From positions 2,578,409 through 2,642,408 of the forward strand of contig OZ243935.1 of assembly GCA_965214045.1 (NCBI GenBank): a stretch of DNA of 64,000 nt, given 5' to 3'. Both the position numbers and the translations under genes were made by a program. Under the pieces are notes generated by a model that did no database searches, was not told where the DNA came from, and worked only from the letters and a program-made list of their open reading frames with translations. The stretch comes from Candidatus Poribacteria bacterium (GTDB lineage Bacteria > Poribacteria > WGA-4E > WGA-3G). Below, piece after piece: positions 1 to 64,000 of the stretch; within the stretch, counting starts at the first letter, position 1; every line of letters starts with the position of its first letter.

Positions 1-116
1 TGCGTCAACAGATCGAACTTCGGCGTGTTGAAAGCGGGATTCGTCCGACTGAGGGCGTCGAACCGCCAACAATCGATCGAGATAAGTAGAAATTTATTGA
101 CAACCTTGTTCTGCAT
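1..116 (-). CDS. 5' end of a CDS that runs off the window; alkaline-phosphatase-superfamily (sulfatase-like) N-terminus
   Basis: Not in the ORF track because it is open-ended. ATG at 116 on the minus strand, 3 nt after the stop of the upstream gene. It translates MQNKVVNKFLLISIDCWRFDALSRTNPAFNTPKFDLLT, resembling the strand + D..R.D start of sulfatase/AP-family enzymes. Only 38 codons are visible. Confidence 0.35.
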   Translation of the reverse strand, partial: MQNKVVNKFLLISIDCWRFDALSRTNPAFNTPKFDLLT

Positions 117-119
117 ATT

Positions 120-1481
120 TCAATCCATTAAACGGGTGTTATATTGCCGTTCGGTATGCTGATATCCACTGAACAGGTCGGGTTGAAAAGGGGTAGGTGT
201 GTAGATGTAGACGGCATCGCTATATGGGTCGTAGAGGATAACCTCTTCGCGTGTGTCGCCACAGACATCCGCCGGAAAACAGTGATACCAACCCATTTTG
301 CCGCCAGTAGAAGGCGGCAGTTCAGGGAACGTCACCACCTTGTTTCCGCTGCTATCGTAAAGCGCAGCAGGACTATAAATCAATTCGCAAGTAGCATCCC
401 CATTCCAGCGGATGACTTCCAAGCCTGTATTGTTCGGTGTTTCATCGACGTTGAACCTGTTTTTAATCTGCCCGTTGTTGTCTATTATCATCAAGTCTGT
501 GTGATGTCCGTTGTAGCGGACGACCAGGGCGTTCTCAGAAGTATCTGGTAATAGTCTTCCACATCGGATCTCTTGTCCATGCGGCACAACATCAAAACCG
601 AGTGAGAGGATTGGATTGCCCTCGGCATCAACTACCTGTCCGCCGCCAGAGAGAATAGCCCGATTCTTGCCATTCCATTCGGAAACTAAAACCGAGTCCA
701 TGTTATCGCCGAAAAAGTGATTCCAGAGGACCGTTCCGTCGGCAGCAAGCCCGAAATTACCACCGTTGACTTCATCGAGTCCGTCGCCGTTAAAGTCGCC
801 GACAGCTGGGATGTATGCGGAGTGCTTCGGATAGCGAAACCACTCATCGGTATACTGCCAGAGCAGTTCCAATTTATGGTTAAAAGCGAGCAGATTTACA
901 CCCACCTTCACAACGAAATCTTGTGGCTGTGCGTTTCCGCAGAGGTTGGCGATCATCAAGCGTTGATGGACGTAGTTGGAGATATGGATTTCTCCTTCAG
1001 CGTAAGCATTACACTGGGACAACGCATCCGGCGCGAGAGTGTGTTTAACAGCACCCGTTGCCCCGTCTAAAATCATCAGGCGAATTGCAGACAGATTCCA
1101 TTTACTTACTTCTGGAGCGTCCGTATCTACCCAGAAACAGATGACCTCTGCCTGTCCGTCGGCATCTATGTCGTGGATAACGACGGGACCGGGTCGGTCG
1201 GGTGAGAGCGTCGTTAAAGTGGTATCCTTTGCATCGGCATCGCTGATTTCGAGATGTTTGTCACCCACTGACCATAGCGGTTTGCCTTCGAGTGTGAACG
1301 CGCCGAGGAAGCACGGATGAATGCCACCGAGCGATTTGTATACCAATAAATCAACGATGCCATCACCCGTCAGATCACCGATTCGGATATCGCCGCCCCA
1401 CGCGTTTCCGGCTGTTTCATTCAGAAATGCGTCTGGGATTGCGACCCGTTTATAAAGGTGTGCTGGTTGTGGAGTATCCAT
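120..1481 (-). CDS. FG-GAP/VCBS-type beta-propeller protein (rhamnogalacturonan-lyase-like), function unknown
   Basis: ORF 120..1556. I prefer the internal ATG (MDTPQPAHLYK) at 1481 because it lies 2 nt after the stop (1484-1486) of the upstream gene. Repeated motifs: GDLTGDGIVDLLVY, HDIDADGQAEVICF, VGDFNGDGLDEV. Confidence 0.8.
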   Translation of the reverse strand: MDTPQPAHLYKRVAIPDAFLNETAGNAWGGDIRIGDLTGDGIVDLLVYKSLGGIHPCFLGAFTLEGKPLWSVGDKHLEISDADAKDTTLTTLSPDRPGPVVIHDIDADGQAEVICFWVDTDAPEVSKWNLSAIRLMILDGATGAVKHTLAPDALSQCNAYAEGEIHISNYVHQRLMIANLCGNAQPQDFVVKVGVNLLAFNHKLELLWQYTDEWFRYPKHSAYIPAVGDFNGDGLDEVNGGNFGLAADGTVLWNHFFGDNMDSVLVSEWNGKNRAILSGGGQVVDAEGNPILSLGFDVVPHGQEIRCGRLLPDTSENALVVRYNGHHTDLMIIDNNGQIKNRFNVDETPNNTGLEVIRWNGDATCELIYSPAALYDSSGNKVVTFPELPPSTGGKMGWYHCFPADVCGDTREEVILYDPYSDAVYIYTPTPFQPDLFSGYQHTERQYNTRLMD

Positions 1482-1483
1482 TT

Positions 1484-2248
1484 TTAGATAAACGCCTTGA
1501 AAATTCCTACGTAGAGGGCGAGCACCTTCTCTGGATCGGGACCGGTATAAGCACATTCATTGGATATGTAGCCTGAGAAACCGGTGCGATCGAGCCATCG
1601 AAACATCTGCCGGTAAAGATCAAACGTCTCTGGTTCTTCCACCCGGTGCGTATGCACCGCAGTAATGTGTGAACCGACACGCGAAAAGAGAGGGTCAATA
1701 CTTCCGGCATCGCAACCGATGAATTGCGAATTGAAAACAAAGCCAACGTTGGGGAGATTCACGCCTTCAATGACTTCCATTGCTGAATCTGGGTCTGTGA
1801 ATGAACCGTGCATCTCAATAGAGACAGTAATATCCTTTTCAGCCGCGTAAGCGCCGAGTGCCTTCAAGCTATCCGTGACGTAACCGACAATAGCGTCTCG
1901 GTTTTCCTCGGTATATCGGTCGCCGAGCACTCGGACATGGTCACAGCCCATGAATTCCGACATGTCAATCACGCGTGTAACGCGTCGGACACTCTCCTCA
2001 CGGTCGGTGGCGTTTTCGGAGTGGAAATTTTGGCAACTTGTGAGTGAAGAAATAACAACGTCGCTTGCATCGACCTGTGCCTTGAGTCCGTCCCAAGCCT
2101 CTCTTGGCGTATCCCACTCGAATCCGTGCTTCTGCTCGTAATCCATCAACAATTCGACACCGTGATAGCCGGTAGCGGCAGCGGTGTCAAGTATGCGTCC
2201 GAGTTCCCACTCTTGGCAGGTTTGGTAGGTATTCAATGACCATTTCAT
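1484..2248 (-). CDS. xylose-isomerase-like TIM-barrel protein (sugar phosphate isomerase/epimerase family)
   Basis: 254-aa ORF. N-terminus MKWSLNTYQTCQEWELGRILDTAAATGYHGVELL is typical of this family. Box B ends directly at its ATG. Confidence 0.85.
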   Translation of the reverse strand: MKWSLNTYQTCQEWELGRILDTAAATGYHGVELLMDYEQKHGFEWDTPREAWDGLKAQVDASDVVISSLTSCQNFHSENATDREESVRRVTRVIDMSEFMGCDHVRVLGDRYTEENRDAIVGYVTDSLKALGAYAAEKDITVSIEMHGSFTDPDSAMEVIEGVNLPNVGFVFNSQFIGCDAGSIDPLFSRVGSHITAVHTHRVEEPETFDLYRQMFRWLDRTGFSGYISNECAYTGPDPEKVLALYVGIFKAFI

Positions 2249-2336
2249 ATTTTTAATTTCCTTGCGGTTAACTGACGTGAAATTAGTGTTTGAAGTGCCT
2301 TTCCGTAGATCCGCCGTCCACTTCGTTGCGGGCTAA
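2249..2336 (-). promoter_or_regulatory. Box B + Box A leader module (copy 1)
   Basis: Minus-strand reading: TTAGCCCGCAACGAAGTGGACGGCGGATCTACGGAAAGG ... GTCAGTTAACCGCAAGGAAATTAAAAAT followed by ATG. Hexamer GAAATT is at -12..-7 of the start codon. Confidence 0.6.
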
Positions 2337-2376
2337 GTTTTCGTTAAAACTAAATCTCTGCGTTGAAAACTATTCT

Positions 2377-2405
2377 GCTGATCGTTGACTGCTGATTGCT
2401 GATCG
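2377..2405. repeat. heptamer array (HPE arm): GCTGATC GTTGACT GCTGATT GCTGATC
   Basis: Four tandem 7-nt units abut the stop codon (2406-2408) of the vWA gene. Confidence 0.8.
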
Positions 2406-3509
2406 TTATTGCTGTATTGGAATCGGGAACCAGAGTCCCCCAGTTTTCGTTGTTAACGCTCTATGTGTGGTGTGATTGATGCCGATAACATCTACAATGA
2501 TGTTGTTCTGGAAGCATTGTGCTAACACTTCTGGTAGCGTATAAGACCCTTTGCTCGCTTCATCGGTGACAAGAATGAACCGGCGGTTTACCCCTTCGCG
2601 GAAGTTGACGCGACGAATTGTTTTTATGATCGCATTGTGTGCCCGTTCATCTCCAGCAGCGGCGACAACGTGTGAAGTTAACAGCCGTTTGTATTTCTCG
2701 CTATCTCGCGTTTGTGGATGGATAATCGTATCGCCTTCAAGATACCTGAAAATAACGATTCCGAGAGTGAAATCAATGCCTTTCTCTTCAAACACTGTTA
2801 CCATCCGATTGAGTTGTCTGCCGACTGCACGGATATTATCTATCATGCTCCCACTAATGTCAAGTAGAAAAACGAGATCAACAGCAGTTTCGGTTTTGCC
2901 GTCAGCGACGCTCTCGGCGATACCTTCTAATGCCTCCCCCATTCGTGCGTCTCTGTCAATCGGTGGCGCAGGGCTATTATTATCTGTCCCTGTGTTCAGT
3001 GCAGTTTCTCCTTGGATGGCCTTGGGTTTAGGAGCGATTGTGGGAGCCTGCGCATTTGCAGTCGCAATCGTTTTCCATGCGAGAGTCTCTGGGGTCTGCT
3101 CGCGCAGAGATGTCTCAGCCATTGGTAACCGAGCGTCTGTCCTCAGCACGGGAATAGATGCACTGGAAGCGGTTGGCGGTGCTGAATGCACCAGTTTTGC
3201 AACGTTTTGATTCAGAGGTGGCGAGGTCTTTGAACGCGTCGGTGTTGACCGTCGGGTGGTTGGCATAGAACGTTTGCGCGTACTATTTACATGAAAACGC
3301 TGGAGAGATGTTACAGAGATGGCTTCCGAGGTAAGCGGTTCCGAAGGTTGCATCGGTCGATACCACTGAATATAACTGAGACCTATAATTCCCGTCGCAA
3401 TGACGTGTAGAACCAACGAAACCAGAAAGGCACGCCGGGTTTTTCTACGCTTCTGCTGAAGTTTGTCTGAATAGGTATCGAGTAACAGCATATTTCGTTT
3501 CCCTACCAA
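2406..3509 (-). CDS. membrane-anchored von Willebrand factor A (vWA) domain protein
   Basis: N-terminal TM segment (FLVSLVLHVIATGIIGL), a low-complexity S/T/P linker, and the MIDAS motif DLVFLLDISGSM. The exact start is uncertain. Confidence 0.8.
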   Translation of the reverse strand: MVGKRNMLLLDTYSDKLQQKRRKTRRAFLVSLVLHVIATGIIGLSYIQWYRPMQPSEPLTSEAISVTSLQRFHVNSTRKRSMPTTRRSTPTRSKTSPPLNQNVAKLVHSAPPTASSASIPVLRTDARLPMAETSLREQTPETLAWKTIATANAQAPTIAPKPKAIQGETALNTGTDNNSPAPPIDRDARMGEALEGIAESVADGKTETAVDLVFLLDISGSMIDNIRAVGRQLNRMVTVFEEKGIDFTLGIVIFRYLEGDTIIHPQTRDSEKYKRLLTSHVVAAAGDERAHNAIIKTIRRVNFREGVNRRFILVTDEASKGSYTLPEVLAQCFQNNIIVDVIGINHTTHRALTTKTGGLWFPIPIQQ

Positions 3510-3517
3510 GAGGCTGC

Positions 3518-6076
3518 CTACAAAATTGAGATCGTCCCTTGATTTCCATCAACGCGGAGTATCTGTCCGTCAGTGATACGACGTGTCGCGCTCGGAATGT
3601 TCGCTACCGCAGGCACACCATACTCTCTGGCAACGACTGCACCGTGTGAAAGGATCCCACCGCGCTCCATCACCAGTCCCGCTGCATGCAGAAAAAGCGG
3701 TGTCCATGCCGGATCGGTTGACGGACATACCAGAATGTAATCCCTGTCGGATGGGAGCGCATCTGCTGGTGTCAAAAGCACACGGGCGTGTCCGGTCGCA
3801 ACGCCTGCCGAAACGCCCACCCCTGTATATGTATCCACCGCATCAATTGGCATCGATGCACCAATCTGATCCAACGCATCGCTGAAAATGACATCCGGTA
3901 CCTCAATCTGAAGTGCCAGTTCACGCTTCAGATTACGTGTGGTGATTGCATCACTGAGGACTTCACCGTTTATTAATTGTCGTAATTCATCCGGTACGAG
4001 ATAGAAGATGCCGCCATCGAGTTGATAACGGTGATCCAATTCAAGGAGCGCACGTCGGATCTGTTCATAGCCGAGCATCAGGTAAAATTTCGCTGTCTCC
4101 CTGAAAGGCATATAAGTTCTCGCGAAGTCCAGTTCACTCTCAATCTGCTTCCTTAAACCCGTTTTATTTCCGAGTCGTGTGGCGAGTTCCTTTTCTGCGG
4201 ACTCGCGTTGCGCTATCTGTTGCTGTGCCCCGTCACTCTTGGAAGAAGAGGATTCAGTGTTCTTTTGCCGGAAAGATGCAATGATCTGTTCAAGATAAGT
4301 GGTATCTTCGCGCCAGCGGGGCTGTGCTAATTCAAACTCGTCGACACCTCGATGTCCGTAATCTTTTAGGAAATCGGTAAGGGACAAGTCCTCTGTTGCC
4401 ACTTCCGACAATTTCTCGTTGGTTTCAACGGTGAGATTACCAGAAATCCCGCTAATAAGCCTGCTCGCGAAAGTTTTTACTTCTGTTTCATTCAAGCACT
4501 TCTGAAGTGCCGCCTCCAATCGTTGAAGTGAAAACCCCGCAAGGAGTGTAGCGGTCAGGGCTTTCGGCGCGAACTCGTCTAATGTTTTGGCGCGCCATTC
4601 TTCAAACTTCGCTACTAATTCGGCATCCGTTAGGTCTGAATAGGAAATGTCTTGTTCTGTTTCTACTTCCTCCTGAAACGCTGGGATGACCTCTTCAGTT
4701 AACAATCGGACGAAGTCGGAGCGACACTGGCGAAGACGCATTTCTGCTCTGCTCATACGAATGATATGGAGCGGCAGTTTCAACCAAAATGAGGCGTTAC
4801 TCCGAGTAATATCGCTTTGTGCTTGGGTATACATCGCTTCTTGCGGATTTTGCTTCAAGGCGTTAAAATCGTGCGCGAAGGGGAAACCCTCAAAGTGAAG
4901 TTCCGCCTCGCGGTTTAAATTGACGTAAATCCGTCCACATATCAGTTCGAGAATCCCCTCATGATGAACCCGCTTGCTTGGATAAAACCCTAAGTCCCGA
5001 TAGGCTTTACCTAACCCACCAGCACCCGACATAAATTTCTTCATAATTGCCCACGTCATCGGGAGTGGAGCCGGTAGCACCTCCGCAAGGTTGTGATGAC
5101 ACCAAACTGTCCCGTGTTCTTCGGCACATGCTTCCAATATCTGGATTTCCTCCTGACGGACTTTCTCAACGCTTTCTTTATCGACTTCTGAGATGGAATG
5201 TGCCTCATTAAGATGTGTGATAGATGCGGCGGCTGTGGTGATGTAGCGGGACTGCAACAGGACAAACTGTCCATTTGCGAGTGCCCACTCAATGTCCATC
5301 GGTTGTTCATAGTGGGTTTCGACCCGCATACCCAGCTGCGTGAGTTCCTTTAATTGTACGTCTGTTAGACTTGGGACATCTTGTTGTGCAGCGGGTATCT
5401 CACTTATACCAGTAGCGGTTACCATTTCGCTTTTCGTAGCGATGTTTCTCTCCAAAACCTCGCCTGTATCCCGCGACACCTGAAAACTATCAGGCGTGAT
5501 AGCACCAGATACAACCGACTCACCTAATCCCCAATTCGATTCAATAATCGAGGCATTCTCATTAAAGGGAGCGACCGTGAAAAGGACACCGGAGACATCT
5601 GCGTCGCACATTTCTTGAATGACGATTGCCATTGCTAACCCTTCATCAGGGATCTTCTGCGTTTGCCGATAGGCGATGGCGCGTTCCGACCAGAGCGATG
5701 CCCAGCACGCTTTGAGCGCGTCTAAAAGTTCATCGGCTGTTACATTCAGAAACGTATCCTGTTGTCCCGCAAAACTTGCTTCTGCCAGATCCTCCGCTGT
5801 GGCACTGGAACGCACTGCGACTGTGGCTGTCTGTAATTTTTCTCGCGCTATGTGGATTTCTGCGACAAGTTCTGGCGACAATTCTATGTCTTTAACGCTG
5901 CTTTTATTCTGTTCCGATAGACCTTCAACAGAGAATCGGTAAGCATCCGTAGTGACACAAAAACCTCTCGGCACTGAAAACCCAGCCCTTGTCAGTTTTC
6001 CGAGATTCAACCCTTTTCCGCCGACACGGAGCAAGTCGGCATCGTCAATTTCTGAGAAGTGTTTGATAAATTGCAT
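3518..6076 (-). CDS. PEP-utilising enzyme with PPDK_N ATP-grasp N-domain and C-terminal swivel phosphohistidine domain (PEP synthase / rifampicin-phosphotransferase-like architecture)
   Basis: 852 aa. N-terminal VGGKGLNLGKLTRAGFSVPRGF and C-terminal TDPAWTPLFLHAAGLVMERGGILSHGAVVAREYGVPAV. Box B ends at its ATG. Confidence 0.9.
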   Translation of the reverse strand: MQFIKHFSEIDDADLLRVGGKGLNLGKLTRAGFSVPRGFCVTTDAYRFSVEGLSEQNKSSVKDIELSPELVAEIHIAREKLQTATVAVRSSATAEDLAEASFAGQQDTFLNVTADELLDALKACWASLWSERAIAYRQTQKIPDEGLAMAIVIQEMCDADVSGVLFTVAPFNENASIIESNWGLGESVVSGAITPDSFQVSRDTGEVLERNIATKSEMVTATGISEIPAAQQDVPSLTDVQLKELTQLGMRVETHYEQPMDIEWALANGQFVLLQSRYITTAAASITHLNEAHSISEVDKESVEKVRQEEIQILEACAEEHGTVWCHHNLAEVLPAPLPMTWAIMKKFMSGAGGLGKAYRDLGFYPSKRVHHEGILELICGRIYVNLNREAELHFEGFPFAHDFNALKQNPQEAMYTQAQSDITRSNASFWLKLPLHIIRMSRAEMRLRQCRSDFVRLLTEEVIPAFQEEVETEQDISYSDLTDAELVAKFEEWRAKTLDEFAPKALTATLLAGFSLQRLEAALQKCLNETEVKTFASRLISGISGNLTVETNEKLSEVATEDLSLTDFLKDYGHRGVDEFELAQPRWREDTTYLEQIIASFRQKNTESSSSKSDGAQQQIAQRESAEKELATRLGNKTGLRKQIESELDFARTYMPFRETAKFYLMLGYEQIRRALLELDHRYQLDGGIFYLVPDELRQLINGEVLSDAITTRNLKRELALQIEVPDVIFSDALDQIGASMPIDAVDTYTGVGVSAGVATGHARVLLTPADALPSDRDYILVCPSTDPAWTPLFLHAAGLVMERGGILSHGAVVAREYGVPAVANIPSATRRITDGQILRVDGNQGTISIL

Positions 6077-6154
6077 TTTTTAATTTTACCTTGCGGAGTA
6101 ATGAAAGGGGTTTGAACTGTTGCGTGCGTTCCCTCTATCCTGCTTCGCAGTGAG
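6077..6154 (-). promoter_or_regulatory. Box B + degenerate Box A leader module (copy 2)
   Basis: Minus-strand reading ...CACTGCGAAGCAGGATAGAGGGAACG ... CTCCGCAAGGTAAAATTAAAAA followed by ATG. TAAAAT is at -12..-7. Confidence 0.5.
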
Positions 6155-6284
6155 AACCATTACATTACGGACTACGGGTTTGGCTGGAAGATGAGTGAAG
6201 ATAGTATATCAGAATCTATCTACCGAATGCAAATGGGTTTAGACGTGCTTTTTGTAGGATAAAAGGGGGTAGGCTTAAAGTAAG

Positions 6285-6315
6285 TATAGAGGCTGGTCTC
6301 ATACCAGCCTCTATA
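6285..6315. terminator. 13-bp perfect hairpin, probable (bidirectional) terminator for the 6349..6975 gene
   Basis: TATAGAGGCTGGT-ctcat-ACCAGCCTCTATA, with T-rich flanks on both strands (GCGTTTT on plus, CTTACTTTAA on minus). Confidence 0.5.
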
Positions 6316-6348
6316 GCGTTTTAAACAACGAAGACATTGACATGAGTG

Positions 6349-6975
6349 TTAGTTATCGTCATCATCATCGTCATGTCCGTTATCATCGTCGTGTTCGTCG
6401 TCCTCATCATGCTCATCTTCTTCCTCGTCATGAACATCATCCATGTTATCATGATCGTCGTCCATGTCCTCGTCATGTTCATCGTCTTCCTCATGCTCGA
6501 CATCCATTTTCTCATGAGCATCTTCGTGCGCGTCGCCGTGTTCTTGCTGGATGACCCGCTCTTGGGCTTCTTGTTGATTAATCCAATCAACGAATAATTG
6601 AATTTCAGCCTCCGTCAGTGGCGGTCCACCAGGGGGCATTCTACCGGAAACGATCTCTTCAACGACTTCACTCTCTTCTGCGTTCCCCGGGATGAACGCA
6701 GGACCGTGTTTGCCTCCCGCTATAAATGATTCGTATGTCCTGAAATCCAGACCGTGAGGACCATCGGCGACGTGACACCCCGAAAGCGCGCATCTCGCCG
6801 TAAGGATGGGCAGAACGTTCTGTTCAAAGGAAGTTTCGACGGTATCAACGGATTCGTGAACGTCCATCGGCGATATATGATCAGGTATTAGCAAGTTACT
6901 CCGATCGCGCGCACATCCAAGTACGCAAAGTATTACCGCAACAGTTAAGAAAAAAAATCGTGTGCTTGTAGTCAT
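6349..6975 (-). CDS. lipoprotein with planctomycete-type cytochrome-c-like domain and a ~65-residue Asp/Glu/His-rich C-terminal tail
   Basis: Lipobox VLGC. LPILTARCALSGCHV...RMPPGGPPLTEAEIQLFVDWI resembles PSCyt-type domains. The tail is HEDAHEKMDVEHEEDDEHDEDMDDDHDNMDDVHDEEEDEHDEDDEHDDDNGHDDDDDDN. Confidence 0.7.
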   Translation of the reverse strand: MTTSTRFFFLTVAVILCVLGCARDRSNLLIPDHISPMDVHESVDTVETSFEQNVLPILTARCALSGCHVADGPHGLDFRTYESFIAGGKHGPAFIPGNAEESEVVEEIVSGRMPPGGPPLTEAEIQLFVDWINQQEAQERVIQQEHGDAHEDAHEKMDVEHEEDDEHDEDMDDDHDNMDDVHDEEEDEHDEDDEHDDDNGHDDDDDDN

Positions 6976-7112
6976 GAAATACCTTCCTTAGATATTTATG
7001 TTTTTGAAAGTTAGTTGTAAGGATTCTTTTCACTAATCGTAGATACTGAGTCGGACACGCGGAGAACCGTTTTTCACGTTATTTTCTTGACAATCGCTGT
7101 GAATTTGCTAAA

Positions 7113-8294
7113 TTGGAAAGAATGTTTCAGAACGCGATCGAGATTCTCACTTTAATCGCTTCCGCTGTCGTGCAGTGGCTCTTTTATCGGAAACGTTGGT
7201 TTCCGAAGGATTTCACACCTGAACGGATCCTCGTTATCAAACTTGATCATCTTGGGGATGTCCTGTTAGCAACACCGGTGTTTTCCAATCTCCGTCGGGC
7301 GTATCCGAACGCTGAGTTGCACGCGCTCACTGGGACATGGAGTCGCATCGTTTTAGAGAGGCATCCTGAGGTCAATAAGGTTATAGAATACAATTCACCC
7401 GCTTTTTGCCGTACAGGTCAGCCGACATCACTCAGAGAAACGTTTAAGCTCTACCGCGAGTTACGCCGCCAAAAATACGATCTGATGGTGGATCTCCGTA
7501 GTGATTGGCGAATGGTCTGGTTTGCGTTCTTACGGCTCACACCGAAACGCTTCAGTCGTGCCGCTCTACAAGTTGCGAACAAAGTGGGTTTTGCACAATT
7601 CAGTGGAATCCATGAAACGACACGTAACCTCGATGTCTTAAGGCAAGCAGACATCCCGACGCCCGTACGAACCGCTATCTTCTCAGTAACAGCAAAAGAT
7701 AAAAAATGGGCATCCGAACTCCTTGCCACATGTCAAATTGAGAGGCAACGTCCACTAATTGCTATCCATCCTGGGTCTCCGATTGCGCTAAAACGGTGGA
7801 TGCCTGAGCGGTTTGCAGAGTTAGCGGATTGGCTGATTGACCAAAAACGTGCACAGATTCTGTATGTCGGTGTGGAAGATGAAATACCGATAATCACCGA
7901 AATTCAGGCACGCATGCGAGAAAAGTCTATCAATATTGCTGGCAAAACGACCCTGATACAACTGGCATCGATCTTGCACACATGTAATGTGTTTATCGGC
8001 AACGATAGTGGTCCGATGCATCTCGCCGCAGCTGTTGGCACGCAGACCATCGGACTGTATGGGCCCGGAGATCCCACCCGTTTCGGTCCGGCAAGTGAAA
8101 AGTGTCAGACGATTCAGCGGAGGTCGGACTGCCCCTGTTTGGGAGCGACGTGTCGATTCGGACAAGCCGGGTGTATGTCCGAAATTCAGGTTGCTGATGT
8201 GATGCAGACCCTTGAAGCGGCTGCATATTTGCCAAAAGTTGAGAGATTTGATGCTAAGCAGCAAACACGCATCAATAGTGATAAGGTCGTTTAG
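7113..8294 (+). CDS. glycosyltransferase family 9 (LPS heptosyltransferase-like)
   Basis: Motifs ILVIKLDHLGDVLLATP and FIGNDSGPMHLAAAVG. The start may be the ATG at 7122. Confidence 0.85.
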   Translation: MERMFQNAIEILTLIASAVVQWLFYRKRWFPKDFTPERILVIKLDHLGDVLLATPVFSNLRRAYPNAELHALTGTWSRIVLERHPEVNKVIEYNSPAFCRTGQPTSLRETFKLYRELRRQKYDLMVDLRSDWRMVWFAFLRLTPKRFSRAALQVANKVGFAQFSGIHETTRNLDVLRQADIPTPVRTAIFSVTAKDKKWASELLATCQIERQRPLIAIHPGSPIALKRWMPERFAELADWLIDQKRAQILYVGVEDEIPIITEIQARMREKSINIAGKTTLIQLASILHTCNVFIGNDSGPMHLAAAVGTQTIGLYGPGDPTRFGPASEKCQTIQRRSDCPCLGATCRFGQAGCMSEIQVADVMQTLEAAAYLPKVERFDAKQQTRINSDKVV

Positions 8295-8333
8295 TTTTAA
8301 AACGCAATGATCCTACAACAGTGACGAATTAAC

Positions 8334-8362
8334 TTGACATGTTATTCTAAAGGGGTTATAAT
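8334..8362 (+). promoter_or_regulatory. consensus sigma-70 promoter TTGACA-17 nt-TATAAT
   Basis: TTGACA at 8334-8339, 17-nt spacer, TATAAT at 8357-8362. It lies about 160 nt upstream of the lipoprotein ATG at 8526. The implied 5' UTR contains the hairpin GCTTGCAA/TTGCAAGC. Confidence 0.65.
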
Positions 8363-8525
8363 ACCTCACAATAGCATCCACAGAAGAAATGTGTCTTAGC
8401 CTTCGAGTGGCTGATTCTTGCCTTATGCGTGTTTGGGAAACTGAAAAGCACAATTTTTGGATGCAACAGGCTTGCAACCCTTGTTTGCAAGCAATGTAAT
8501 GAATCTAAAGGAGGAATTTAGAAAA

Positions 8526-9197
8526 ATGCAATCGAGATTAACGTGGCTCGTGCTTGTCCTCTTCGCAGCAAGCATCATGAGCATCAGCATTGTCGGCTGC
8601 GGTGGCGACACCGAAGAAGAATCCGCTGAAAAACCGACAGAAAGCTCCTCATCCACGAGTTCTGATGAGCCTGTAGTTGCTGCAAGACCCCCAATTGATT
8701 TCGCAGCAGAAAAAGTCGCAATCCAAAAGGTCTACAGTGCCTTCTACGAAGCCTTTAACGACAACGATCTCAAAGCCATTGGAGAGACTTTCCGGACGAA
8801 TGACGGCAAGGTTGCCTTCGGAACAATCTTTGCTGGAAATGAACCTGTGCCAATCGCCTTCGGGTGGACGAATGTTAAAGTCGCTATCGAAGGTCTGTGG
8901 ATCGGTATCGGCACAAAGGGTTCCAAATGGGGTCAGAACGACCAATTGACAGATTTTTGGATTCGCTATAAAGGCAGCAAAATTGAAGCGAGTGCCATAG
9001 GCTACAATTGTTACAAAGGCTCGTTTCCTGGTGAAACGCATCTCTATCTGGTGAAAGAGGAAAAGGATGGGTGGAAGATTCACGAGTTAGATAGCAGTAC
9101 CGAAAATAACCTTGGCATCTTTGGCTTTCACAAAGGTAAACCCCGGCTTAAGGATGCAGGCCGCTTCTTTACGACAGATGCCGACAAAGTCGAATAA
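8526..9197 (+). CDS. NTF2/SnoaL-like (DUF4440-type) lipoprotein
   Basis: ATG at 8526 preceded by AAGGAGG. Signal peptide and lipobox LVLVLFAASIMSISIVGCGG. KVAIQKVYSAFYEAFNDNDLKAIGETF is typical of NTF2-like folds. Confidence 0.75.
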   Translation: MQSRLTWLVLVLFAASIMSISIVGCGGDTEEESAEKPTESSSSTSSDEPVVAARPPIDFAAEKVAIQKVYSAFYEAFNDNDLKAIGETFRTNDGKVAFGTIFAGNEPVPIAFGWTNVKVAIEGLWIGIGTKGSKWGQNDQLTDFWIRYKGSKIEASAIGYNCYKGSFPGETHLYLVKEEKDGWKIHELDSSTENNLGIFGFHKGKPRLKDAGRFFTTDADKVE

Positions 9198-9225
9198 GTC
9201 CAATTTTGGTGCGCACAGTTGCTAA

Positions 9226-9280
9226 AGACTGCCCCTTTTTGTGCAGTTTAAAAAGAGATTGCCCCTTTTCGTGCAGTTTA
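9226..9280. repeat. two tandem ~25-bp units with 30-bp period
   Basis: AGACTGCCCCTTTTTGTGCAGTTTA and AGATTGCCCCTTTTCGTGCAGTTTA. A partial third unit (GTGCGCACAGTTGCTA) lies just upstream. Confidence 0.7.
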
Positions 9281-9286
9281 ACCCGC

Positions 9287-9358
9287 TTGATGCAGGGATT
9301 CATCGCCAATTCAGTGTTTTTCGCATTGGCACGGAAATTGCATATATCCCTGCATCAA
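9287..9358. promoter_or_regulatory. 12-bp perfect inverted repeat with nested hairpin upstream of the DUF4159 gene
   Basis: TTGATGCAGGGA (9287-9298) pairs with TCCCTGCATCAA (9347-9358). An inner GCCAAT...ATTGGC pair is present. Confidence 0.4.
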
Positions 9359-9410
9359 CAACTTTTTATTTTCTGTAGGATACGCAAATATTCCTTGGAG
9401 GTAATAACGA

Positions 9411-10889
9411 ATGAGTGCAAAACGAACCTCAGGTGCCTTTATGACTTCATTGGTACTTCACGCGGTCATTGCGTTCATTGCTGGCATTTATCTTGTCACG
9501 CAAACTGAACAGTTCAAAGATCTCGTGGGTGCTGAAGTGCTCCAACCGAAGGAGCCGCCGAAGCCGAAGGTACGAAAACCCGTTGTAAAGCCTGTTATTA
9601 AGCCGACTGTTCCAACACAGAACACCGTCGTCGTTGAACAGGTTCAAGTGCAACCTCGTGTAACAACTGCGTTTGTTGCTAAGTCAAATTTCCAACCGCA
9701 GACAGTACTCGAATTTTCAAACCAAACCGTTAAAGTGGACGCACCGATTAATCCGAATGTACCGAGAGTGGTTACGCCGAACGCACCCGTGCCGACAGTT
9801 GTAACACACGCCGATCTCCCTGTTTCGGATGCCCCCGGTGCCTTAGCGTTCTCCGCACCCGTAGCAACTGCCCCCTCCGCTGGACCGGCTAATATCGGTC
9901 GTGGTGTTGCAGGGAGCGTCGTACAGGTGAAAGTCGCTTTTGAACGTCCCCCTGGACTCGCAATGGTTGAAAACGTCGGTGCCGCACGCGATGCCCTCGG
10001 CGATGTCGTTGAAAACATCACCCTCGGTAACGTTGAAGTGCCACCCCTGCCCAGAGGTGAACCCGGTGGGCGCGTCATTGGTAAAGGTAAGGACATCCGC
10101 GGCGTCTTCCGTTTCACACGGATCCGCCACAGTCTCTCTGACTGGTGGGCTGATGCTTCTTCTCTCAACGCATTGACGAAGTGGCTCAACGAACGTACCA
10201 AAATCAAAACCGACATGAACGTTGAAGGTGGCGCATTGAAACTTACGGATGCCAACCTCTTCAAAACACCCTTCGTCTTTATGACAGGACACGATCCGTC
10301 ACTCACCCGTTCTCGTAACTTGCTCGGACGGCAGTATGGTGGTGGTAAAATGGATAGCCGTCTCACCGAGACTGAAGCCGCTGGTATGCGTCGCTATCTC
10401 GTTGAAAAAGGTGGATTCCTTGTCTTTGACGATTGCGGTGTGAACGCACCTGCGCAAGCGATGATTCGTCTCTTCCTCGCACAGATGCGCTATGTCATGC
10501 CTGAGTATCAGATTGAACGTATTGCTAACGAGCACGAGATTTACGATAACTTCTATGAAATGGGCGGTCCACCTGTCGGATACGACATCTTCTGGTGGGG
10601 CACACGTCCGCCGAAACGGAACTTCCTTGAAGGTATCTCCGTCGGTGAAAAGTTATCGGTTATCATGGTGCGTCGTGACTACATGTGCGCAATGGAGTCT
10701 GTCAGTCTCCCGACACGGAGTGTCCACTATTCACCCGGCGTCTATCGTTTCATGACGAACGTTGTGGTGTACGCGTTGACACACGGTCAGATTTCCGACT
10801 ACTCCGGTTATGTGCCTGAAGATACGTTAGCCCAGAAGGAACTTCCGACGAGCGCACCTGAAGCTGCGAAAGTCAGCGGTTTTGAATAG
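9411..10889 (+). CDS. membrane-anchored DUF4159-domain protein
   Basis: GGAGG Shine-Dalgarno. N-terminal TM segment, Pro/Val-rich linker, and a C-terminal region (SDWWADASSLNALTKWLNERT...PFVFMTGHDP...GGFLVFDDCG) that matches my memory of DUF4159. Confidence 0.75.
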   Translation: MSAKRTSGAFMTSLVLHAVIAFIAGIYLVTQTEQFKDLVGAEVLQPKEPPKPKVRKPVVKPVIKPTVPTQNTVVVEQVQVQPRVTTAFVAKSNFQPQTVLEFSNQTVKVDAPINPNVPRVVTPNAPVPTVVTHADLPVSDAPGALAFSAPVATAPSAGPANIGRGVAGSVVQVKVAFERPPGLAMVENVGAARDALGDVVENITLGNVEVPPLPRGEPGGRVIGKGKDIRGVFRFTRIRHSLSDWWADASSLNALTKWLNERTKIKTDMNVEGGALKLTDANLFKTPFVFMTGHDPSLTRSRNLLGRQYGGGKMDSRLTETEAAGMRRYLVEKGGFLVFDDCGVNAPAQAMIRLFLAQMRYVMPEYQIERIANEHEIYDNFYEMGGPPVGYDIFWWGTRPPKRNFLEGISVGEKLSVIMVRRDYMCAMESVSLPTRSVHYSPGVYRFMTNVVVYALTHGQISDYSGYVPEDTLAQKELPTSAPEAAKVSGFE

Positions 10890-10932
10890 GATTTTTGTAT
10901 CTAAGCGCGGTTTTTAACCTCGCACTTTGTTG

Positions 10933-10971
10933 GGGTTGTTTGGTTACCCTCTGACGGTAGCTAAACAGCCC
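10933..10971 (+). terminator. 16-bp imperfect hairpin after the DUF4159 gene (terminator-like, weak T tract)
   Basis: GGGTTGTTTGGTTACC-ctctgac-GGTAGCTAAACAGCCC, with 3 G:T wobbles. Confidence 0.35.
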
Positions 10972-11213
10972 TTACATATTGCAACCCAGTTCGCTTCCCA
11001 GCGGTCTGAACATAAAGCCCAATTCTTCCCAACAGCAATTTCCCCAGCATAATTCCTAAAAAATCCAAATTTTTTCATGTAATGCAATGTTTCCTGTCCA
11101 AAATCGCGTCTTAACACTATAATAGCGTGATAGTGTGAACGGTATCGCAGTGTTTATAGTAGAATTTGAAAATATGCGGGCATTTTAGAAGGGACGGAAC
11201 ACCGCCCCTTGCT

Positions 11214-11234
11214 GGCGAGGTTTCTAACCTCGCC
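11214..11234. repeat. REP-like hairpin GGCGAGG-TTTCTAA-CCTCGCC (copy 1)
   Basis: Identical 21-mer at 33715-33735. A degenerate copy is at about 10904-10924. Confidence 0.7.
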
Positions 11235-11343
11235 TTATCGGCGGTCAACCCTTAATTTGGATGATTGAAGCACTCCTGTCAGATTAGGTGATAATGCGAT
11301 GTTCCTAACACTCATTTACTGCTAAGTCGTCCCAACAACAGGA

Positions 11344-13062
11344 GTGAGCATAATGATAGACCTGAGTAATGTGCTGAGAGCTTCAGCGAACGTTCCAGTG
11401 CAGGCACATTGGGATCCAATCGAGAATACAGCGAATAACTTGCATCGATCGACAAAAGAGAAGTTTAATCGAGCCAAGGCACAGTGGAAAGAACCGATAG
11501 ATATGACATGGGAACAGTGGTTGGAGGTGTTCAATCCCGGACCCGCACATGTCCTGAAAAACTACAACACGACGGATTTTCAAGCCTTTCTTCCGCCATC
11601 AACCGTCGACGTGGGAGATGTCTGGGACTTGGATCCGGAAGGGATTCTCCCCTTTCTTTGCCAGTTCCATCCCAGCGCAACAATGAATGTCAAATATGGT
11701 CAGAACGGAGCAAAGGCGTGCTTACGGGCACTTTCGTCTGAATATGCTGACATTGTTTTCCGAATCCATGCGCGCTTCGCACTGGACGCGTCTATTGATG
11801 CCTACTTGATGCCAGCGCAATTTGCTGGACATCTGCTCATCAATCGCAACAGCGGAACGATTTGCCAATTTACGCTATCGCTTCCTAATCGCAATAGTAA
11901 TGTAGATATCGGTGCTTTTAGAACTCATGATATAGGATTTGTCCCTCGCATGGAACTCTACAGTTTATCGGAGATGCAACCAGAATCGATTGTTTGGGAG
12001 GTAGCCATCACGGAGGAAGAAGCCAATAAAAAGTTTCAGAGCGCACTCTACAAGTTTGCTGAAATTGAGTGGACCCCGATTGAAGATGCAGTCGAACTCG
12101 CGAAATCATCGAATCGTCCGATCCATGCGGTCCTCCTATTCGGTGTCCTCGACGATGAATCCTGCTGAGGAACCGGCAAAGCCTTGAGAGCGGGTCCGCT
12201 CTCCTCACCGAAAATTATCAATTTGCTCAACACGTACTTTGTGAACGTCTGGGTTCTGTTCAGAGAGTTGCCCGAGCTACAAACGGGTACCAAAGGGATA
12301 GCAGCGGGTGCCTTGGCAACGCAACTCCGACAACGTTACTCCGATTCTGTGGACAGCCTGACACTCACCGCCGACTTGGAAGTGATTGAACACCTCCCCA
12401 GTAAGAATTTATTTCATCCGGATTATCGCCTACCTCACAGTGAGCGGATACCCCGATATTTGGAGATGCTTAAGTCATCTGTGGGTATGGAAGTTGTGCC
12501 ACAAAAACCGAGGAAATTTGGAAAGCACGATCTATCCCGTAGACTTGCCGAGGCCTATGAAAAATTTGGAAAACCTGCACCTGATTTTTCTGCAACAGAT
12601 ATTGATGGCGAACCCATTTCGCTCCAGCAATATCGTGGGAAAGTCATCCTCCTCGATTTCTGGGCAGTCTGGAGCGGTTTCTGCGTCGGAGAGATGCTGA
12701 AGGTCAAGAAGATATACGATACCTATAAAGATCAGGGATTTGACCTCATCGGAGTCAGCCTCGATACCGATGAAACGAAGTTGCGAAATTACCTTAAGGA
12801 AAATGACATCCTGTGGCGGCAAATTTACACTGGACTGGAACGCCAGAGTCCCCTCGCGCAACAGTATGATGTTCGTTCTATTCCAGCGCGGTGGCTTATC
12901 GATAGGGATGGCACGCTGATCGCCCATGAAGCTACCCACAAGTTGATCTCTCGCAGAGGTAGGGAGGCAGATTTAGAGCAGTTGGTGGCAGAAGCAGTGA
13001 CGAATGAAAAGTCCACGGAATCTGTAAAATCCGCGACAATCCGCGATTCAGACGATTACTAA
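11344..13062 (+). CDS. candidate selenoprotein: unknown N-domain + thioredoxin-like domain with C-U at the redox site + C-terminal TlpA/redoxin-like domain (requires UGA 12166-12168 read as Sec)
   Basis: ORFs 11344..12168 and 12184..13062 share a frame and are separated only by TGA plus 15 open nt. The junction AVLLFGVLDDESC-U-GTGKALRAGPLSSPKIINLLNTYFVNVWV matches a Trx-fold active-site layout. A hairpin lies 18 nt downstream of the TGA. The start may be the ATG at 11353. Confidence 0.55.
12186..12203 (+). promoter_or_regulatory. SECIS-like hairpin downstream of UGA 12166
   Basis: GAGAGCG-GGTC-CGCTCTC. The loop G residues lie 27-28 nt after the U of UGA. Confidence 0.45.
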
Positions 13063-13072
13063 CCGATAATCC
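13027..13072. repeat. AATCCGCGATTC-type repeat (left copy), partly coding for the C-terminal tail of the preceding CDS
   Basis: AAAATCCGCGACAATCCGCGATTCAGACGATT. A related copy at 14054-14083 lies on the other side of the 13147..13971 gene. Confidence 0.6.
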
Positions 13073-13082
13073 ATCAAAAAAG

Positions 13083-13112
13083 TGGATATTGCATGCCGAG
13101 TTATGCTATCAT
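13083..13112 (+). promoter_or_regulatory. candidate extended -10 promoter (TGcTATCAT)
   Basis: TGGATA-like -35, then TGC + TATCAT at 13104-13112. It is about 35 nt upstream of the TTG start, which has a GAGGTGA Shine-Dalgarno. Confidence 0.4.
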
Positions 13113-13146
13113 AGCGGGAACAAACATTCCCAATTGAGGTGATAAA

Positions 13147-13971
13147 TTGAAATTCGGTGTATCCACTTATTCTTATTGGCATTTCAAACCTGAACGCGTG
13201 CCGATTGAGCACGTCATTGAGGAAGCCGCACGGCTCGACCTCGACGGCGTTGAAATCTTACATCAACAGATGGCATCGGAAGCGAATCCGTATCTCCAGA
13301 AACTGAAAAGGCTCGCTTTCATTCATGGACTCGATTTATACGCACTCTCCATCCATCAAGGCTTCGTTTCGCCAGACGCGGCAACACGGCAAAAAAATAT
13401 TAATCACACGATCCACTGCATCCGATTAGCACACGAACTCGGTATCCCCTCAATTCGCCTCAACTCAGGACGATGGGGCACTGTCCCCTCTTTCGATGAA
13501 TTAATGAAAACCGAAGGGCAAGAACCCGCACTCCCCGGACACACAGAAAACGAGGCGTTTGAATGGGTAATTGCTGCCATCGAAAATTGTCTCCCGGATG
13601 CTGAAAAATACGGAGTCGTTCTCGGACTCGAGAACCATTGGGGACTGACATGCACGCCTGAAGGTGTCAATCGTATCGTCTCTGCTATCGACTCAGACTG
13701 GCTGAAGGTGACAATGGATTGCGGGAATTTCCTGTCAGATCCATACCAAAAACTGGAACAGATTGCAGATGAAGCAGTGCTTGTCCATGCGAAGACTTAT
13801 TACGGTGGTGGTGAATGGTATACGTTAGATTTGGATTATGCTAAAATTGGGAACATTCTAAAAGATACCGGATTTCAGGGGTACGTATCCATTGAATTTG
13901 AAGGGAAAGCCGAGGCACACATCGGTGTTCCACAGAGTGTAGCAATGCTTCGCGACGCTCTTCCCCATTAA
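13147..13971 (+). CDS. xylose-isomerase-like TIM-barrel protein
   Basis: TTG start with GAGGTGA SD. Sequence KFGVSTYSYWHF...LDLDGVEILH...GLENHWGLT. Confidence 0.85.
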   Translation: MKFGVSTYSYWHFKPERVPIEHVIEEAARLDLDGVEILHQQMASEANPYLQKLKRLAFIHGLDLYALSIHQGFVSPDAATRQKNINHTIHCIRLAHELGIPSIRLNSGRWGTVPSFDELMKTEGQEPALPGHTENEAFEWVIAAIENCLPDAEKYGVVLGLENHWGLTCTPEGVNRIVSAIDSDWLKVTMDCGNFLSDPYQKLEQIADEAVLVHAKTYYGGGEWYTLDLDYAKIGNILKDTGFQGYVSIEFEGKAEAHIGVPQSVAMLRDALPH

Positions 13972-14053
13972 AGCATGGAGTGATGCCGCTCTATACCTAA
14001 GGTATCTCTACGGGACGAAGGGACATCAACAGAAAAACGCTTAAAATTCGCGT

Positions 14054-14083
14054 CATCCGTGATAATCCGCGATTCGGATAATT
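14054..14083. repeat. AATCCGCGATTC-type repeat (right copy)
   Basis: CATCCGTGATAATCCGCGATTCGGATAATT. Confidence 0.6.
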
Positions 14084-14113
14084 TATGCATATTTTTCTTG
14101 GAGAATTTATCTT

Positions 14114-16813
14114 ATGCTAAAAAAAATCGTAGTATCAATTTTGGCTTTTGCGTTGTTCGGAATAGTAGGACGGAATATGGCAATGGCAGACACTGGCGAA
14201 ATAGCGGGAGCAACCAACGCTTCAGAAGCTTGGCGCGCCTTACAGCGTCTACAGACAACTGCCACTGTCCTACACACCGTCGCGCATCCTGACGACGAAA
14301 ATGGCGCGTTGTTGACGTGGCTCAGTCGCGCACGCGGTGTCAGAACTGGGTTATATTCCACGACGCGTGGTGAGGGCGGTGCAAACCTTATCGGACCCGA
14401 ATTGTTTGACGCGCTGGGGATCGTACGGACGGAGGAACATCTTGCCGCTGTGCGCTACTATGGGATTGACCTCTTTTTTAGCAGTGCTGTTGATTTCGGG
14501 TATTCCAAACGGCTGGACGAGACTTTGGAAAAATGGGACTATCAGATGCTTTTGGAGGATATGGTTCGCCTCATCCGTCTCTACCGTCCAGATGTTATCA
14601 TCTCCCGGTTTCAAGGCAACCGCCAAGATGGACACGGACACCATCAGGCATCCGGGGTCGTAACTTTGGAGGCATTCCGTGCTGCGGGCGATGCGAATCG
14701 ATTCCCGGAACACCTTTCCGAAGGACTACACCCGTGGCAACCGAAGAAACTCTATATCACGCGTTCCAGATGGCGGCGCAATACGACCGAAACGCCTGAT
14801 ATACCCGTACTAAAAATTGATACCGGCGAATACAATGCTTTATTGGGACTCTCATACTCCCAAATTGCACGCCAAGGACTCAGTTTCCAACGTTCACAAG
14901 GTGTGGGACAAACACGCGCCGCCAAAGGATCTGCCGTTGCGGAGTTGCGCTTAGTGGATACGACCCTAACCGCCGAGAAAGGGAAACCTGAAGAGAGTCT
15001 CTTTGACGGGATTGATACGACCCTTATGGGTATGGCGAAGTTAGCGAATACATCTGCAGTGGACGCAGAATTCACACAACTTCAGGAAAGCGTTGATGCC
15101 GCAATACGTGATTATGATGCTCGCCACCCCTGGACAGTCGTTCCGCATCTCGCAAGCGGGTTAAAAGCGGTCCGTGGCTTGATCGAAAACGTCCAGCGTG
15201 CTGACCTTGATGACAACACTCGAGCGCATCTCCTGTTCCTGCTTCGGAATAAAGAGCAGGAATTTATGACCGCTGCGAACGCTGCCCTCGGTTTGTCATT
15301 AGAAGTGCTGGTTCAACCGACAACGGAGACCCGTTCATCTGAAACCTTTAACGTTGCAATTCCCGGTCAAAAGTTTTCAATTGGGATGCGAATGGTGAAT
15401 CCCAGTCCGGTCGCGGCTGAACTTGTCAATGCCTCGCTCTATACTCTTGACGGCTGGAATGTACATCGTGTCCAGCAGGATTCGGATCGAAAAGGAATAA
15501 TGTCTATACAGACGAACGAACCCATCTCTATTGTGTTTGAGGTGGAGGTGGTAGGGGATGCAGATTACACGCAACCGTATTGGACCCGCGCCTCGGAATA
15601 TCACGATGCCGTCTATCTGCTGAAGCGTCCAGAATTTCGATTCTTACCCTACACACCCCCTGATGTTCATGGCGTTGTGATCTATCGCGTGGATGGGGTG
15701 GACTTTACACTGACGCAGCCTGCCCAAACGGTTTCAATTAATAGACCGTGGGGGGAAAGACGCCGTTTGCTAACGGTCGCGCCTGCTATCAGTCTATCCG
15801 TTTCACCGCGTATCGGTGTTATTCCGATCTCTGAATCTGCTATGGCAAGTGGGGAAGCAACATTTACCGCAACAGTGGAGATGCTAAATAACGTCCAAGG
15901 TAAAACGGAAGGCACGCTGTCGCTCGAACTTCCAGAAGGATGGCGTATATCCCCTGAAAGGGCATCTTTCGCTTTTACACACGAAGGTGCCAGCAAAACC
16001 TTTACTTTTCAGGTGTCTGCTGAAGGTGTAGAAGCAGGCAGAGATTACACAATTCAGGCGGTTGCTATATCCAATGGTCAGGCATATACCGCTGGTTATC
16101 AGACGATTGATCATCCAGATCTTGAACCGCGACACCTGTATCGTCCTGCTGTCATGACGCTTCGTAGCATCCCACTCAAAGTCCCATCGAATTTGAGCGT
16201 TGGGTATATCATGGGGGTAGGCGACAGGGTACCTGAGGCTCTGCAGCAGATCGGTATCGACGTGGAGATGTTGGATAGGGAGGAACTTCGCACCGGTGAT
16301 CTGAATCGATTTGACACGATCCTCGTTGGTATCCGAGCGTATGCCGTTCGCCGGGATCTCGTTGCCTATAACGGTAGACTCCTCGATTACGTGCATAAAG
16401 GCGGCAACCTCATCGTTCAGTATCAGACTCCAGAATTTGATGCGGCTCCGTTCGGTCCCTATCCTTACACGATGGGCAGACGACCGGAGGAGGTCTCCGA
16501 AGAGGATGCACAGGTAACCATTTTGATGCCAGACAACCCGATCTTCCAACATCCTCATCAGATTACAGCGGCTGATTTCGATGGGTGGGTTGAGGAACGT
16601 GGTTCTAAATTCCTTACCGAATGGGACGCAAACTATCAGGCACTCCTTACGTGCCATGACCGTGAGCAGGAACCGCAACACGGCGGATTCCTCACTGCGA
16701 AATACGGACAAGGCACTTACACGTATGCCGCTTATGCTTTCTATAGACAGCTTCCAGCAGGTGTAGCGGGCGCGTATCGCCTTTTCATCAACATGCTGAT
16801 GCTTAGTAAATAA
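14114..16813 (+). CDS. PIG-L/LmbE-family deacetylase with large C-terminal extension
   Basis: Signal peptide, then VAHPDDENGALLTW...TTRGEGG and HGHH motifs. 899 aa. Confidence 0.85.
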   Translation: MLKKIVVSILAFALFGIVGRNMAMADTGEIAGATNASEAWRALQRLQTTATVLHTVAHPDDENGALLTWLSRARGVRTGLYSTTRGEGGANLIGPELFDALGIVRTEEHLAAVRYYGIDLFFSSAVDFGYSKRLDETLEKWDYQMLLEDMVRLIRLYRPDVIISRFQGNRQDGHGHHQASGVVTLEAFRAAGDANRFPEHLSEGLHPWQPKKLYITRSRWRRNTTETPDIPVLKIDTGEYNALLGLSYSQIARQGLSFQRSQGVGQTRAAKGSAVAELRLVDTTLTAEKGKPEESLFDGIDTTLMGMAKLANTSAVDAEFTQLQESVDAAIRDYDARHPWTVVPHLASGLKAVRGLIENVQRADLDDNTRAHLLFLLRNKEQEFMTAANAALGLSLEVLVQPTTETRSSETFNVAIPGQKFSIGMRMVNPSPVAAELVNASLYTLDGWNVHRVQQDSDRKGIMSIQTNEPISIVFEVEVVGDADYTQPYWTRASEYHDAVYLLKRPEFRFLPYTPPDVHGVVIYRVDGVDFTLTQPAQTVSINRPWGERRRLLTVAPAISLSVSPRIGVIPISESAMASGEATFTATVEMLNNVQGKTEGTLSLELPEGWRISPERASFAFTHEGASKTFTFQVSAEGVEAGRDYTIQAVAISNGQAYTAGYQTIDHPDLEPRHLYRPAVMTLRSIPLKVPSNLSVGYIMGVGDRVPEALQQIGIDVEMLDREELRTGDLNRFDTILVGIRAYAVRRDLVAYNGRLLDYVHKGGNLIVQYQTPEFDAAPFGPYPYTMGRRPEEVSEEDAQVTILMPDNPIFQHPHQITAADFDGWVEERGSKFLTEWDANYQALLTCHDREQEPQHGGFLTAKYGQGTYTYAAYAFYRQLPAGVAGAYRLFINMLMLSK

Positions 16814-16836
16814 ACTATTGTGATGCCTCTCTAAGC

Positions 16837-16873
16837 GAAAAAATGGGACACTTCTGAGATTTTACCTCACATT
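16837..16873 (+). repeat. direct repeat DR-A flanking the sigma-factor gene
   Basis: GAAAAAATGGGACACTTCTGAGATTTTACCTCACATT. It matches DR-B (17995-18033) at roughly 33 of 37 positions. Confidence 0.75.
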
Positions 16874-17130
16874 GTATGCATACGTGCCATTGTGTGCGTT
16901 CCCGATCCTTTGAATGTCTCTCGTCGCACTGCAAACTAACGATTCAACTTCAGCCGCTGGCTGAACCACTTCTCTGTTTGCTGCAAAGCATTTGCAGCAC
17001 AGATCAACTTTTGAAAAAGGAAGAATCAGAGACAATGCTCCAGAACGCTTACGACTATAGTGTAAAATGACAAGGTAAAGGATAAACATCCGTGGGGTCT
17101 TCTCCTTTACCTGCCACAAGGAGAAATATC

Positions 17131-17979
17131 ATGACACACGTGAGTTTTTATACCTTTCACCTTGATGCCGCAACCGAGCGGCTCATTGCTTCCTATCCGC
17201 TATTGACTGCCGAAGCGGAACAGGTCCTTGCCCGTGAGGGTTCTGATGCAGCACACGATAAACTTGTTGTCTCTAACCTGCGACTCGTAAAGTCCATCGT
17301 CCTCAAATTTAGCGGATGTGGACTTGAAGCGGTAGACCTCTTCGGTGCAGGCGTGACAGGTCTTGTGAAAGCCGTCCCTGAGTATCTCCCGTCTCGCGGC
17401 AGGTTCGCCACCTTCGCTCGCCACCCTATCCGAGGCGAAATTCTCAATTACATTGATACCGCCCGAACCGCCTTCCATATACCGGATCCCCTGCGTCGTC
17501 AAGTAAATCAGTATCGTGCTGCCTGTCAGAAACAAGGTGCGGCTGCGACTGACGCAGCCATCGCCGAGGCATTAGGATGGCGTGTTGAAGTGGTTGCGTA
17601 TGTGCGCGATTGTTCGGCACATCAGCAGATGTCCAGTCTTGATGCCCTGCCAGCGGATCCGGACGATGAGATAACGTTAAGTGAAACCCTTGCTGTCGCG
17701 TCTAAGGATCTTGACGCGTTTGAAACTTCATACGATTTAGCAGTATACCTTGGGAAAGTCCCGCGTCGTGAGGCGGACGTGCTTCGTTTGCGGTGGGGGA
17801 TCGGGGTGCCGGAGGCGTTGAGCCTGCGCGCGGTCGCTGCACGGCTTGGGATGTCTCGGTCCTCAGTTTCACGAGTGGAACATGATACACTTGAGATACT
17901 CCGTGAACTCGCTCGGCAAGAGTTGGGTGATGGAAGTTTTATTCTCCCGAGAAGTCAGCATCCACCTCACAACGTTTGA
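17131..17979 (+). CDS. sigma-70 family RNA polymerase sigma factor (group-3-like)
   Basis: ATG at 17131 preceded by AAGGAGA. Region 2: NLRLVKSIVLKF...FATFARHPIRGEI. Region 4 HTH: LSLRAVAARLGMSRSSVSRVEHDTL. A 10-bp inverted repeat AGGTAAAGGA/TCCTTTACCT sits just upstream. Confidence 0.85.
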   Translation: MTHVSFYTFHLDAATERLIASYPLLTAEAEQVLAREGSDAAHDKLVVSNLRLVKSIVLKFSGCGLEAVDLFGAGVTGLVKAVPEYLPSRGRFATFARHPIRGEILNYIDTARTAFHIPDPLRRQVNQYRAACQKQGAAATDAAIAEALGWRVEVVAYVRDCSAHQQMSSLDALPADPDDEITLSETLAVASKDLDAFETSYDLAVYLGKVPRREADVLRLRWGIGVPEALSLRAVAARLGMSRSSVSRVEHDTLEILRELARQELGDGSFILPRSQHPPHNV

Positions 17980-17994
17980 AGAGTTTCGTGCTGT

Positions 17995-18033
17995 GAAAAA
18001 AGTTGGGACGCTTCTAAGATTTTATCTCACATT
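17995..18033 (+). repeat. direct repeat DR-B flanking the sigma-factor gene
   Basis: GAAAAAAGTTGGGACGCTTCTAAGATTTTATCTCACATT, 16 nt after the sigma-factor stop. Confidence 0.75.
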
Positions 18034-18123
18034 AATAGCAGAAGTGTTCGGTGACTCCAAACGCGAAAAAGAAGTGAACCCTTCCGTTTGGAAGATTCTA
18101 TCTCTCTTACAGGAAAGTTAAAC

Positions 18124-18302
18124 TTAACGCCAGTTTGAAAATAAATCTGTAGGTGTTTTTGATAGGGTGTTTCCTACAGGTAGAGCGGTAAATACACCGA
18201 AAAAATCGCAGAATGTGGAGAAATATACCGTTTTCAGGTCCACTTTCTGTATCAATACCGGTAGCGAAACCCGACATTCCACTTTTATCAAGCTCACGTT
18301 AA
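18124..18302. mobile_element. MITE-A copy 1 (~179 bp)
   Basis: Terminal inverted repeats TTAACGCCAGTTTGAAAATAAA and (reverse complement) TTAACGTGAGCTTGATAAAAG. It is flanked by the 11-bp direct repeat TTAAACTTAAC. Internal hairpin CTGTAGG...CCTACAG. Homologous to 37444-37620. Confidence 0.7.
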
Positions 18303-18323
18303 ACTTAACATGGAGGCTCTATT

Positions 18324-18977
18324 ATGTTGAAAACAAAATGGTACTGGACACTTGCAGCATTTGTTATCCTCTGCGTCGGCAGTTTTATCTTTTTCCGACC
18401 TAAGCCACGACTTGAACCCATAAAAATCTATAAGGTGGTAACACCCGGACTGAAGCCAAGTCCAGCAAAAACGGACACGGAAATCGCAGAAATCGCTATT
18501 CCGCCCGGACATGAACATGGACATAGCCACAATACCGATTCGCACTCTCATATGGTAGAAACTCCCACAAATAGCGACAGGTACGATTGGCTGGATGATA
18601 ATTCGTTTGACCTCGCGCTTTCCAAGAACGACCCGTGGAAACAAACCTATCCAGAAGGCGAATCTACTGACGAAACAGGTGACACATACCCGCCCCGAGA
18701 CTGGTACAAGACAGAAGACCCCGCGTTATATATCGTATACCTTCAGGCGCAACTCATTAAGCAGTTTGGTGACATCCCGGAGGTCCATACCTTTGTAGAT
18801 TTTGAAGAAAGAAGGAGATTTGGGATATCGATAAAAGATGCGGATGAATACCTGAGTTTTCTTAAAGCGCAGTACACCCTTTGGCCAATCGAAGAAACGC
18901 GAGAAACACTTGAAACTTTGGAAAAGCGGATTGAGGCAGGCGCGAATATCGTTTTTGGCCCCATGGAGGTCCCATGA
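18324..18977 (+). CDS. hypothetical membrane-anchored/secreted protein with His-rich stretch; paralogue of the next gene
   Basis: GGAGG SD. Hydrophobic N-terminus, PPGHEHGHSHNTDSHSHM, and the motif QFGDIPEVHTFVDF shared with 18974..19852. Confidence 0.65.
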   Translation: MLKTKWYWTLAAFVILCVGSFIFFRPKPRLEPIKIYKVVTPGLKPSPAKTDTEIAEIAIPPGHEHGHSHNTDSHSHMVETPTNSDRYDWLDDNSFDLALSKNDPWKQTYPEGESTDETGDTYPPRDWYKTEDPALYIVYLQAQLIKQFGDIPEVHTFVDFEERRRFGISIKDADEYLSFLKAQYTLWPIEETRETLETLEKRIEAGANIVFGPMEVP

Positions 18978-19852
18978 AAAATCATTTCACCCTTTCAATA
19001 TTTTTGCTTCTTGCGTCTATCTTCTGCTTTGGTTGTGGAGACATAGAAGACGTAGGAGATACGACCGATTCTCCTTACAACCCGCTGCTCAACACACCTG
19101 ATAAACGATTGCTCGATGCACCTGATAAATCCTTGTTGAGGTTGAAAGACAAGGACTGGGAAAAGTTGAAAGGCGACGACTGGATAGCCTTAACAGACGA
19201 AGAAGTTGAAGAACTCATGAACCTGGTGATTCCGCAACGCTGGGCCTTTGAGACGGAAAATCAAGCGTTATACCAAAAATATCGTGCCGCCACTGACTTC
19301 CAAAGGTTTGGAGACATCCCGCAGGTTCGATATCTTGTAGAGTTTATGCAGCAACCGGCGAAAGATGAGTTTGTAGAAGTCGATCTATTATCCATCACTT
19401 ATGAGCGACATGCTGCTTTCCTTGAGGCGAGTTATTTTCTTTTTCCGACTGCAGTCAACCGGCGTTCGCTCGAAGAGATCAGAAAACGAGTGGATGAAGA
19501 AACAGAACGCCTTTTTCTGGATCGGTTGCGAAGAAAGAATCCAGAAGCGTGGATAGAACACAAACACGCGGCACTCCTTCGTAGACACGGCGATATTCCG
19601 GAAGTCGACAGCATTGCCGATTTTTTACGAAAGTTGGAACTGCAGCTACCGAGAACAAACAAGGAATGCCGCGCTTATCTGAAGGCATATCAGGCGCTTT
19701 ACGACCACACGACAATTGCCTCGCGTTATGAGTATTACGCATGGCTTGAAGCAGCGAACCAGACCGGACGTTTGTCAGAGGATGCACGACACAGACTTGA
19801 AAAATATCGAAAAGCAAGAACAGAAGGCATTTCATTCTATGATATAGACTGA
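18974..19852 (+). CDS. hypothetical lipoprotein, paralogous repeat protein (GDIPxV motif twice)
   Basis: ATGA overlap with the previous gene. Lipobox FCFGCGD. Motifs RFGDIPQVRYLVEF and RHGDIPEVDSIADF. Confidence 0.7.
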   Translation: MKNHFTLSIFLLLASIFCFGCGDIEDVGDTTDSPYNPLLNTPDKRLLDAPDKSLLRLKDKDWEKLKGDDWIALTDEEVEELMNLVIPQRWAFETENQALYQKYRAATDFQRFGDIPQVRYLVEFMQQPAKDEFVEVDLLSITYERHAAFLEASYFLFPTAVNRRSLEEIRKRVDEETERLFLDRLRRKNPEAWIEHKHAALLRRHGDIPEVDSIADFLRKLELQLPRTNKECRAYLKAYQALYDHTTIASRYEYYAWLEAANQTGRLSEDARHRLEKYRKARTEGISFYDID

Positions 19853-20097
19853 GATGATGATAAGAATTTGTATGATCTTTCTGGGAAGCACATCGCCTCT
19901 CAGAATTGAAATCCACAAGTGAGACGCTTCACTGGTGGATACCTGGTACCTGTCAGTCGTTTAGCACATCGAAAGCAACCGGCAAGAAAACGGATGTCAA
20001 TCGGACATGCCCCTTGTCTTTTGCCTTCTCATTTCCGTAAGGAGGATCTACCAATGTTGAAAAAGCATTTTGGAGGCTTAACCCTCTTCATTTCACG

Positions 20098-20436
20098 TTG
20101 ACTTTCGCAGTCCCGTTGCTTGTTGGGGTTAACATATCGGATGCAGGTCCCACCCAAGTCTTCGAGCAGCCTTGGAGAACTGATTTTTACTGTCCTGACG
20201 GTACCTTTGCTACTTCCTCAAGTGGGACACATAGGAACGAGTACTATCACGGACACCCAGCAGATAATTGTCAATGGGAAGCAACAGGTCATGAACCGTG
20301 GTGTTTCATCTGGTGTGTGCAACAACATGAGGAGTATGTTTGTTCTCATGTGGGTCACAGCACCACGTACTATTATAACAGTACGCTGGATTACACAACA
20401 GTAACTCTCTCGAGCAGCTCCAGTCATTGTAATTAA
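20098..20436 (+). CDS. small Cys/His/Trp/Tyr-rich hypothetical protein; start and frame unresolved
   Basis: A strong SD (AAGGAGG) plus ATG at 20054 opens a different frame that stops at TGA 20099-20101. The long ORF starts at TTG 20098 in the -1 frame. A terminator follows at 20512-20553. Confidence 0.4.
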   Translation: MTFAVPLLVGVNISDAGPTQVFEQPWRTDFYCPDGTFATSSSGTHRNEYYHGHPADNCQWEATGHEPWCFIWCVQQHEEYVCSHVGHSTTYYYNSTLDYTTVTLSSSSSHCN

Positions 20437-20511
20437 GGGACTTCAGAGAATACGGCTCAAGTAGCGATATACGCGCAGATGGGTCGTTACTGCCGACTAA
20501 AGTTGAAGAAA

Positions 20512-20553
20512 GAAATGTGGCATCATACGTATTGATACCGCATTTCTTTTTTT
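20512..20553 (+). terminator. Rho-independent terminator between convergent genes
   Basis: GAAATGTGG-17 nt loop-CCGCATTTC followed by TTTTTTT (20547-20553). The opposite strand is also T-rich after the stem. Confidence 0.7.
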
Positions 20554-20585
20554 GCATCAGTAAATACATGAAACCTTCGCTCACG

Positions 20586-21686
20586 CTATGCATTTTCCCA
20601 AGGTGCCACATCGCCAACGGGCGGTGGTGTTGGGAAACGGCTCTCGACATCGATAGGTCTCCTCGCATCGGAGGATTCGATGATCCGCTCACACACTTCT
20701 AACGCGTGTCGTGCTTGCGCGCCGTTACAGCGTGGGTTCCGGTCGGATCTGATCGCGTCCGCGAAATCCGCAACGCCTTTGCCCCAATCTAATCCGGTAA
20801 AGGCTTTCGGTGGTGAGGGTTCATCTTGCCACCGGTCCTGCGGGGTGAACTTTTGGATACCGCGCCCATCATCGTGTGCTTGGAGTGAGAACCCGCCTGC
20901 AGTGCCGTGAATTTCGTAGGGCGGAATTCCAGAAGCGACAGTAAAACTGTGATAGATGAGTCCGTGTGCCCCGTTCTGGAACTCAAGCACAGCAAATCCG
21001 TGATCCTTCTCATGGACCTCAAACTCAGTCCCTTTCCGCGGTCCCTGGTGCAGCATCCGTTTTGGGACGGCAACTCGCGCGAAGCCATGCACCGTTTTGA
21101 CCGGGGCGATCATCGTCGTCATCGCCGTGAGCGGGTAAGGCGCGACGTCTCGGAAGGGACCGGCATGCATGATGAAAGCATCTGCGTTCGGGTGCCAGTG
21201 TTCCAAAGGACCCCCGAAATTGCCGATCGCGGAAATCACATCACCGATCTCACCCTCACGAATCCGTTGCCAGACGTTCTGCTGAACGTAGCCGAGAATC
21301 GCCGAGGGTGCGCATGCCAGTTTCAACCCCATTGCTTCCGCCGTTTCTACCAGTTCATTTGCCTCATCGGTTCGGATAGAAATCGGCTTTTCAGAGTAAA
21401 CGTGTTTCCCTGCTTTCAGTGCCGCTAATGAAACCGGATAGTGCGAGATGTGAATCGTCAAATTCACAATCGCCTCTATGTTTGGATCGTTCAGCACTTC
21501 CTCAAGGGATTTGTAGACGTGTCCGCCGTTGCGTTCCGCCAATGCTGAGGCGCGTTCCGCATCTTGATCATAGTAGCCAGCCAATTCAATACGATTCGGG
21601 TACGCTTGGCAACGCGGTTGGTAGCCTCCCGCGGCTATCATACCGCACCCGACAATCACCGTACGGAGTGGAGTCGTATGAGTCAT
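20586..21686 (-). CDS. Gfo/Idh/MocA family oxidoreductase
   Basis: N-terminal Rossmann motif LRTVIVGCGMIAAGGY and EKPISIRTDEA. 366 aa. Confidence 0.9.
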   Translation of the reverse strand: MTHTTPLRTVIVGCGMIAAGGYQPRCQAYPNRIELAGYYDQDAERASALAERNGGHVYKSLEEVLNDPNIEAIVNLTIHISHYPVSLAALKAGKHVYSEKPISIRTDEANELVETAEAMGLKLACAPSAILGYVQQNVWQRIREGEIGDVISAIGNFGGPLEHWHPNADAFIMHAGPFRDVAPYPLTAMTTMIAPVKTVHGFARVAVPKRMLHQGPRKGTEFEVHEKDHGFAVLEFQNGAHGLIYHSFTVASGIPPYEIHGTAGGFSLQAHDDGRGIQKFTPQDRWQDEPSPPKAFTGLDWGKGVADFADAIRSDRNPRCNGAQARHALEVCERIIESSDARRPIDVESRFPTPPPVGDVAPWENA

Positions 21687-21951
21687 TCAATGTTCTCCTT
21701 GTTGCGTATAAATTTTGTCACCATGTCCGAGATATAAAGTCTATCAGATTTGAACACTGCTTGCAAGCCTATATTATATTGGTGCCAAGGGCTTTCGGTT
21801 CTTCTGTAGGAGGGAACTCCGATTCCCGACTCTTCGCTGTAGGAACGATTTCCTGGTCGCGACTTTCCAACCAAGGGGGTTAAGTTTCGGCAGATGTTTA
21901 CATATTTTTATACGTTACCATAAATGCCTTTGCAGCGACCCGATTTTTCTC

Positions 21952-21981
21952 TTGACGCGAAAGGTGGATACGGTGTAATAT
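21952..21981 (+). promoter_or_regulatory. sigma-70-type promoter TTGACG-18 nt-TAATAT
   Basis: TTGACG at 21952-21957 and TAATAT at 21976-21981, directly upstream of the TPR lipoprotein ORF. Confidence 0.5.
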
Positions 21982-21988
21982 ATACGAT

Positions 21989-22429
21989 GTGGCTTGTATA
22001 CCAATATCACAAAATTTTGGGGTGATACACGTGTTAAGATATAGTCAGCTCGCGTCTATCGCTATTCTCCTCTGCTGGATGCTATCCGGATGTGCTATAA
22101 TATCGCGAGATGTTACGCGGACTGAGGCTTACAATCGATTCGCAATCAAAGCTGCACAGGCGCAGCTCTGGAATGAAGCCGTCTTCCGGTGGAAGCAGGT
22201 TGTCAGTATCGATCCGGAGGACGCTAAAGCACATAATAACCTCGGTGTTGCTTACGAGGCACTCGGGAACATGGAGGCGGCTATCGCCTCTTACCAGCGC
22301 GCAGCAGAATTAGAACCAAATAATAAATACTACAGACTCAACTATCGGCGGTGCCGTATACATCTTCGGCGAAGTGGAGGGGACGATGAAGATGCACCGC
22401 AGTTAGAAGAACCACTACCTACGGAGTAG
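21989..22429 (+). CDS. TPR-repeat lipoprotein
   Basis: Lipobox MLSGCA. TPR signature DAKAHNNLGVAYEALGNMEAAIASYQRAAELEPNN. The true start may be GTG 22031 (GGGGTGA SD). Confidence 0.75.
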   Translation: MACIPISQNFGVIHVLRYSQLASIAILLCWMLSGCAIISRDVTRTEAYNRFAIKAAQAQLWNEAVFRWKQVVSIDPEDAKAHNNLGVAYEALGNMEAAIASYQRAAELEPNNKYYRLNYRRCRIHLRRSGGDDEDAPQLEEPLPTE

Positions 22430-22516
22430 CGGTCAGCAGTCGGTTCCTGTCAGGAAAGAGGTTTCTTGCTGGTAGCCGAAAGGGTCGCGTAGCAACCCGT
22501 GCTGATGGCTGATGAC
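22430..22516. repeat. heptamer palindromic element (HPE)
   Basis: Left arm CGGTCAGCAGTCGGTTCCTGTCAGG. Core AGGAAAGAGGTTTCTTGCTGGTAGCC... Right arm GCTGATGGCTGATGAC, which contains the ATG of the next ORF. Confidence 0.75.
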
Positions 22517-23237
22517 TAATATGCAGATAGCGAAAAGAATAGGAATTCTATTAGGAGTCTTAACGCTTTGTGGATGTGGCAATGCTGTGACGCGTGTCTC
22601 TATTCCGGTGAAGGTCCAATCTGAAATCGACATTACTCGCTACTCCAACTTCGCCGTTTTACCGTTTATCAGCGAGAAACAGATAGAACGGAACGAAAAA
22701 CTACCGCCAGAGATCGGCGGGGAGATCGCCTCAATACTTCGGAGAGGTTTAGCACGCCAGAAACATTTTGAGGTCGTCAGCACACAAGAAACAGCGAGGC
22801 TGCTCACTGGTGAGACCGTGGAAGAAGATTGGCTTTCTAATACAAAGCACTTGAGTCAGCTCGGTGAGTACTTTGAAGTAAAAGCGGTTATCATCGGAAG
22901 TTTCCGATTCTATGCCGATAGTCGTCCAAGACGTTATTATGGGGAACGCTACTCCGTACAACGGCAACGCTATGTCGTGGATTATCAAGATTACATGCAG
23001 AAAACCTATCTACTCTCACTCCGTGTAATGATTGTTGATGTTGAAACCGAAGAGGTGGTTTGGGATGAGTCTTACCGAAGAAGCACTGCTGAAGCGCATA
23101 CCATCGGGTCGTTCATTTTCTCACAGGTTGGACCCCAAGCGAATACGATTCGGGAACTCGGTAGACGTGCCGTATCGGAATTTACACGCCAAATCTCTCC
23201 ACATTATGAGAACGAAGATAGATATTTAGTCAAGTAG
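22512..23237 (+). CDS. hypothetical lipoprotein
   Basis: Lipobox LTLCGCGN. 241 aa. No family recognised with confidence. Confidence 0.7.
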   Translation: MTNMQIAKRIGILLGVLTLCGCGNAVTRVSIPVKVQSEIDITRYSNFAVLPFISEKQIERNEKLPPEIGGEIASILRRGLARQKHFEVVSTQETARLLTGETVEEDWLSNTKHLSQLGEYFEVKAVIIGSFRFYADSRPRRYYGERYSVQRQRYVVDYQDYMQKTYLLSLRVMIVDVETEEVVWDESYRRSTAEAHTIGSFIFSQVGPQANTIRELGRRAVSEFTRQISPHYENEDRYLVK

Positions 23238-23238
23238 A

Positions 23239-23342
23239 AATCGGCGATCGGCGGTCAGCGGTCAGAAAAGAGAATCTTGTGGTAGGTGAAAACGATAGCA
23301 ATTGTCCGATCTACCGAAAGCCAACGGCTGACAGCCAATGGC
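23239..23342. repeat. heptamer palindromic element (HPE)
   Basis: Left arm AATCGGC GATCGGC GGTCAGC GGTCAG. Core AAAAGAGAATCTTGTGGTAGGTG... Right arm GCCAACGGCTGACAGCCAATGGC, which includes ATG 23338. Confidence 0.8.
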
Positions 23343-26300
23343 GAAAGAAAAGGTAAGTGATGTGAAGGACGGTAAAAACAGAACTTCATTGATGGAATTG
23401 GAAGGCAGTCAGAAGGGACTGGAAGGTTGGAAAGTTGGAAGATTGGGGGGCATCCATTCTTCCATTCTTCCATTCTTCCAACCAAGTTCTTCCACGTGGG
23501 TAGGCAGGGATGTCCTGTTGCTACTTGTTGTCCTAAGCTTGTTATCACCTTGTGTTGCGTGGTCTCAAAGTTTTGGAAAAAACAAGATTACCGATCAACG
23601 CTTCGATTGGCACATTCACCGGACAGAGCATTTTGATATTCACTACTACCCAAGTGAAGCGAAACTCGTGCCTATTATGGCGGCGATCGCCGAAGAGGCT
23701 TACGAGCAACACAGCGAAGATTTTGAACATGAATTGCAAGACAGAACACCGCTCATCCTTTACAAATCCCACAAAGACTTTCAGGAAACCAACATAATTC
23801 TTCAAGAGCTTCACGAAGGCATTGGAGGTTTCGCGGAACTCTTTAAACACCGTATCGTTATACCCTTCACCGGATCCTTGGAAGCGTTCCGAGAGGTAAT
23901 TTTTCACGAACTCATCCATATTTTCCAATACGATATTATTTATCAAAAACCGCATGCCCGCATCTATAGTGGTGAATTTCTCTATTCCCCGCCAATCTGG
24001 TTTATAGAGGGGATGGCGGACTATTTTGCAGAAGACAATGATGCGATTGGGGAGATGGTCGTCCGCGATGCCAGCATGAATAACAAGATTGTGCCGCTAC
24101 CGCAGCTCCACAATTTCAACCGGCTCAGTTCACCTTTCGTTGGATATAAGTTGGGACAATTGGCAGTGGCGTATCTCACAGAGACTTATGGACGAGAGAA
24201 AATCGCTGAGATTTTGCAGGGGCTACGACAGAGTCGTACAAAGGACATCAACCATGTTTTCAGAGAGGTTCTCGGGGTAGAACTCGAAGAATTTGATAAG
24301 GCGTGGCGGCAGACAGTCCGAAAACGCTACTGGCCCCTCGTTGAGCATAGGGAATTGCCGGATATGGTATCGAAGAACCTTACAGAGGAATCTCGATATT
24401 CTCATAACATTAAACCGGTCTGGTCCCCGAGCGGCGATCTTATTGCTTACGTCACTGGAAATGACGGATTCCTGGAAATTGTCCTCATGTCCGCAAAAAC
24501 AGGTGAACGCATTGAGCGTGTCACGAAGCAGTTTTTCCGTGAGAAATATGAGGAGATCCGAACCGATTTCGGAGGATTTGGAAGAAGCCTCGCATGGGCA
24601 CCAGACGGGGACAGGATCGCATTCATCGCCAAACATCACGATGCAAATTATCTCCTTGAAGTCAACATTTTGACTGAGGAACTGACGCAGTACTTCGAGT
24701 TGCATTTTGATAACGTCACTTCACCCGACTACGATGGCAGCGGTGAACGGATCGTCTTTTCTGCACTAAAAGAGGGACAGACGGATCTCTATGTAATCGA
24801 ATTGCTGACGGGTGAAGTGGACAGGCTTACTTTCGATCCATTTAACGATACACATCCGTCGTGGCACCCAAGAACTGGGGAAATTGTCTATGCGTCCGAA
24901 CGAGGTGCCAAAAATCGATTGGTACTGATAAATCTCAGCCAAGGTACGGAACGCATACTCACCGATGGCACCTATAACGCTATCAGTCCAAGCTGGACAC
25001 CAGACGGAACATCGATTCTTTTCTGTTCGGATCGTCAGAGCATTTACGATATACACAAACTTGAAATCGTGGAGAAGGACAGCAATCAGCAGTCAGCAGT
25101 CAGCGATCAGCAAGAAAACCTCGTTGCTAATGGTCAAGAACCGAGAGCCGAGGACCGTTCTTCTGATAGCCGAACAGTTCTCACTGCAGAGCAAGCCGAG
25201 AGCCATGACAACGAAGAAGTCGTCTCAACTGAAAATGGTAGCACGGAACCTATGGGTTCTCGACCTTTAGAAGTTGAGTTGACCCGTCTTACGAATATGA
25301 TGACAGGCTGTTTCAATCCGAGCTTGGCTCCGGATGGTAAACATCTGCTGTTTAGTGCCTATCAGAATGGAAAATACGATGTTTGTATCATGGAGAGTGC
25401 CAAAACGGTTGAGGAAAAAATTGGGGTTTCAAGCGTGTCGGAACCCTCTGTCATTTTGACGGAGGAAGAAGAAGAAAATTATAGGGTTGCCAAGCGAAAA
25501 TACAGTACGAGATCTTCTTTTGCTTTAGATGCTATCTTCCCGAATTTCAGTTTCGGTGCGGATGGTATCCTAAGAAGTACAGTGCAAATCGTCGGCAGTG
25601 ACATGTTAGGTAACCATCGTATCGGGGTGAGCGTGATGAACCAATCGAGTTACCTCGCACCCGATTTTATCGCACAATACGGTTTTTTGACACACCGAAC
25701 TGATGTTGGTGCAGTGATTTACAACTATCATGAATACCATATCTTGGGCGGTATACAGAGTAGGCGGGGCATTCTGCAACGGATTACCGGGCTTGGCGCG
25801 TATGTCAATTACCCGTTTGACAGGTACCATCGACTCGACTTTGAGTTCTCAATGTACTCGAAGCCGTTTTCCTTTAACTTCCAAACGCGTGAGCCTTTGG
25901 ATCCATACGACGATAGAGGCTTGCTCACGATGGGTTCCGTTGCGTTTGTTGGAGATACAACGATGTGGCGGGAGTGGGCACCTTATACAGGTTCGCGGTA
26001 CCGTGTTGAACTTGAGCAATCTTTCCCCGCACTCGGTAGTGAATTGTCACTAACAAATGTTATTTTTGATGCGCGACGCTATTTCGGTGTCGGCAGACGA
26101 TCTACCATTGCGGCGCGATTGTTGCTCGGCGGTAGTTTCGGTGGTGATCGATCTTATTTTTATCTCGGTGGGATTGATACGCTACGCGGCTATAATTATG
26201 AAGAGTTGGTCGGGACACGCATCGGACTCCTCAATCTTGAAGTCCGTATCCCGTTCATAGATGTGCTTCATTTCGGGTGGCCCGTCCCGTGGACGCTCGG

Positions 26301-26556
26301 CGGGATACGCGGCATAGCCTTCGCAGATTTAGGAGGAGCATGGTCGGATTGGCAATATGGACCGGAGAACCCTTTCAAAATATTTGTTCGCGATGAAAAC
26401 GGTGTTCGCCTTGGCGATGTCAAAGCCGCGATCGGTGCTGGACTTCGCTTGCAACTCGGTGTGTTTTCGGTGGACTTCGCCGCCGCATGGCATACCGATC
26501 TAACCAACGTTGAACCCGGTATGAAATACCACCTCGGACTCGGACAAGCTTTTTAA
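23338..26556 (+). CDS. multidomain outer-membrane protein: HExxH peptidase-like domain + PD40/TolB-type beta-propeller repeats + Omp85 (surface antigen D15) beta-barrel
   Basis: HELIHIFQYD. Repeated ...SPSGD.IAY/...APDGDRIAF/...TPDGTSILF propeller units. C-terminal GGIDTLRGYNYEEL...GIAFADLGGAW...LRLQLGVFSVDFAAAW. The start is uncertain because the first ~50 codons are repeat-derived. Confidence 0.85.
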   Translation: MAKEKVSDVKDGKNRTSLMELEGSQKGLEGWKVGRLGGIHSSILPFFQPSSSTWVGRDVLLLLVVLSLLSPCVAWSQSFGKNKITDQRFDWHIHRTEHFDIHYYPSEAKLVPIMAAIAEEAYEQHSEDFEHELQDRTPLILYKSHKDFQETNIILQELHEGIGGFAELFKHRIVIPFTGSLEAFREVIFHELIHIFQYDIIYQKPHARIYSGEFLYSPPIWFIEGMADYFAEDNDAIGEMVVRDASMNNKIVPLPQLHNFNRLSSPFVGYKLGQLAVAYLTETYGREKIAEILQGLRQSRTKDINHVFREVLGVELEEFDKAWRQTVRKRYWPLVEHRELPDMVSKNLTEESRYSHNIKPVWSPSGDLIAYVTGNDGFLEIVLMSAKTGERIERVTKQFFREKYEEIRTDFGGFGRSLAWAPDGDRIAFIAKHHDANYLLEVNILTEELTQYFELHFDNVTSPDYDGSGERIVFSALKEGQTDLYVIELLTGEVDRLTFDPFNDTHPSWHPRTGEIVYASERGAKNRLVLINLSQGTERILTDGTYNAISPSWTPDGTSILFCSDRQSIYDIHKLEIVEKDSNQQSAVSDQQENLVANGQEPRAEDRSSDSRTVLTAEQAESHDNEEVVSTENGSTEPMGSRPLEVELTRLTNMMTGCFNPSLAPDGKHLLFSAYQNGKYDVCIMESAKTVEEKIGVSSVSEPSVILTEEEEENYRVAKRKYSTRSSFALDAIFPNFSFGADGILRSTVQIVGSDMLGNHRIGVSVMNQSSYLAPDFIAQYGFLTHRTDVGAVIYNYHEYHILGGIQSRRGILQRITGLGAYVNYPFDRYHRLDFEFSMYSKPFSFNFQTREPLDPYDDRGLLTMGSVAFVGDTTMWREWAPYTGSRYRVELEQSFPALGSELSLTNVIFDARRYFGVGRRSTIAARLLLGGSFGGDRSYFYLGGIDTLRGYNYEELVGTRIGLLNLEVRIPFIDVLHFGWPVPWTLGGIRGIAFADLGGAWSDWQYGPENPFKIFVRDENGVRLGDVKAAIGAGLRLQLGVFSVDFAAAWHTDLTNVEPGMKYHLGLGQAF
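23421..23483. repeat. octamer palindromic array
   Basis: GGAAGGTT GGAAAGTT GGAAGATT GGGGGG CATC CCATTCTT CCATTCTT CCATTCTT CCAACC. Confidence 0.8.
25084..25190. repeat. HPE copy embedded in frame inside the Omp85-family CDS
   Basis: AATCAGC AGTCAGC AGTCAGC GATCAGC, then core AAGAAAACCTCGTTGCTAATGGTC..., then CTGATAG CCGAACA GTTCTCA. It is translated as NQQSAVSDQQENLVANGQEPRAEDRSSDSRTVLT. Confidence 0.7.
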
Positions 26557-26558
26557 GA

Positions 26559-26586
26559 GTTGTCAATTATCAGTTGTCAGTTAACA
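26559..26586. repeat. heptamer array GTTGTCA ATTATCA GTTGTCA GTTAACA
   Basis: It starts 3 nt after the stop of the OM protein gene and is followed by Box A. Confidence 0.8.
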
Positions 26587-26599
26587 TTACACCAAAATC

Positions 26600-26687
26600 G
26601 TAGCCTGCAACAACGGCGCAGGCGGATATGAGGAAGGCACGTTAACGTTCAAACGCATGTCATTCCTCCGCAAGGAATAATTAAAAT
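26600..26687 (+). promoter_or_regulatory. Box A + Box B leader module (copy 3)
   Basis: GTAGCCTGCAACAACGGCGCAGGCGGATATGAGGAAGGCACGTTAACG ... CCTCCGCAAGGAATAATTAAAAT followed by ATG 26688. Confidence 0.6.
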
Positions 26688-29600
26688 ATGGATTCACGAA
26701 CCAAACGCTTTATTATTACTATCACCGTACTCGCGGTTATTGGCGGATTAGGTGCCATTTGGGTTAGTCTTTATCCCGACTTCCTATGGTTTAAGGTGGT
26801 AGACTACTTCAGCGTTTACACTAAAATTCTCACAACAAAAATCTTCGTTGGTGTGATTGTTGGGGTGTGCTATTTGGCAATCCTCCTGACGAACATCGCC
26901 CTGATTTATCGATTCACGCCAGCGCATCTGAGTCCTGCTTTTATGGGTGGCGCAGATTTCATGGGCGGTGCCACAGACAACCCGGGTGATACGCGAAAAC
27001 TGATTTATGGTGGACTTACACTACTCGCGGTCCTTTTTAGCGTCATGATGGGCTATGCCGCCAGTGATCGGTGGGAAGTCTATCTACGCTACACCAATGC
27101 CGAGAATCTCGCTTTCCGTGCCGCCACCCCTATTATTGTGGAAGAAAGCCTCAATTCTGCCGAGATTCCTGTCTCTCAACTCGAACTCCAAGCGAAAAAT
27201 ATAAGAGTCGGGGATCAGATAAGCGTCCAGGTGAATGGAACAAATCAAGACGCGCGGGTTGAAGCAATTTTGGACCGCGGTGATGTGGGGGCCATCCGTT
27301 TGAATACGCCTGTTCAGATAGAACCGGGGCAGAAAGCGTTCTTCACGTCTCCTGCCCGCGATCCTATCTTTGATAAGGATGTCGCCTACTACGTCTTCAG
27401 GATGCCAGCAGAACGTTATGTTTGTGGGACGCTTTTCGGTATCTTTATGTTAGTGACGATATTTGCAGTCGTCGTCTACTTTTTTCACGGGCTAATCACG
27501 GGCGATACCAGCCAGTTTCGGTTCCGTCCACCTTTCAACGTGAAAGCGCATTTGTTCACGCTTGTCGGTTTAACACTCCTATTCCGAGCATGGAACTACC
27601 GCTTTGCTATGTTTGACCTGCTTTACACGACAAACGATGTCGTCCGCGGTGGTGGTGGATATGCCGCAATGAAAGCACGACTCCCTATATTGTACTTCTT
27701 GATTGGACTTACAATTCTGTGTGCTCTCATTTTCATCATTTCTATCTTCCTCCAACGCAACACACTCGCTTTTGGTGGATTTGCTGTGTTTCTAATTGCT
27801 GGATTTCTTGGACAAGTCTATCCGGTCGCTATACAAAGATGGCAGGTTGAACCCAGAAAACAGGTATTAGAGGCGGACTATATCAACTACAACATCACAG
27901 CGACGCTTCAAGCTTATGGTTTGGCTGAGAACACTGTGACGGAAGAAGAATATCCGCTGACAGAACAACTCAGTTATGATGACATAAGAAGTCCCGAAAA
28001 CGCTTCTGTTTTCAATAGTATTCGTCTCTGGGATTGGCGACCCTTGCGCAGAACTTTCCGTCAACTCCAAGAATTGCGGACACAATATGATTTCAACGAT
28101 GTCGATATCGATCGCTATGTCGTTGATGGTGAAATTCGTCAGGTCATGCTCTCTGGACGAGAACTCAATATCAATGAGCTGCCTGCCGAGATCAGAAACG
28201 ACTGGTATAAGCAGACCTATACCTACACGCACGGATACGGTGCCGTTGTGAGTCCCGTTAACGAAATTGAGAACGGCAAACCTAACATGTATATTCAGGG
28301 ATTGCCACCTATTGATTATAGTGAGCAGTGGCAGCACCGGTTTAGTGAAATACCGGGACCCCGTATCTATTATGGTGAACGCACAGATCGCTACGTTATC
28401 GTGCATCCAGAACGGAGCCAAGGACTTGAGTTTGACTATCCGCAGGAGGGACAACAATACGCCGAATATGCATATCAAGGAAAGGGTGGCGTACAACTGA
28501 ACTCTTTCTGGCGGAAAATGGTGTATATGCTTAAATTCGATAACGAAATTAACTTCGTGCTACCCGGTGAAATTTCATCGACAAGCCGAATCCTCTACGA
28601 ACGGAATATCAAAAATCGGATCCAAAAAATCGCACCGTTCTTACGGTACGACGGGGATCCTTACATCATTCTCCATAATGGCAGATTGGTTTGGATGATT
28701 GATGCCTATACCATCACACATCGGTATCCTTATTCTGTTTCAATGCGAGAGTTCGTCAGCGAGAGAAGACGGCAGATCGCAAATGCACAGCGAGACAATG
28801 AGCCGTGGGGAAACTACATCCGAAATTCTGTTAAAGTCGTTGTGGATGCTTACGACGGCACTGTCGATTTTTACGTTATGGAACGAGAACAGGATCCGAT
28901 CGCCGAATGTTACCGAAAGATTTTCCCCAGCCTGTTCAAGCCGTTTGAGGAGATGCCGGAAGAACTCAAGGCGCATATCCGGTACCCGACATCCATGTTC
29001 CTTATCCAAGCCCGGGTCTATCGGGATTATCACATGAAAGATCCGGTGACCTTTTACGCAGGGGAAGATAAATGGGAGATCGGCAGAGAACTCTATGATA
29101 ATACGGATGCCCAAACGCGACAGGCTTCTGCGCCTCCGCAACCCAGAAGTCCTTTTGCCCCGCAGCAAGTCCCCCAAAATTCCGGTGCAAATGGACAACC
29201 GGTTGAACCCTATTATGTGGTCATCAGACTACCCGGACAGGAACAATCGGAATTCATGTTGATGTTGCCTTTCACACCGCTCAACAAACCGAATCTTACG
29301 GCTTGGCTCGCTGCCCGATGTGATTTGCCCCAATATGGGCAACTCCTCGTTTACCGATTCCCGAAAGGCAAGCAGATCGCGGGACCGATGCAGGTGGAGA
29401 ACTTTATTAGCCAAGAACCGGAGATTTCACAGCAGATTAGTCTCTGGAATACGCAGGGGTCCCGTGTCTTACGCGGAAACCTGTTGATTCTGCCGGTGAA
29501 CAACTCGCTACTCTATGTTGAGCCCATCTATATACAATCCGAGGATGAAAAAACCGCTATTCCCGAATTAAGGCGGGTCGTCATCGGATATGGGAACGAA

Positions 29601-29879
29601 GTCGTATGGGGTGAAAGTCTTGAGGAGGCACTCGTCAAGATGTTCGGACGGGGAACAGGGGGCCAGACCACCGCTGCGACAATGGCAACTGATGACATTG
29701 GTGCTGCTGATACTGAGTTTTTAGAAGGGGTTTCTAACCCCGATTCCGTACAAGGACTCATTGAACAAGCAAACCGCTATTTCAATGAAGGACAGGATGC
29801 ACTACGCGCCGGGAATTGGACGGAATATGGGCGGTATCAGCGACTTTTAAAGGAAACTTTACGGCAACTTACGCAATAA
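26688..29879 (+). CDS. UPF0182 family membrane protein
   Basis: 1063 aa with multiple N-terminal TM segments. C-terminal LWNTQGSRVLRGNLLILPVNNSLLYVEPIYIQ is characteristic of UPF0182. Confidence 0.85.
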   Translation: MDSRTKRFIITITVLAVIGGLGAIWVSLYPDFLWFKVVDYFSVYTKILTTKIFVGVIVGVCYLAILLTNIALIYRFTPAHLSPAFMGGADFMGGATDNPGDTRKLIYGGLTLLAVLFSVMMGYAASDRWEVYLRYTNAENLAFRAATPIIVEESLNSAEIPVSQLELQAKNIRVGDQISVQVNGTNQDARVEAILDRGDVGAIRLNTPVQIEPGQKAFFTSPARDPIFDKDVAYYVFRMPAERYVCGTLFGIFMLVTIFAVVVYFFHGLITGDTSQFRFRPPFNVKAHLFTLVGLTLLFRAWNYRFAMFDLLYTTNDVVRGGGGYAAMKARLPILYFLIGLTILCALIFIISIFLQRNTLAFGGFAVFLIAGFLGQVYPVAIQRWQVEPRKQVLEADYINYNITATLQAYGLAENTVTEEEYPLTEQLSYDDIRSPENASVFNSIRLWDWRPLRRTFRQLQELRTQYDFNDVDIDRYVVDGEIRQVMLSGRELNINELPAEIRNDWYKQTYTYTHGYGAVVSPVNEIENGKPNMYIQGLPPIDYSEQWQHRFSEIPGPRIYYGERTDRYVIVHPERSQGLEFDYPQEGQQYAEYAYQGKGGVQLNSFWRKMVYMLKFDNEINFVLPGEISSTSRILYERNIKNRIQKIAPFLRYDGDPYIILHNGRLVWMIDAYTITHRYPYSVSMREFVSERRRQIANAQRDNEPWGNYIRNSVKVVVDAYDGTVDFYVMEREQDPIAECYRKIFPSLFKPFEEMPEELKAHIRYPTSMFLIQARVYRDYHMKDPVTFYAGEDKWEIGRELYDNTDAQTRQASAPPQPRSPFAPQQVPQNSGANGQPVEPYYVVIRLPGQEQSEFMLMLPFTPLNKPNLTAWLAARCDLPQYGQLLVYRFPKGKQIAGPMQVENFISQEPEISQQISLWNTQGSRVLRGNLLILPVNNSLLYVEPIYIQSEDEKTAIPELRRVVIGYGNEVVWGESLEEALVKMFGRGTGGQTTAATMATDDIGAADTEFLEGVSNPDSVQGLIEQANRYFNEGQDALRAGNWTEYGRYQRLLKETLRQLTQ

Positions 29880-29880
29880 C

Positions 29881-29985
29881 CATCAGCCATCAGCGGTCAG
29901 CCATCGGCAAGAAACCTATTTACTGGCGGTTTCCGATAGGTGCCAACCATTTCCGCTGTAAGCTGACTGCCGATAGCCGACGGCT
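29881..29985. repeat. heptamer palindromic element (HPE)
   Basis: Left arm CATCAGC CATCAGC GGTCAGC CATCGGC. Core AAGAAACCTATTTACTGGCGG... Right arm GCTGACT GCCGATA GCCGACG GCT. The arms are about 14/17 complementary. Confidence 0.8.
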
Positions 29986-30011
29986 AATAACTATTAAAGG
30001 AGGTGATACAG

Positions 30012-30257
30012 ATGGCTCTCGATTGGAAACCACGGCACCGGGATATGATTATTGGGGATATCCCATGGTTAGCCAGAATCAGTGATAAAGCTAATGCAAA
30101 ACTGCAGGGCATCCTCGGCGAATATATCTACCCGTGACCGCAAGATAAGTCGTTCCTGGAGGAACACGAGATAAGTGCTGAGAAATTCACTGATATGGTG
30201 AAAAATAATCCCTCAGACGAAGAAATGATTGCCGCTATGAAGAAATTGGATAGTTAG
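30012..30257 (+). CDS. candidate selenoprotein, DUF5069-like small protein (81 codons; UGA at codon 42 read as Sec)
   Basis: Not in the ORF track because both halves are under 60 aa. AGGAGGTGA SD 5 nt before the ATG. Sequence MALDWKPRHRDMIIGDIPWLARISDKANAKLQGILGEYIYP-U-PQDKSFLEEHEISAEKFTDMVKNNPSDEEMIAAMKKLDS. U falls where DUF5069 proteins, as I recall them, have the Cys of GEY.Y.CP.D. Confidence 0.55.
30152..30165 (+). promoter_or_regulatory. SECIS-like hairpin downstream of UGA 30135
   Basis: GTTCC-TGGA-GGAAC, extendable by C51:G68 and T50:A69 with a 2-nt bulge. The loop G residues lie 23-24 nt after the U of UGA. Confidence 0.4.
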
Positions 30258-30263
30258 TTTAAT

Positions 30264-30395
30264 AGGGCTTACGCACTTCCCTGGTAGGTGCGGAATGTAA
30301 TACGAGGAATGGATTTGGTCTATTCCCAGACCAAATCCCCCAACCGCACCGAATGCGTCCAAATAGATGAAATTTACTGATTTTGCGTAAGTCCT
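30264..30395. mobile_element. MITE-B copy 1 (132 bp)
   Basis: Terminal inverted repeat AGG(G/A)CTTACGCA...TGCGTAAGTCCT. Flanking direct repeat GTTTAAT(AG). Three mismatches to the copy at 61111-61242. Nested inverted repeats GGTGCGG/CCGCACC and GGATTTGGTCT/AGACCAAATCC. Confidence 0.8.
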
Positions 30396-30402
30396 GTTTA
30401 AT

Positions 30403-30461
30403 AGCAGTCAGTGGTCAGCGATTAGCAAACCCCGCTTTGCTGCTGGCAGCTGACTGCCATT
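30403..30461. repeat. heptamer palindromic element (short core)
   Basis: AGCAGTC AGTGGTC AGCGATT AGC - AAACCCCGCTTT - GCTGCTGGCAGCTGACTGCCATT. Confidence 0.75.
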
Positions 30462-30557
30462 AACACTGGAATCTATTTTGGCGGGTTAAAATGTAGGAGC
30501 GACCTGTAGTTCGCGTCGAACACGGAAACCTTTATTGCACAGATCGTGATACTTATC

Positions 30558-30597
30558 CGTAAGGTAAAATTAAAAAACCGCAAGGAAAGTCTAAAAA
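30558..30597 (+). promoter_or_regulatory. tandem Box B half-copies upstream of pheA
   Basis: CCGTAAGGTAAAATTAAAAAA + CCGCAAGGAAAGTCTAAAAA followed by TTG 30598. Confidence 0.5.
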
Positions 30598-31665
30598 TTG
30601 GATTTAACAAAGTACCGAGACCAAATCAACGAGATTGACGACCAAATTTTGGCACTGCTACAGAAACGGGCTGAGATTTCCAAGCAGGTCGGTACGGTGA
30701 AAGCAGAAACCGGTGTTGCAGAGGTCTATGTTCCGCATCGGCAGAAGCAGATTATTGAACGTTTGAAGCAACGAAATCACGGTGAGTTCCCTGAAGTTGC
30801 GCTTGAGGCGATCTGGACCGAGATTTTATCTGCGTCCCGATCCTTGCAGGATCCAGAGCGAGTCGCTTTCCTCGGACCGGTTGGCAGTTTCGGGCACCAG
30901 GCGGCACTATCTCATTTCGGTGTGTCAACTGAGTTCATCCCCGTTCGCCCACAGACCGACATTTTTACTGAGGTTGAATCTGGTAGAGCGGACTACGGTG
31001 TGGTGGCTGTTGAAAATTCTGCACAAGGCACTGTGCGTGATGTTTTGGAACGTTTCCAACGCACACCGTTGTGGATTTGCGCGGAGACATTCCAACCGAT
31101 AAAACAGCATCTTTTATCAAGGTCATCGCTCACGGAAATTCGGTGTGTCTACTCACACCCGCAACCTTTCGCGCAATGTAAGATATGGCTAAGGCGAAAT
31201 CTGAGTGATGCTGAGCAGGTTGAGGTTATTAGTACGTCTGAGGCGGCAGAACGCGCTGCACAAGAGCCGTCAGCAGCTGCCATTGCAAGTGAACTTGCGA
31301 GTGAAATTTATCGGGTTCCAATCGTTGCAAACTCCATTATGGATGAACCTGATAACACAACCCGTTTCTTCGTGATCGGAAAGCGCATCCCAGAACCGAG
31401 CGGGCACGATCGGACTTCGCTGTTTTTCGCAATTCCGGACACGGTTGGCGCATTACACCAAGCCTTGGGTATTTTAGAGGTGGCGCAATTAAATCTGAAT
31501 TATTTAGAATCTTTGCCGTCGCGAGTCAAACCGTGGGAATATATCTTCTTTACTGAGATGGAGGGGCATATTGCCGACGAACGCGTCATCGTGGCACTTG
31601 AGCAACTTGAAGAATTGTGTCGGAGCGTCAATGTCCTCGGATCCTATCCACGCGGGACTTTTTAA
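30598..31665 (+). CDS. pheA: bifunctional chorismate mutase / prephenate dehydratase (P-protein)
   Basis: CM domain INEIDDQILALLQKRAEIS. PDT domain VAFLGPVGSFGHQAA and NTTRFFVIG. ACT domain TSLFFAIPDTVGALHQAL. TTG start. Confidence 0.9.
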   Translation: MDLTKYRDQINEIDDQILALLQKRAEISKQVGTVKAETGVAEVYVPHRQKQIIERLKQRNHGEFPEVALEAIWTEILSASRSLQDPERVAFLGPVGSFGHQAALSHFGVSTEFIPVRPQTDIFTEVESGRADYGVVAVENSAQGTVRDVLERFQRTPLWICAETFQPIKQHLLSRSSLTEIRCVYSHPQPFAQCKIWLRRNLSDAEQVEVISTSEAAERAAQEPSAAAIASELASEIYRVPIVANSIMDEPDNTTRFFVIGKRIPEPSGHDRTSLFFAIPDTVGALHQALGILEVAQLNLNYLESLPSRVKPWEYIFFTEMEGHIADERVIVALEQLEELCRSVNVLGSYPRGTF

Positions 31666-31682
31666 TTATACCTTGCAGAGGA
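31658..31682 (-). promoter_or_regulatory. orphan antisense Box B overlapping the pheA stop codon
   Basis: Minus-strand reading CCTCTGCAAGGTATAATTAAAAAG. No minus-strand ORF follows it. Confidence 0.4.
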
Positions 31683-31817
31683 ATAACGTCCGTTTCAACT
31701 ATCAAGGGCGTTCCTTAAACCTGCAGAAACACCCAAGCAAAAACCCTGTGCCATTGTTGCAGGCTGCTGATTTGCGTAGAAAAATAAAGATAAAACGAAA
31801 CAGTAGTCCGTAACGTA

Positions 31818-33035
31818 GTGGAGGGCGGCTCTACGGAGAGGCACTTGAAAATCCAGACCCACCTCACCGAACCGCAAGGAAAAATTAAAAAACAAATTCA
31901 TGCGCGCGCAAACGAACTGGGATTTGAACTTGTCGGAATCACACCCGCCGCGCAGAGTGAAACGATTGAACGGTATCGGCGGTGGATAGAAAGCGGGTAC
32001 GCTGGGAAGATGAACTATCTTGAAAAGCATCTTTCCCTTAAGACAGATGTCCGTCGGCTTCTGGCAGAAGCGAAATCTGTTATCAGTCTCGCGATGAATT
32101 ATTATACGCTTGATCCACCGAAGGCACTCGCAGAGGATCCGGGACGCGGACAAATCTCCCGCTACGCGTGGGGTGATGATTATCACGAACTTATTCGTGA
32201 ACGCCTTTTGGAACTCGTCACTTTTATTAAGCAGACCGCTGAAAGCGAATTGAAAACCCGTGTATGTGTTGATACCGCGCCTATTATTGAAAGGGAGTAC
32301 GCACAGAGAGCAGGTATCGGATGGATCGGTAAAAATACGAACTTGATTCATTGGCGTTCCGGTTCTTGGTATTTTCTCGCGGAGGTACTCGTCAGTGTCG
32401 CATTGGAATCCGACACACCGGATCTTCGTGGGAGTTGTGGCACTTGCACACGTTGTATTGAAGCGTGTCCGACAGACGCAATTATTGAACCGAATCTGCT
32501 TGACTCCCGGCTTTGTATTTCTTATCTGACAATCGAGTTAAAGGAGAGCATACCGAAGGCACTTCGTCCCAAGATCGGTAACTTAATTTTTGGCTGCGAC
32601 ATCTGCCAAGAGGTCTGTCCGTGGAATAGTAAAGCCGTCCCAACGATCGAACCTGCGTTCCAGCCGCGCGATGGGAACCTCGCACCTGAGTTGCTTTCGC
32701 TTGTTGGAATGACGCAGCAGGAGTTTAGCCAACAATTCAAAGGGAGTCCAGTCAAACGCGCGAAACGTCGAGGATTTTTGCGGAATGTGCTCGTTGCGAT
32801 CGGTAATTGGCGGGCGAGACGTGCTGTTCCTGCACTTGAAGGGGCATTAGCGGACCATGAACCTTTAGTTCGGGGACATGCCGCTTGGGCATTGGGAAGG
32901 ATCGGAGGCGAAGCCGCTAAGCGAATATTGCAAACGCGACTCACAGTTGAAACGGATCAGGATGTTATCATTGAAATTCAAGACGCGCTCTTAGAAACAG
33001 AGCGATTATCACGGAGAGAGGAAAAAAATGCGTGA
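31818..33035 (+). CDS. queG: epoxyqueuosine reductase
   Basis: CGTCTRCIEACPTDAI and CDICQEVCPWN ferredoxin motifs, and HEAT-like HEPLVRGHAAWALGRIG. The start is uncertain: Box B (31862-31892) lies inside the called ORF. Confidence 0.9.
   Translation: MEGGSTERHLKIQTHLTEPQGKIKKQIHARANELGFELVGITPAAQSETIERYRRWIESGYAGKMNYLEKHLSLKTDVRRLLAEAKSVISLAMNYYTLDPPKALAEDPGRGQISRYAWGDDYHELIRERLLELVTFIKQTAESELKTRVCVDTAPIIEREYAQRAGIGWIGKNTNLIHWRSGSWYFLAEVLVSVALESDTPDLRGSCGTCTRCIEACPTDAIIEPNLLDSRLCISYLTIELKESIPKALRPKIGNLIFGCDICQEVCPWNSKAVPTIEPAFQPRDGNLAPELLSLVGMTQQEFSQQFKGSPVKRAKRRGFLRNVLVAIGNWRARRAVPALEGALADHEPLVRGHAAWALGRIGGEAAKRILQTRLTVETDQDVIIEIQDALLETERLSRREEKNA
31862..31892 (+). promoter_or_regulatory. 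Box B copy inside the annotated 5' end of queG
   Basis: CCTCACCGAACCGCAAGGAAAAATTAAAAAA, followed by CAA ATT (in-frame ATT at 31896) rather than ATG. Confidence 0.45.
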
Positions 33036-33645
33036 AGCAACTGGATATCAAATCCTGGCACCTGGTGCTGGCACAAATGGACTCGCATGGCACGAAACAT
33101 CACTCTGGAGTGTTGAAGGGGTTGGGCCTATCCACAAAATCAACCCTGAAACCAGCGAGGTTGAACTGACGCTTACGCCTTCTTATCCCGGTGCCGCCGG
33201 TATAGAATGGGCTGGTGAGTATCTCTGGTATAATAGTATATGGCAACAAACCTTTTACAAACTCACGATTCCTGAATTGGAAGTCGTTACGACTTTCCGA
33301 TCACCCGGAGAAGGACCGCACGGGTTGGCTTATGATGGGGAACACCTCTGGAGCGTTGACATGAACACGAGTCGGTTCATCAAACAGTGTCCAGAAACTG
33401 GCGAAATCCTTGCTGAACTTCAGACCCCTGGTGGTCGCGCACATGGGCTGGCATGGGATGGAGAGGCACTTTGGAACGCCGATACAAACGACCATATCGT
33501 TTACCGAATTCATCCCGAATCAGGTGAGGTGCTCAATAGCATCGCATGCCCAAGTGAACCGCATGGGCTTACGTGGGATGGCACGGCGTTGTGGTACGGC
33601 GAAGATAAAGCAAAAAAGATTTATCGGCTCAACATATCGGACTAA
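33028..33645 (+). CDS. beta-propeller repeat protein (glutamine-cyclotransferase-like repeats)
   Basis: Overlaps queG by 8 nt. Repeated G(L/I)(A/T/E)W(D/H)...LW units (GLAWHETSLW, GIEWAGEYLW, GLAYDGEHLW, GLAWDGEALW, GLTWDGTALW). Confidence 0.7.
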   Translation: MREATGYQILAPGAGTNGLAWHETSLWSVEGVGPIHKINPETSEVELTLTPSYPGAAGIEWAGEYLWYNSIWQQTFYKLTIPELEVVTTFRSPGEGPHGLAYDGEHLWSVDMNTSRFIKQCPETGEILAELQTPGGRAHGLAWDGEALWNADTNDHIVYRIHPESGEVLNSIACPSEPHGLTWDGTALWYGEDKAKKIYRLNISD

Positions 33646-33714
33646 CGTTGACCGACGGTTCTGTTCACTATGGTAAACCAGAAAAATAAGCAGACATTCT
33701 CCCCTCCCCGGGTA

Positions 33715-33735
33715 GGCGAGGTTTCTAACCTCGCC
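33715..33735. repeat. REP-like hairpin GGCGAGG-TTTCTAA-CCTCGCC (copy 2)
   Basis: Identical to 11214-11234. Confidence 0.7.
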
Positions 33736-33921
33736 GATTTAGATTTTAGATTAAAATTCAGATTTTTGCGGTTTTTCTGAAATTATGCACCTTTTTCGTC
33801 TACAAGTCGTGTCACTCATTAAACAAGGAAAACGTTACCAATCAAGAAAAATTACTTCAACTCATGCCTGTTTTTGTCGGTTCAGCGCATCAGGTAATGT
33901 TCAACAGCGAGGGAAAGAGAA

Positions 33922-36699
33922 TTGAGAAAATTACAGATAACCATACTGATCTTGTTCTTCGGAGTTGCGTGGGTCATGCAAAGCAGTGCCGATCGGGTGC
34001 AACTCAACACGAGTGCCGCTGTCCTCCAAGACAATCTCGGTGCGAGTGTCGGCATGAGTGGTGATTATGCGGTAATAGGTGTCCCGAACGATGATACCGA
34101 CTTTGGCAGAGACACAGGTTCACTTCAAGTCTTTCTGCGCACAGAAACCGGATGGGTTCAACATCAAAAACTGTTCGCCAGTGATGCCGAGCCCGGCGAC
34201 CGATTCGGCACGACGCTCGCGGTGAGTGGCGATTACATCGTTGCTGGTGCCCCAAGGAAAGATGGAGGCGGGACGAACTCAGGTGCCGCGTATGTCTTTA
34301 GCCGAAGAGGGACTGAATGGTTAGAGCAAGCCAAGTTCGTCACACCTAACCAAAGGCGTGGTGACTATTTCGGTATCTCGGTAGCGATTGATGGAGATAC
34401 CGTCCTTGTTGGTGCGCATCGTACGAACGAACCTTTGGCAGATTGTGGCTCCGTCTATGTTTTTGAGAGGAACGGAGAAATTTGGAATCAGACAGCCAGA
34501 CTCATTGCCCCAGACCCAGATAGTTTCGCATACTTCGGTTTCTCCGTTGGAATTGATGCGGATACCGCTATCATTGGTGCAATTCGGGAGGATGAAGCCG
34601 GAAATGATGCCGGTGCTGCTTATATTTTCGTCCGAAACCAATTCGGATGGACGCCTCAAGCGAAACTTATCGGAAACAACACGGAAGCGGAAGATAACTT
34701 TGGGTATGCAGTTGATGTTGATGGAGATTTTGCCATTGCGACCTCACCTAAGAACAGAGGTGGTGGTTCTGCTTACATCTATAAGCGCGAAGGGATCGAA
34801 TGGAAGCAAAAAAGAAACCGTGTCCGTTTTCGTATGATTCCGATTGATCCAGATGGCGCGTCCGCTTTCGGTGTTTCTGTTGATATTAAGGGGGAGACCG
34901 CTGTCATTGGTGCGACAGGGGGTAACGTCGGAGACGATATTGTCGGTGCCGCTTATGTCTTTACACAAAATGAGCCTCCATTTTGGAACCAACACACAAA
35001 GTTGGTCGCAAGCGATAGAGGTGCCGGTGACCAGCTCGGATTCGCTGTTGCGATCAGTGAGAACGAAGTGATCGCTGGTGCACCAAGGCATAACGCCGGT
35101 GGATTATCATCGGGGGCTGCATATATTTTTGAACAAAGGGAAGATGCTTCGTGGGCAGAGAGTAGCAAGTTGAGTGATGGTGAAACCGCTTCAGAAGATC
35201 AGTTCGGCGTATCTGTTGCGATAAGTGGGAACTTCGCTGTCTCCGGTGCCCAACAAGACGATGACATCGCACCGAACGCGGGTGCCGCGTACATCTTTGA
35301 GCGTACCGGTACTCTCTGGCTGCAGCGCACAAAACTTACCGCTGACAACGCAAATGCTGGGGATCTATTCGGGAATGCTGTTGCGATGGATGGCGCAACG
35401 GTCCTTGTTGGCGCGCCCGGGGTGGATCAGGCAGGACCGGAATCTGGCGCAGCATACATTTTCGTACAGGTCGGCGAGGCGTGGATTCAACAGGCGAGGT
35501 TAGTCGGGGACGACCTCGGAATCTTTGATCGATTCGGGTCAGCCGTGGCAGTACATGAAAATACCGCTATCGTCGGGGCACACGGGAAAGACGAGGGGGG
35601 TGTGGATACCGGTGCCGCTTATGTCTTTGTCCGGAATGGTGCCTCTTGGACGCAACAGGCGAAACTCACCCACCGAGATGCTGTACCGGGAGATCTATTC
35701 GGTTTTGCTGTTTCTGTCTATGGCGATAATGCCATCATCGGTGCCCATCAGAGCGACGCAGCGGGACCAGATTCAGGCGCAGTCTATCTCTTTACACGTA
35801 GTGGAGGCACATGGACGCAAGACGTCCTGCTGATGCCAAATGATATTGGCATCGGTGATGAATTCGGCTACGCTGTCAATTTAACTAAAGGTATTGCTAT
35901 TATCGGTGCACCTAAGGAGGACCGAAGACTTGCCGACCTCGGAGCCGCTTATGTTTTTGTGGAGGCACGAGATGGTTGGGTGCAACAGGCAAAGCTAACC
36001 GCATCCGATGCCGAGACTGGAGATGAGTTCGGTTCAGCAGTCGCTATTCATGAAGATACCGCTATCGTCGGGGCATGGAAAGATAATCACCCGTTGCCGG
36101 ATCCGGATGGAGATCCATCAGTACAGATTGACAGAGGTTCAGCTTACTCCTTTTTGCGCGACGGATTATCCTGGGTAGAGAAACGCCGAATTGAGGCTGC
36201 CGGCACAAACCGATCCGACCTGTTTGGGGCATCTGTTGCGATCAGAGGTGCTTTTGCTATCGTTGGTGCCGCAGGTAGCGATAATGCCGGGGATAACTCA
36301 GGATCCGCGTTTATCTATAACCCAATTGATCTCGGATTCCGGTCTGCGGATGTTCCTTTCTCTGTGGATCCGACATCACATGCGCTCTCGATGCTCGGAT
36401 ATATTAAACAGACGACGATTCTCCAGAATTATCCGAACCCATTTAATCCAGAGACATGGTTCCCCTACGATTTGGCAGAGGAAGCAAAGGTTATTCTGAA
36501 AATCTACGATGTCCGTGGGGGGCTTGTACGCCAGTTGAATATTGGGCTACAGGAACCCGGCAGGTATCGGAGCCAAGAGAAAGCCGCGTATTGGGATGGG
36601 AAAGACCAGTATGGAACGAAAGTCGCAAGTGGCATCTATTTCTACACATTTTCCGCTGGCGATTTCCAACGCACCCGCCGACTGGTGATTCTCAAGTAG
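33922..36699 (+). CDS. FG-GAP repeat protein with T9SS/FlgD-type C-terminal sorting domain
   Basis: TTG start and signal peptide. More than 12 repeats of GD.FG.SVA..GD.A..GAP. C-terminal ILQNYPNPFNPETWFPYDL...GIYFYTF. Confidence 0.85.
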   Translation: MRKLQITILILFFGVAWVMQSSADRVQLNTSAAVLQDNLGASVGMSGDYAVIGVPNDDTDFGRDTGSLQVFLRTETGWVQHQKLFASDAEPGDRFGTTLAVSGDYIVAGAPRKDGGGTNSGAAYVFSRRGTEWLEQAKFVTPNQRRGDYFGISVAIDGDTVLVGAHRTNEPLADCGSVYVFERNGEIWNQTARLIAPDPDSFAYFGFSVGIDADTAIIGAIREDEAGNDAGAAYIFVRNQFGWTPQAKLIGNNTEAEDNFGYAVDVDGDFAIATSPKNRGGGSAYIYKREGIEWKQKRNRVRFRMIPIDPDGASAFGVSVDIKGETAVIGATGGNVGDDIVGAAYVFTQNEPPFWNQHTKLVASDRGAGDQLGFAVAISENEVIAGAPRHNAGGLSSGAAYIFEQREDASWAESSKLSDGETASEDQFGVSVAISGNFAVSGAQQDDDIAPNAGAAYIFERTGTLWLQRTKLTADNANAGDLFGNAVAMDGATVLVGAPGVDQAGPESGAAYIFVQVGEAWIQQARLVGDDLGIFDRFGSAVAVHENTAIVGAHGKDEGGVDTGAAYVFVRNGASWTQQAKLTHRDAVPGDLFGFAVSVYGDNAIIGAHQSDAAGPDSGAVYLFTRSGGTWTQDVLLMPNDIGIGDEFGYAVNLTKGIAIIGAPKEDRRLADLGAAYVFVEARDGWVQQAKLTASDAETGDEFGSAVAIHEDTAIVGAWKDNHPLPDPDGDPSVQIDRGSAYSFLRDGLSWVEKRRIEAAGTNRSDLFGASVAIRGAFAIVGAAGSDNAGDNSGSAFIYNPIDLGFRSADVPFSVDPTSHALSMLGYIKQTTILQNYPNPFNPETWFPYDLAEEAKVILKIYDVRGGLVRQLNIGLQEPGRYRSQEKAAYWDGKDQYGTKVASGIYFYTFSAGDFQRTRRLVILK

Positions 36700-36705
36700 T
36701 AAAAT

Positions 36706-36815
36706 GGCTGTCAGCCGTCAGGTCGGGTTTTCTACGAAAACCCCTTCAGCAGTCGGTTAAGAGATTTTCGTTTAACAAAGATTTCCTCTTTGCCCACCGC
36801 CGATAGCCGATAGCT
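36706..36815. repeat. heptamer palindromic element (compound)
   Basis: GGCTGTCAGCCGTCAGGTC ... hairpin GGGTTTTCTACGAAAACCC ... CAGCAGTCGGTTAAG ... CCGCCGATAGCCGATAGCT. Confidence 0.7.
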
Positions 36816-36852
36816 ATTCCTTTGACCGTTATCTTGTGGAGACAAGCATTAT

Positions 36853-37245
36853 ATGAACCAACAGACTGGCTATGATGATTTACAAACCCATATCCGTCAA
36901 CTGAAGACACCGCCAATTGAGACATGGGAAAATCAGTATAGCCACCGAGATTACACAATCGAAATTACCAACTTGGAGTTCACTGCCGTGTGCCCTAAAA
37001 CGGGGCTACCCGATTTCGCGACACTTTGTATCAATTATGTGCCAGACCAGCACTGTGTTGAGTTAAAGTCGTTAAAGGAGTACTTCCTTTCCTATCGAGA
37101 TGTTGGTATCTTCCATGAACACGTTGTAAATAAAGTGTTGGAGGATTTCGTTGAAGCCTGCCAACCGCGGAAGGCGGAAGTTGTCGGTGATTTTAACATC
37201 CGCGGTGGCATCAAAACGGTCGTGCGTGCAAGTTACCAGAGTTAA
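36853..37245 (+). CDS. queF: NADPH-dependent 7-cyano-7-deazaguanine (preQ0) reductase, unimodular type
   Basis: FTAVCPKTGLPDFA (catalytic Cys), the QueF motif ELKSLKEYF, and HEH. Confidence 0.9.
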   Translation: MNQQTGYDDLQTHIRQLKTPPIETWENQYSHRDYTIEITNLEFTAVCPKTGLPDFATLCINYVPDQHCVELKSLKEYFLSYRDVGIFHEHVVNKVLEDFVEACQPRKAEVVGDFNIRGGIKTVVRASYQS

Positions 37246-37398
37246 GGTTGTTCTTTTGTAGGATGATGCACGTTGCGTCTATGGGAGTACGCCGCAAACC
37301 TGTTAGGTTGTGTTTCCCTGAGAACGTCTGTGTTTTTTGGGGTTCCTCCTCTCACGTTGCGTCTTATCGTCAAAATTGCGTCTGTCCTGAAATATATG

Positions 37399-37407
37399 TG
37401 CTATAAT
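37399..37407 (+). promoter_or_regulatory. candidate extended -10 promoter TGcTATAAT
   Basis: TGC at 37399-37401 plus TATAAT at 37402-37407. It would read into MITE-A copy 2 and the micro-ORF/hicB pair. Confidence 0.35.
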
Positions 37408-37443
37408 CGAAACCTTCGGAATGTGCGGAAATAAAAAATATAA

Positions 37444-37620
37444 TTAACGTGAACTTGAAATAAATCTGTAGGTATTTTTGATAGGGTGTTTCCTACAGGT
37501 AGAGCGGTAAACACACGCCCAAATCCTCGTAATTTGGAGAGACCTGCCGTTTTTCAAGGCACCTTCTGCGTCAATAGCCATAGCGAAACTCAACATTCCC
37601 TTTTATCAAACTCACGTTAA
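37444..37620. mobile_element. MITE-A copy 2 (~177 bp)
   Basis: Terminal inverted repeats TTAACGTGAACTTGAAATAAA and (reverse complement) TTAACGTGAGTTTGATAAAAG. Same internal CTGTAGG...CCTACAGGTAGAGCGGTAAA block as copy 1. Confidence 0.7.
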
Positions 37621-37663
37621 TTAGGGCTTTAGCTAAAGTTTCTAATCCATAAGGCGAAAATCA

Positions 37664-37765
37664 ATGTCAATTAAATCTATTCGTGAAGAAGCCCGTGAAC
37701 GCGGTGTTTCTAAAGGAAAAGTGTATAATGAAAGAAAGGCTAAACAGGCTATCGAAGAAGAATGA
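37664..37765 (+). CDS. 33-codon micro-ORF translationally coupled (ATGA) to hicB; no family recognised
   Basis: AAGG 9 nt upstream of the ATG. MSIKSIREEARERGVSKGKVYNERKAKQAIEEE. The stop overlaps the hicB ATG. Not HicA-like. Confidence 0.25.
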   Translation: MSIKSIREEARERGVSKGKVYNERKAKQAIEEE

Positions 37766-38109
37766 AGAGGAATAACCCCGACGATTTTGATGGCTTCATG
37801 GTCAATGTATTTTTTGATGATGACGATGGCGATTATCTTGCACACCTCGTGGAACTCCCTAACGTCTCAGCTTCCGGAGTAACTGCTGCTGAAGCATTAG
37901 CGGAGTTGAAAATCGCATGGGAACTGATGAAGGAATGCTACCAAATGGATGGTGAACCTCTTCCAAAAGCACCTTCTCGAAACGGATATGAGGGGCCATT
38001 TAATCTTCCTATTGATGCCCAACTGTATCACGTTCTTGCAGCCGAAGCTGCAAAAGCTGGAATAAGCCTTTACACACTTGTAACCCATAAATTATCGAAA
38101 ACGACATAA
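37762..38109 (+). CDS. hicB: HicB-family antitoxin
   Basis: GDYLAHLVELPNVSASGVTAAEALAELKIAWELM (RNase-H-like HicB fold) followed by FNLPIDAQLYHVLAAEAAKAGISLYTLV (RHH-like tail). Confidence 0.75.
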   Translation: MKRNNPDDFDGFMVNVFFDDDDGDYLAHLVELPNVSASGVTAAEALAELKIAWELMKECYQMDGEPLPKAPSRNGYEGPFNLPIDAQLYHVLAAEAAKAGISLYTLVTHKLSKTT

Positions 38110-38355
38110 TCTCTACTGCCATCCGAAATTTAGACCACCCTCTAAACCAAGATTGTGCTACAATACAATCTCACAGAAAGGAGAATTCCGATGGCGAAAC
38201 GAAAACAAAAGCCTCCACCGTGCTTATACTCACAAAAAATACTACTGGAGATCCAGAGGCAATAGGAAGCGGGTTTTCATCAGCGACGATCATATCGTTA
38301 GCAATTGGCAGGTTATTGATGATGTAACAGCTGTTTACCTATGAGAGATAAGACT

Positions 38356-39384
38356 CTATACAATTGGGACGGAACGACCTATCCTTGCCGATTCATAGAG
38401 CGCATCGAAGATTTTCGCAATGTTCAACACCTCTTCAGCAGGGACAGGGGACAACAATCCTTCTCGGATAGCCGTATGGAACGATTCAAATTCACTCGGT
38501 AATCCTGTGAGCAATTTTGGCGCGTAATTCACCATCTCATCTTTTTTATCCAGATAAATCTGAAGCGGTTCATAAGTCGCACCGGCTAAGTCTCCCATGA
38601 AAAACGTCCCGCCGATGTTTTCGATATGCGATGCCCACGCCGTTTCCAAGGTCACCGTCAATCCGCCCTCAAAGCGGATAGTCCCCATCGCGAAATCTTC
38701 CACCTCAAAATCTTCAGGATTCCATTTACCCCACGGGTTGATGACATTCTCTTTGTGTCCAAACTTCGTTGCCGTCATTCCGAACGCCTCAATGGGTTTC
38801 GGAGAACCGATCATCCAGAGCAACACATCGAGGATATGCACGCCGATATCAATGAGCGGTCCGCCACCTGCGATGGCTTTACTCAGAAAAGACGGTGAAG
38901 CAGGCACCCCACGCCGTCGTACTGACATTGCGCGGGCATAATAGATGTCCCCAAAGAAACCTTCATCATAGAGTTTACGTAGGGTGCGCGCCTCCGCACG
39001 GAATCGGGATTGTAACCCAATCTGTAGGATTTTACCGCTCGCCTTTTGCGCGTCCACCATTGCTTGTCCGTCAATAGCGTTCGCAGCAATCGGTTTTTCA
39101 CAGATAACATGTTTTCCGGCGTTCAACGCTGCAATAGTGGGTCCGGCGTGGAAGTTATTCGGCGTGCAAACGCTCACCGCATCCAGTTCATCCATCGCCG
39201 CCAATTCCTCGTAATCACTGAAAACGTGCGGAATGTCGTGTTTTTTAGCGAACGCTTTCGCACGGGTTTCGTCGATGTCGCACGCGGCGATAATCGAAAC
39301 ACCCTTGACACTTTTATGGCCCGGAAGGTGTTTACCACCAGCAATGCCACCGCACCCAACTATACCTACCTTAATTTCTTTCAT
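38356..39384 (-). CDS. Gfo/Idh/MocA family oxidoreductase
   Basis: I prefer ATG 39384 (MKEIKVGIVGCGGIAGGKH), which is preceded by AAGGAG. Also EKPIAANAIDG. Confidence 0.9.
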   Translation of the reverse strand: MKEIKVGIVGCGGIAGGKHLPGHKSVKGVSIIAACDIDETRAKAFAKKHDIPHVFSDYEELAAMDELDAVSVCTPNNFHAGPTIAALNAGKHVICEKPIAANAIDGQAMVDAQKASGKILQIGLQSRFRAEARTLRKLYDEGFFGDIYYARAMSVRRRGVPASPSFLSKAIAGGGPLIDIGVHILDVLLWMIGSPKPIEAFGMTATKFGHKENVINPWGKWNPEDFEVEDFAMGTIRFEGGLTVTLETAWASHIENIGGTFFMGDLAGATYEPLQIYLDKKDEMVNYAPKLLTGLPSEFESFHTAIREGLLSPVPAEEVLNIAKIFDALYESARIGRSVPIV

Positions 39385-39406
39385 TGTTAACTCCTTTTCG
39401 CTTATT

Positions 39407-40255
39407 TTAGATTGGCACAACTTGTGGGGCTTGTTCCAAGTTCAGATTGTGCGCTGCTGCCCATTCCGAACCTGCCCAGTGTACGCCGTTCGGGTCGCGC
39501 CTGCCTTGTGTGTCTGTAGATGCCCCGAGAAACTGCCTGCCGAGATCGTTTAAGTTTTCCACCAGTGGTTCATCCGGTTGTAGGCTATCGTTGTAATAGC
39601 GCAGATAATAATCCGGCTTAATCCAGCGATAATGGTACCCATAGATGATAACCTTAGAGATAGTCTCTCTGAAATTCAGTCCCGCGGCATGATAGATACG
39701 GCTTTCAAACAGAAATGCATCTCCTGCGCGGAGGAGCGGTTCGTCATACACAAGTGGATCCACTTCACCTTCAGGAATGCCCAACGGCTCACTCAGTTTG
39801 TGGCTCTTTCGGATAAACCACGTCGCGCCTGAGTTCGGTATACTGAAATCCGTTAAGCAGTAGCCTACCTTCAAACCGACGCGCGGGCAACCTGCGTGCC
39901 CAACGTCCAAATGCACACCGACATCTCGATGCCAATTGCGGTTGTCAGGTTTTTCAGGTGCCTGTGGGTGTTTGTAGATAAGTGCTGTGTTCGTGATATG
40001 GATATTTGTACCGAGCAGTTGCAGAATCAATGGCACTGCTTTCGACTGTGTCGCAAGGTCAGCGAATGCGAGTTCTTGTACCAACCCGTCCCGCCGATGT
40101 GCGTAATAGTCGTGGTACTCAAACGATTCCATGAGTCGGTCACCTGTCTCGGTCAGACGTTGAATCATCTCACTGTCAATTGCTGAGCGCACGATGAGGT
40201 AACCGTTCTCTTCAAATTCTTGGCGTTGTGTCTTTGTCAACTGAACAAATTCCAT
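39407..40255 (-). CDS. phytanoyl-CoA dioxygenase (PhyH) family protein
   Basis: MEFVQLTKTQRQEFEENGYLIVRSAI... and WHRD. Close paralogue of 48393..49208. Confidence 0.85.
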   Translation of the reverse strand: MEFVQLTKTQRQEFEENGYLIVRSAIDSEMIQRLTETGDRLMESFEYHDYYAHRRDGLVQELAFADLATQSKAVPLILQLLGTNIHITNTALIYKHPQAPEKPDNRNWHRDVGVHLDVGHAGCPRVGLKVGYCLTDFSIPNSGATWFIRKSHKLSEPLGIPEGEVDPLVYDEPLLRAGDAFLFESRIYHAAGLNFRETISKVIIYGYHYRWIKPDYYLRYYNDSLQPDEPLVENLNDLGRQFLGASTDTQGRRDPNGVHWAGSEWAAAHNLNLEQAPQVVPI

Positions 40256-40344
40256 CTTTTAATTATTCCTTGTGGTTCGGTCAGCTGGGTTTTGGACTTA
40301 ACGTTCCTTTCCGTATATCCGCTCTCCATTTCATTACGAGCTAT
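40256..40344 (-). promoter_or_regulatory. Box B + Box A leader module (copy 4, with compensatory stem changes)
   Basis: Minus-strand reading ATAGCTCGTAATGAAATGGAGAGCGGATATACGGAAAGGAACGTTAA ... CTGACCGAACCACAAGGAATAATTAAAAG followed by ATG. Confidence 0.6.
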
Positions 40345-40460
40345 GCGTTTTCTTTAGTAGGCGGGGGAAACGCCCTATCAAAAACACTCCGATTCCCGAC
40401 TTTTCGGATAAGTCGGACAAAGCCGTAAAACTGAATAGTTGGCTCCATCCTGATAGAAAG

Positions 40461-40489
40461 TTGATAGACATTTAAAAATATGCTATCAT
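40461..40489 (+). promoter_or_regulatory. sigma-70-type promoter TTGATA-17 nt-TATCAT, giving a near-leaderless transcript
   Basis: The -10 hexamer ends at 40489 and the ATG is at 40499. Confidence 0.55.
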
Positions 40490-40498
40490 GAGTGAAAA

Positions 40499-41677
40499 AT
40501 GATGTCTACAAATAAACATGTTTTATTTTTAAATATTGGGTTTTCGCGCTGCCTTTCTATCTTAATTTTTGCCCTATCGGTGGTGTGTCTTGCACCAGCA
40601 GAAGATGGCAAACCGGACGAGGCTGCACAGGCATATCAGGCAGGCTTACAAGCACTCACGCAAGCAAAGCATCATGATGCATTTGCGGCGTTTCAGCGGG
40701 CAGTAAAATTGGACCCAACCCACGCTGAAGCGCACTATCAACTCGGTGTGCTTTACGGCAAACAATCGCAATGGAAACCAGCCATTGATGCACTTCAGAC
40801 TGCGATTCGTCTCTCACCCGATTTCGCTGATGTACACGTTCGCCTTGGCGAGGCATACCTTATCGGCATGGCGAGTGCTAAAGATGCAGCTAAACCCTTG
40901 GAACGTGCACTACAGTTGCAGCCCGACCACTTACGCGCACGCAGGCTTTTAGGCGATGCCTACCTCCGACAGAACCGAATCGACGATGCGATTCATCACC
41001 TTAAACAGTTGGTACAGGATAGCGAAGCCCGTTACCTTCTCGGTCGTGCCTACTTCCAAAAAGAGGATTTCACGCAAGCGATACCACATTTTGAGGCAGT
41101 TATTAAACGCGCAAGTCGACATGCCAAAGCGCATTTCAATCTTGGGAATTGTTATCTCCGTACAGGGAAAGTCGCCGAAGGGCGCGCTGCGTTCCGCATG
41201 TTTGAGAAACTCACACGTGAAGAGGAGCAATTGGCATCACTGCAACGTTTGGTTGAAAACGATCCGCAACGCCTGCAACCGCGTTATGCGCTTGCAGAAC
41301 TATTTATGAAAAGGACGGAATGGGAACTGGCTACGGCGGAACTCAAAGTGTGTCTCGGCATCGCACCGCACGATGAGAAGGCATCTGAACTGCTTGGTTA
41401 CATCTACCTGCAAACAGAGGCGTATCCAGAGGCACTTGAAGTCTATGGCGGTCTCGTTGAAGCGCACCCAGAGAGCGCCATATACCGGAATAGTCTCGGC
41501 ATTATCTATATGATGCAAAAGAAACCTCGGCAGGCGATCCCTCAGTTTGAAACGGCGACACGTCTTAACACAACGAACCCACAACTTTACCGAAACTTGG
41601 CGAATGCCTATCGGCAAGTCGGTGAACAGGTGAAAGCGGAGCAGGCGTATCGGCGTTACCGCTCCTTAACAAAATAG
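40499..41677 (+). CDS. TPR-repeat protein (secreted/membrane-anchored)
   Basis: Hydrophobic N-terminus and multiple TPR units (AEAHYQLGVLYGKQSQWKPAIDALQTAIRLSPD...). Confidence 0.85.
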   Translation: MMSTNKHVLFLNIGFSRCLSILIFALSVVCLAPAEDGKPDEAAQAYQAGLQALTQAKHHDAFAAFQRAVKLDPTHAEAHYQLGVLYGKQSQWKPAIDALQTAIRLSPDFADVHVRLGEAYLIGMASAKDAAKPLERALQLQPDHLRARRLLGDAYLRQNRIDDAIHHLKQLVQDSEARYLLGRAYFQKEDFTQAIPHFEAVIKRASRHAKAHFNLGNCYLRTGKVAEGRAAFRMFEKLTREEEQLASLQRLVENDPQRLQPRYALAELFMKRTEWELATAELKVCLGIAPHDEKASELLGYIYLQTEAYPEALEVYGGLVEAHPESAIYRNSLGIIYMMQKKPRQAIPQFETATRLNTTNPQLYRNLANAYRQVGEQVKAEQAYRRYRSLTK

Positions 41678-41679
41678 GA

Positions 41680-41733
41680 GTCAGCCGACAGCTATTCTTC
41701 TGACTGCCGACACCCAATGGCTGACAGCTATTC
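41680..41733. repeat. heptamer palindromic element overlapping the GMC gene start
   Basis: GTCAGCCGACAGCTATTCTTCTGACTGCCGACACCCAATGGCTGACAGCTATT. ATG 41717 lies inside it. Confidence 0.7.
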
Positions 41734-43291
41734 CGCTATGAATAAATCACAATCTTGGCTTTCAAATGCTACCAATATCCGACCCGCATGGTTGAAGAAA
41801 AAAAGTTTACAACGGCAGGAGCGTGCTGACGTATGCGTTATCGGTTCCGGCGCGGGTGGCGCGGTCGTCGCGAAAGAACTTGCTGAAGCCGGGCTATCGG
41901 TGATTATTTTAGAGGCAGGCGAAAATCACGATCCGAGCGGTTTCGGCAGTTACGAACCGGAAATGCTGCGTCGCCTGTTTTGGGATAGCGGTTTACGGTG
42001 TACACAGGATGGGTCAATCGTCATTTCACAGGGTAAAGGCGTTGGCGGTTCAACAGTGCACAATCTCTGCTATGCAGTCCGTCCATCACAAGTGCCACTA
42101 TACAACTGGGGCGTTCCTGAGATCTGGCCCCACTTTGCACAAGTAGAGCAGACGCTCGGTGTTACGCAGATACAAGAAACAGACGTAAATCAATTAAATA
42201 CCGTTATCCGCCGTGGATGCGAAGCAATGGGATGGAGAGGAATCGTCCAAAGACACAATCGCGGCGAATGTTCTACATGTGGAACTCAGTGTCTTTTTGG
42301 GTGTCCAGTTTCCAAAGCCTCGCAAAGCGATTCAACAAGAACAGGGAAACAGAGCATGGCGGTTACATATATCCCTTTGGCACTTGCCGCAGGTGCAACC
42401 CTCTACAGCGACTGTGTGGCTGAGAAAATCCGTATGGAAAAAGGTAGAGTCGCTGGTGTTTCTGCCGAGTTACCATCAGGCGAATTGTATGTTCAATGCG
42501 ATATAGTAATACTCGCCGCAGGTGCGATCAACTCACCACAACTCTGGTTAAAAAGTCGACTTCCCAATGCAAACCGACGAGTTGGGAAAAATCTCCATCT
42601 GCATCCCGCTGCTTTCGTTGGCGGCATCTTTAACGAAACGATTAACGGACAGCTCGGTATCCCTCAAAGTTACTATATCGACCAGTTCTTGGATTTGAGA
42701 CGCGCCCCCGACAGCGGTTATCTGCTCATGCCGGCTTTCGGTTCACAGATGATAGTTGCGGCGAGTCTACCGGGATTCGGTGAGGATCATCGCGGATTGA
42801 TGGAACGCTATCACCACATCGCCGCGCTTCTTGTTCTTTTGCATGACAAAACAGCCGGACGAGTATCTGTAGATTTTAAAGGTTCTCCAGACATTTCATA
42901 CCGACTGCACCGTTCGGATAAACAACTACTCGTTGAAGGGATCATCAACGCTGCCCGCCTGCTTTTTGCTGCAGGCGCGACAGAAATCCTGATGCCTTAC
43001 ACACAACATTTCCCCATTAAAACGGAGGCTGATCTTGAGATTATCCGCCGACGTGGCATCGTGCCGAATGACATCATGCTGGCTTCCAGTCATCCGCAGG
43101 GTACACTTCGGATGGGCGAAAATCCGAACAGAAGCGTCGTTAATCTTTCAGGAGAATCCCACGCCGTGAAAGGCTTGTTTGTTGCCGATGCCAGCCTTTT
43201 CCCAACCTCTATTGGTGTGCCACCGACATTGACGATCGCCGCGCTCGCTACGCATGTCGCCCATCGGATTATGGAGAGCGGTATCGTGTAG
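41717..43291 (+). CDS. GMC family oxidoreductase
   Basis: FAD motif DVCVIGSGAGGAVVAKELAEAG and C-terminal SSHPQGTLRMG...VADASLFP. Confidence 0.9.
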   Translation: MADSYSAMNKSQSWLSNATNIRPAWLKKKSLQRQERADVCVIGSGAGGAVVAKELAEAGLSVIILEAGENHDPSGFGSYEPEMLRRLFWDSGLRCTQDGSIVISQGKGVGGSTVHNLCYAVRPSQVPLYNWGVPEIWPHFAQVEQTLGVTQIQETDVNQLNTVIRRGCEAMGWRGIVQRHNRGECSTCGTQCLFGCPVSKASQSDSTRTGKQSMAVTYIPLALAAGATLYSDCVAEKIRMEKGRVAGVSAELPSGELYVQCDIVILAAGAINSPQLWLKSRLPNANRRVGKNLHLHPAAFVGGIFNETINGQLGIPQSYYIDQFLDLRRAPDSGYLLMPAFGSQMIVAASLPGFGEDHRGLMERYHHIAALLVLLHDKTAGRVSVDFKGSPDISYRLHRSDKQLLVEGIINAARLLFAAGATEILMPYTQHFPIKTEADLEIIRRRGIVPNDIMLASSHPQGTLRMGENPNRSVVNLSGESHAVKGLFVADASLFPTSIGVPPTLTIAALATHVAHRIMESGIV

Positions 43292-43347
43292 TTTTACTGT
43301 AGGGGCAGGTCTCGTGCCTGCCTACTAACGAAAGACAAGCCAACAAA

Positions 43348-44319
43348 ATGATTGAATCAATCCCATACCTTCCGCTTGGAAACTTCCCAACACCGGTGGA
43401 GCATCTTTCAAACCTTGAACGTGCTCTCGGTTTCAAGTCGCTCTGGATAAAAAGAGACGATCTCAGCGGTCCGTTAGGCGGCGGTAATAAAGTACGCAAA
43501 TTGGAGTATATGTTCGCAGCAGCACAGGGGACGCCCGATGGAGACGAGAAAAAGATGCTTTTTACGATTGGTCCAACAGGTTCCAACCACGTCCGAGCGA
43601 CAGCCGTTTATGGGAAGGCTTCGGGGTTTCGCGTGGAATGCTTGCTCTTTAAACAACCACCTACCGAATATTCCGAAGCAAACTATCGCATGATTTGTGA
43701 GAATGCCTACCGAGTCTACGAAGTGAAACGTATGCATACAATGTTCGCCCGTTACGCCTATGAGCAGACAAAAACGGTTCTTGGAATCGGGGAGGAACGC
43801 TACTTCATTCCAGCGGGGGGTTCTTCGCCCCTCGGTTCCGTCGGTTATGTGAAGGCGGTTTTAGAACTGAGATCTCAGATTGAGGCGGACATTTTGCCAG
43901 AGCCACGATTTATCTTTGTTCCGGTGGGTACCTGTGGGACCATAGCGGGTTTGATCGTCGGTGTGCGACTCGCCGGATTGCGAACCCAAATTGTTGGTGT
44001 ACGTGTCGCTGACGCAGTGGTAGCCAATTCGTGGACAATCTCCCGTATGGTGCGGCGTATCCTGGGTCTCATCGGGGCAGTGGACGCTCATGATATCAAT
44101 CCACGCCGTATTGAACTCTGGCATGGCGATTTTGGAAAAGGGTATGCCATCCCAACGGAAGCCGGTACCCGTGCGGTCGCGATGATGGCTGAGCATGAAA
44201 GTATTACACTTGAGAATACCTACACAGGCAAAACGTTAGCAGGGATGGCTCACTACATAAAAGAGCACGGATGTGAAGGCGAGCACGTCCTATTCTGGAA
44301 CACCTATGGTACAACGTAA
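43348..44319 (+). CDS. PLP-dependent ACC deaminase / D-cysteine desulfhydrase family protein
   Basis: LWIKRDDLSGPLGGGNKVRKLEY. Confidence 0.85.
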   Translation: MIESIPYLPLGNFPTPVEHLSNLERALGFKSLWIKRDDLSGPLGGGNKVRKLEYMFAAAQGTPDGDEKKMLFTIGPTGSNHVRATAVYGKASGFRVECLLFKQPPTEYSEANYRMICENAYRVYEVKRMHTMFARYAYEQTKTVLGIGEERYFIPAGGSSPLGSVGYVKAVLELRSQIEADILPEPRFIFVPVGTCGTIAGLIVGVRLAGLRTQIVGVRVADAVVANSWTISRMVRRILGLIGAVDAHDINPRRIELWHGDFGKGYAIPTEAGTRAVAMMAEHESITLENTYTGKTLAGMAHYIKEHGCEGEHVLFWNTYGTT

Positions 44320-44335
44320 TACAAAGGAAAAATGT

Positions 44336-45421
44336 ATGGAAAACGAGAACGGTAAACCCAAGTTTATTCAGTCTGGCAGGTCCGTCATCGACTGCGATCT
44401 CCACAATCGGCTCCCCTCACATCAGATGCTCTACCCGTACCTACCCGATTACTGGTGCGACTATTGCGAGGAATCCGGCTTTCCCGGACCCGATGCAGAC
44501 GACTATCCTGAGGGTGTCCCGACTTCATCACGCCCGGAAATTATACAGCCCTCAGAAAACCGTCCCGCGTCGGATTTGGCACTTCTGCGTCAACACGCCC
44601 TCGATTTCTGGGAAGTCGAATACGGCATACTCACTTGTGGGTATCGGGTCCAGAGCGTACACAACGAAGACTTCGCCGCGGCACTCGCTTCGGCAATCAA
44701 TGATTGGCAGATTGAGCATTGGCTGGATCCAGAACCCCGCTTACGCGGTTCCCTGATTGTACCGAGTCAAAACCCAGAACTCGCTGCGAAGGAAATTGAG
44801 CGTCTGGGTGGACATCCGGGGTTCGTACAGGTCATGCTACCCGCTCGGTCACAAACACCTTACGGCAACAGACGTTATCATCCGATCTACGCCGCCGCAG
44901 TACGGCATCAACTCGCAATCGGCATCCATTACGGCGGTGCACCTGGACTACCACCGACCTCCGTGGGATGGACCTCGACCTATTTGGAGGAGTACGTCGG
45001 TATGTCCCAAGTGTTTCAAGCGCAGGTCCTGAGTCTCGTATCAGAGGGAGTCTTTGAGGTGTTTCCCGACTTACGCGTTGTGCTCATAGAGACCGGTGTC
45101 ACCTGGATGCCATCACTCATGTGGCGATTCGATAAGGAGTGGCGCGGCTTACGACATCTGACCCCGTGGGTCAAACAGCCACCGTCAGCGTATATCCGTC
45201 AACATATTCGTATGACGCTCCAACCGATCGATGCGCCACCAACCGCCGCAGAACTCCTTCAGATTGTTGGTCAACTCGATTCCGAGGACATGTTGATGTT
45301 TTCGAGCGACTATCCGCATTGGCACTTCGACTCACCCGACGAAGCGTTCCCTTCGCAGTTACCCCAGTCATTAGCACGTAAGATCTTGTCCGAAAATGCA
45401 AGGGAATTCTATCACTTTTGA
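44336..45421 (+). CDS. amidohydrolase-2 family protein
   Basis: I prefer ATG 44336 (AAGGA SD), downstream of the previous gene's stop. Motifs DCDLHN and FSSDYPHWHFD. Paralogue of 47303..48379. Confidence 0.85.
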   Translation: MENENGKPKFIQSGRSVIDCDLHNRLPSHQMLYPYLPDYWCDYCEESGFPGPDADDYPEGVPTSSRPEIIQPSENRPASDLALLRQHALDFWEVEYGILTCGYRVQSVHNEDFAAALASAINDWQIEHWLDPEPRLRGSLIVPSQNPELAAKEIERLGGHPGFVQVMLPARSQTPYGNRRYHPIYAAAVRHQLAIGIHYGGAPGLPPTSVGWTSTYLEEYVGMSQVFQAQVLSLVSEGVFEVFPDLRVVLIETGVTWMPSLMWRFDKEWRGLRHLTPWVKQPPSAYIRQHIRMTLQPIDAPPTAAELLQIVGQLDSEDMLMFSSDYPHWHFDSPDEAFPSQLPQSLARKILSENAREFYHF

Positions 45422-45455
45422 AAACTGGATAGCCCTGACGAAACAGAAATTGAGT

Positions 45456-45484
45456 TTGACAACTCTCATACAATCTGTTATACT
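45456..45484 (+). promoter_or_regulatory. sigma-70 promoter TTGACA-17 nt-TATACT
   Basis: TTGACA at 45456-45461 and TATACT at 45479-45484, at the left edge of the A+T-richer islet. Confidence 0.6.
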
Positions 45485-45639
45485 TGCTTAGAATATGCAA
45501 ATTCAGTCTAAAGGTATACTCACCTATATTACGCCAAGCGGACAAGATCCGTACTGACAATAGTCCATACGTATTATACAGTAAAGCCGAAAAATATGTG
45601 AACATAGGAGATTTGAGAATCGCTTAGGAGATATTTAAA

Positions 45640-46014
45640 ATGAATCAGAGGTTTGAGAAAAGTCAAAAACTGGAGAAGTGGCTCAGATGGATGGAGACGA
45701 TTCATGACGAGATTCTCGCACTTGTTCAAGACGCAAAATGGATGGCACATTGGGATAAACGCAAGCCGACAGTTGTACCCACCTTTGAAGAGTTAGATGA
45801 CTGCATTAAATTGTTGGATCAGGTATATGTGAAGTACCACTTTCTGTTTCACGCTGAATCAATGGATACTTTGATACCGACTTATCAATACGAGTGGAAA
45901 AGCATTTTCTGTGAGCCTTGGTTAAAGGTCGGCTTTGGAAGTGCCAAAGGACTTATTCACGTCAGTGAAGATTTTGACGATAAACTTCCCGAATTCAAAG
46001 AGTATATGGAATGA
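45640..46014 (+). CDS. putative antitoxin with DUF2281-type C-terminal toxin-binding tail
   Basis: TAGGAGA SD. The C-terminus FGSAKGLIHVSEDFDDKLPEFKEYME matches the DUF2281 tail that partners PIN toxins. The N-terminal ~100 aa are unassigned. Confidence 0.55.
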   Translation: MNQRFEKSQKLEKWLRWMETIHDEILALVQDAKWMAHWDKRKPTVVPTFEELDDCIKLLDQVYVKYHFLFHAESMDTLIPTYQYEWKSIFCEPWLKVGFGSAKGLIHVSEDFDDKLPEFKEYME

Positions 46015-46175
46015 AATATCTCTTGGACACACATACACTGCTTTGGTTTCTTCAGGGTGACAAAAAACTCAGCGACAAAGCGCGGCAGTTAAGTGTCAAC
46101 CGTAAAGCGATTTCGTTTTCATTTGATGTTGAGGAACTTGGCAAGGAATGTCAAGGAATGGCTTCGTGGCGGTAG
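46011..46175 (+). pseudogene. vapC: truncated PIN-domain (VapC-type) toxin, N-terminal ~30 residues only
   Basis: ATGA overlap with the antitoxin. MKYLLDTHTLLWFLQGDKKLSDKARQL is a textbook PIN N-terminus. Similarity is then lost and the ORF stops after 54 codons (full length would be ~130). Confidence 0.6.
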
Positions 46176-46231
46176 GCAGTGGAAGCGTTTTTAGTAAACC
46201 CAATTTTTTGAAAGGAATGATTTGTTAAGCA

Positions 46232-47275
46232 ATGACACTCAAGGAACACATTGATGACATACGCAAAGGTTTAGAAACAGGTCAGTATGGAAATGAGGCC
46301 GCAGTTTCGCTGGGTATTTTGCTGAGGCTCCTCGGTGCCTTGGGTTGGCCTACGTACGATACACAAGTTGTGATCCCTGAATACGGAGTGAAAGGAACGA
46401 GAGTAGACTTTGCCTTGTGTCATCCACCATCAAAACCGTGCGTCTTCATTGAAGTCAAAAAAGTTGGAAACATTGACGGAGCGGAGCAACAACTCTTTGA
46501 ATACGCCTTTCATGAAGGGGTACCAATCGCTATTCTCACTGATGGCCGGAAATGGCGATTTTTTCACCCAACCGCACAAGGAAATTATGGAGAACGTAAG
46601 GTATGTGAACTGAACCTGAGCGAAGGCAATAGTGAAGAAAATACTAAATGCTTTAAGAGATACTTGAACTATGAAGCAATACAGACGGGTGAAGCTATTG
46701 AAGCAGTCAAGGCGGATTATGAGAAGGTCGTTCAGCAAAGACAGGTTGCAACACGGTTACCGGAAGCATGGAGTAAGTTAGTAGAGGAAGCAGATGAGTT
46801 TTTGTTACATGCCGTCGCAGAGAAAACTGAAAGTCTGTGCGGATATAAACCAACCGATGAACAGGTATTAGATTTCCTGAAGGACTTAGAAAGGAAAACT
46901 GAACTGGACCGGCGAGGACCCTCCTCTCCATCTGGGCAACCGACACAATCGCGTGCACGTGGGACACAGAATACACCGCAGAAACGACTTGTGGTTACTA
47001 TGTCCAATGGAGAAGTAATTGATCATAACACTGCAGCAACTACCTTTGCTGAAGTTATTGAAAAATTAGGAATAGAACGGGTGAGAGATCTCAAACATAA
47101 AGTAGGTCGCCTTCCTCTCATATCAACCTCTAAGGACCCCATACTCGGTCAACGCAAGTCCGGGCGATATTACATAATGACTAACACCAATACGAAAAAG
47201 AAAAAAGCAATCCTTGAAAAAATTGCTTCAGAACTGGATGAGCGGCTGAAAGTAGAAATTGTTGAGAAATCCTGA
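46232..47275 (+). CDS. PD-(D/E)xK nuclease-fold protein (type I restriction enzyme HsdR N-terminal-like domain) with unassigned C-terminal half
   Basis: NEAAVSLGILLRLLGALGWP...TRVDFAL...VFIEVKKVG...QLFEYAFHEGVPIAILTDGRKWRFF contains the D...E.K core. Confidence 0.65.
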   Translation: MTLKEHIDDIRKGLETGQYGNEAAVSLGILLRLLGALGWPTYDTQVVIPEYGVKGTRVDFALCHPPSKPCVFIEVKKVGNIDGAEQQLFEYAFHEGVPIAILTDGRKWRFFHPTAQGNYGERKVCELNLSEGNSEENTKCFKRYLNYEAIQTGEAIEAVKADYEKVVQQRQVATRLPEAWSKLVEEADEFLLHAVAEKTESLCGYKPTDEQVLDFLKDLERKTELDRRGPSSPSGQPTQSRARGTQNTPQKRLVVTMSNGEVIDHNTAATTFAEVIEKLGIERVRDLKHKVGRLPLISTSKDPILGQRKSGRYYIMTNTNTKKKKAILEKIASELDERLKVEIVEKS

Positions 47276-47302
47276 TTATCAGAGATTGTAGAGGGCACAA
47301 CG

Positions 47303-48379
47303 ATGATGAAAACAAAGATACCCAAACAACAAAAACCATCAGTGATCGATTGTGATGTACATAACACGCTCGCTTCCGAGACGGTGTTATACCCCTATCT
47401 CTCCGAACGGTGGCGCAAGCATCACAGTAGGGTCGGAACAACCGACCGAGTCGGCGCATATATCCCACGCGCCCACCCCTTCGGTGCGAGATACGATGCG
47501 TGGACACCCTCCGGACATCGCCCCGGCTCCGATCTTGATTTCCTACGTGAGCAACTACTGGACGCATTCAACATCGAATACGGTGTCCTCAACTGCTTGA
47601 CCCCGGTCTGTGAGATGCCTAATCTTGCATTCGCCGCGGCGTGGGCAAGTGCCGTGAACGACTGGCAAATCGAAGAGTGGCTTGAAAAAGAACCGAGACT
47701 CCGCGCCTCAATCATCGTCGCATGCGACGACGCAGAGTTCGCCACCGCTGAGATCAATAGAGTGGCAAACCATCCGGGGTTTGTGCAAATACTGCTGCTC
47801 GCTCGCACGATGGAACCTTTAGGACGACGTAGATACTGGAAGATGTATGAAGCGGCAGTCGAGCATGACCTCCCGATCGGCATCCACTTCACCGGTGTTG
47901 GTGTCGGACCGATTACCGCTGTCGGTAGACCCTCGCACTACATCGAGGATCACGCAGGAATGACACAGGCGTTTCAGACCCAAGTAACCAGTCTCGTCTG
48001 TGAGGGAGTCTTTGAACAATTCCCAACACTTAAGGTAGCTCTCATTGAGGGCGGTTTCGCTTGGCTACCCCCGTTGATGTGGCGACTGGACCGGGCATGG
48101 AAAAAACTACACGATGAGGTGCCTGAGTTGAAACGATTGCCTTCTGAGTATATCCGGGAACACTTCTGGGTTACAACGCAGCCGATTGAAGAACCACCCA
48201 AACAGGAATACTTTGATCAACTGCTCGCGCAACTCGACTCCGATGATAAGTTGATGTTCGCAACCGACTATCCGCACTGGGACTTCGATTCCCCGGATCA
48301 GGCACTTCCGAAAAACCTCTCGCCAACGCTCAAACGCAAAATCATGGCGGAAAACGCTCGCGCCTTCTATCAATTTTAG
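47303..48379 (+). CDS. amidohydrolase-2 family protein
   Basis: Motifs DCDVHN and FATDYPHWDFD. Confidence 0.85.
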   Translation: MMKTKIPKQQKPSVIDCDVHNTLASETVLYPYLSERWRKHHSRVGTTDRVGAYIPRAHPFGARYDAWTPSGHRPGSDLDFLREQLLDAFNIEYGVLNCLTPVCEMPNLAFAAAWASAVNDWQIEEWLEKEPRLRASIIVACDDAEFATAEINRVANHPGFVQILLLARTMEPLGRRRYWKMYEAAVEHDLPIGIHFTGVGVGPITAVGRPSHYIEDHAGMTQAFQTQVTSLVCEGVFEQFPTLKVALIEGGFAWLPPLMWRLDRAWKKLHDEVPELKRLPSEYIREHFWVTTQPIEEPPKQEYFDQLLAQLDSDDKLMFATDYPHWDFDSPDQALPKNLSPTLKRKIMAENARAFYQF

Positions 48380-48392
48380 GCGTGGAGAACTG

Positions 48393-49208
48393 TCAGATTG
48401 TCACGACGTGTGGGACTTCCTCAAACTGCAAATTATGGTCTGTTGCCCACTGCGACGCGGCACCCCCGCCGCCACCGAGAAATTGCTTGCCAAGGTCATC
48501 GAGATTTTCCATCACCTTCTCCTCAGGTTGCAGTGTGTCGTTGTAATACAGCAGATAATGCTCCGGCTTCAGCCATGCGTAGTGATATCCGTAGATAACG
48601 ACTTTAGCGACATTCTCTGTAAAGTTGACACCCGCGGTGTGATAGATACGGTTTTCAAAGAAAAACGCGTCGCCTGCCCGCAAGACAGGTTCATCATAAG
48701 GTTCAACCGGATCTATTTTGCCTTCAGGGATACCCAGCGGTTCACCCGATACATGGCTTTTTGGAACAAACAGCGTCCCACCGGAATTCGGCACGGTGAA
48801 ATCCGTCAAGCAGTACCCGACTTTCAAGCCGACGCGTGGGCAATCCTTGTGTCCGAGATCTAAAAATACACCCGCATCTCGATGCCATCCACGGCTTTCC
48901 AGTTTCTCAGGCGGTTGCGGATGTTTGTAGATGAGCGCAGTATTCGTGATATGGAGATTTGTGCCAAGCAGTTGGATAACCAACGGAATCGCTTTTGTCT
49001 GCGATGTGAGTTCCGCGAAGACAGCCTCCTGCACCAAACCGTCCCGCTTATGGGCATAGTAGCCGTTGTATTCAAACGAATCCATGATCCGGTCCCCTGC
49101 CTCGGTCAAACGGTCTATCATGTCGCTGTCAAGGACCGACCGCACGATGAAGTATCCGTTCTCCTCAAATTCCTCACGTTGTGCGTCTGTCAACTGGACG
49201 AATTCCAT
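48393..49208 (-). CDS. phytanoyl-CoA dioxygenase (PhyH) family protein
   Basis: MEFVQLTDAQREEFEENGYFIVRSVL... Paralogue of 39407..40255. Confidence 0.85.
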   Translation of the reverse strand: MEFVQLTDAQREEFEENGYFIVRSVLDSDMIDRLTEAGDRIMDSFEYNGYYAHKRDGLVQEAVFAELTSQTKAIPLVIQLLGTNLHITNTALIYKHPQPPEKLESRGWHRDAGVFLDLGHKDCPRVGLKVGYCLTDFTVPNSGGTLFVPKSHVSGEPLGIPEGKIDPVEPYDEPVLRAGDAFFFENRIYHTAGVNFTENVAKVVIYGYHYAWLKPEHYLLYYNDTLQPEEKVMENLDDLGKQFLGGGGGAASQWATDHNLQFEEVPHVVTI

Positions 49209-49298
49209 TTTTTAATTATTCCTTGCGGTTCGGTCAGGGTGGATTGGATAAATAACATTCTTTTTCGTATATCCGCCTGCACTGTTGTTGCAGGCTAT
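49209..49298 (-). promoter_or_regulatory. Box B + Box A leader module (copy 5)
   Basis: Minus-strand reading ATAGCCTGCAACAACAGTGCAGGCGGATATACGAAAAAGAATGTTA ... CTGACCGAACCGCAAGGAATAATTAAAAA followed by ATG. Confidence 0.6.
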
Positions 49299-49471
49299 GT
49301 TCTTCCTTTGAAGTCCCGTAGACGAATATTTGTGTAGAATCGTTGTGAATAGGAATGTCTGAATATGGTATCATAAATTAAAACGACTGTCTACTGATAT
49401 CCTTCTTCTGTAGGAGCGAACTCTGCTCGCGATGCCTGCTGACAGTTGGACTTTCAAGGAAAAAGAAAAAC

Positions 49472-49846
49472 ATAATTCACGTTACACATCTCACAAAAAA
49501 ATATGGGCGGGCCACAGCAGTTGACGACATCAATTTTGAAGTACGACAAGGTGAAATCGTCGGCTATCTCGGTCCCAATGGAGCGGGAAAAAGCACCACC
49601 CTTAAAATGCTCGTTGGCTTGCTTCAACAGCCTCGATCCGGATTACCGCTCTCTGAAGAATTTATCCAGAAACAGATGGCTTCGAAATCTTGGATCCCTC
49701 TTTTATGTAGTGGACTTGTTGTTATCGTCTTTGTAGGGGCATTATTTTTCGCGTACCTGCTGAATATATGGGTCTATTTCGGAGTCTACTGCGTCATGGT
49801 TATAGGTGGATTTATCGGTTTTACCTGTTTTTGGGCGAGAAAATGA
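49472..49846 (+). pseudogene. ABC-transporter ATP-binding protein remnant (N-terminal ~57 residues incl. Walker A) fused to unrelated hydrophobic tail; no ATG
   Basis: The frame upstream of ORF 49607 reads IIHVTHLTKKYGRATAVDDINFEVRQGEIVGYLGPNGAGKSTTLKMLVGLLQQPRSG, after which similarity stops. No canonical start codon is present. Confidence 0.6.
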
Positions 49847-49978
49847 AGCGCGTATAGGAGAACAAAATGGCAACTCAATCCTCAAGGGAATAGTCGGTTT
49901 TGGAATCTCAATGCTTTAGCGTTGGGAGGAAAAACCGCTCTCGTATGTGAGTCCATAGCGTTTTTTTTCAAAAAACAC

Positions 49979-50007
49979 TTGACATTTTTAGCAAATTATG
50001 GTTTAAT
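49979..50007 (+). promoter_or_regulatory. sigma-70 promoter TTGACA-17 nt-TTTAAT upstream of the tnpB remnant
   Basis: TTGACA at 49979-49984 and TTTAAT at 50002-50007. Confidence 0.5.
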
Positions 50008-50021
50008 AGATGTATCGTGTT

Positions 50022-50074
50022 GGCAGACATTTCCAGCGTTACCGCTTGGTAACGTGTCTGCCTCCCACTGGAAA
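50022..50074 (+). other. nested/alternative hairpins, IS200/IS605 left-end-like structured region
   Basis: Pairs GGCAGACA/TGTCTGCC, CGTTACC/GGTAACG and TTTCCAG/CTGGAAA. Confidence 0.4.
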
Positions 50075-50103
50075 GCGGATAAACGCACGATACACGATAC
50101 ACC

Positions 50104-50778
50104 ATGAGATTAACCTTTAAGTATCCTGTGTATCCGACACAGGCAGAAGAAAGAATATTAGAAAAGTGGTTGGGACACCTTTGCGACCTTCAGAACTCGG
50201 CTCGCCACGATAGACTCGTTGCGTATGAGACGGAAGGTACTTTTGTGTCGCTCTCTGACCAGCAAACCCTTCTCAGGGTCGCGCGCGAGACGTATAACGA
50301 CTTCCGTGAAGTTCCCCAAGATTTTCAAAACCATGCGCTCCGCAGAAACGATAAAGCGTTTACTGCCTTCCGTAAACGTTGTAAAGAAAACGCTGTAAAA
50401 AAAGGGTATCGTCGCTATAAAAAGCGTGTGCGTTCTCTGACGTGGAGTCTTCGCAAATATACCAAAGTCGTTGGTAAAAAGACCAAAGACACTGAAAAAC
50501 AGACGATACGCGTTCGTGAGAACCCAATCATAGAAACCGATTTTAGACACAATCGCTTAAGCGTTGGGTTACCGACCTCTATGAAGCGAGAAACAAGAAC
50601 GAAGCACGAGACACGGGAAACCTACAAAACGCAAAACAGTTATTGCTTTTTGCTACAGGAACAAGTCTTTAGGCTTGGGTACATTGACAAATCGAGTGGA
50701 CAGAATCTACATGGAATCCTGTACGCGGTTGCACCCGTGTTTCAGAGGGCTGTCGGTTCTGTTACGCCGAACGGATAG
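50104..50778 (+). pseudogene. tnpB: truncated IS200/IS605-family TnpB (OrfB) N-terminal region; no RuvC part
   Basis: MRLTFKYPVYPTQAEERILEKWLGHLCDLQNSARHDRL...FREVPQDFQNHALRRNDKAFTAFRKR resembles TnpB N-termini up to about residue 150. The last ~30 codons of the ORF are an out-of-frame reading of the next gene. Confidence 0.55.
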
Positions 50779-51410
50779 CGGCACGATTTTCAGGCAAAGG
50801 TTTGGCTTACGAAGGCTTGGCTGAGAATACCAAAGCAGGACCACGGTGGACGAATGAAGTACGTCTTGTCCCAGAACTGCTTAACGAACCACTGAAATGG
50901 AAAAAACCACGTCGAATCTTTGTCAACTCCATGAGCAACCTGTTTCATGAAAAGATCGAATTGTCCTACATTCAAAAGGTTTTCGATGTCATGAAAAGAG
51001 CCGAAAAACACCAATTTCAGGTCTTGACGAAGCGATCCGAGCGACTGCTGGAATTCAGCCCGAAGTTACCATGGTCTCCGAATGTCTGGATGGGAGTTAG
51101 TGTTGAGGACAATCGAGTGACCCATCGGATTAATGCGCTCAGACAAACCGGCGCGCAGATCAAATTTCTCTCACTCGAACCGCTGCTTGGCGCGCTTCCA
51201 AATTTAATGTTAGATGGAATAGGTTGGGTTATCGTGGGTGGTGAATCCGGTCCCGGCGCACGCGAGATAAAGGAAAAATGGGTGATTGATATCCGTGACC
51301 AGTGTGCGGATGCAAAAGTGCCGTTTTTCTTTAAGCAGTGGGGAGGCAAACGCAAATCGAAGACAGGACGTGATTTGGACGGACAGACTTATGATGAGAT
51401 GCCGGTTTGA
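50688..51410 (+). CDS. phage Gp37/Gp68 family (DUF5131) protein with three-Cys motif; start codon unresolved
   Basis: The ORF track starts at 50802, but the frame is open from 50688. It reads QIEWTESTWNPVRGCTRVSEGCRFCYAERIAARF, the canonical family N-terminus. Later motifs: FVNSMSNLFHE, FLSLEPLLG, VIVGGESGPGAR, FFFKQWGG. Confidence 0.7.
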   Translation, partial: QIEWTESTWNPVRGCTRVSEGCRFCYAERIAARFSGKGLAYEGLAENTKAGPRWTNEVRLVPELLNEPLKWKKPRRIFVNSMSNLFHEKIELSYIQKVFDVMKRAEKHQFQVLTKRSERLLEFSPKLPWSPNVWMGVSVEDNRVTHRINALRQTGAQIKFLSLEPLLGALPNLMLDGIGWVIVGGESGPGAREIKEKWVIDIRDQCADAKVPFFFKQWGGKRKSKTGRDLDGQTYDEMPV

Positions 51411-51446
51411 ATCTCTCGCGACTTCCGGCATCTTAGAACTGTAATC

Positions 51447-51884
51447 TCAAACCCTTGGCAAATCGTCTGCGAGCAAAGCCGCGGATATGGATTTTTTCGC
51501 TGATTCTTGTTCAGGCCGTTCGATATGGTAATAACGGAACCACTCTCTAAAATCTTCATCAAGAAAATTTCCATCATACTCTTCCTTGAACCCGTCATGG
51601 CATTCTTCCATATAGACGCGTAGATAACTACTGGCGCGTTCAAGTGCTTTCCAATCAAAGATATTTGAAGGCATCTCAACAATACCACCCTCGAGCATAT
51701 TACTTCGCATCTTCAAGTAGTAAGAATACCGAGTGCTCATTATAAGATTAATGAGTTTGTCTAACATTTTTGAAGGAATCTGTACGATTTTACCGTTCAA
51801 TAAACTGCGCCGAATGCCGATCTCCTTATCCAGATCTCGATTAAGCATGAATCCAACGATAACATCAAAGATTTTGTCTAACAT
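51447..51884 (-). CDS. hypothetical protein (A+T-rich gene, no family recognised)
   Basis: ORF 51447..51977. I prefer the ATG at 51884 (MLDKIFDVIVGF...). There is an internal repeat of MLDK(I/L). Confidence 0.45.
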   Translation of the reverse strand: MLDKIFDVIVGFMLNRDLDKEIGIRRSLLNGKIVQIPSKMLDKLINLIMSTRYSYYLKMRSNMLEGGIVEMPSNIFDWKALERASSYLRVYMEECHDGFKEEYDGNFLDEDFREWFRYYHIERPEQESAKKSISAALLADDLPRV

Positions 51885-52022
51885 TTTATATGTGTCCTTT
51901 ACGATATAACAGATTGTAAACGGAATACCCACTCGGGTTTGGTTCGCGTTTATTTGTTGCAAAATTAATGCTAACATTAATGTGCAAAAGCGTCAAGCAA
52001 AAAAATTAAATCCATTCAGCAA

Positions 52023-52053
52023 CCTGACCGAACCGCAAGGTAAAATTAAAAAA
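52023..52053 (+). promoter_or_regulatory. Box B copy upstream of the ZIP transporter
   Basis: CCTGACCGAACCGCAAGGTAAAATTAAAAA followed by TTG 52054, which opens a 21-codon ORF overlapping the ZIP ATG (52089). Confidence 0.5.
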
Positions 52054-52088
52054 TTGCATTACAATCCAAATTCTGGTATAGTTATACT

Positions 52089-52835
52089 ATGCTTACATTC
52101 TATCTGGCAATTGCGGTGACGACGGTTCCACTCGGAGCGGGAATCGCTTTTGTTTCGCGGGGGCAGCAAAAACATTTCGGACATATTTTTGGATTGACAG
52201 CGGGCGCAGTACTCGGCATTGTCTTGGTTATGATGATGCACCTTTACACCGAGGTAGGTTACATCACAATCCTTGTGATGTGGGGTGGGTTTTTCCTAAT
52301 TTCAGCAGTAGAACATCTCACGACACATCGACGCGGCGACACGGAGAGGCACACAAACAGTGCAGACAAGAGATGGGGCATCAACTTAACCGTTCTCGGA
52401 CTATCGTTGCATTCACTGACAGACGGACTTAATTTGGTTATCGCCGCGAGAGAGGAGATGCTTGGTGGAGCACTTGCATTTGGCATACTGGTCCATCGTC
52501 TACCAGTCGGGACGTTTATCGCCGTCGCGCTCCTCCGGAATCATACCTTTGGTAAGGCACTGCTTCGGCTAACACCGCTGATACTTGGACCGGTTATCGG
52601 AGTAGTGCTCGGGGAACAGCTCCTCCGTGGGGCGTTTGGTGAATTGGCAAACTATCTGACAGCATTCGCTGTTGGTACGCTTTTACATGTTGTGATGGAC
52701 GGGTTTCGGGGCAACTATACTGTCGACAAGATAGGTTTGAGTCGTTTTGAAAAAGTGCTTTTTGTCATCGGATTCGTCTTGACCTTTTGCGTTATCTATT
52801 TCTTTCAGGGATTTGAGGGTGAACATCTTCACTAA
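52089..52835 (+). CDS. ZIP-family divalent metal transporter
   Basis: Polytopic membrane protein. Motifs LSLHSLTDGLNL and GILVHRLPVG are ZupT-like. Confidence 0.7.
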   Translation: MLTFYLAIAVTTVPLGAGIAFVSRGQQKHFGHIFGLTAGAVLGIVLVMMMHLYTEVGYITILVMWGGFFLISAVEHLTTHRRGDTERHTNSADKRWGINLTVLGLSLHSLTDGLNLVIAAREEMLGGALAFGILVHRLPVGTFIAVALLRNHTFGKALLRLTPLILGPVIGVVLGEQLLRGAFGELANYLTAFAVGTLLHVVMDGFRGNYTVDKIGLSRFEKVLFVIGFVLTFCVIYFFQGFEGEHLH

Positions 52836-52885
52836 GAATAGCCGTTGGCAATCAGGTCGTTTTTTTTCTTCCGAAAAAAAACTTT

Positions 52886-52971
52886 CAGTGGTCAGTAAAT
52901 CATTACGTCAGTTGCAAACGATTTTTACCGCTACACGATCCTCTTTGCTGACTGCTAACTGCCGATTGCTG
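52886..52971. repeat. heptamer palindromic element ending at the next gene's ATG
   Basis: CAGTGGTCAGTAAATCATTACGTCAGTTGC ... TGCTGACTGCTAACTGCCGATTGCTG followed by ATG 52972. Confidence 0.7.
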
Positions 52972-55449
52972 ATGGCTTCTTTGCTAACGGCTTTCTTCTG
53001 CATTGTCGTGTTCGTCCTACCAGTGAGGAGCGATCAAATTCCGATTGCGGTATCTGGTGAACCGAGAGCGACACTTCAGGTCGGCGCGAACGCCTCGGAA
53101 CAGGAACAGTTCGCAGCCACCGAAATCCAATCCTTTATTCAACAATTCACAGGTGCCAAACTTGACATCCGTACCAATCGTCAACCAACGGAGACACAAA
53201 CGGTGATTGTGCTTGGCACCCCAAGCTCGAATCCGACGATAGCAGGGTTACAGGCGAATGTGGAACTGGCGTTGGCGAAAGAACTCGGAGACGAAGGCTA
53301 TCGTATCAAAACGGTAGAGGTCGGCACAGAGATCGTCATTGTTGTGACAGCGCATACCGAGAGAGGCGTGGTCTATGGGGCGTATGCCTTCATTGAAAAT
53401 TGTATTACGGCGTTGACGGGTTTAAAGCCTGTCCATCCAGAGTTACCCGTCGCCAAAGCACAAGTACTGCTCGTGCCGTTCATGAACGAGACTTCATCAC
53501 CATTTTATCCCGTGCGTGCTGTCTTGGAGATAGAGGATCCGGACTGGCTTGCACGCCACCGTATCAACATGAGTGGTGGCGAAGGCGTTTGGACAGGCAC
53601 GGGTATTGAAGATGGGTTCGGGACGGCGTTTAAATATGTGGATGCCCCCGCGTTTGAAGCTTTGCAGGATGAACCGATAGGACAGCGGCGAGAACGCATC
53701 GCAGTGCTACAGAATCGGTTTGATGCACTCGAACGGCGTGGCATTGATGCCTATCTTTTCATGTATGTAACTGGCGAACCGACAGAGGCACTGATTCAAC
53801 AGCGTCCCGATGTTCTTGGACCGAGGGTGCTTTACGGGGCTTCTCGGAATGAGGTATCTTATCGTCCGTTCTGCTGGTCAAAACCCGCGTTTCATACGCT
53901 TGCGAGGGAACTGACACAGTCGATCGTGCGCGCCTATCCTGCGCTTGCCGGTTTTCATCTACGTTCTTGGGGGCATGAGACACGTGCGTGTGATTGTCCT
54001 GACTGTGGTGATAGGACGGAACAGGGACAAGCAAAACTTTGGCAAGTCTACTTTACGATTATCAACGCTGCTCGCGAAGTGCGTCCGGACTTCAAATTTT
54101 ATATCTCCGGGTATGACAGCAGTTGGCTCAAGGATGCCGCTGGCGTTTATGCACAGCAGCTGCCGAAAGGAACTATTTTCTCGCGGAAATGGGGCGCAGA
54201 TGGCGAACCCGTCGCGAGCGCAGGTTTACCTATCCCACAAGTCAGGGCACTCGGAGAAATCGGGCATCGCTTTATAGTCCTTTCGCATGAAGTAGAGGAG
54301 GTGATGCCGCTCTGGATGCTCGAGAGTGATCTGTTCGTGCAAGGTGTTCGGCAACTTGCCAATAACCCCGAAGTCATCGGTCTCGGTGGGTTTACTGTCC
54401 AAGGCGCGACACAAGGGTTAGGGTACCTCGATCGCCTTGTCAGTGCAAGCCTTAATTGGGATATCAACCTTGATCATTATCAACTCCTCCGAAACGAGTT
54501 GATTGCCCGGTACGGCACCGAAGCCGCACCACATATTCTGAATGCCTTGCGGGTGAACGGATGGAACATGGCAAGTTATTTCACGGATTATGCTGGTTCT
54601 TTGACCGTAGGTGGCACTTATGGCAGCGGATCCGCCGGACTCGCAACGCGATTCTGGGCATTGATTGGACCACGGGCTGTTGAAGATACATTGGCTATTC
54701 CAGAACTGGATATTGTGAAACTCGCTGTGGACCGGTTCACGGCACTTTTGGCACCACAACAGCAGGCGGCAAACGAGATACGAGTCGCATACGAGATCGC
54801 AGAGCCTTTTGATCTGGAAGCAACCGAGGATTTACGCGATGCCGTCCACTTAATGGAATTGTGGGTCCTGTTCTTTGAAAGTCGAGCCAAGTTGGTAGAA
54901 GCGATAGCACTCGGCTATGAGCCTGGAACAGAGCAGGCAATCCGTGCAAAAATTACAAGTGCAATAGAATTTTCAAAGTCCATACAACCACATATCAAAG
55001 GAATTGAGGAATTTATCCCACTCTTCGGATATTCGCATCGGACGATTGAAGCGGAATTACTGAGTACCTTAAACACAGAAGTCGCTTGGTTAACGAGTTT
55101 CGATTATAAGACGCTCCAGAAACATGATGAGGACTTCTCACCAGAGGAAACCCCTTACCGAATTTGGGATGTTCATAACTTCCCGAATCCGCTGAAAGAA
55201 GAAACAACATTTACCTATCAGTTATCATTGGATTCAGATGAAGTCTCTATCACGATTTATGCTACATCCGGACGGGTTGTAAATGTCTTGAAAGGGGCTT
55301 CTGGAAACGAAGGCTACAACGAGTTTATGTGGGATGCACGAGACGCTGACGGGCTATTACTTGCCAATGGTGTTTATTTTTTCAGGATACGTGCTGTCGT
55401 CGGAGACCAGATAGCACAGACACTCGGACGCTTGGCAGTGTTACGATAA
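52972..55449 (+). CDS. secreted putative glycoside-hydrolase-like protein (DUF4838-like N-terminal region) with T9SS/FlgD-type C-terminal domain
   Basis: I prefer ATG 52972 (MASLLTAFFCIVVFVLPVRS signal peptide) over ORF-track start 52813, which overlaps the ZIP gene. Motif GDEGYRIKTV...ERGVVYGAYAFIE. C-terminal NFPNPLKEETTFTY...GVYFFRI. Confidence 0.7.
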   Translation: MASLLTAFFCIVVFVLPVRSDQIPIAVSGEPRATLQVGANASEQEQFAATEIQSFIQQFTGAKLDIRTNRQPTETQTVIVLGTPSSNPTIAGLQANVELALAKELGDEGYRIKTVEVGTEIVIVVTAHTERGVVYGAYAFIENCITALTGLKPVHPELPVAKAQVLLVPFMNETSSPFYPVRAVLEIEDPDWLARHRINMSGGEGVWTGTGIEDGFGTAFKYVDAPAFEALQDEPIGQRRERIAVLQNRFDALERRGIDAYLFMYVTGEPTEALIQQRPDVLGPRVLYGASRNEVSYRPFCWSKPAFHTLARELTQSIVRAYPALAGFHLRSWGHETRACDCPDCGDRTEQGQAKLWQVYFTIINAAREVRPDFKFYISGYDSSWLKDAAGVYAQQLPKGTIFSRKWGADGEPVASAGLPIPQVRALGEIGHRFIVLSHEVEEVMPLWMLESDLFVQGVRQLANNPEVIGLGGFTVQGATQGLGYLDRLVSASLNWDINLDHYQLLRNELIARYGTEAAPHILNALRVNGWNMASYFTDYAGSLTVGGTYGSGSAGLATRFWALIGPRAVEDTLAIPELDIVKLAVDRFTALLAPQQQAANEIRVAYEIAEPFDLEATEDLRDAVHLMELWVLFFESRAKLVEAIALGYEPGTEQAIRAKITSAIEFSKSIQPHIKGIEEFIPLFGYSHRTIEAELLSTLNTEVAWLTSFDYKTLQKHDEDFSPEETPYRIWDVHNFPNPLKEETTFTYQLSLDSDEVSITIYATSGRVVNVLKGASGNEGYNEFMWDARDADGLLLANGVYFFRIRAVVGDQIAQTLGRLAVLR

Positions 55450-55468
55450 AAAGAAAAGGAGGTTAACG

Positions 55469-56569
55469 ATGCTGCGTATATGTACATGTCTGACGCTCTT
55501 ACTTTCGATAATCGGTTGTAAATCGCAAACTTTGCAAGAACATCTTTTAGAACCACCACCACCGCTCATCAATTTTGCGCTGAGCCGAAATGGGGCAATC
55601 GCGGATGCTTCACAGTCCGTTCCAAACCATCGCGCAGCAGAGATAATCGATGGTGATACTAACTCTGAGACGTGGGATGAAGGCAGTGGATGGGGGAGTA
55701 GTTTAGAGCATCTGCGGACCTCAGATCTTAACAAGCGTTCTTATGTATCCGTGACGCTCGCTAAACCGGTCGATATTCGTAAAATTGTTATGTGGACGAT
55801 CGACTCCGAGAAATATCCAGCACCACGATTTGGGTTGAAGGACTATCGGATTGAGTATTGGCACGGCACCGGTTGGGGACTTATTCCATCGGGCGATACG
55901 AAAGACAAGCAGTATACAGCGCGAGATAATACCAAAGGTAAACGGGTTCATGAAGTCCGCCAGCGCCTAATAGCGAGCAAGGTCCGGCTCGTTCCTGTTT
56001 CCTCGAATGATACGGTCCGCAATTACCAACACATGGCAGGCAAGCGACCTGTATATGAGGTGGAAGGCACTGCACGAGTTATGGAATTGGAAATTTGGGG
56101 GTATGCCGCACCGGAAGTGCATACACTCAAACAGATTGCACAAGGGATCCCGCCAGAATCAATGGCGCATCCTGTAGCAACAGAGACACAGAAAGGTGAA
56201 AATCAAACCGAACCGACGATCAAAGAGATTATTCAGCGCGTCTTAAACCGATATGAACTCGGATACGACATGGCGGACCTAACGGAGGTTATGTCCTGTT
56301 TTTCAGAGGCGTATCACTCCAATGGTCGCACCTATCAAGACGTTAAAACAAAGGCATCCGAGTTTTTTGAAGTTTATCATCAGATTGATATGACACTGAC
56401 CAACATTGACATCCATCCGAACATAGTTGATGATACGGCGATTGTAACGGGTGGCTACACGTTGCAATATGCCCCGAAAGTGAACGGTCAGGTTGAGCAG
56501 ACATCTGGCAAATTGACGTTGGTTTTCGCGAATGAAGCGGAAACATGGCGCATTATCCGGGCAGAATAA
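55469..56569 (+). CDS. lipoprotein with galactose-binding-like (F5/8 type C-like) and C-terminal NTF2/SnoaL-like domains
   Basis: AAGGAGG SD and lipobox LSIIGCKS. The C-terminal LNRYELGYDMADLTEVMSCFSEAYHSNG...ETWRIIRAE looks NTF2-like. Confidence 0.65.
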   Translation: MLRICTCLTLLLSIIGCKSQTLQEHLLEPPPPLINFALSRNGAIADASQSVPNHRAAEIIDGDTNSETWDEGSGWGSSLEHLRTSDLNKRSYVSVTLAKPVDIRKIVMWTIDSEKYPAPRFGLKDYRIEYWHGTGWGLIPSGDTKDKQYTARDNTKGKRVHEVRQRLIASKVRLVPVSSNDTVRNYQHMAGKRPVYEVEGTARVMELEIWGYAAPEVHTLKQIAQGIPPESMAHPVATETQKGENQTEPTIKEIIQRVLNRYELGYDMADLTEVMSCFSEAYHSNGRTYQDVKTKASEFFEVYHQIDMTLTNIDIHPNIVDDTAIVTGGYTLQYAPKVNGQVEQTSGKLTLVFANEAETWRIIRAE

Positions 56570-56606
56570 CCCACGATTTCAAACTGCGGCGACAAAGGAT
56601 CTGAAA

Positions 56607-57431
56607 ATGGTACAAGAGCAGTCCAATCTTTGGGCAAAATCATACATCAGTGATGGATATTTACTGCTTCCAGATATCATTACACTGGAAGAATGTAATG
56701 ACCTGAAAGCAGAAATGCTAAAAATCTTTCGTGGAGATTACCGCTGTGAGGCGATCCCACCGATGCCGGAAACGGCAAGCGAAATGGAAATTTTGGATAG
56801 AATCATGTGTGTTGGCGAACCACATGTCTTTAGTCCCTTAATTCGGCGTTATATTGAACATCCAAAAATCTGTGAAGTCCTTCGGACGATTGTTGGGGCA
56901 CACATCCCATTTTGGGAGGGTGGTGTGAAATGTATGCAGTCGATGATGTTGAGCAAAGTGCCGGGACATACGGGGAACCCATGGCATCAGGACGAACACC
57001 CGATTCCGACGCGTGATCGATCGCTGCTCGGTGTGTGGATTACATTAGATGATGCCACAGTTGAAAACGGTTGTCTCTGGGTTTTACCCGATAGCCACCG
57101 CTCTGGTGTAATTTATGACCGTTTCCCACACGACAAACGCCATGAATTCGACAGTTGTCACGAAGCAGCCGGGTTTGATGACACCGGCGAAATCCCGATT
57201 GAGATGGCAGCCGGTAGCGTTCTCTTTTTCAACGGTTACCTTTTACACCGTTCCAAGAAGAATCGGAGCGATACATTTCGGCGTATCCTTGTGAGCCACT
57301 ATTGCTCAACAGCGTCGTGGTTAGGCTGGAAGGGACAACGGAATTATCGCGGGGTTGTTACCGTCGCAGGCGAAGATCCTTACATTGACGAAGGCTATGC
57401 CACACCAAATACCTGGGCACGATGGGAGTAG
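56607..57431 (+). CDS. phytanoyl-CoA dioxygenase (PhyH) family protein
   Basis: I prefer ATG 56607 (AAGGA SD). Motifs PWHQDE, LWVLPDSH and LLHRS. Confidence 0.85.
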   Translation: MVQEQSNLWAKSYISDGYLLLPDIITLEECNDLKAEMLKIFRGDYRCEAIPPMPETASEMEILDRIMCVGEPHVFSPLIRRYIEHPKICEVLRTIVGAHIPFWEGGVKCMQSMMLSKVPGHTGNPWHQDEHPIPTRDRSLLGVWITLDDATVENGCLWVLPDSHRSGVIYDRFPHDKRHEFDSCHEAAGFDDTGEIPIEMAAGSVLFFNGYLLHRSKKNRSDTFRRILVSHYCSTASWLGWKGQRNYRGVVTVAGEDPYIDEGYATPNTWARWE

Positions 57432-57442
57432 TCTAAACAACG

Positions 57443-57474
57443 CACCTGACCGAACCGCAAGGAAAGTTAAAAAT
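57443..57474 (+). promoter_or_regulatory. Box B copy
   Basis: CACCTGACCGAACCGCAAGGAAAGTTAAAAAT followed by ATG 57475. Confidence 0.55.
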
Positions 57475-58290
57475 ATGAAACTGACAGAACATCAAGTGAA
57501 TTTTTTCAATACTTTCGGCTATCTCGCAATACCAGGCATGTTTTCCCCAAGCGAGGTAGAATGGATAATCGAAGAATTTGAGGTATCGATTCAGGAATTT
57601 GGAGGCGGCAAAAATCATGATGGCACAAGCCGCACAATGTTCGGCGGTCCGATAGAGCATCGCCCTCGACTCTGTACCCTCCTTGATGATGAACGAGTTA
57701 AAGGACTCATCGGTGGTGTGATCGGTGAAGACTTCAACTACGCTGGGGGCGATGGGAACTATTACACCGGCGATACCGGCTGGCATCCTGATGGAAGCTG
57801 GGGACGCCTCTTCGCTTGTAAGGTGGCATTTTATCTCGATCCTTTGACGAAAGACACAGGCTGCTTACGGATCATTCCCGGTAGCCAGAATCCGGCGCAC
57901 TTCGTCAGAGCCGGAAAAATCGATCCAAATCAATCAGAGACGTTATACGGTATACCGCCGCGCGATTTTCCAACCAGTGTTGCATTGGAGAACACACCCG
58001 GCGATGTCGTGATTTTCAACCACGACACCTATCACGCAGCATTTGGTGGTGGGACCCGGAGACGGATGTTCACCATGAATTGCACACAACATTGTACGAC
58101 CGAGCCAGATTTAGAGACGCTTCATCAGTACTTGAGTGTCCATTCAGCAGGTGGATATAAAATTGAGACAGGCGCGGGTATGTTTTTCCCAACGATGGTT
58201 GACACTGCGGACGCAAAACGACAAATCCATCTCCAGCAATGTAGTAATATCCATGACGAATTGTTTCCGCAATACGCTCGACGGTCTTAG
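57475..58290 (+). CDS. phytanoyl-CoA dioxygenase (PhyH) family protein
   Basis: I prefer ATG 57475 (MKLTEHQVNFFNTFGYLAIPGMF), directly after Box B. ORF-track start 57355 overlaps the previous gene. Motifs GWHPD and TYHAA. Confidence 0.85.
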   Translation: MKLTEHQVNFFNTFGYLAIPGMFSPSEVEWIIEEFEVSIQEFGGGKNHDGTSRTMFGGPIEHRPRLCTLLDDERVKGLIGGVIGEDFNYAGGDGNYYTGDTGWHPDGSWGRLFACKVAFYLDPLTKDTGCLRIIPGSQNPAHFVRAGKIDPNQSETLYGIPPRDFPTSVALENTPGDVVIFNHDTYHAAFGGGTRRRMFTMNCTQHCTTEPDLETLHQYLSVHSAGGYKIETGAGMFFPTMVDTADAKRQIHLQQCSNIHDELFPQYARRS

Positions 58291-58338
58291 GTTTTAGCAT
58301 TTCCATTGCAATCCCTACGCTTTTTATGGTATTTTATA

Positions 58339-58555
58339 GTTGTCAGTTATCAATTATCAGCTTTATAGTAAAGCCCGAAAATATCTGCACACCGCTGGTA
58401 GGGTCTTTCACCTAACCGCACCGAGTTTGGTGTAAAATTAATTACAGAATCCACTATAAGAGTTATCAGTTGTCAATTATCAGTTATGAGTTAAAGAGGA
58501 CCCTGGTTACACGAAAACCTCTTAACCGACAACTGAGAACCGACAACCGATAGCC
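58339..58555. repeat. cluster of three heptamer arrays
   Basis: GTTGTCA GTTATCA ATTATCA (58339-58361). GTTATCA GTTGTCA ATTATCA GTTATGA GTTAAAG (58462-58496). Inverted AACCGAC AACTGAG AACCGAC AACCGAT AGCC (58524-58555). Confidence 0.8.
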
Positions 58556-58563
58556 ATAAAAAA

Positions 58564-61074
58564 ATGGTTCCATCTTTATTTAGCAAGCATTTAGGGCACA
58601 TTGGTAGAAATGTTATCTCCGCGGCACTCATCTGTGGGATAAGCACATTTTGTGTTGCTGCGCCGCCAAAGGCACGTACCCACTTGCCTTCAAGTTCCAT
58701 CGCTATGAGTGATGATGCCCTTGCTACCTTCTTTAATCCATCTGGACTTGCCGCAGGACACGGTCTGAACCTATACTACCTCCGAACATATCAAAGCGAT
58801 TGGGCAGGCGATGACGCTTTCTTTCTTGCTGTCCCTGGCGCAGGGTTCGGTATGGAATTCGGCACTGCCGATGCTGATACTGACTTCACGCGCTATACGT
58901 TTTCGGGTGGCTATCATCTCGGAAGTGCTCTCTATTGGGGGACAAGTTACAGTTGGATGAATTCAGACAATGAGGGATACGACAGATTTCGTTCGCTCTC
59001 CATGGGCTTAATGTATCGACGGCGTTATCTCTCAATTGGCGCAGCCGCACGCGATCTCAATCGTCCTAAGTTGCTTGGAGAAAAACTCGGACGCACCTAT
59101 GGTTTGGGATTAGCACTCCGTCCGGGGACCTGGCGCACAACACTCTCAATTGACATGCAGAAAACGCAAGGAATTGAGGGGGTAGAACTCCGTTATGCTT
59201 TGGAGGTCCGCCCGATTCGCGAATTCATGCTCCGCGGTACCCTAAATAATGATCTGAGTTTTGATGTCCGGTTCGGTGTGAATATCGGAAATTGGGGATT
59301 CGGAACCGGCAACGCTTTTGACAACAATCGAGAAGCACAGTCGAGCGTCGGCTATTTTCATTTTTCCAACGCACCCAAAACCAAACCGCTACCCCGCCGT
59401 AGAACGTTCCTTGACCTACCGATGTCCTCCCTCAAACAGGTCCTACCTATCGCAAAATGGGATGACGATGTCGCTGGGGTTCTTGTCCGTATTGACGGGA
59501 GTGGTTACGGTATCGCTCAGCTTCAAGAGATGTCAGATGCCATCTTGGATTTTAGGGAATCAGGACGTGTTGTGCTCTGCTACCTCTCTAATTGTTCCAC
59601 TGGCGACTATATTGTCGCCTCTGCATGCGAAGGTATCCTGATCCATCCGTCTGCTGAGGTCAGGTTAATTGGGATACGCACAGAGCATTCCTTCTACAAG
59701 GGCGCGTTAGACATGCTCGGTATTCGGGCGAATCTTGAGCATCTCGGTGAGTACAAATCCGCATCGGAGGCGTTCACTCGACGCGATATGTCTGAAGCAC
59801 ACCGCGAGATCCAGAACATTATTTTGGATGACCTGTATGAACAACTCATAGATGTAATCGCAACCGGGCGTGGATGGACGCACGAAGGGGTCAAAGAACG
59901 TATTGATGCTGGACCTTACACGGCACGTCAAGCCTTTGCCGCTGAACTGGTGGATAGAATCGTCTATGAGGATGAATTGCATGATGTCGTGACCGAACTC
60001 ACTGATGCCAGGACCGATTTGGTGCCACTGAGTGAATACGTAAAAAGTGGGCTGTACGCGCAAGAGTGGCAAGTGCCAGGACCGCAGGTTGCAATCATTA
60101 AGGCTGAAGGATTGATGTTGACGGGTGATAGTTTCTTCGATCCATTTATGGGTACTCAGGTGATGGGAGCAGATACAATCGCAGGTATTATCAAGGCGGT
60201 AAAAGACGACGATTCCATAAAAGCAGTTGTGTTGCGAATTGACAGCGGCGGTGGACTCGTTGTTGCCGCTGACATTATATGGCGTGAGTTGGTGCGACTC
60301 AAAGAGGTTAAACCGTTCGTGGTATCAATGGGTGATGTGGCAGCATCAGGTGGCTATTACATCGCTGCTCCCGCGGATACAATCGTTGCCGAACCCGGAA
60401 CGATTACCGGGTCTATTGGCGTTGTTGGTGGTAAGTATAGTTTCAAGGGGCTTTATGAGAAACTCGGTATCCATAAGGAGATTCTCAAACGGGGACAGCA
60501 TGCTGATTTTTACACCGATTACGGGGACTATCCACTTACTGAAAAAGCGATCGTACAGAAACAAATTAAAGAGATTTACGACGATTTCATTGAAAAAGTG
60601 GCTCTCGGGCGAACCGGGTTAACAGTCGAGGATGTAGATAGACTTGGACAGGGACGTATCTGGTCAGGCAGACAGGCAAAGGAAAATGGGCTTGTCGATG
60701 AGTTAGGCGGTTTAAGCCTCGCAATCGCAATCGCGCGAGAACACGCAGGATTAGGAAAGAAGTCAATTGGGATCGTCGAATTTCCAAAAAAAACATGGAT
60801 GTCACAACTACTCGGCAACTTTGGACTTCCATTCGTCTCATTGTGGACGGGAAAACACCCAAGCAAAAATACCCCGAATTCCTTTGAAAACATTGTTCCG
60901 CAGGTTCCCTCTATAGGAAACTTGCGCAAGGAAGACAAGGGTGTGGGAACTGAGCCTTGGCTGCAGTTTATTACACAGTACGGTGGCTTGAGCACTACCG
61001 CCAGGCTCCTAAATACAATCAGAAAGCATCGGTTATTTCTTCTTATGCCTTATCATATAAGCGTAGGGAACTAA
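58564..61074 (+). CDS. sppA: signal peptide peptidase SppA (two S49 domains) with ~270-aa N-terminal PorV/PorQ-like beta-barrel extension
   Basis: GDVAASGGYYIAAPADTIVAEPGTITGSIGVVGG. The N-terminal DDALATFFNPSGLA...YYLRTY... resembles the barrel encoded at 62106..63053. Confidence 0.8.
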   Translation: MVPSLFSKHLGHIGRNVISAALICGISTFCVAAPPKARTHLPSSSIAMSDDALATFFNPSGLAAGHGLNLYYLRTYQSDWAGDDAFFLAVPGAGFGMEFGTADADTDFTRYTFSGGYHLGSALYWGTSYSWMNSDNEGYDRFRSLSMGLMYRRRYLSIGAAARDLNRPKLLGEKLGRTYGLGLALRPGTWRTTLSIDMQKTQGIEGVELRYALEVRPIREFMLRGTLNNDLSFDVRFGVNIGNWGFGTGNAFDNNREAQSSVGYFHFSNAPKTKPLPRRRTFLDLPMSSLKQVLPIAKWDDDVAGVLVRIDGSGYGIAQLQEMSDAILDFRESGRVVLCYLSNCSTGDYIVASACEGILIHPSAEVRLIGIRTEHSFYKGALDMLGIRANLEHLGEYKSASEAFTRRDMSEAHREIQNIILDDLYEQLIDVIATGRGWTHEGVKERIDAGPYTARQAFAAELVDRIVYEDELHDVVTELTDARTDLVPLSEYVKSGLYAQEWQVPGPQVAIIKAEGLMLTGDSFFDPFMGTQVMGADTIAGIIKAVKDDDSIKAVVLRIDSGGGLVVAADIIWRELVRLKEVKPFVVSMGDVAASGGYYIAAPADTIVAEPGTITGSIGVVGGKYSFKGLYEKLGIHKEILKRGQHADFYTDYGDYPLTEKAIVQKQIKEIYDDFIEKVALGRTGLTVEDVDRLGQGRIWSGRQAKENGLVDELGGLSLAIAIAREHAGLGKKSIGIVEFPKKTWMSQLLGNFGLPFVSLWTGKHPSKNTPNSFENIVPQVPSIGNLRKEDKGVGTEPWLQFITQYGGLSTTARLLNTIRKHRLFLLMPYHISVGN

Positions 61075-61110
61075 TATCACTTTTGTATCCTGTTCGTGGA
61101 ATAAAATTGT

Positions 61111-61242
61111 AGGACTTACGCACTTCCCTGGTAGGTGCGGAATGTAATACGAGGAATGGATTTGGTCTATTCCCAGACCAAATCCCCTAACCGCACCGAT
61201 TGCGTCCAAATAGATGAAATTTACTGATTTTGCGTAAGTCCT
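61111..61242. mobile_element. MITE-B copy 2 (132 bp)
   Basis: AGGACTTACGCA...TGCGTAAGTCCT. Flanking AATTGT direct repeat. About 98 percent identical to copy 1. Confidence 0.8.
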
Positions 61243-61319
61243 GAATTGTTTAACGCTCGCTGACGAGGGAGGTCCAAGTAAAATACCTCGCTCTCTGAAA
61301 ACTGACTACTACTGAAAAA

Positions 61320-61982
61320 ATGCTGTTCGCCAAGAATTACGCGACACTACGTCGCAAAATGGTTCGGAACCAAATTGAAGCGCGTGGTATCCACAATCCT
61401 CAAGTGCTTGCTGTTATGCGAAAGGTGGAGCGACACCTGTTTGTAAAACCGCAATACCTCAATGTGGCGTATCAGGATGGAGCGTTACCAATCGATTCTG
61501 ACCAAACGATCTCGCAACCGTATATCGTCGCATTGATGACGGACTTGCTGAAGCTTACTTCAACTTCAAAAGTCCTTGAAATCGGAACCGGATGTGGCTA
61601 TCAAACAGCAGTACTGGCAGAATTGGCGAGAGATGTGTATTCTGTTGAGATTATACCCGGACTTGTCGAAAGTGCGACAACGCGATTAAAGGCACTCAAC
61701 TATCGAAACATTCATCTCAAAAATGGAGATGGATATTACGGTTGGCGAGAACACGCCCCTTATGATGCTGTGCTCGTCGCCGCCGCACCTACGGACGTGC
61801 CAGAGCGACTCATTCAACAACTCAAGCCGGGCGGTAGGATGGTGATACCTGTCGGGGGTTCTGAACAAAATCTCCTTTTAATTCGAAAAAGACTTCAAAC
61901 TGGTGAGAATTCGGTACAATCTCTCGAAACCACCGAGATTATCTCTGTCCGTTTTGTGCCGATGACAGATGGACTGAATTAA
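61320..61982 (+). CDS. pcm: protein-L-isoaspartate O-methyltransferase
   Basis: QTISQPYIVALMTDLL and VLEIGTGCGYQTAVLAEL. Confidence 0.9.
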   Translation: MLFAKNYATLRRKMVRNQIEARGIHNPQVLAVMRKVERHLFVKPQYLNVAYQDGALPIDSDQTISQPYIVALMTDLLKLTSTSKVLEIGTGCGYQTAVLAELARDVYSVEIIPGLVESATTRLKALNYRNIHLKNGDGYYGWREHAPYDAVLVAAAPTDVPERLIQQLKPGGRMVIPVGGSEQNLLLIRKRLQTGENSVQSLETTEIISVRFVPMTDGLN

Positions 61983-62105
61983 AGTGGGAGGACTTGTAAC
62001 CCCGAATTCCACTGAGTTGATGCGGGTGCACTTTCAAGGCACATCTTCAGAAAAATAAGATAAATAATCCTAAAAAACATATATCACTATGAAGGAAATA
62101 ATAGA

Positions 62106-63053
62106 TTGAAGCATATATTCTGTCTAATTCTACTCATCGCGTTGCTTTTTCCAGCTGTTGCCGCTGCTACATTCAATAATATTGGTGTTGGCGCGAGACC
62201 GTTAGGTTTAGGTGGAGCGTTCGTCGCACTCGCTGATGATAGTAACGCTGCAGATTACAACGCCGCAGGATTAGGTTATATTGATGGGATCCATCTCGGT
62301 GCTACGCATGCGCAACGCTTTAACGGGCTCATTACCTATAATGCCCTCAGTAGTGTTATTCCGCTCGGAAGAATAGGGGCAATTGGGGCAGGTTTCGGAG
62401 GTTTGGCAGAGGATTCCGAAATTTATAGTGAACAGACGTTGCGACTCTCTTACGGAAGTGCGCTTTTCAAACAATTCGCAATCGGTGCAAATCTGAAACT
62501 CTTCCGTGCCGCTTTTGACGAGACAAATGAATTCGTTGTAGAGAATCCGTATTTCGTCAACACCTCGAGTTCAGCTGTCTCTTTTGATCTCGGTGTGATC
62601 GCAAAACCTTTCCAGAGTCTGAGTCTTGGTGCATCGGTAGAGAACCTACTCCCCGCAGATATGAGCATATCTGACACGCAGACGGATTCGGTGCCGTTAA
62701 ACATTCGTGCCGGTTTGGCATACAGACTTGCGTCTATGGCGGAGATGAGCGCGCAAGGTGCGGCGGTCAGCAACTTGTTGAGAGGTAGTCTTGGGAGCTT
62801 TGAGGTTGCGTCTCGCAATGGCGAAATTTATATACGCACCGGAATAGAAGTCTGGTTGAATAAATCTATCGCTGTTCGCGGCGGTTATGGCGTGAAAAAT
62901 GGAGGGAGTTCGGCAACAACCCTGAGTTTCGGTGGGAGTGCTAAGCTGCCAATCAGTGGTACTGCCCTCCAACTTGACTATGGATTTCAACTGCTGAGTG
63001 GGAATCTTCAAGACAATATAACACAGCGGTTCTCCCTTAATCTGTTGCTTTAA
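62106..63053 (+). CDS. outer-membrane beta-barrel protein, PorV/PorQ-like
   Basis: TTG start and signal peptide. GARPLGLGGAFVALADDSNAADYNAAGLG. C-terminal aromatic-rich strands. The function call is tentative. Confidence 0.6.
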   Translation: MKHIFCLILLIALLFPAVAAATFNNIGVGARPLGLGGAFVALADDSNAADYNAAGLGYIDGIHLGATHAQRFNGLITYNALSSVIPLGRIGAIGAGFGGLAEDSEIYSEQTLRLSYGSALFKQFAIGANLKLFRAAFDETNEFVVENPYFVNTSSSAVSFDLGVIAKPFQSLSLGASVENLLPADMSISDTQTDSVPLNIRAGLAYRLASMAEMSAQGAAVSNLLRGSLGSFEVASRNGEIYIRTGIEVWLNKSIAVRGGYGVKNGGSSATTLSFGGSAKLPISGTALQLDYGFQLLSGNLQDNITQRFSLNLLL

Positions 63054-63056
63054 TTA

Positions 63057-63089
63057 GGTGTCGGTCGTCGGTTGCCAGCAGTCAGTAGC
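63057..63089. repeat. heptamer array (HPE arm)
   Basis: GGTGTCGGTCGTCGGTTGCCAGCAGTCAGTAGC, directly after the stop codon and upstream of Box A. Confidence 0.7.
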
Positions 63090-63113
63090 GAGATTTGCGT
63101 TAGATCCAAACCC

Positions 63114-63201
63114 ATAGCCTGCAACAACGGCGCAGGCGGATCTACGGAAATAAACGTCAAGGCGCTAAGCCCCTGACCGAACCGCAAGGTATAATTAAAA
63201 A
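63114..63201 (+). promoter_or_regulatory. Box A + Box B leader module (copy 6)
   Basis: ATAGCCTGCAACAACGGCGCAGGCGGATCTACGGAAATAAACGTCAAGG ... CCCCTGACCGAACCGCAAGGTATAATTAAAAA followed by ATG 63202. TATAAT is at -12..-7. Confidence 0.6.
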
Positions 63202-64000
63202 ATGAAAAACGTATCTATTGCTTTGATACTTATCGGTAGTCTGCTCCTTAACGCTAACAGTTATGGAGCGGTTACCTCTGTTGGAGAGATTAACGTCGTT
63301 GGGCAAAAGGAAGGCGTTGTTCCCGCAAGTTCAACCGTGCCATTGCTCGTGGCACTTGTAATTGACCGATCGTTGGCGGAACCGGGCGAAGAAATTAAAA
63401 TTATTGAGATTACGATGCCACGCGGATTTCTAACCCAATCGTCCTTTTTTAGAGGGATATCGCGTGATGGCAACCAAATTGTAGCAAGGGCTGTTGTCTC
63501 TGGCGGAAGTGTTCTACGTGTCGAACTCGCAGACGCTATCGTTGATTTTCAGAACTCGCTCTATGAAATTACCTTTGAGTGTCAGACACCGAATACACTT
63601 ATTCCAGAGGCAGTTTTCAGAGCGCGCCTTCGCAACCTTCAAGACGGTCCCATCGGTGAATTCATCCGACCAGGGCAGGCAGATGGAAAACTCAATAACG
63701 ACGATTTTACCTTACAGGTTATTCCGAATGTGCCGCCTGATCCGGTTATAGGCTTCACCGCTGAAGCCGATGAAACCGGAGAAAACGATGTGACCCTCCG
63801 TTGGCAGAAATCGGAAGATCAGGATGTCAACGGTTACCTCATCTACAGAGACAAGGACGATACTACTATTAATGTCGAAAATCGTTCGTCAACGACGTTT
63901 CGCGATGTAAACGTTCCTCTGGGAAACCATACCTATCAGATCACCGCTTACAAAACCTTATTCTTGCAGTCGGAACGTTCACCGATACAAAGGGTAGACG
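63202..64000 (+). CDS. partial CDS (3' end outside window): secreted protein with fibronectin-type-III-like domain
   Basis: Not in the ORF track (no stop in the window). ATG directly after Box B, signal peptide MKNVSIALILIGSLLLNANSYGA, and 266 open codons. DVTLRWQKSEDQDVNGYLIYRD...HTYQITAY is FN3-like. Confidence 0.7.
   Translation, partial: MKNVSIALILIGSLLLNANSYGAVTSVGEINVVGQKEGVVPASSTVPLLVALVIDRSLAEPGEEIKIIEITMPRGFLTQSSFFRGISRDGNQIVARAVVSGGSVLRVELADAIVDFQNSLYEITFECQTPNTLIPEAVFRARLRNLQDGPIGEFIRPGQADGKLNNDDFTLQVIPNVPPDPVIGFTAEADETGENDVTLRWQKSEDQDVNGYLIYRDKDDTTINVENRSSTTFRDVNVPLGNHTYQITAYKTLFLQSERSPIQRVD

What the first reader, a model, noticed from the sequence alone, without database searches (positions are those of the whole stretch)
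30012..30257. Hidden 81-codon DUF5069-like gene with UGA at the conserved Cys position: second selenoprotein candidate
Neither half reaches the 60-aa ORF-track cutoff. A strong SD (AAGGAGGTGA) lies 5 nt before ATG 30012. The translation is MALDWKPRHRDMIIGDIPWLARISDKANAKLQGILGEYIYP-[TGA 30135-30137]-PQDKSFLEEHEISAEKFTDMVKNNPSDEEMIAAMKKLDS-TAG. As I recall DUF5069 proteins, they carry ...R.iDKaRa...G.LGEY.Y.CP.D..F..f.gi....f...v....sDeE. The UGA therefore falls exactly on the invariant Cys, and similarity continues on both sides of it. A hairpin GTTCC-TGGA-GGAAC (30152-30165) puts its loop G residues 23-24 nt after the UGA. Two independent Cys-position UGAs, each with a hairpin, in one 64-kb window support each other.
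Basis: partly seen in the sequence, partly recalled or inferred. Interest (0 to 1): 0.85.

Follow-up and report, generated by a model that had tools for sequence, protein, structure and literature searches.

The report
New selenoprotein gene, DUF5069 family
A small 81-codon gene in this sponge-symbiont (Poribacteria) genome contains an internal UGA "stop" that is almost certainly read as the rare amino acid selenocysteine, so databases that list it as a 41-residue fragment are wrong and a family of unknown function gains a likely catalytic residue.

Summary

The window is from Candidatus Poribacteria, a sponge symbiont. All 80 species-representative Poribacteria genomes retrieved keep TGA at this codon. 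The frame is kept and the 39-residue tail is under purifying selection (pN/pS 0.17; 0.02 for the four codons right after UGA).

With U replaced by C, the protein matches Pfam DUF5069 on both sides of the UGA (53 bits). In homologues that column is mostly Cys (68%), so "invariant" is an overstatement.

The four codons inside the hairpin (UGUUCC-UGGA-GGAACA, loop 19 nt after UGA) are frozen at synonymous sites. Sec forms from Chloroflexota, Planctomycetota and unassigned lineages have a hairpin at the same distance, with different stems and G in the first two loop positions; four of five carry GG at +24 to +26. This fits the published bacterial SECIS model.

No sel genes lie in the window. Published COG tables list SelA, SelB and SelD in three Poribacteria genomes.

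A second conserved C-UGA gene with a GGUC-loop hairpin lies at 11344-13062.

DUF5069 is absent from the 2026 selenoprotein catalogue.

Verdict: a real, uncatalogued selenoprotein family that uses the canonical mechanism.

The parts
29997..30006 (+). Shine-Dalgarno sequence AAGGAGGTGA, 5 nt upstream of the start codon
   Evidence: Read directly from the sequence. AGGAGGTGA followed by 4-6 nt and ATG is conserved upstream of the orthologues.
30012..30257 (+). 81-codon coding sequence (plus TAG stop) of a DUF5069-family protein, with codon 42 = UGA read through (MALDWKPRHRDMIIGDIPWLARISDKANAKLQGILGEYIYP-U-PQDKSFLEEHEISAEKFTDMVKNNPSDEEMIAAMKKLDS)
   Evidence: Translation. Pfam PF16798 53.1 bits across both halves. 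pN/pS is 0.079 before and 0.166 after the UGA, against 1.5-2.1 when the tail is read in the other frames. 82 of 82 orthologues have the same architecture.
30135..30137 (+). In-frame UGA, predicted selenocysteine codon (residue 42, motif Y-P-U-P-x-D)
   Evidence: TGA in 82 of 82 sequences. The aligned column is Cys in 106 of 156 informative family instances. The Cys-form homologue uses TGT. Codons 43-46 vary almost only synonymously (pN/pS 0.017).
30151..30166 (+). Predicted bacterial SECIS hairpin. The consensus is UGUUCC-UGGA-GGAACA (6 bp, 4-nt loop). In this window the outermost pair is a C-A mismatch, leaving GUUCC-UGGA-GGAAC. The loop starts 19 nt after the UGA, with G at loop positions 2-3.
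   Evidence: RNAalifold consensus: 6 pairs, and the only 3 substitutions among 83 sequences are wobble-compatible. Synonymous sites are frozen: TTC 82/82, CTG 81/82, GAG 82/82, GAA 80/82. A run of 4 such codons has permutation P = 0.0055. The hairpin is in the MFE structure of 80 of 83 sequences, and the MFE of UGA+47 nt is at or below -7.5 kcal/mol in 99%. Divergent lineages show covariation. It fits the bSECIS model in PMC13188914.
30255..30257 (+). True stop codon (TAG)
   Evidence: Orthologues end at the same codon with TAG (44), TAA (36) or TGA (1).

Best explanation
Window 30012-30257 is one gene. It encodes an 81-residue DUF5069-family selenoprotein of a Candidatus Poribacteria bacterium.

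Proposed mechanism (inferred): translation starts at ATG 30012, behind a strong SD. At UGA 30135 the ribosome does not terminate. A small hairpin lies 14-29 nt downstream, with its apical loop UGGA at +23 to +26 counted from the U of UGA. It acts as a bacterial SECIS element and recruits SelB-GTP-Sec-tRNA(Sec), which inserts selenocysteine. Translation then continues for 39 more codons to TAG 30255.

The Sec replaces the family's predominant Cys in the motif Y-P-[C/U]-P-x-D. In the structure model this residue sits directly before an alpha-helix. It is the only Cys or Sec in the protein.

Proposed function (inferred, low confidence): a small helical one-residue selenol redox protein. It would form a transient selenenyl-sulfide with a partner or a low-molecular-weight thiol, possibly in peroxide or thiol-redox metabolism.

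What is shown: the conserved UGA, translation of the tail in frame, the Cys/UGA pairing, and the RNA-level constraint and covariation of the hairpin.

What is inferred: involvement of SelB and tRNA(Sec), the identity of the inserted residue, and the biochemical role.
For: 1. The UGA is conserved. 82 of 82 distinct sequences, including 80 GTDB species representatives of Poribacteria, carry it at codon 42. Synonymous sites elsewhere are near saturation (pS about 0.6).

2. The tail is translated in frame 0. pN/pS is 0.166 overall and 0.017 for codons 43-46, which lie between the UGA and any possible restart. The same tail read in the other two frames gives 1.53 and 2.07. The window has no start codon at codon 47 (TCG).

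3. There is a Cys/UGA pair in the family. Pfam DUF5069 scores 53 bits across the UGA. Cys occupies the column in 106 of 156 informative instances. P0010 uses TGT. PDB 3OMD aligns Cys there.

4. The hairpin fits the SECIS model. It has a 6-bp stem and a 4-nt loop UGGA with G at position 2 followed by G. There are 19 nt between the UGA and the loop. MFE is at or below -7.5 kcal/mol in 99% of orthologues. These are the constraints listed in PMC13188914. The four codons inside it are frozen at synonymous sites. Codon 47 is always NTG although the amino acid varies among M, L and V.

5. Divergent Sec forms keep the same layout: TGA, an in-frame tail, and a hairpin at the same distance.
   - Chloroflexota (L090): stem GCUC/GAGC, loop GGU.
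   - Planctomycetota (L093): loop AGUCCC, G at position 2.
   - L089: stem CGGUUUCU/AGAAGCCG, loop GGA.
   - L094: stem CGCUUCC/GGGAGCG, loop UGGA.
   - L092: the Poribacteria core hairpin.
   Four of the five have GG at +24 to +26. Four of 7 pairs change on both sides. The covariation score is 0.292 against 0.155 for shuffles (0 of 500 reach it).

6. The Cys form encodes F-L-E as TTT CTC GAG, without this hairpin.

7. TGA is an ordinary stop for 8 of 34 long ORFs in the window, so the genetic code is not reassigned.

8. Sec machinery is reported in the phylum. Slaby et al. 2017 Table S4 lists SelA/SelB/SelD counts of 2/1/1, 4/1/2 and 2/1/1 for Poribacteria bin70, bin44 and WGA-3G. A Sec-type hydrogenase has been reported from a Poribacteria MAG.

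9. A second conserved C-UGA gene in the same window carries the hairpin GAGAGCG-GGUC-CGCUCUC.
Against: - No selA, selB, selD or tRNA(Sec) lies in the 64-kb window. The genome itself could not be searched.
- On a single sequence the hairpin is short (-5.8 kcal/mol alone) and not distinguishable from shuffles (z = +0.66).
- Within Poribacteria the hairpin is invariant, so covariation comes only from a handful of distant lineages. Two of those fold in a shifted register.
- No Rfam family matches.
- There is no protein-level or selenium-labelling evidence.
- The 3' arm contains GGAGG, an SD-like motif that could contribute to its conservation.
- Function is unknown. The only fold match is the uncharacterised 3OMD.
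Confidence: 0.85

Rival explanations
1. The UGA is recoded through the same SECIS and SelB route, but as cysteine. This would use a tRNA(ReC)/SelC*-type tRNA, so the mature protein carries Cys and not Sec.
For: PMC13582414 notes that tRNA(ReC) decodes UGA as Cys when a SECIS lies downstream, and that bioinformatics cannot separate the two outcomes. The family residue at this position is Cys.
Against: tRNA(ReC) is reported for a minority of genomes (about 13-17% in that data set). Nothing suggests it occurs in Poribacteria. A TGA fixed in 80 of 80 species, when TGT or TGC would give Cys without special machinery, is hard to explain unless Sec is advantageous.
Confidence: 0.06
2. Read-through is independent of SECIS. 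A near-cognate tRNA (Trp, Cys or Arg) reads the weak terminator UGA-C at low efficiency, and the hairpin only slows the ribosome or stimulates read-through.
For: The base after the UGA is C in all 82 Poribacteria sequences. From my own knowledge, UGA-C is the weakest E. coli termination context. The hairpin is small.
Against: The UGA pairs with Cys across the family. G in the first two loop positions at a fixed distance is kept across phyla while the stems change. SelA, SelB and SelD occur in the phylum. A second gene in the window follows the same C-UGA plus GGUC-loop pattern. In L092 and L094 the base after UGA is G, so the context is not conserved.
Confidence: 0.05
3. The UGA is a genuine stop. 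The product would be a 41-residue peptide, as NCBI annotates it. The downstream 39 codons would then be a separate small gene, a decaying remnant, or conserved for a non-coding reason.
For: NCBI and IMG list 41-aa 'DUF5069 domain-containing protein' entries for Poribacteria. Codon 47 is ATG, TTG, CTG or GTG in 81 of 82 sequences.
Against: Codons 43-46, upstream of any restart, vary almost only synonymously (pN/pS 0.017). The whole tail shows a frame-0 coding signature. The window has TCG at codon 47, so no start is available. No SD precedes codon 47. The tail aligns to the second half of the DUF5069 domain and to 3OMD. A remnant would not survive intact in 80 species at pS about 0.6.
Confidence: 0.02
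4. The TGA is a sequencing or assembly error, or a strain-specific nonsense mutation (a pseudogene).
For: None beyond the bare presence of a stop codon.
Against: The same codon appears in 80 independently assembled species-level genomes and several metagenome contigs.
Confidence: 0.01

Closest known systems
Canonical bacterial selenoprotein genes with a bSECIS directly downstream of UGA (E. coli fdhF is the paradigm; bSECIS consensus model of Zhang and Gladyshev as summarised in PMC13188914)
   Same: An in-frame UGA sits at a position where homologues have Cys. The hairpin begins about 14 nt after the UGA. [quoted passage not shown] From my own knowledge, the loop position (+23 to +26) nearly coincides with the fdhF loop GGUC at +22 to +25.
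   Different: The protein family is different. The hairpin is minimal (6 bp, no clear lower stem or bulged U). There is no experimental evidence, and the sel genes were not verified in this genome.
Pfam PF16798 (DUF5069), Cys-containing members, and PDB 3OMD (uncharacterised protein from Leptospirillum rubarum)
   Same: Significant sequence match (53 bits to Pfam; E 4.2e-14 to 3OMD). Shared motifs R-I-x-DK-A-x-A, G-x-x-G-E-Y-x-Y-P-[C/U]-P-x-D and P-x-D-x-E. The predicted helical fold superposes on 3OMD (TM 0.68 normalised to the query).
   Different: UGA (Sec) replaces Cys. The protein is short (81 aa) and covers only profile positions 4-75 of 133. Public annotation truncates it to 41 aa.
Catalogued prokaryotic selenoprotein families (tables in PMC9312934, 2022, and PMC13188914, 2026; NCBIfam selenoprotein models)
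   Same: It was found by the same logic as most catalogued families: a Cys/UGA pair plus a bSECIS-like hairpin plus TGA-containing orthologues. Like many of them it is a small protein, probably redox-active, with one Sec.
   Different: Neither DUF5069 nor PF16798 appears in either catalogue, or anywhere in the searchable literature. No NCBIfam model hits the protein.
tRNA(ReC)/SelC*-mediated UGA-to-Cys recoding (Vargas-Rodriguez et al. 2018, as cited in PMC13582414)
   Same: It would use the same UGA plus SECIS arrangement.
   Different: It would insert Cys, not Sec. There is no evidence for such a tRNA in Poribacteria, and this could not be tested here.

Membership tests
Pfam PF16798 (DUF5069) | Whole-protein HMM score above the curated gathering threshold (27 bits) | tested here: met
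   53.1 bits, E 4.7e-14, with U replaced by C. Residues 7-78 match profile positions 4-75. Each half alone scores 18-21 bits.
Pfam PF16798 (DUF5069) | Coverage of the full 133-position domain model | tested here: not met
   Only profile positions 4-75 are present, because the protein ends at residue 81. Other short members of 81-93 aa exist, so this is a short form of the family, not a non-member.
Pfam PF16798 (DUF5069) | Same fold as the family's solved structure (3OMD) | tested here: met
   The profile of A1 hits 3omd_A at E 4.2e-14. The AF2 model of the Cys-form homologue P0010 (pLDDT 74.8) matches 3omd_A by Foldseek with probability 1.00, TM 0.68 and rmsd 2.9 over 73 columns. The model is of the homologue, not of the window protein itself.
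Bacterial selenoprotein (SelB/SECIS-dependent Sec insertion) | In-frame UGA conserved among orthologues, with coding signal continuing downstream in the same frame | tested here: met
   TGA in 82 of 82 sequences. Tail pN/pS is 0.166 (0.017 for codons 43-46) against 1.5-2.1 in the other frames. The same holds in Chloroflexota, Planctomycetota and other lineages.
Bacterial selenoprotein (SelB/SECIS-dependent Sec insertion) | Homologues carry Cys at the position of the UGA | tested here: met
   Cys in 106 of 156 informative aligned domain instances and Ser in 29, mostly in tandem-repeat proteins. P0010 uses TGT. 3OMD has Cys.
Bacterial selenoprotein (SelB/SECIS-dependent Sec insertion) | bSECIS: 3-9 nt apical loop, 4-16 bp upper stem, G in the first two loop positions, 16-37 nt between UGA and loop, MFE at or below -7.5 kcal/mol (model quoted) | tested here: met
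   The loop is UGGA (4 nt, G at position 2 followed by G). The stem is 6 bp (5 bp in the window). The spacing is 19 nt. MFE of UGA+47 nt averages -11.2 and is at or below -7.5 in 99% of 83 sequences. The hairpin alone is only -5.8. The bSECISearch program itself was not available.
Bacterial selenoprotein (SelB/SECIS-dependent Sec insertion) | RNA-level selection or covariation supporting the hairpin | tested here: met
   Synonymous sites of codons 48-51 are frozen (permutation P = 0.0055). All 3 substitutions within Poribacteria are wobble-compatible. Across lineages, 4 of 7 pairs change on both sides, and the covariation score is 0.292 against 0.155 for shuffles (0 of 500) and above every slid register.
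Bacterial selenoprotein (SelB/SECIS-dependent Sec insertion) | selA, selB, selC (tRNA-Sec) and selD present in the same genome | not testable with these tools
   None of them lies in the 64-kb window. Indirect support: COG1921, COG3276 and COG0709 are present in Poribacteria bin70, bin44 and WGA-3G in Slaby 2017 Table S4. A Sec-type hydrogenase is reported from a Poribacteria MAG. tRNA-Sec was not documented.
Bacterial selenoprotein (SelB/SECIS-dependent Sec insertion) | Selenium detected in the protein (75Se labelling or mass spectrometry) | not testable with these tools
   This needs an experiment.
Alternative genetic code (UGA = Trp or Gly, tables 4 and 25) | UGA not used as a terminator in the genome | tested here: not met
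   8 of 34 ORFs of at least 250 aa in the window end in TGA. The 'W' in database proteins P0001-P0009 and P0017 comes from table-4 gene calls on short contigs: L002 has TGA where P0001 has W.

The most novel reading that the evidence does not exclude
DUF5069 is an uncatalogued selenoprotein family spanning several phyla and fixed across Poribacteria (80 of 80 species). Its single Sec would be the catalytic residue of a new kind of small helical one-selenol redox module. That module would work with peroxiredoxin-type or thiol-redox partners; in a Planctomycetota MAG the gene sits 135 nt downstream of a Sec-containing PrxQ-type peroxiredoxin. Its 16-nt hairpin would be among the smallest natural SECIS elements.
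Probability: 0.25. Interest if true: 0.6.

Novelty: new member of a known kind. Interest (0 to 1): 0.5.

Why it matters
- **Annotation.** NCBI and IMG record this gene as a 41-residue fragment, or as a 'W'-containing table-4 artefact, in hundreds of contigs. The correct product is an 81-residue selenoprotein.
- **Catalogue.** It adds a family to the prokaryotic selenoproteome. The family is absent from the 2022 and 2026 catalogues and has no NCBIfam model.
- **Function of a DUF.** Sec marks the Y-P-C-P-x-D cysteine of DUF5069 as a probable redox-active catalytic residue. That gives a testable handle on a family that has a solved structure (3OMD) but no known function.
- **Sponge symbionts.** TGA at this codon in 80 of 80 Poribacteria species, together with a second selenoprotein gene 18 kb away, indicates that selenium use is a stable trait of these symbionts. 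This agrees with the reported enrichment of SelA and SelB in sponge-symbiont genomes.
- **Mechanism.** The recoding mechanism is the canonical one, so this extends known biology and is not a new principle.

Tried and rejected
- **Single-sequence folding** of 30135-30200 gave MFE -9.7 and z = +0.66, which is uninformative.
- **Rfam** gave nothing at gathering thresholds on the whole window. A permissive scan of 30090-30270 gave only one chance snoRNA hit.
- **tRNA and sel genes in the window.** ARAGORN found no tRNA. Pfam scans of 30 window ORFs found no sel genes.
- **NCBIfam** has no model that hits the protein.
- **Cyanobacterial origin.** My first guess, based on the neighbouring genes, was wrong. 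The genome scan shows Poribacteria.
- **Code reassignment** was rejected: TGA is a normal stop in the window, and the 'W' proteins are gene-caller artefacts.
- **Split gene or re-initiation at codon 47** was rejected. Codons 43-46 are under protein-level selection, and the window has TCG at codon 47.
- **Internal SD (GGAGG) as the reason for conservation** was rejected as the sole cause. It cannot explain the frozen TTC codon or the NTG pattern in the 5' arm, and no usable start codon follows.
- **A lower SECIS stem** involving CCG-CAA and the frozen codon 56 (GCT) was considered. One partner varies (CCG or CCA), so it remains unproven.
- **Foldseek against the PDB** returned only 3OMD, so the fold gives no functional inference.
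- **Fusion partners** of DUF5069 are heterogeneous: AI-2E transporter, methyltransferase, cupin, dienelactone hydrolase, DUF2249.
- **The supplement of PMC13582414**, which might list selABCD for a Poribacteria MAG, is not held.
- **Finding a Poribacteria SelB directly.** I saw no way to do this with the remaining search quotas.
Full report
**1. The observation**

- AAGGAGGTGA lies at 29997-30006, followed by 5 nt and ATG 30012.
- There are 41 sense codons, then TGA at 30135-30137, then 39 more sense codons, then TAG at 30255-30257.
- The inverted repeat GTTCC-TGGA-GGAAC occupies 30152-30165.
- Mechanical ORF listing gives 44 aa (from GTG 30003) before the TGA and nothing of 60 aa or more, so the gene is invisible to a 60-aa ORF filter.

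**2. Family assignment**

With U replaced by C, the 81-residue product hits Pfam PF16798 (DUF5069) at 53.1 bits (E 4.7e-14, curated cut-off 27). The match covers residues 7-78, which correspond to profile positions 4-75 of 133. [quoted passage not shown] NCBIfam has no matching model.

A profile of the protein and its homologues hits one solved structure, 3OMD. This is an uncharacterised protein from Leptospirillum rubarum (E 4.2e-14). Its sequence ...GEYTYNCPLDQAFF... places Cys at the UGA column.

**3. Organism and conservation of the UGA**

A protein-database search returned two kinds of relatives:
- Full-length 81-residue proteins with 'W' at the UGA position.
- N-terminal halves ending ...EYIYP.

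The DNA shows that the 'W' proteins are table-4 gene calls on short contigs. L002 has TGA where P0001 has W.

A scan of one genome per GTDB species returned 213 relatives. The best 80 are all Candidatus Poribacteria MAGs, at 79-98% identity to the window protein, and many are closed chromosomes. The window is therefore from a poribacterial sponge symbiont.

All 80, plus two metagenome contigs and the window (82 distinct sequences), have TGA at codon 42. The reading frame and length are preserved, and the final stop falls at the same place. Synteny is also conserved: UPF0182, then this gene, then pheA, then queG.

**4. Is the tail translated?**

Pairwise Nei-Gojobori counts over the 82 sequences:

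| Region | pS | pN/pS |
|---|---|---|
| Codons 2-41 (before UGA) | 0.61 | 0.079 |
| Codons 43-81 (after UGA) | 0.59 | 0.166 |
| Tail (codons 53-80) read in frame +1 | | 1.53 |
| Tail (codons 53-80) read in frame +2 | | 2.07 |

The four codons directly after the UGA (P-Q-D-K) are the most telling (pN/pS 0.017). They vary almost only synonymously:
- CCG 58 / CCA 23
- CAA 43 / CAG 36
- GAT 57 / GAC 25
- AAA 41 / AAG 38

These codons lie upstream of any conceivable restart, so ribosomes must read through the UGA. Codon 47 is ATG, TTG, CTG or GTG in the orthologues but TCG in this window. Re-initiation therefore cannot explain the window gene.

TGA terminates 8 of 34 long ORFs in the window, so the genetic code is standard.

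**5. The Cys/UGA pair**

An exhaustive HMMER search with the Cys-form homologue P0010 found 337 family members at E up to 0.001. I aligned 184 domain instances. The UGA column holds:

| Residue at the UGA column | Instances |
|---|---|
| Cys | 106 |
| Ser (mostly tandem-repeat proteins with a G-x-x-S variant) | 29 |
| 'W' (table-4 calls) | 10 |
| Protein ends exactly before the column | 18 |
| Other residues | 21 |

**6. The SECIS question**

On the single window sequence the hairpin is unremarkable: MFE -9.7 kcal/mol for 66 nt, z = +0.66. No Rfam family matches. Comparative data change the picture.

*Within Poribacteria:*
- The four codons inside the hairpin are frozen at synonymous sites: TTC 82/82, CTG 81/82, GAG 82/82, GAA 80/82. 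Other Phe and Glu codons in the same gene split about 50:50.
- A run of four such codons has permutation P = 0.0055.
- Codon 47 is always NTG, although its amino acid varies (M, L, V).
- RNAalifold gives a 6-bp stem UGUUCC/GGAACA with loop UGGA. The only three substitutions among 83 sequences are wobble-compatible.
- The hairpin is in the MFE structure of 80 of 83 sequences. The MFE of UGA+47 nt averages -11.2 kcal/mol and is at or below -7.5 in 99%.

*Against the published model.* The bSECIS model quoted in the 2026 review requires a 3-9 nt loop, a 4-16 bp stem, G in the first two loop positions (usually G[G|U]), 16-37 nt between UGA and loop, and MFE at or below -7.5. All of these are met: loop UGGA, 6 bp, 19 nt spacing.

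*The SD-like motif.* The 3' arm contains GGAGG. This cannot explain the frozen 5' arm, and no usable start codon follows it.

*Covariation from outside the Poribacteria clade.* Several representative-search hits that end in ...Y-x-Y-P come from other lineages. Their DNA shows TGA at the same codon, a conserved in-frame tail, and a hairpin at the same distance with different stems:

| Locus | Lineage | GC | Stem | Loop |
|---|---|---|---|---|
| L090/L091 | Chloroflexota (MDP6348439.1) | 63-68% | GGGU-GCUC / GAGC-uu-GCCC | GGU |
| L093 | Planctomycetota (MBI3268973.1) | 69% | not transcribed | AGUCCC |
| L089 | unassigned | 55% | CGGUUUCU / AGAAGCCG | GGA |
| L094 | unassigned | 62% | CGCUUCC / GGGAGCG | UGGA |
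| L092 | unassigned | 47% | AGUUCC / GGAACU | UGGA |

In four of the five, GG sits at +24 to +26 from the U of UGA. In L093 the G is at loop position 2.

On a 19-sequence alignment, 4 of 7 pairs show changes on both sides. The covariation score is 0.292 against 0.155 for shuffles (0 of 500 reach it), and it exceeds every slid register.

The one Cys form examined (TGT) encodes F-L-E as TTT CTC GAG and lacks this hairpin.

**7. Sec machinery**

The window has no tRNA and no sel gene among 30 ORFs scanned. I could not search the rest of the genome. Published data fill part of the gap:
- Slaby et al. 2017 report that SelA and SelB co-occur in most sponge-symbiont bins.
- Their Table S4 gives COG1921/COG3276/COG0709 (SelA/SelB/SelD) counts of 2/1/1 for bin70, 4/1/2 for bin44 and 2/1/1 for Ca. 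Poribacteria WGA-3G. Bin70 and bin44 are Poribacteria.
- A 2026 survey lists Poribacteria among phyla with Sec-type group 4 hydrogenases.

*Internal support.* The other in-frame TGA in the window (12166-12168, inside 11344-13062, motif ...LDDES-C-U-G-T-G-K...) is conserved in two other Poribacteria. Its frame and downstream residues are kept. It is followed by the hairpin GAGAGCG-GGUC-CGCUCUC, with the loop starting 24 nt after the UGA. Database homologues split exactly at that codon.

**8. What it does**

The mechanism of recoding is the canonical bacterial one. This is inferred but strongly supported.

The biochemical role is unknown:
- The AF2 model of the Cys-form homologue (pLDDT 74.8) is a small helical domain. 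The Cys/Sec residue sits immediately before helix 47-55.
- Foldseek finds only 3OMD.
- The window protein has no other Cys.

My best guess is a one-selenol redox function. Two contextual hints exist, each from one or two loci only:
- In the Planctomycetota MAG the gene lies 135 nt downstream of a PrxQ/BCP-type peroxiredoxin. That gene itself has an in-frame TGA at the peroxidatic position (...AFTGG-U-TAEC...).
- In a Cys-form locus (L003) and the Chloroflexota Sec-form locus (L090), the gene directly follows weakly homologous kinase-like proteins of 340-372 aa (26% identity, E 5e-9).

**9. Rivals**

- SECIS-dependent Cys insertion by a tRNA(ReC) cannot be excluded by sequence. It is less likely given universal TGA retention.
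- SECIS-independent read-through is disfavoured by the conserved loop G, the Cys pairing and the second gene.
- Genuine termination, a pseudogene and an assembly error are contradicted.

**10. Novelty**

- 'DUF5069' and 'PF16798' occur in no paper of the searchable library.
- Neither appears in the 2022 or 2026 catalogues of prokaryotic selenoprotein families.
- NCBI names the Poribacteria products as 41-aa 'DUF5069 domain-containing protein'.

This is a new selenoprotein family found by a well-established logic and using the known mechanism. It is a new member of a known kind. Its interest is moderate: it corrects widespread mis-annotation, flags a catalytic residue in a structurally solved DUF, and documents selenium use fixed across a whole phylum of sponge symbionts. 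It would not surprise a selenoprotein specialist.

Noticed in passing
window 11344-13062 (+); TGA 12166-12168; hairpin 12186-12203: This is a second probable selenoprotein. A 274-aa N-terminal part ends ...VLLFGVLDDES-C-[UGA]-G-T-G-K-A-L-R-A-G-P-L-S-S. It continues in frame into about 297 aa that carry an AhpC-TSA/Redoxin domain. The TGA, the frame and the downstream residues are conserved in two other Poribacteria (L087, L088), and database homologues split exactly at this codon. The hairpin is GAGAGCG-GGUC-CGCUCUC, with its loop starting 24 nt after the UGA. The N-terminal part has no Pfam or NCBIfam hit. A Cys-Sec (CU) dyad is unusual.
   Followed up: partly
L093 9327-9866 (Planctomycetota MAG JACPWG010000049.1): Two adjacent gene calls (70 aa and 102 aa, both AhpC-TSA/Redoxin) are really one PrxQ/BCP-type peroxiredoxin. 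It has an in-frame TGA at the peroxidatic position (...WFPKAFTGG-U-TAECASL...). It lies 135 nt upstream of the Sec-form DUF5069 gene, which may indicate a functional link.
   Followed up: partly
L003 8876-9994 and L090 1957-2979: In two unrelated lineages the DUF5069 gene lies 6-22 nt downstream of weakly homologous proteins of 340-372 aa. L003 is a Cys form in a metagenome at 65.6% GC, and L090 is a Sec form in Chloroflexota. The two upstream proteins share 26% identity (E 5e-9). The L090 protein has faint Bud32-type kinase matches. This pairing is not seen in Poribacteria, where the upstream gene is UPF0182.
   Followed up: partly
window 30177-30179 (codon 56, GCT) and orthologues: Ala codon 56 is GCT in 81 of 82 sequences, and the following GA is invariant (GCUGA). 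It lies outside the hairpin. It may belong to a lower SECIS stem, but the candidate partner (CCG or CCA of codon 43) varies. This remains unexplained.
   Followed up: partly
Protein database entries P0001-P0009, P0017, P0213-P0240: The same gene appears in public collections in two wrong forms. One is a 41-49 aa fragment called with table 11, including NCBI MDP6747439.1, MEE2909937.1 and MCH2575689.1. The other is a full-length protein with Trp at the Sec position, from table-4 calls on short contigs. Table-4 'W' calls are a handy way to spot conserved in-frame UGAs.
   Followed up: yes
window 30311-30338 and 30398-30463; also 29880-29990: The 340-nt spacer between this gene and pheA holds a perfect 11-bp inverted repeat (GGATTTGGTCT-6 nt-AGACCAAATCC) and a 22-nt imperfect one. 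Both flanking spacers contain repeated CAGC/TCAGC-rich motifs (ccatcagccatcagcggtcagccatcggc; gcagtcagtggtcagc...ggcagctgactgcc). No T-tract terminator or sigma-70-like promoter was found.
   Followed up: no
Representative hits P0018, P0022, P0029, P0042 (about 430 aa): Some DUF5069 proteins consist of two or three tandem DUF5069 domains. Most repeats in these proteins have G-x-x-S in place of P-C, which suggests a non-redox or Ser-based variant of the domain.
   Followed up: no
window 38356-40255, 56532-58290, 1484-2248, 13147-13971, 20586-21686: The window is rich in PhyH dioxygenase, GFO/IDH/MocA oxidoreductase and xylose-isomerase-like TIM-barrel genes. This matches the gene families reported as expanded in Poribacteria, and it is consistent with the taxonomic assignment.
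   Followed up: no
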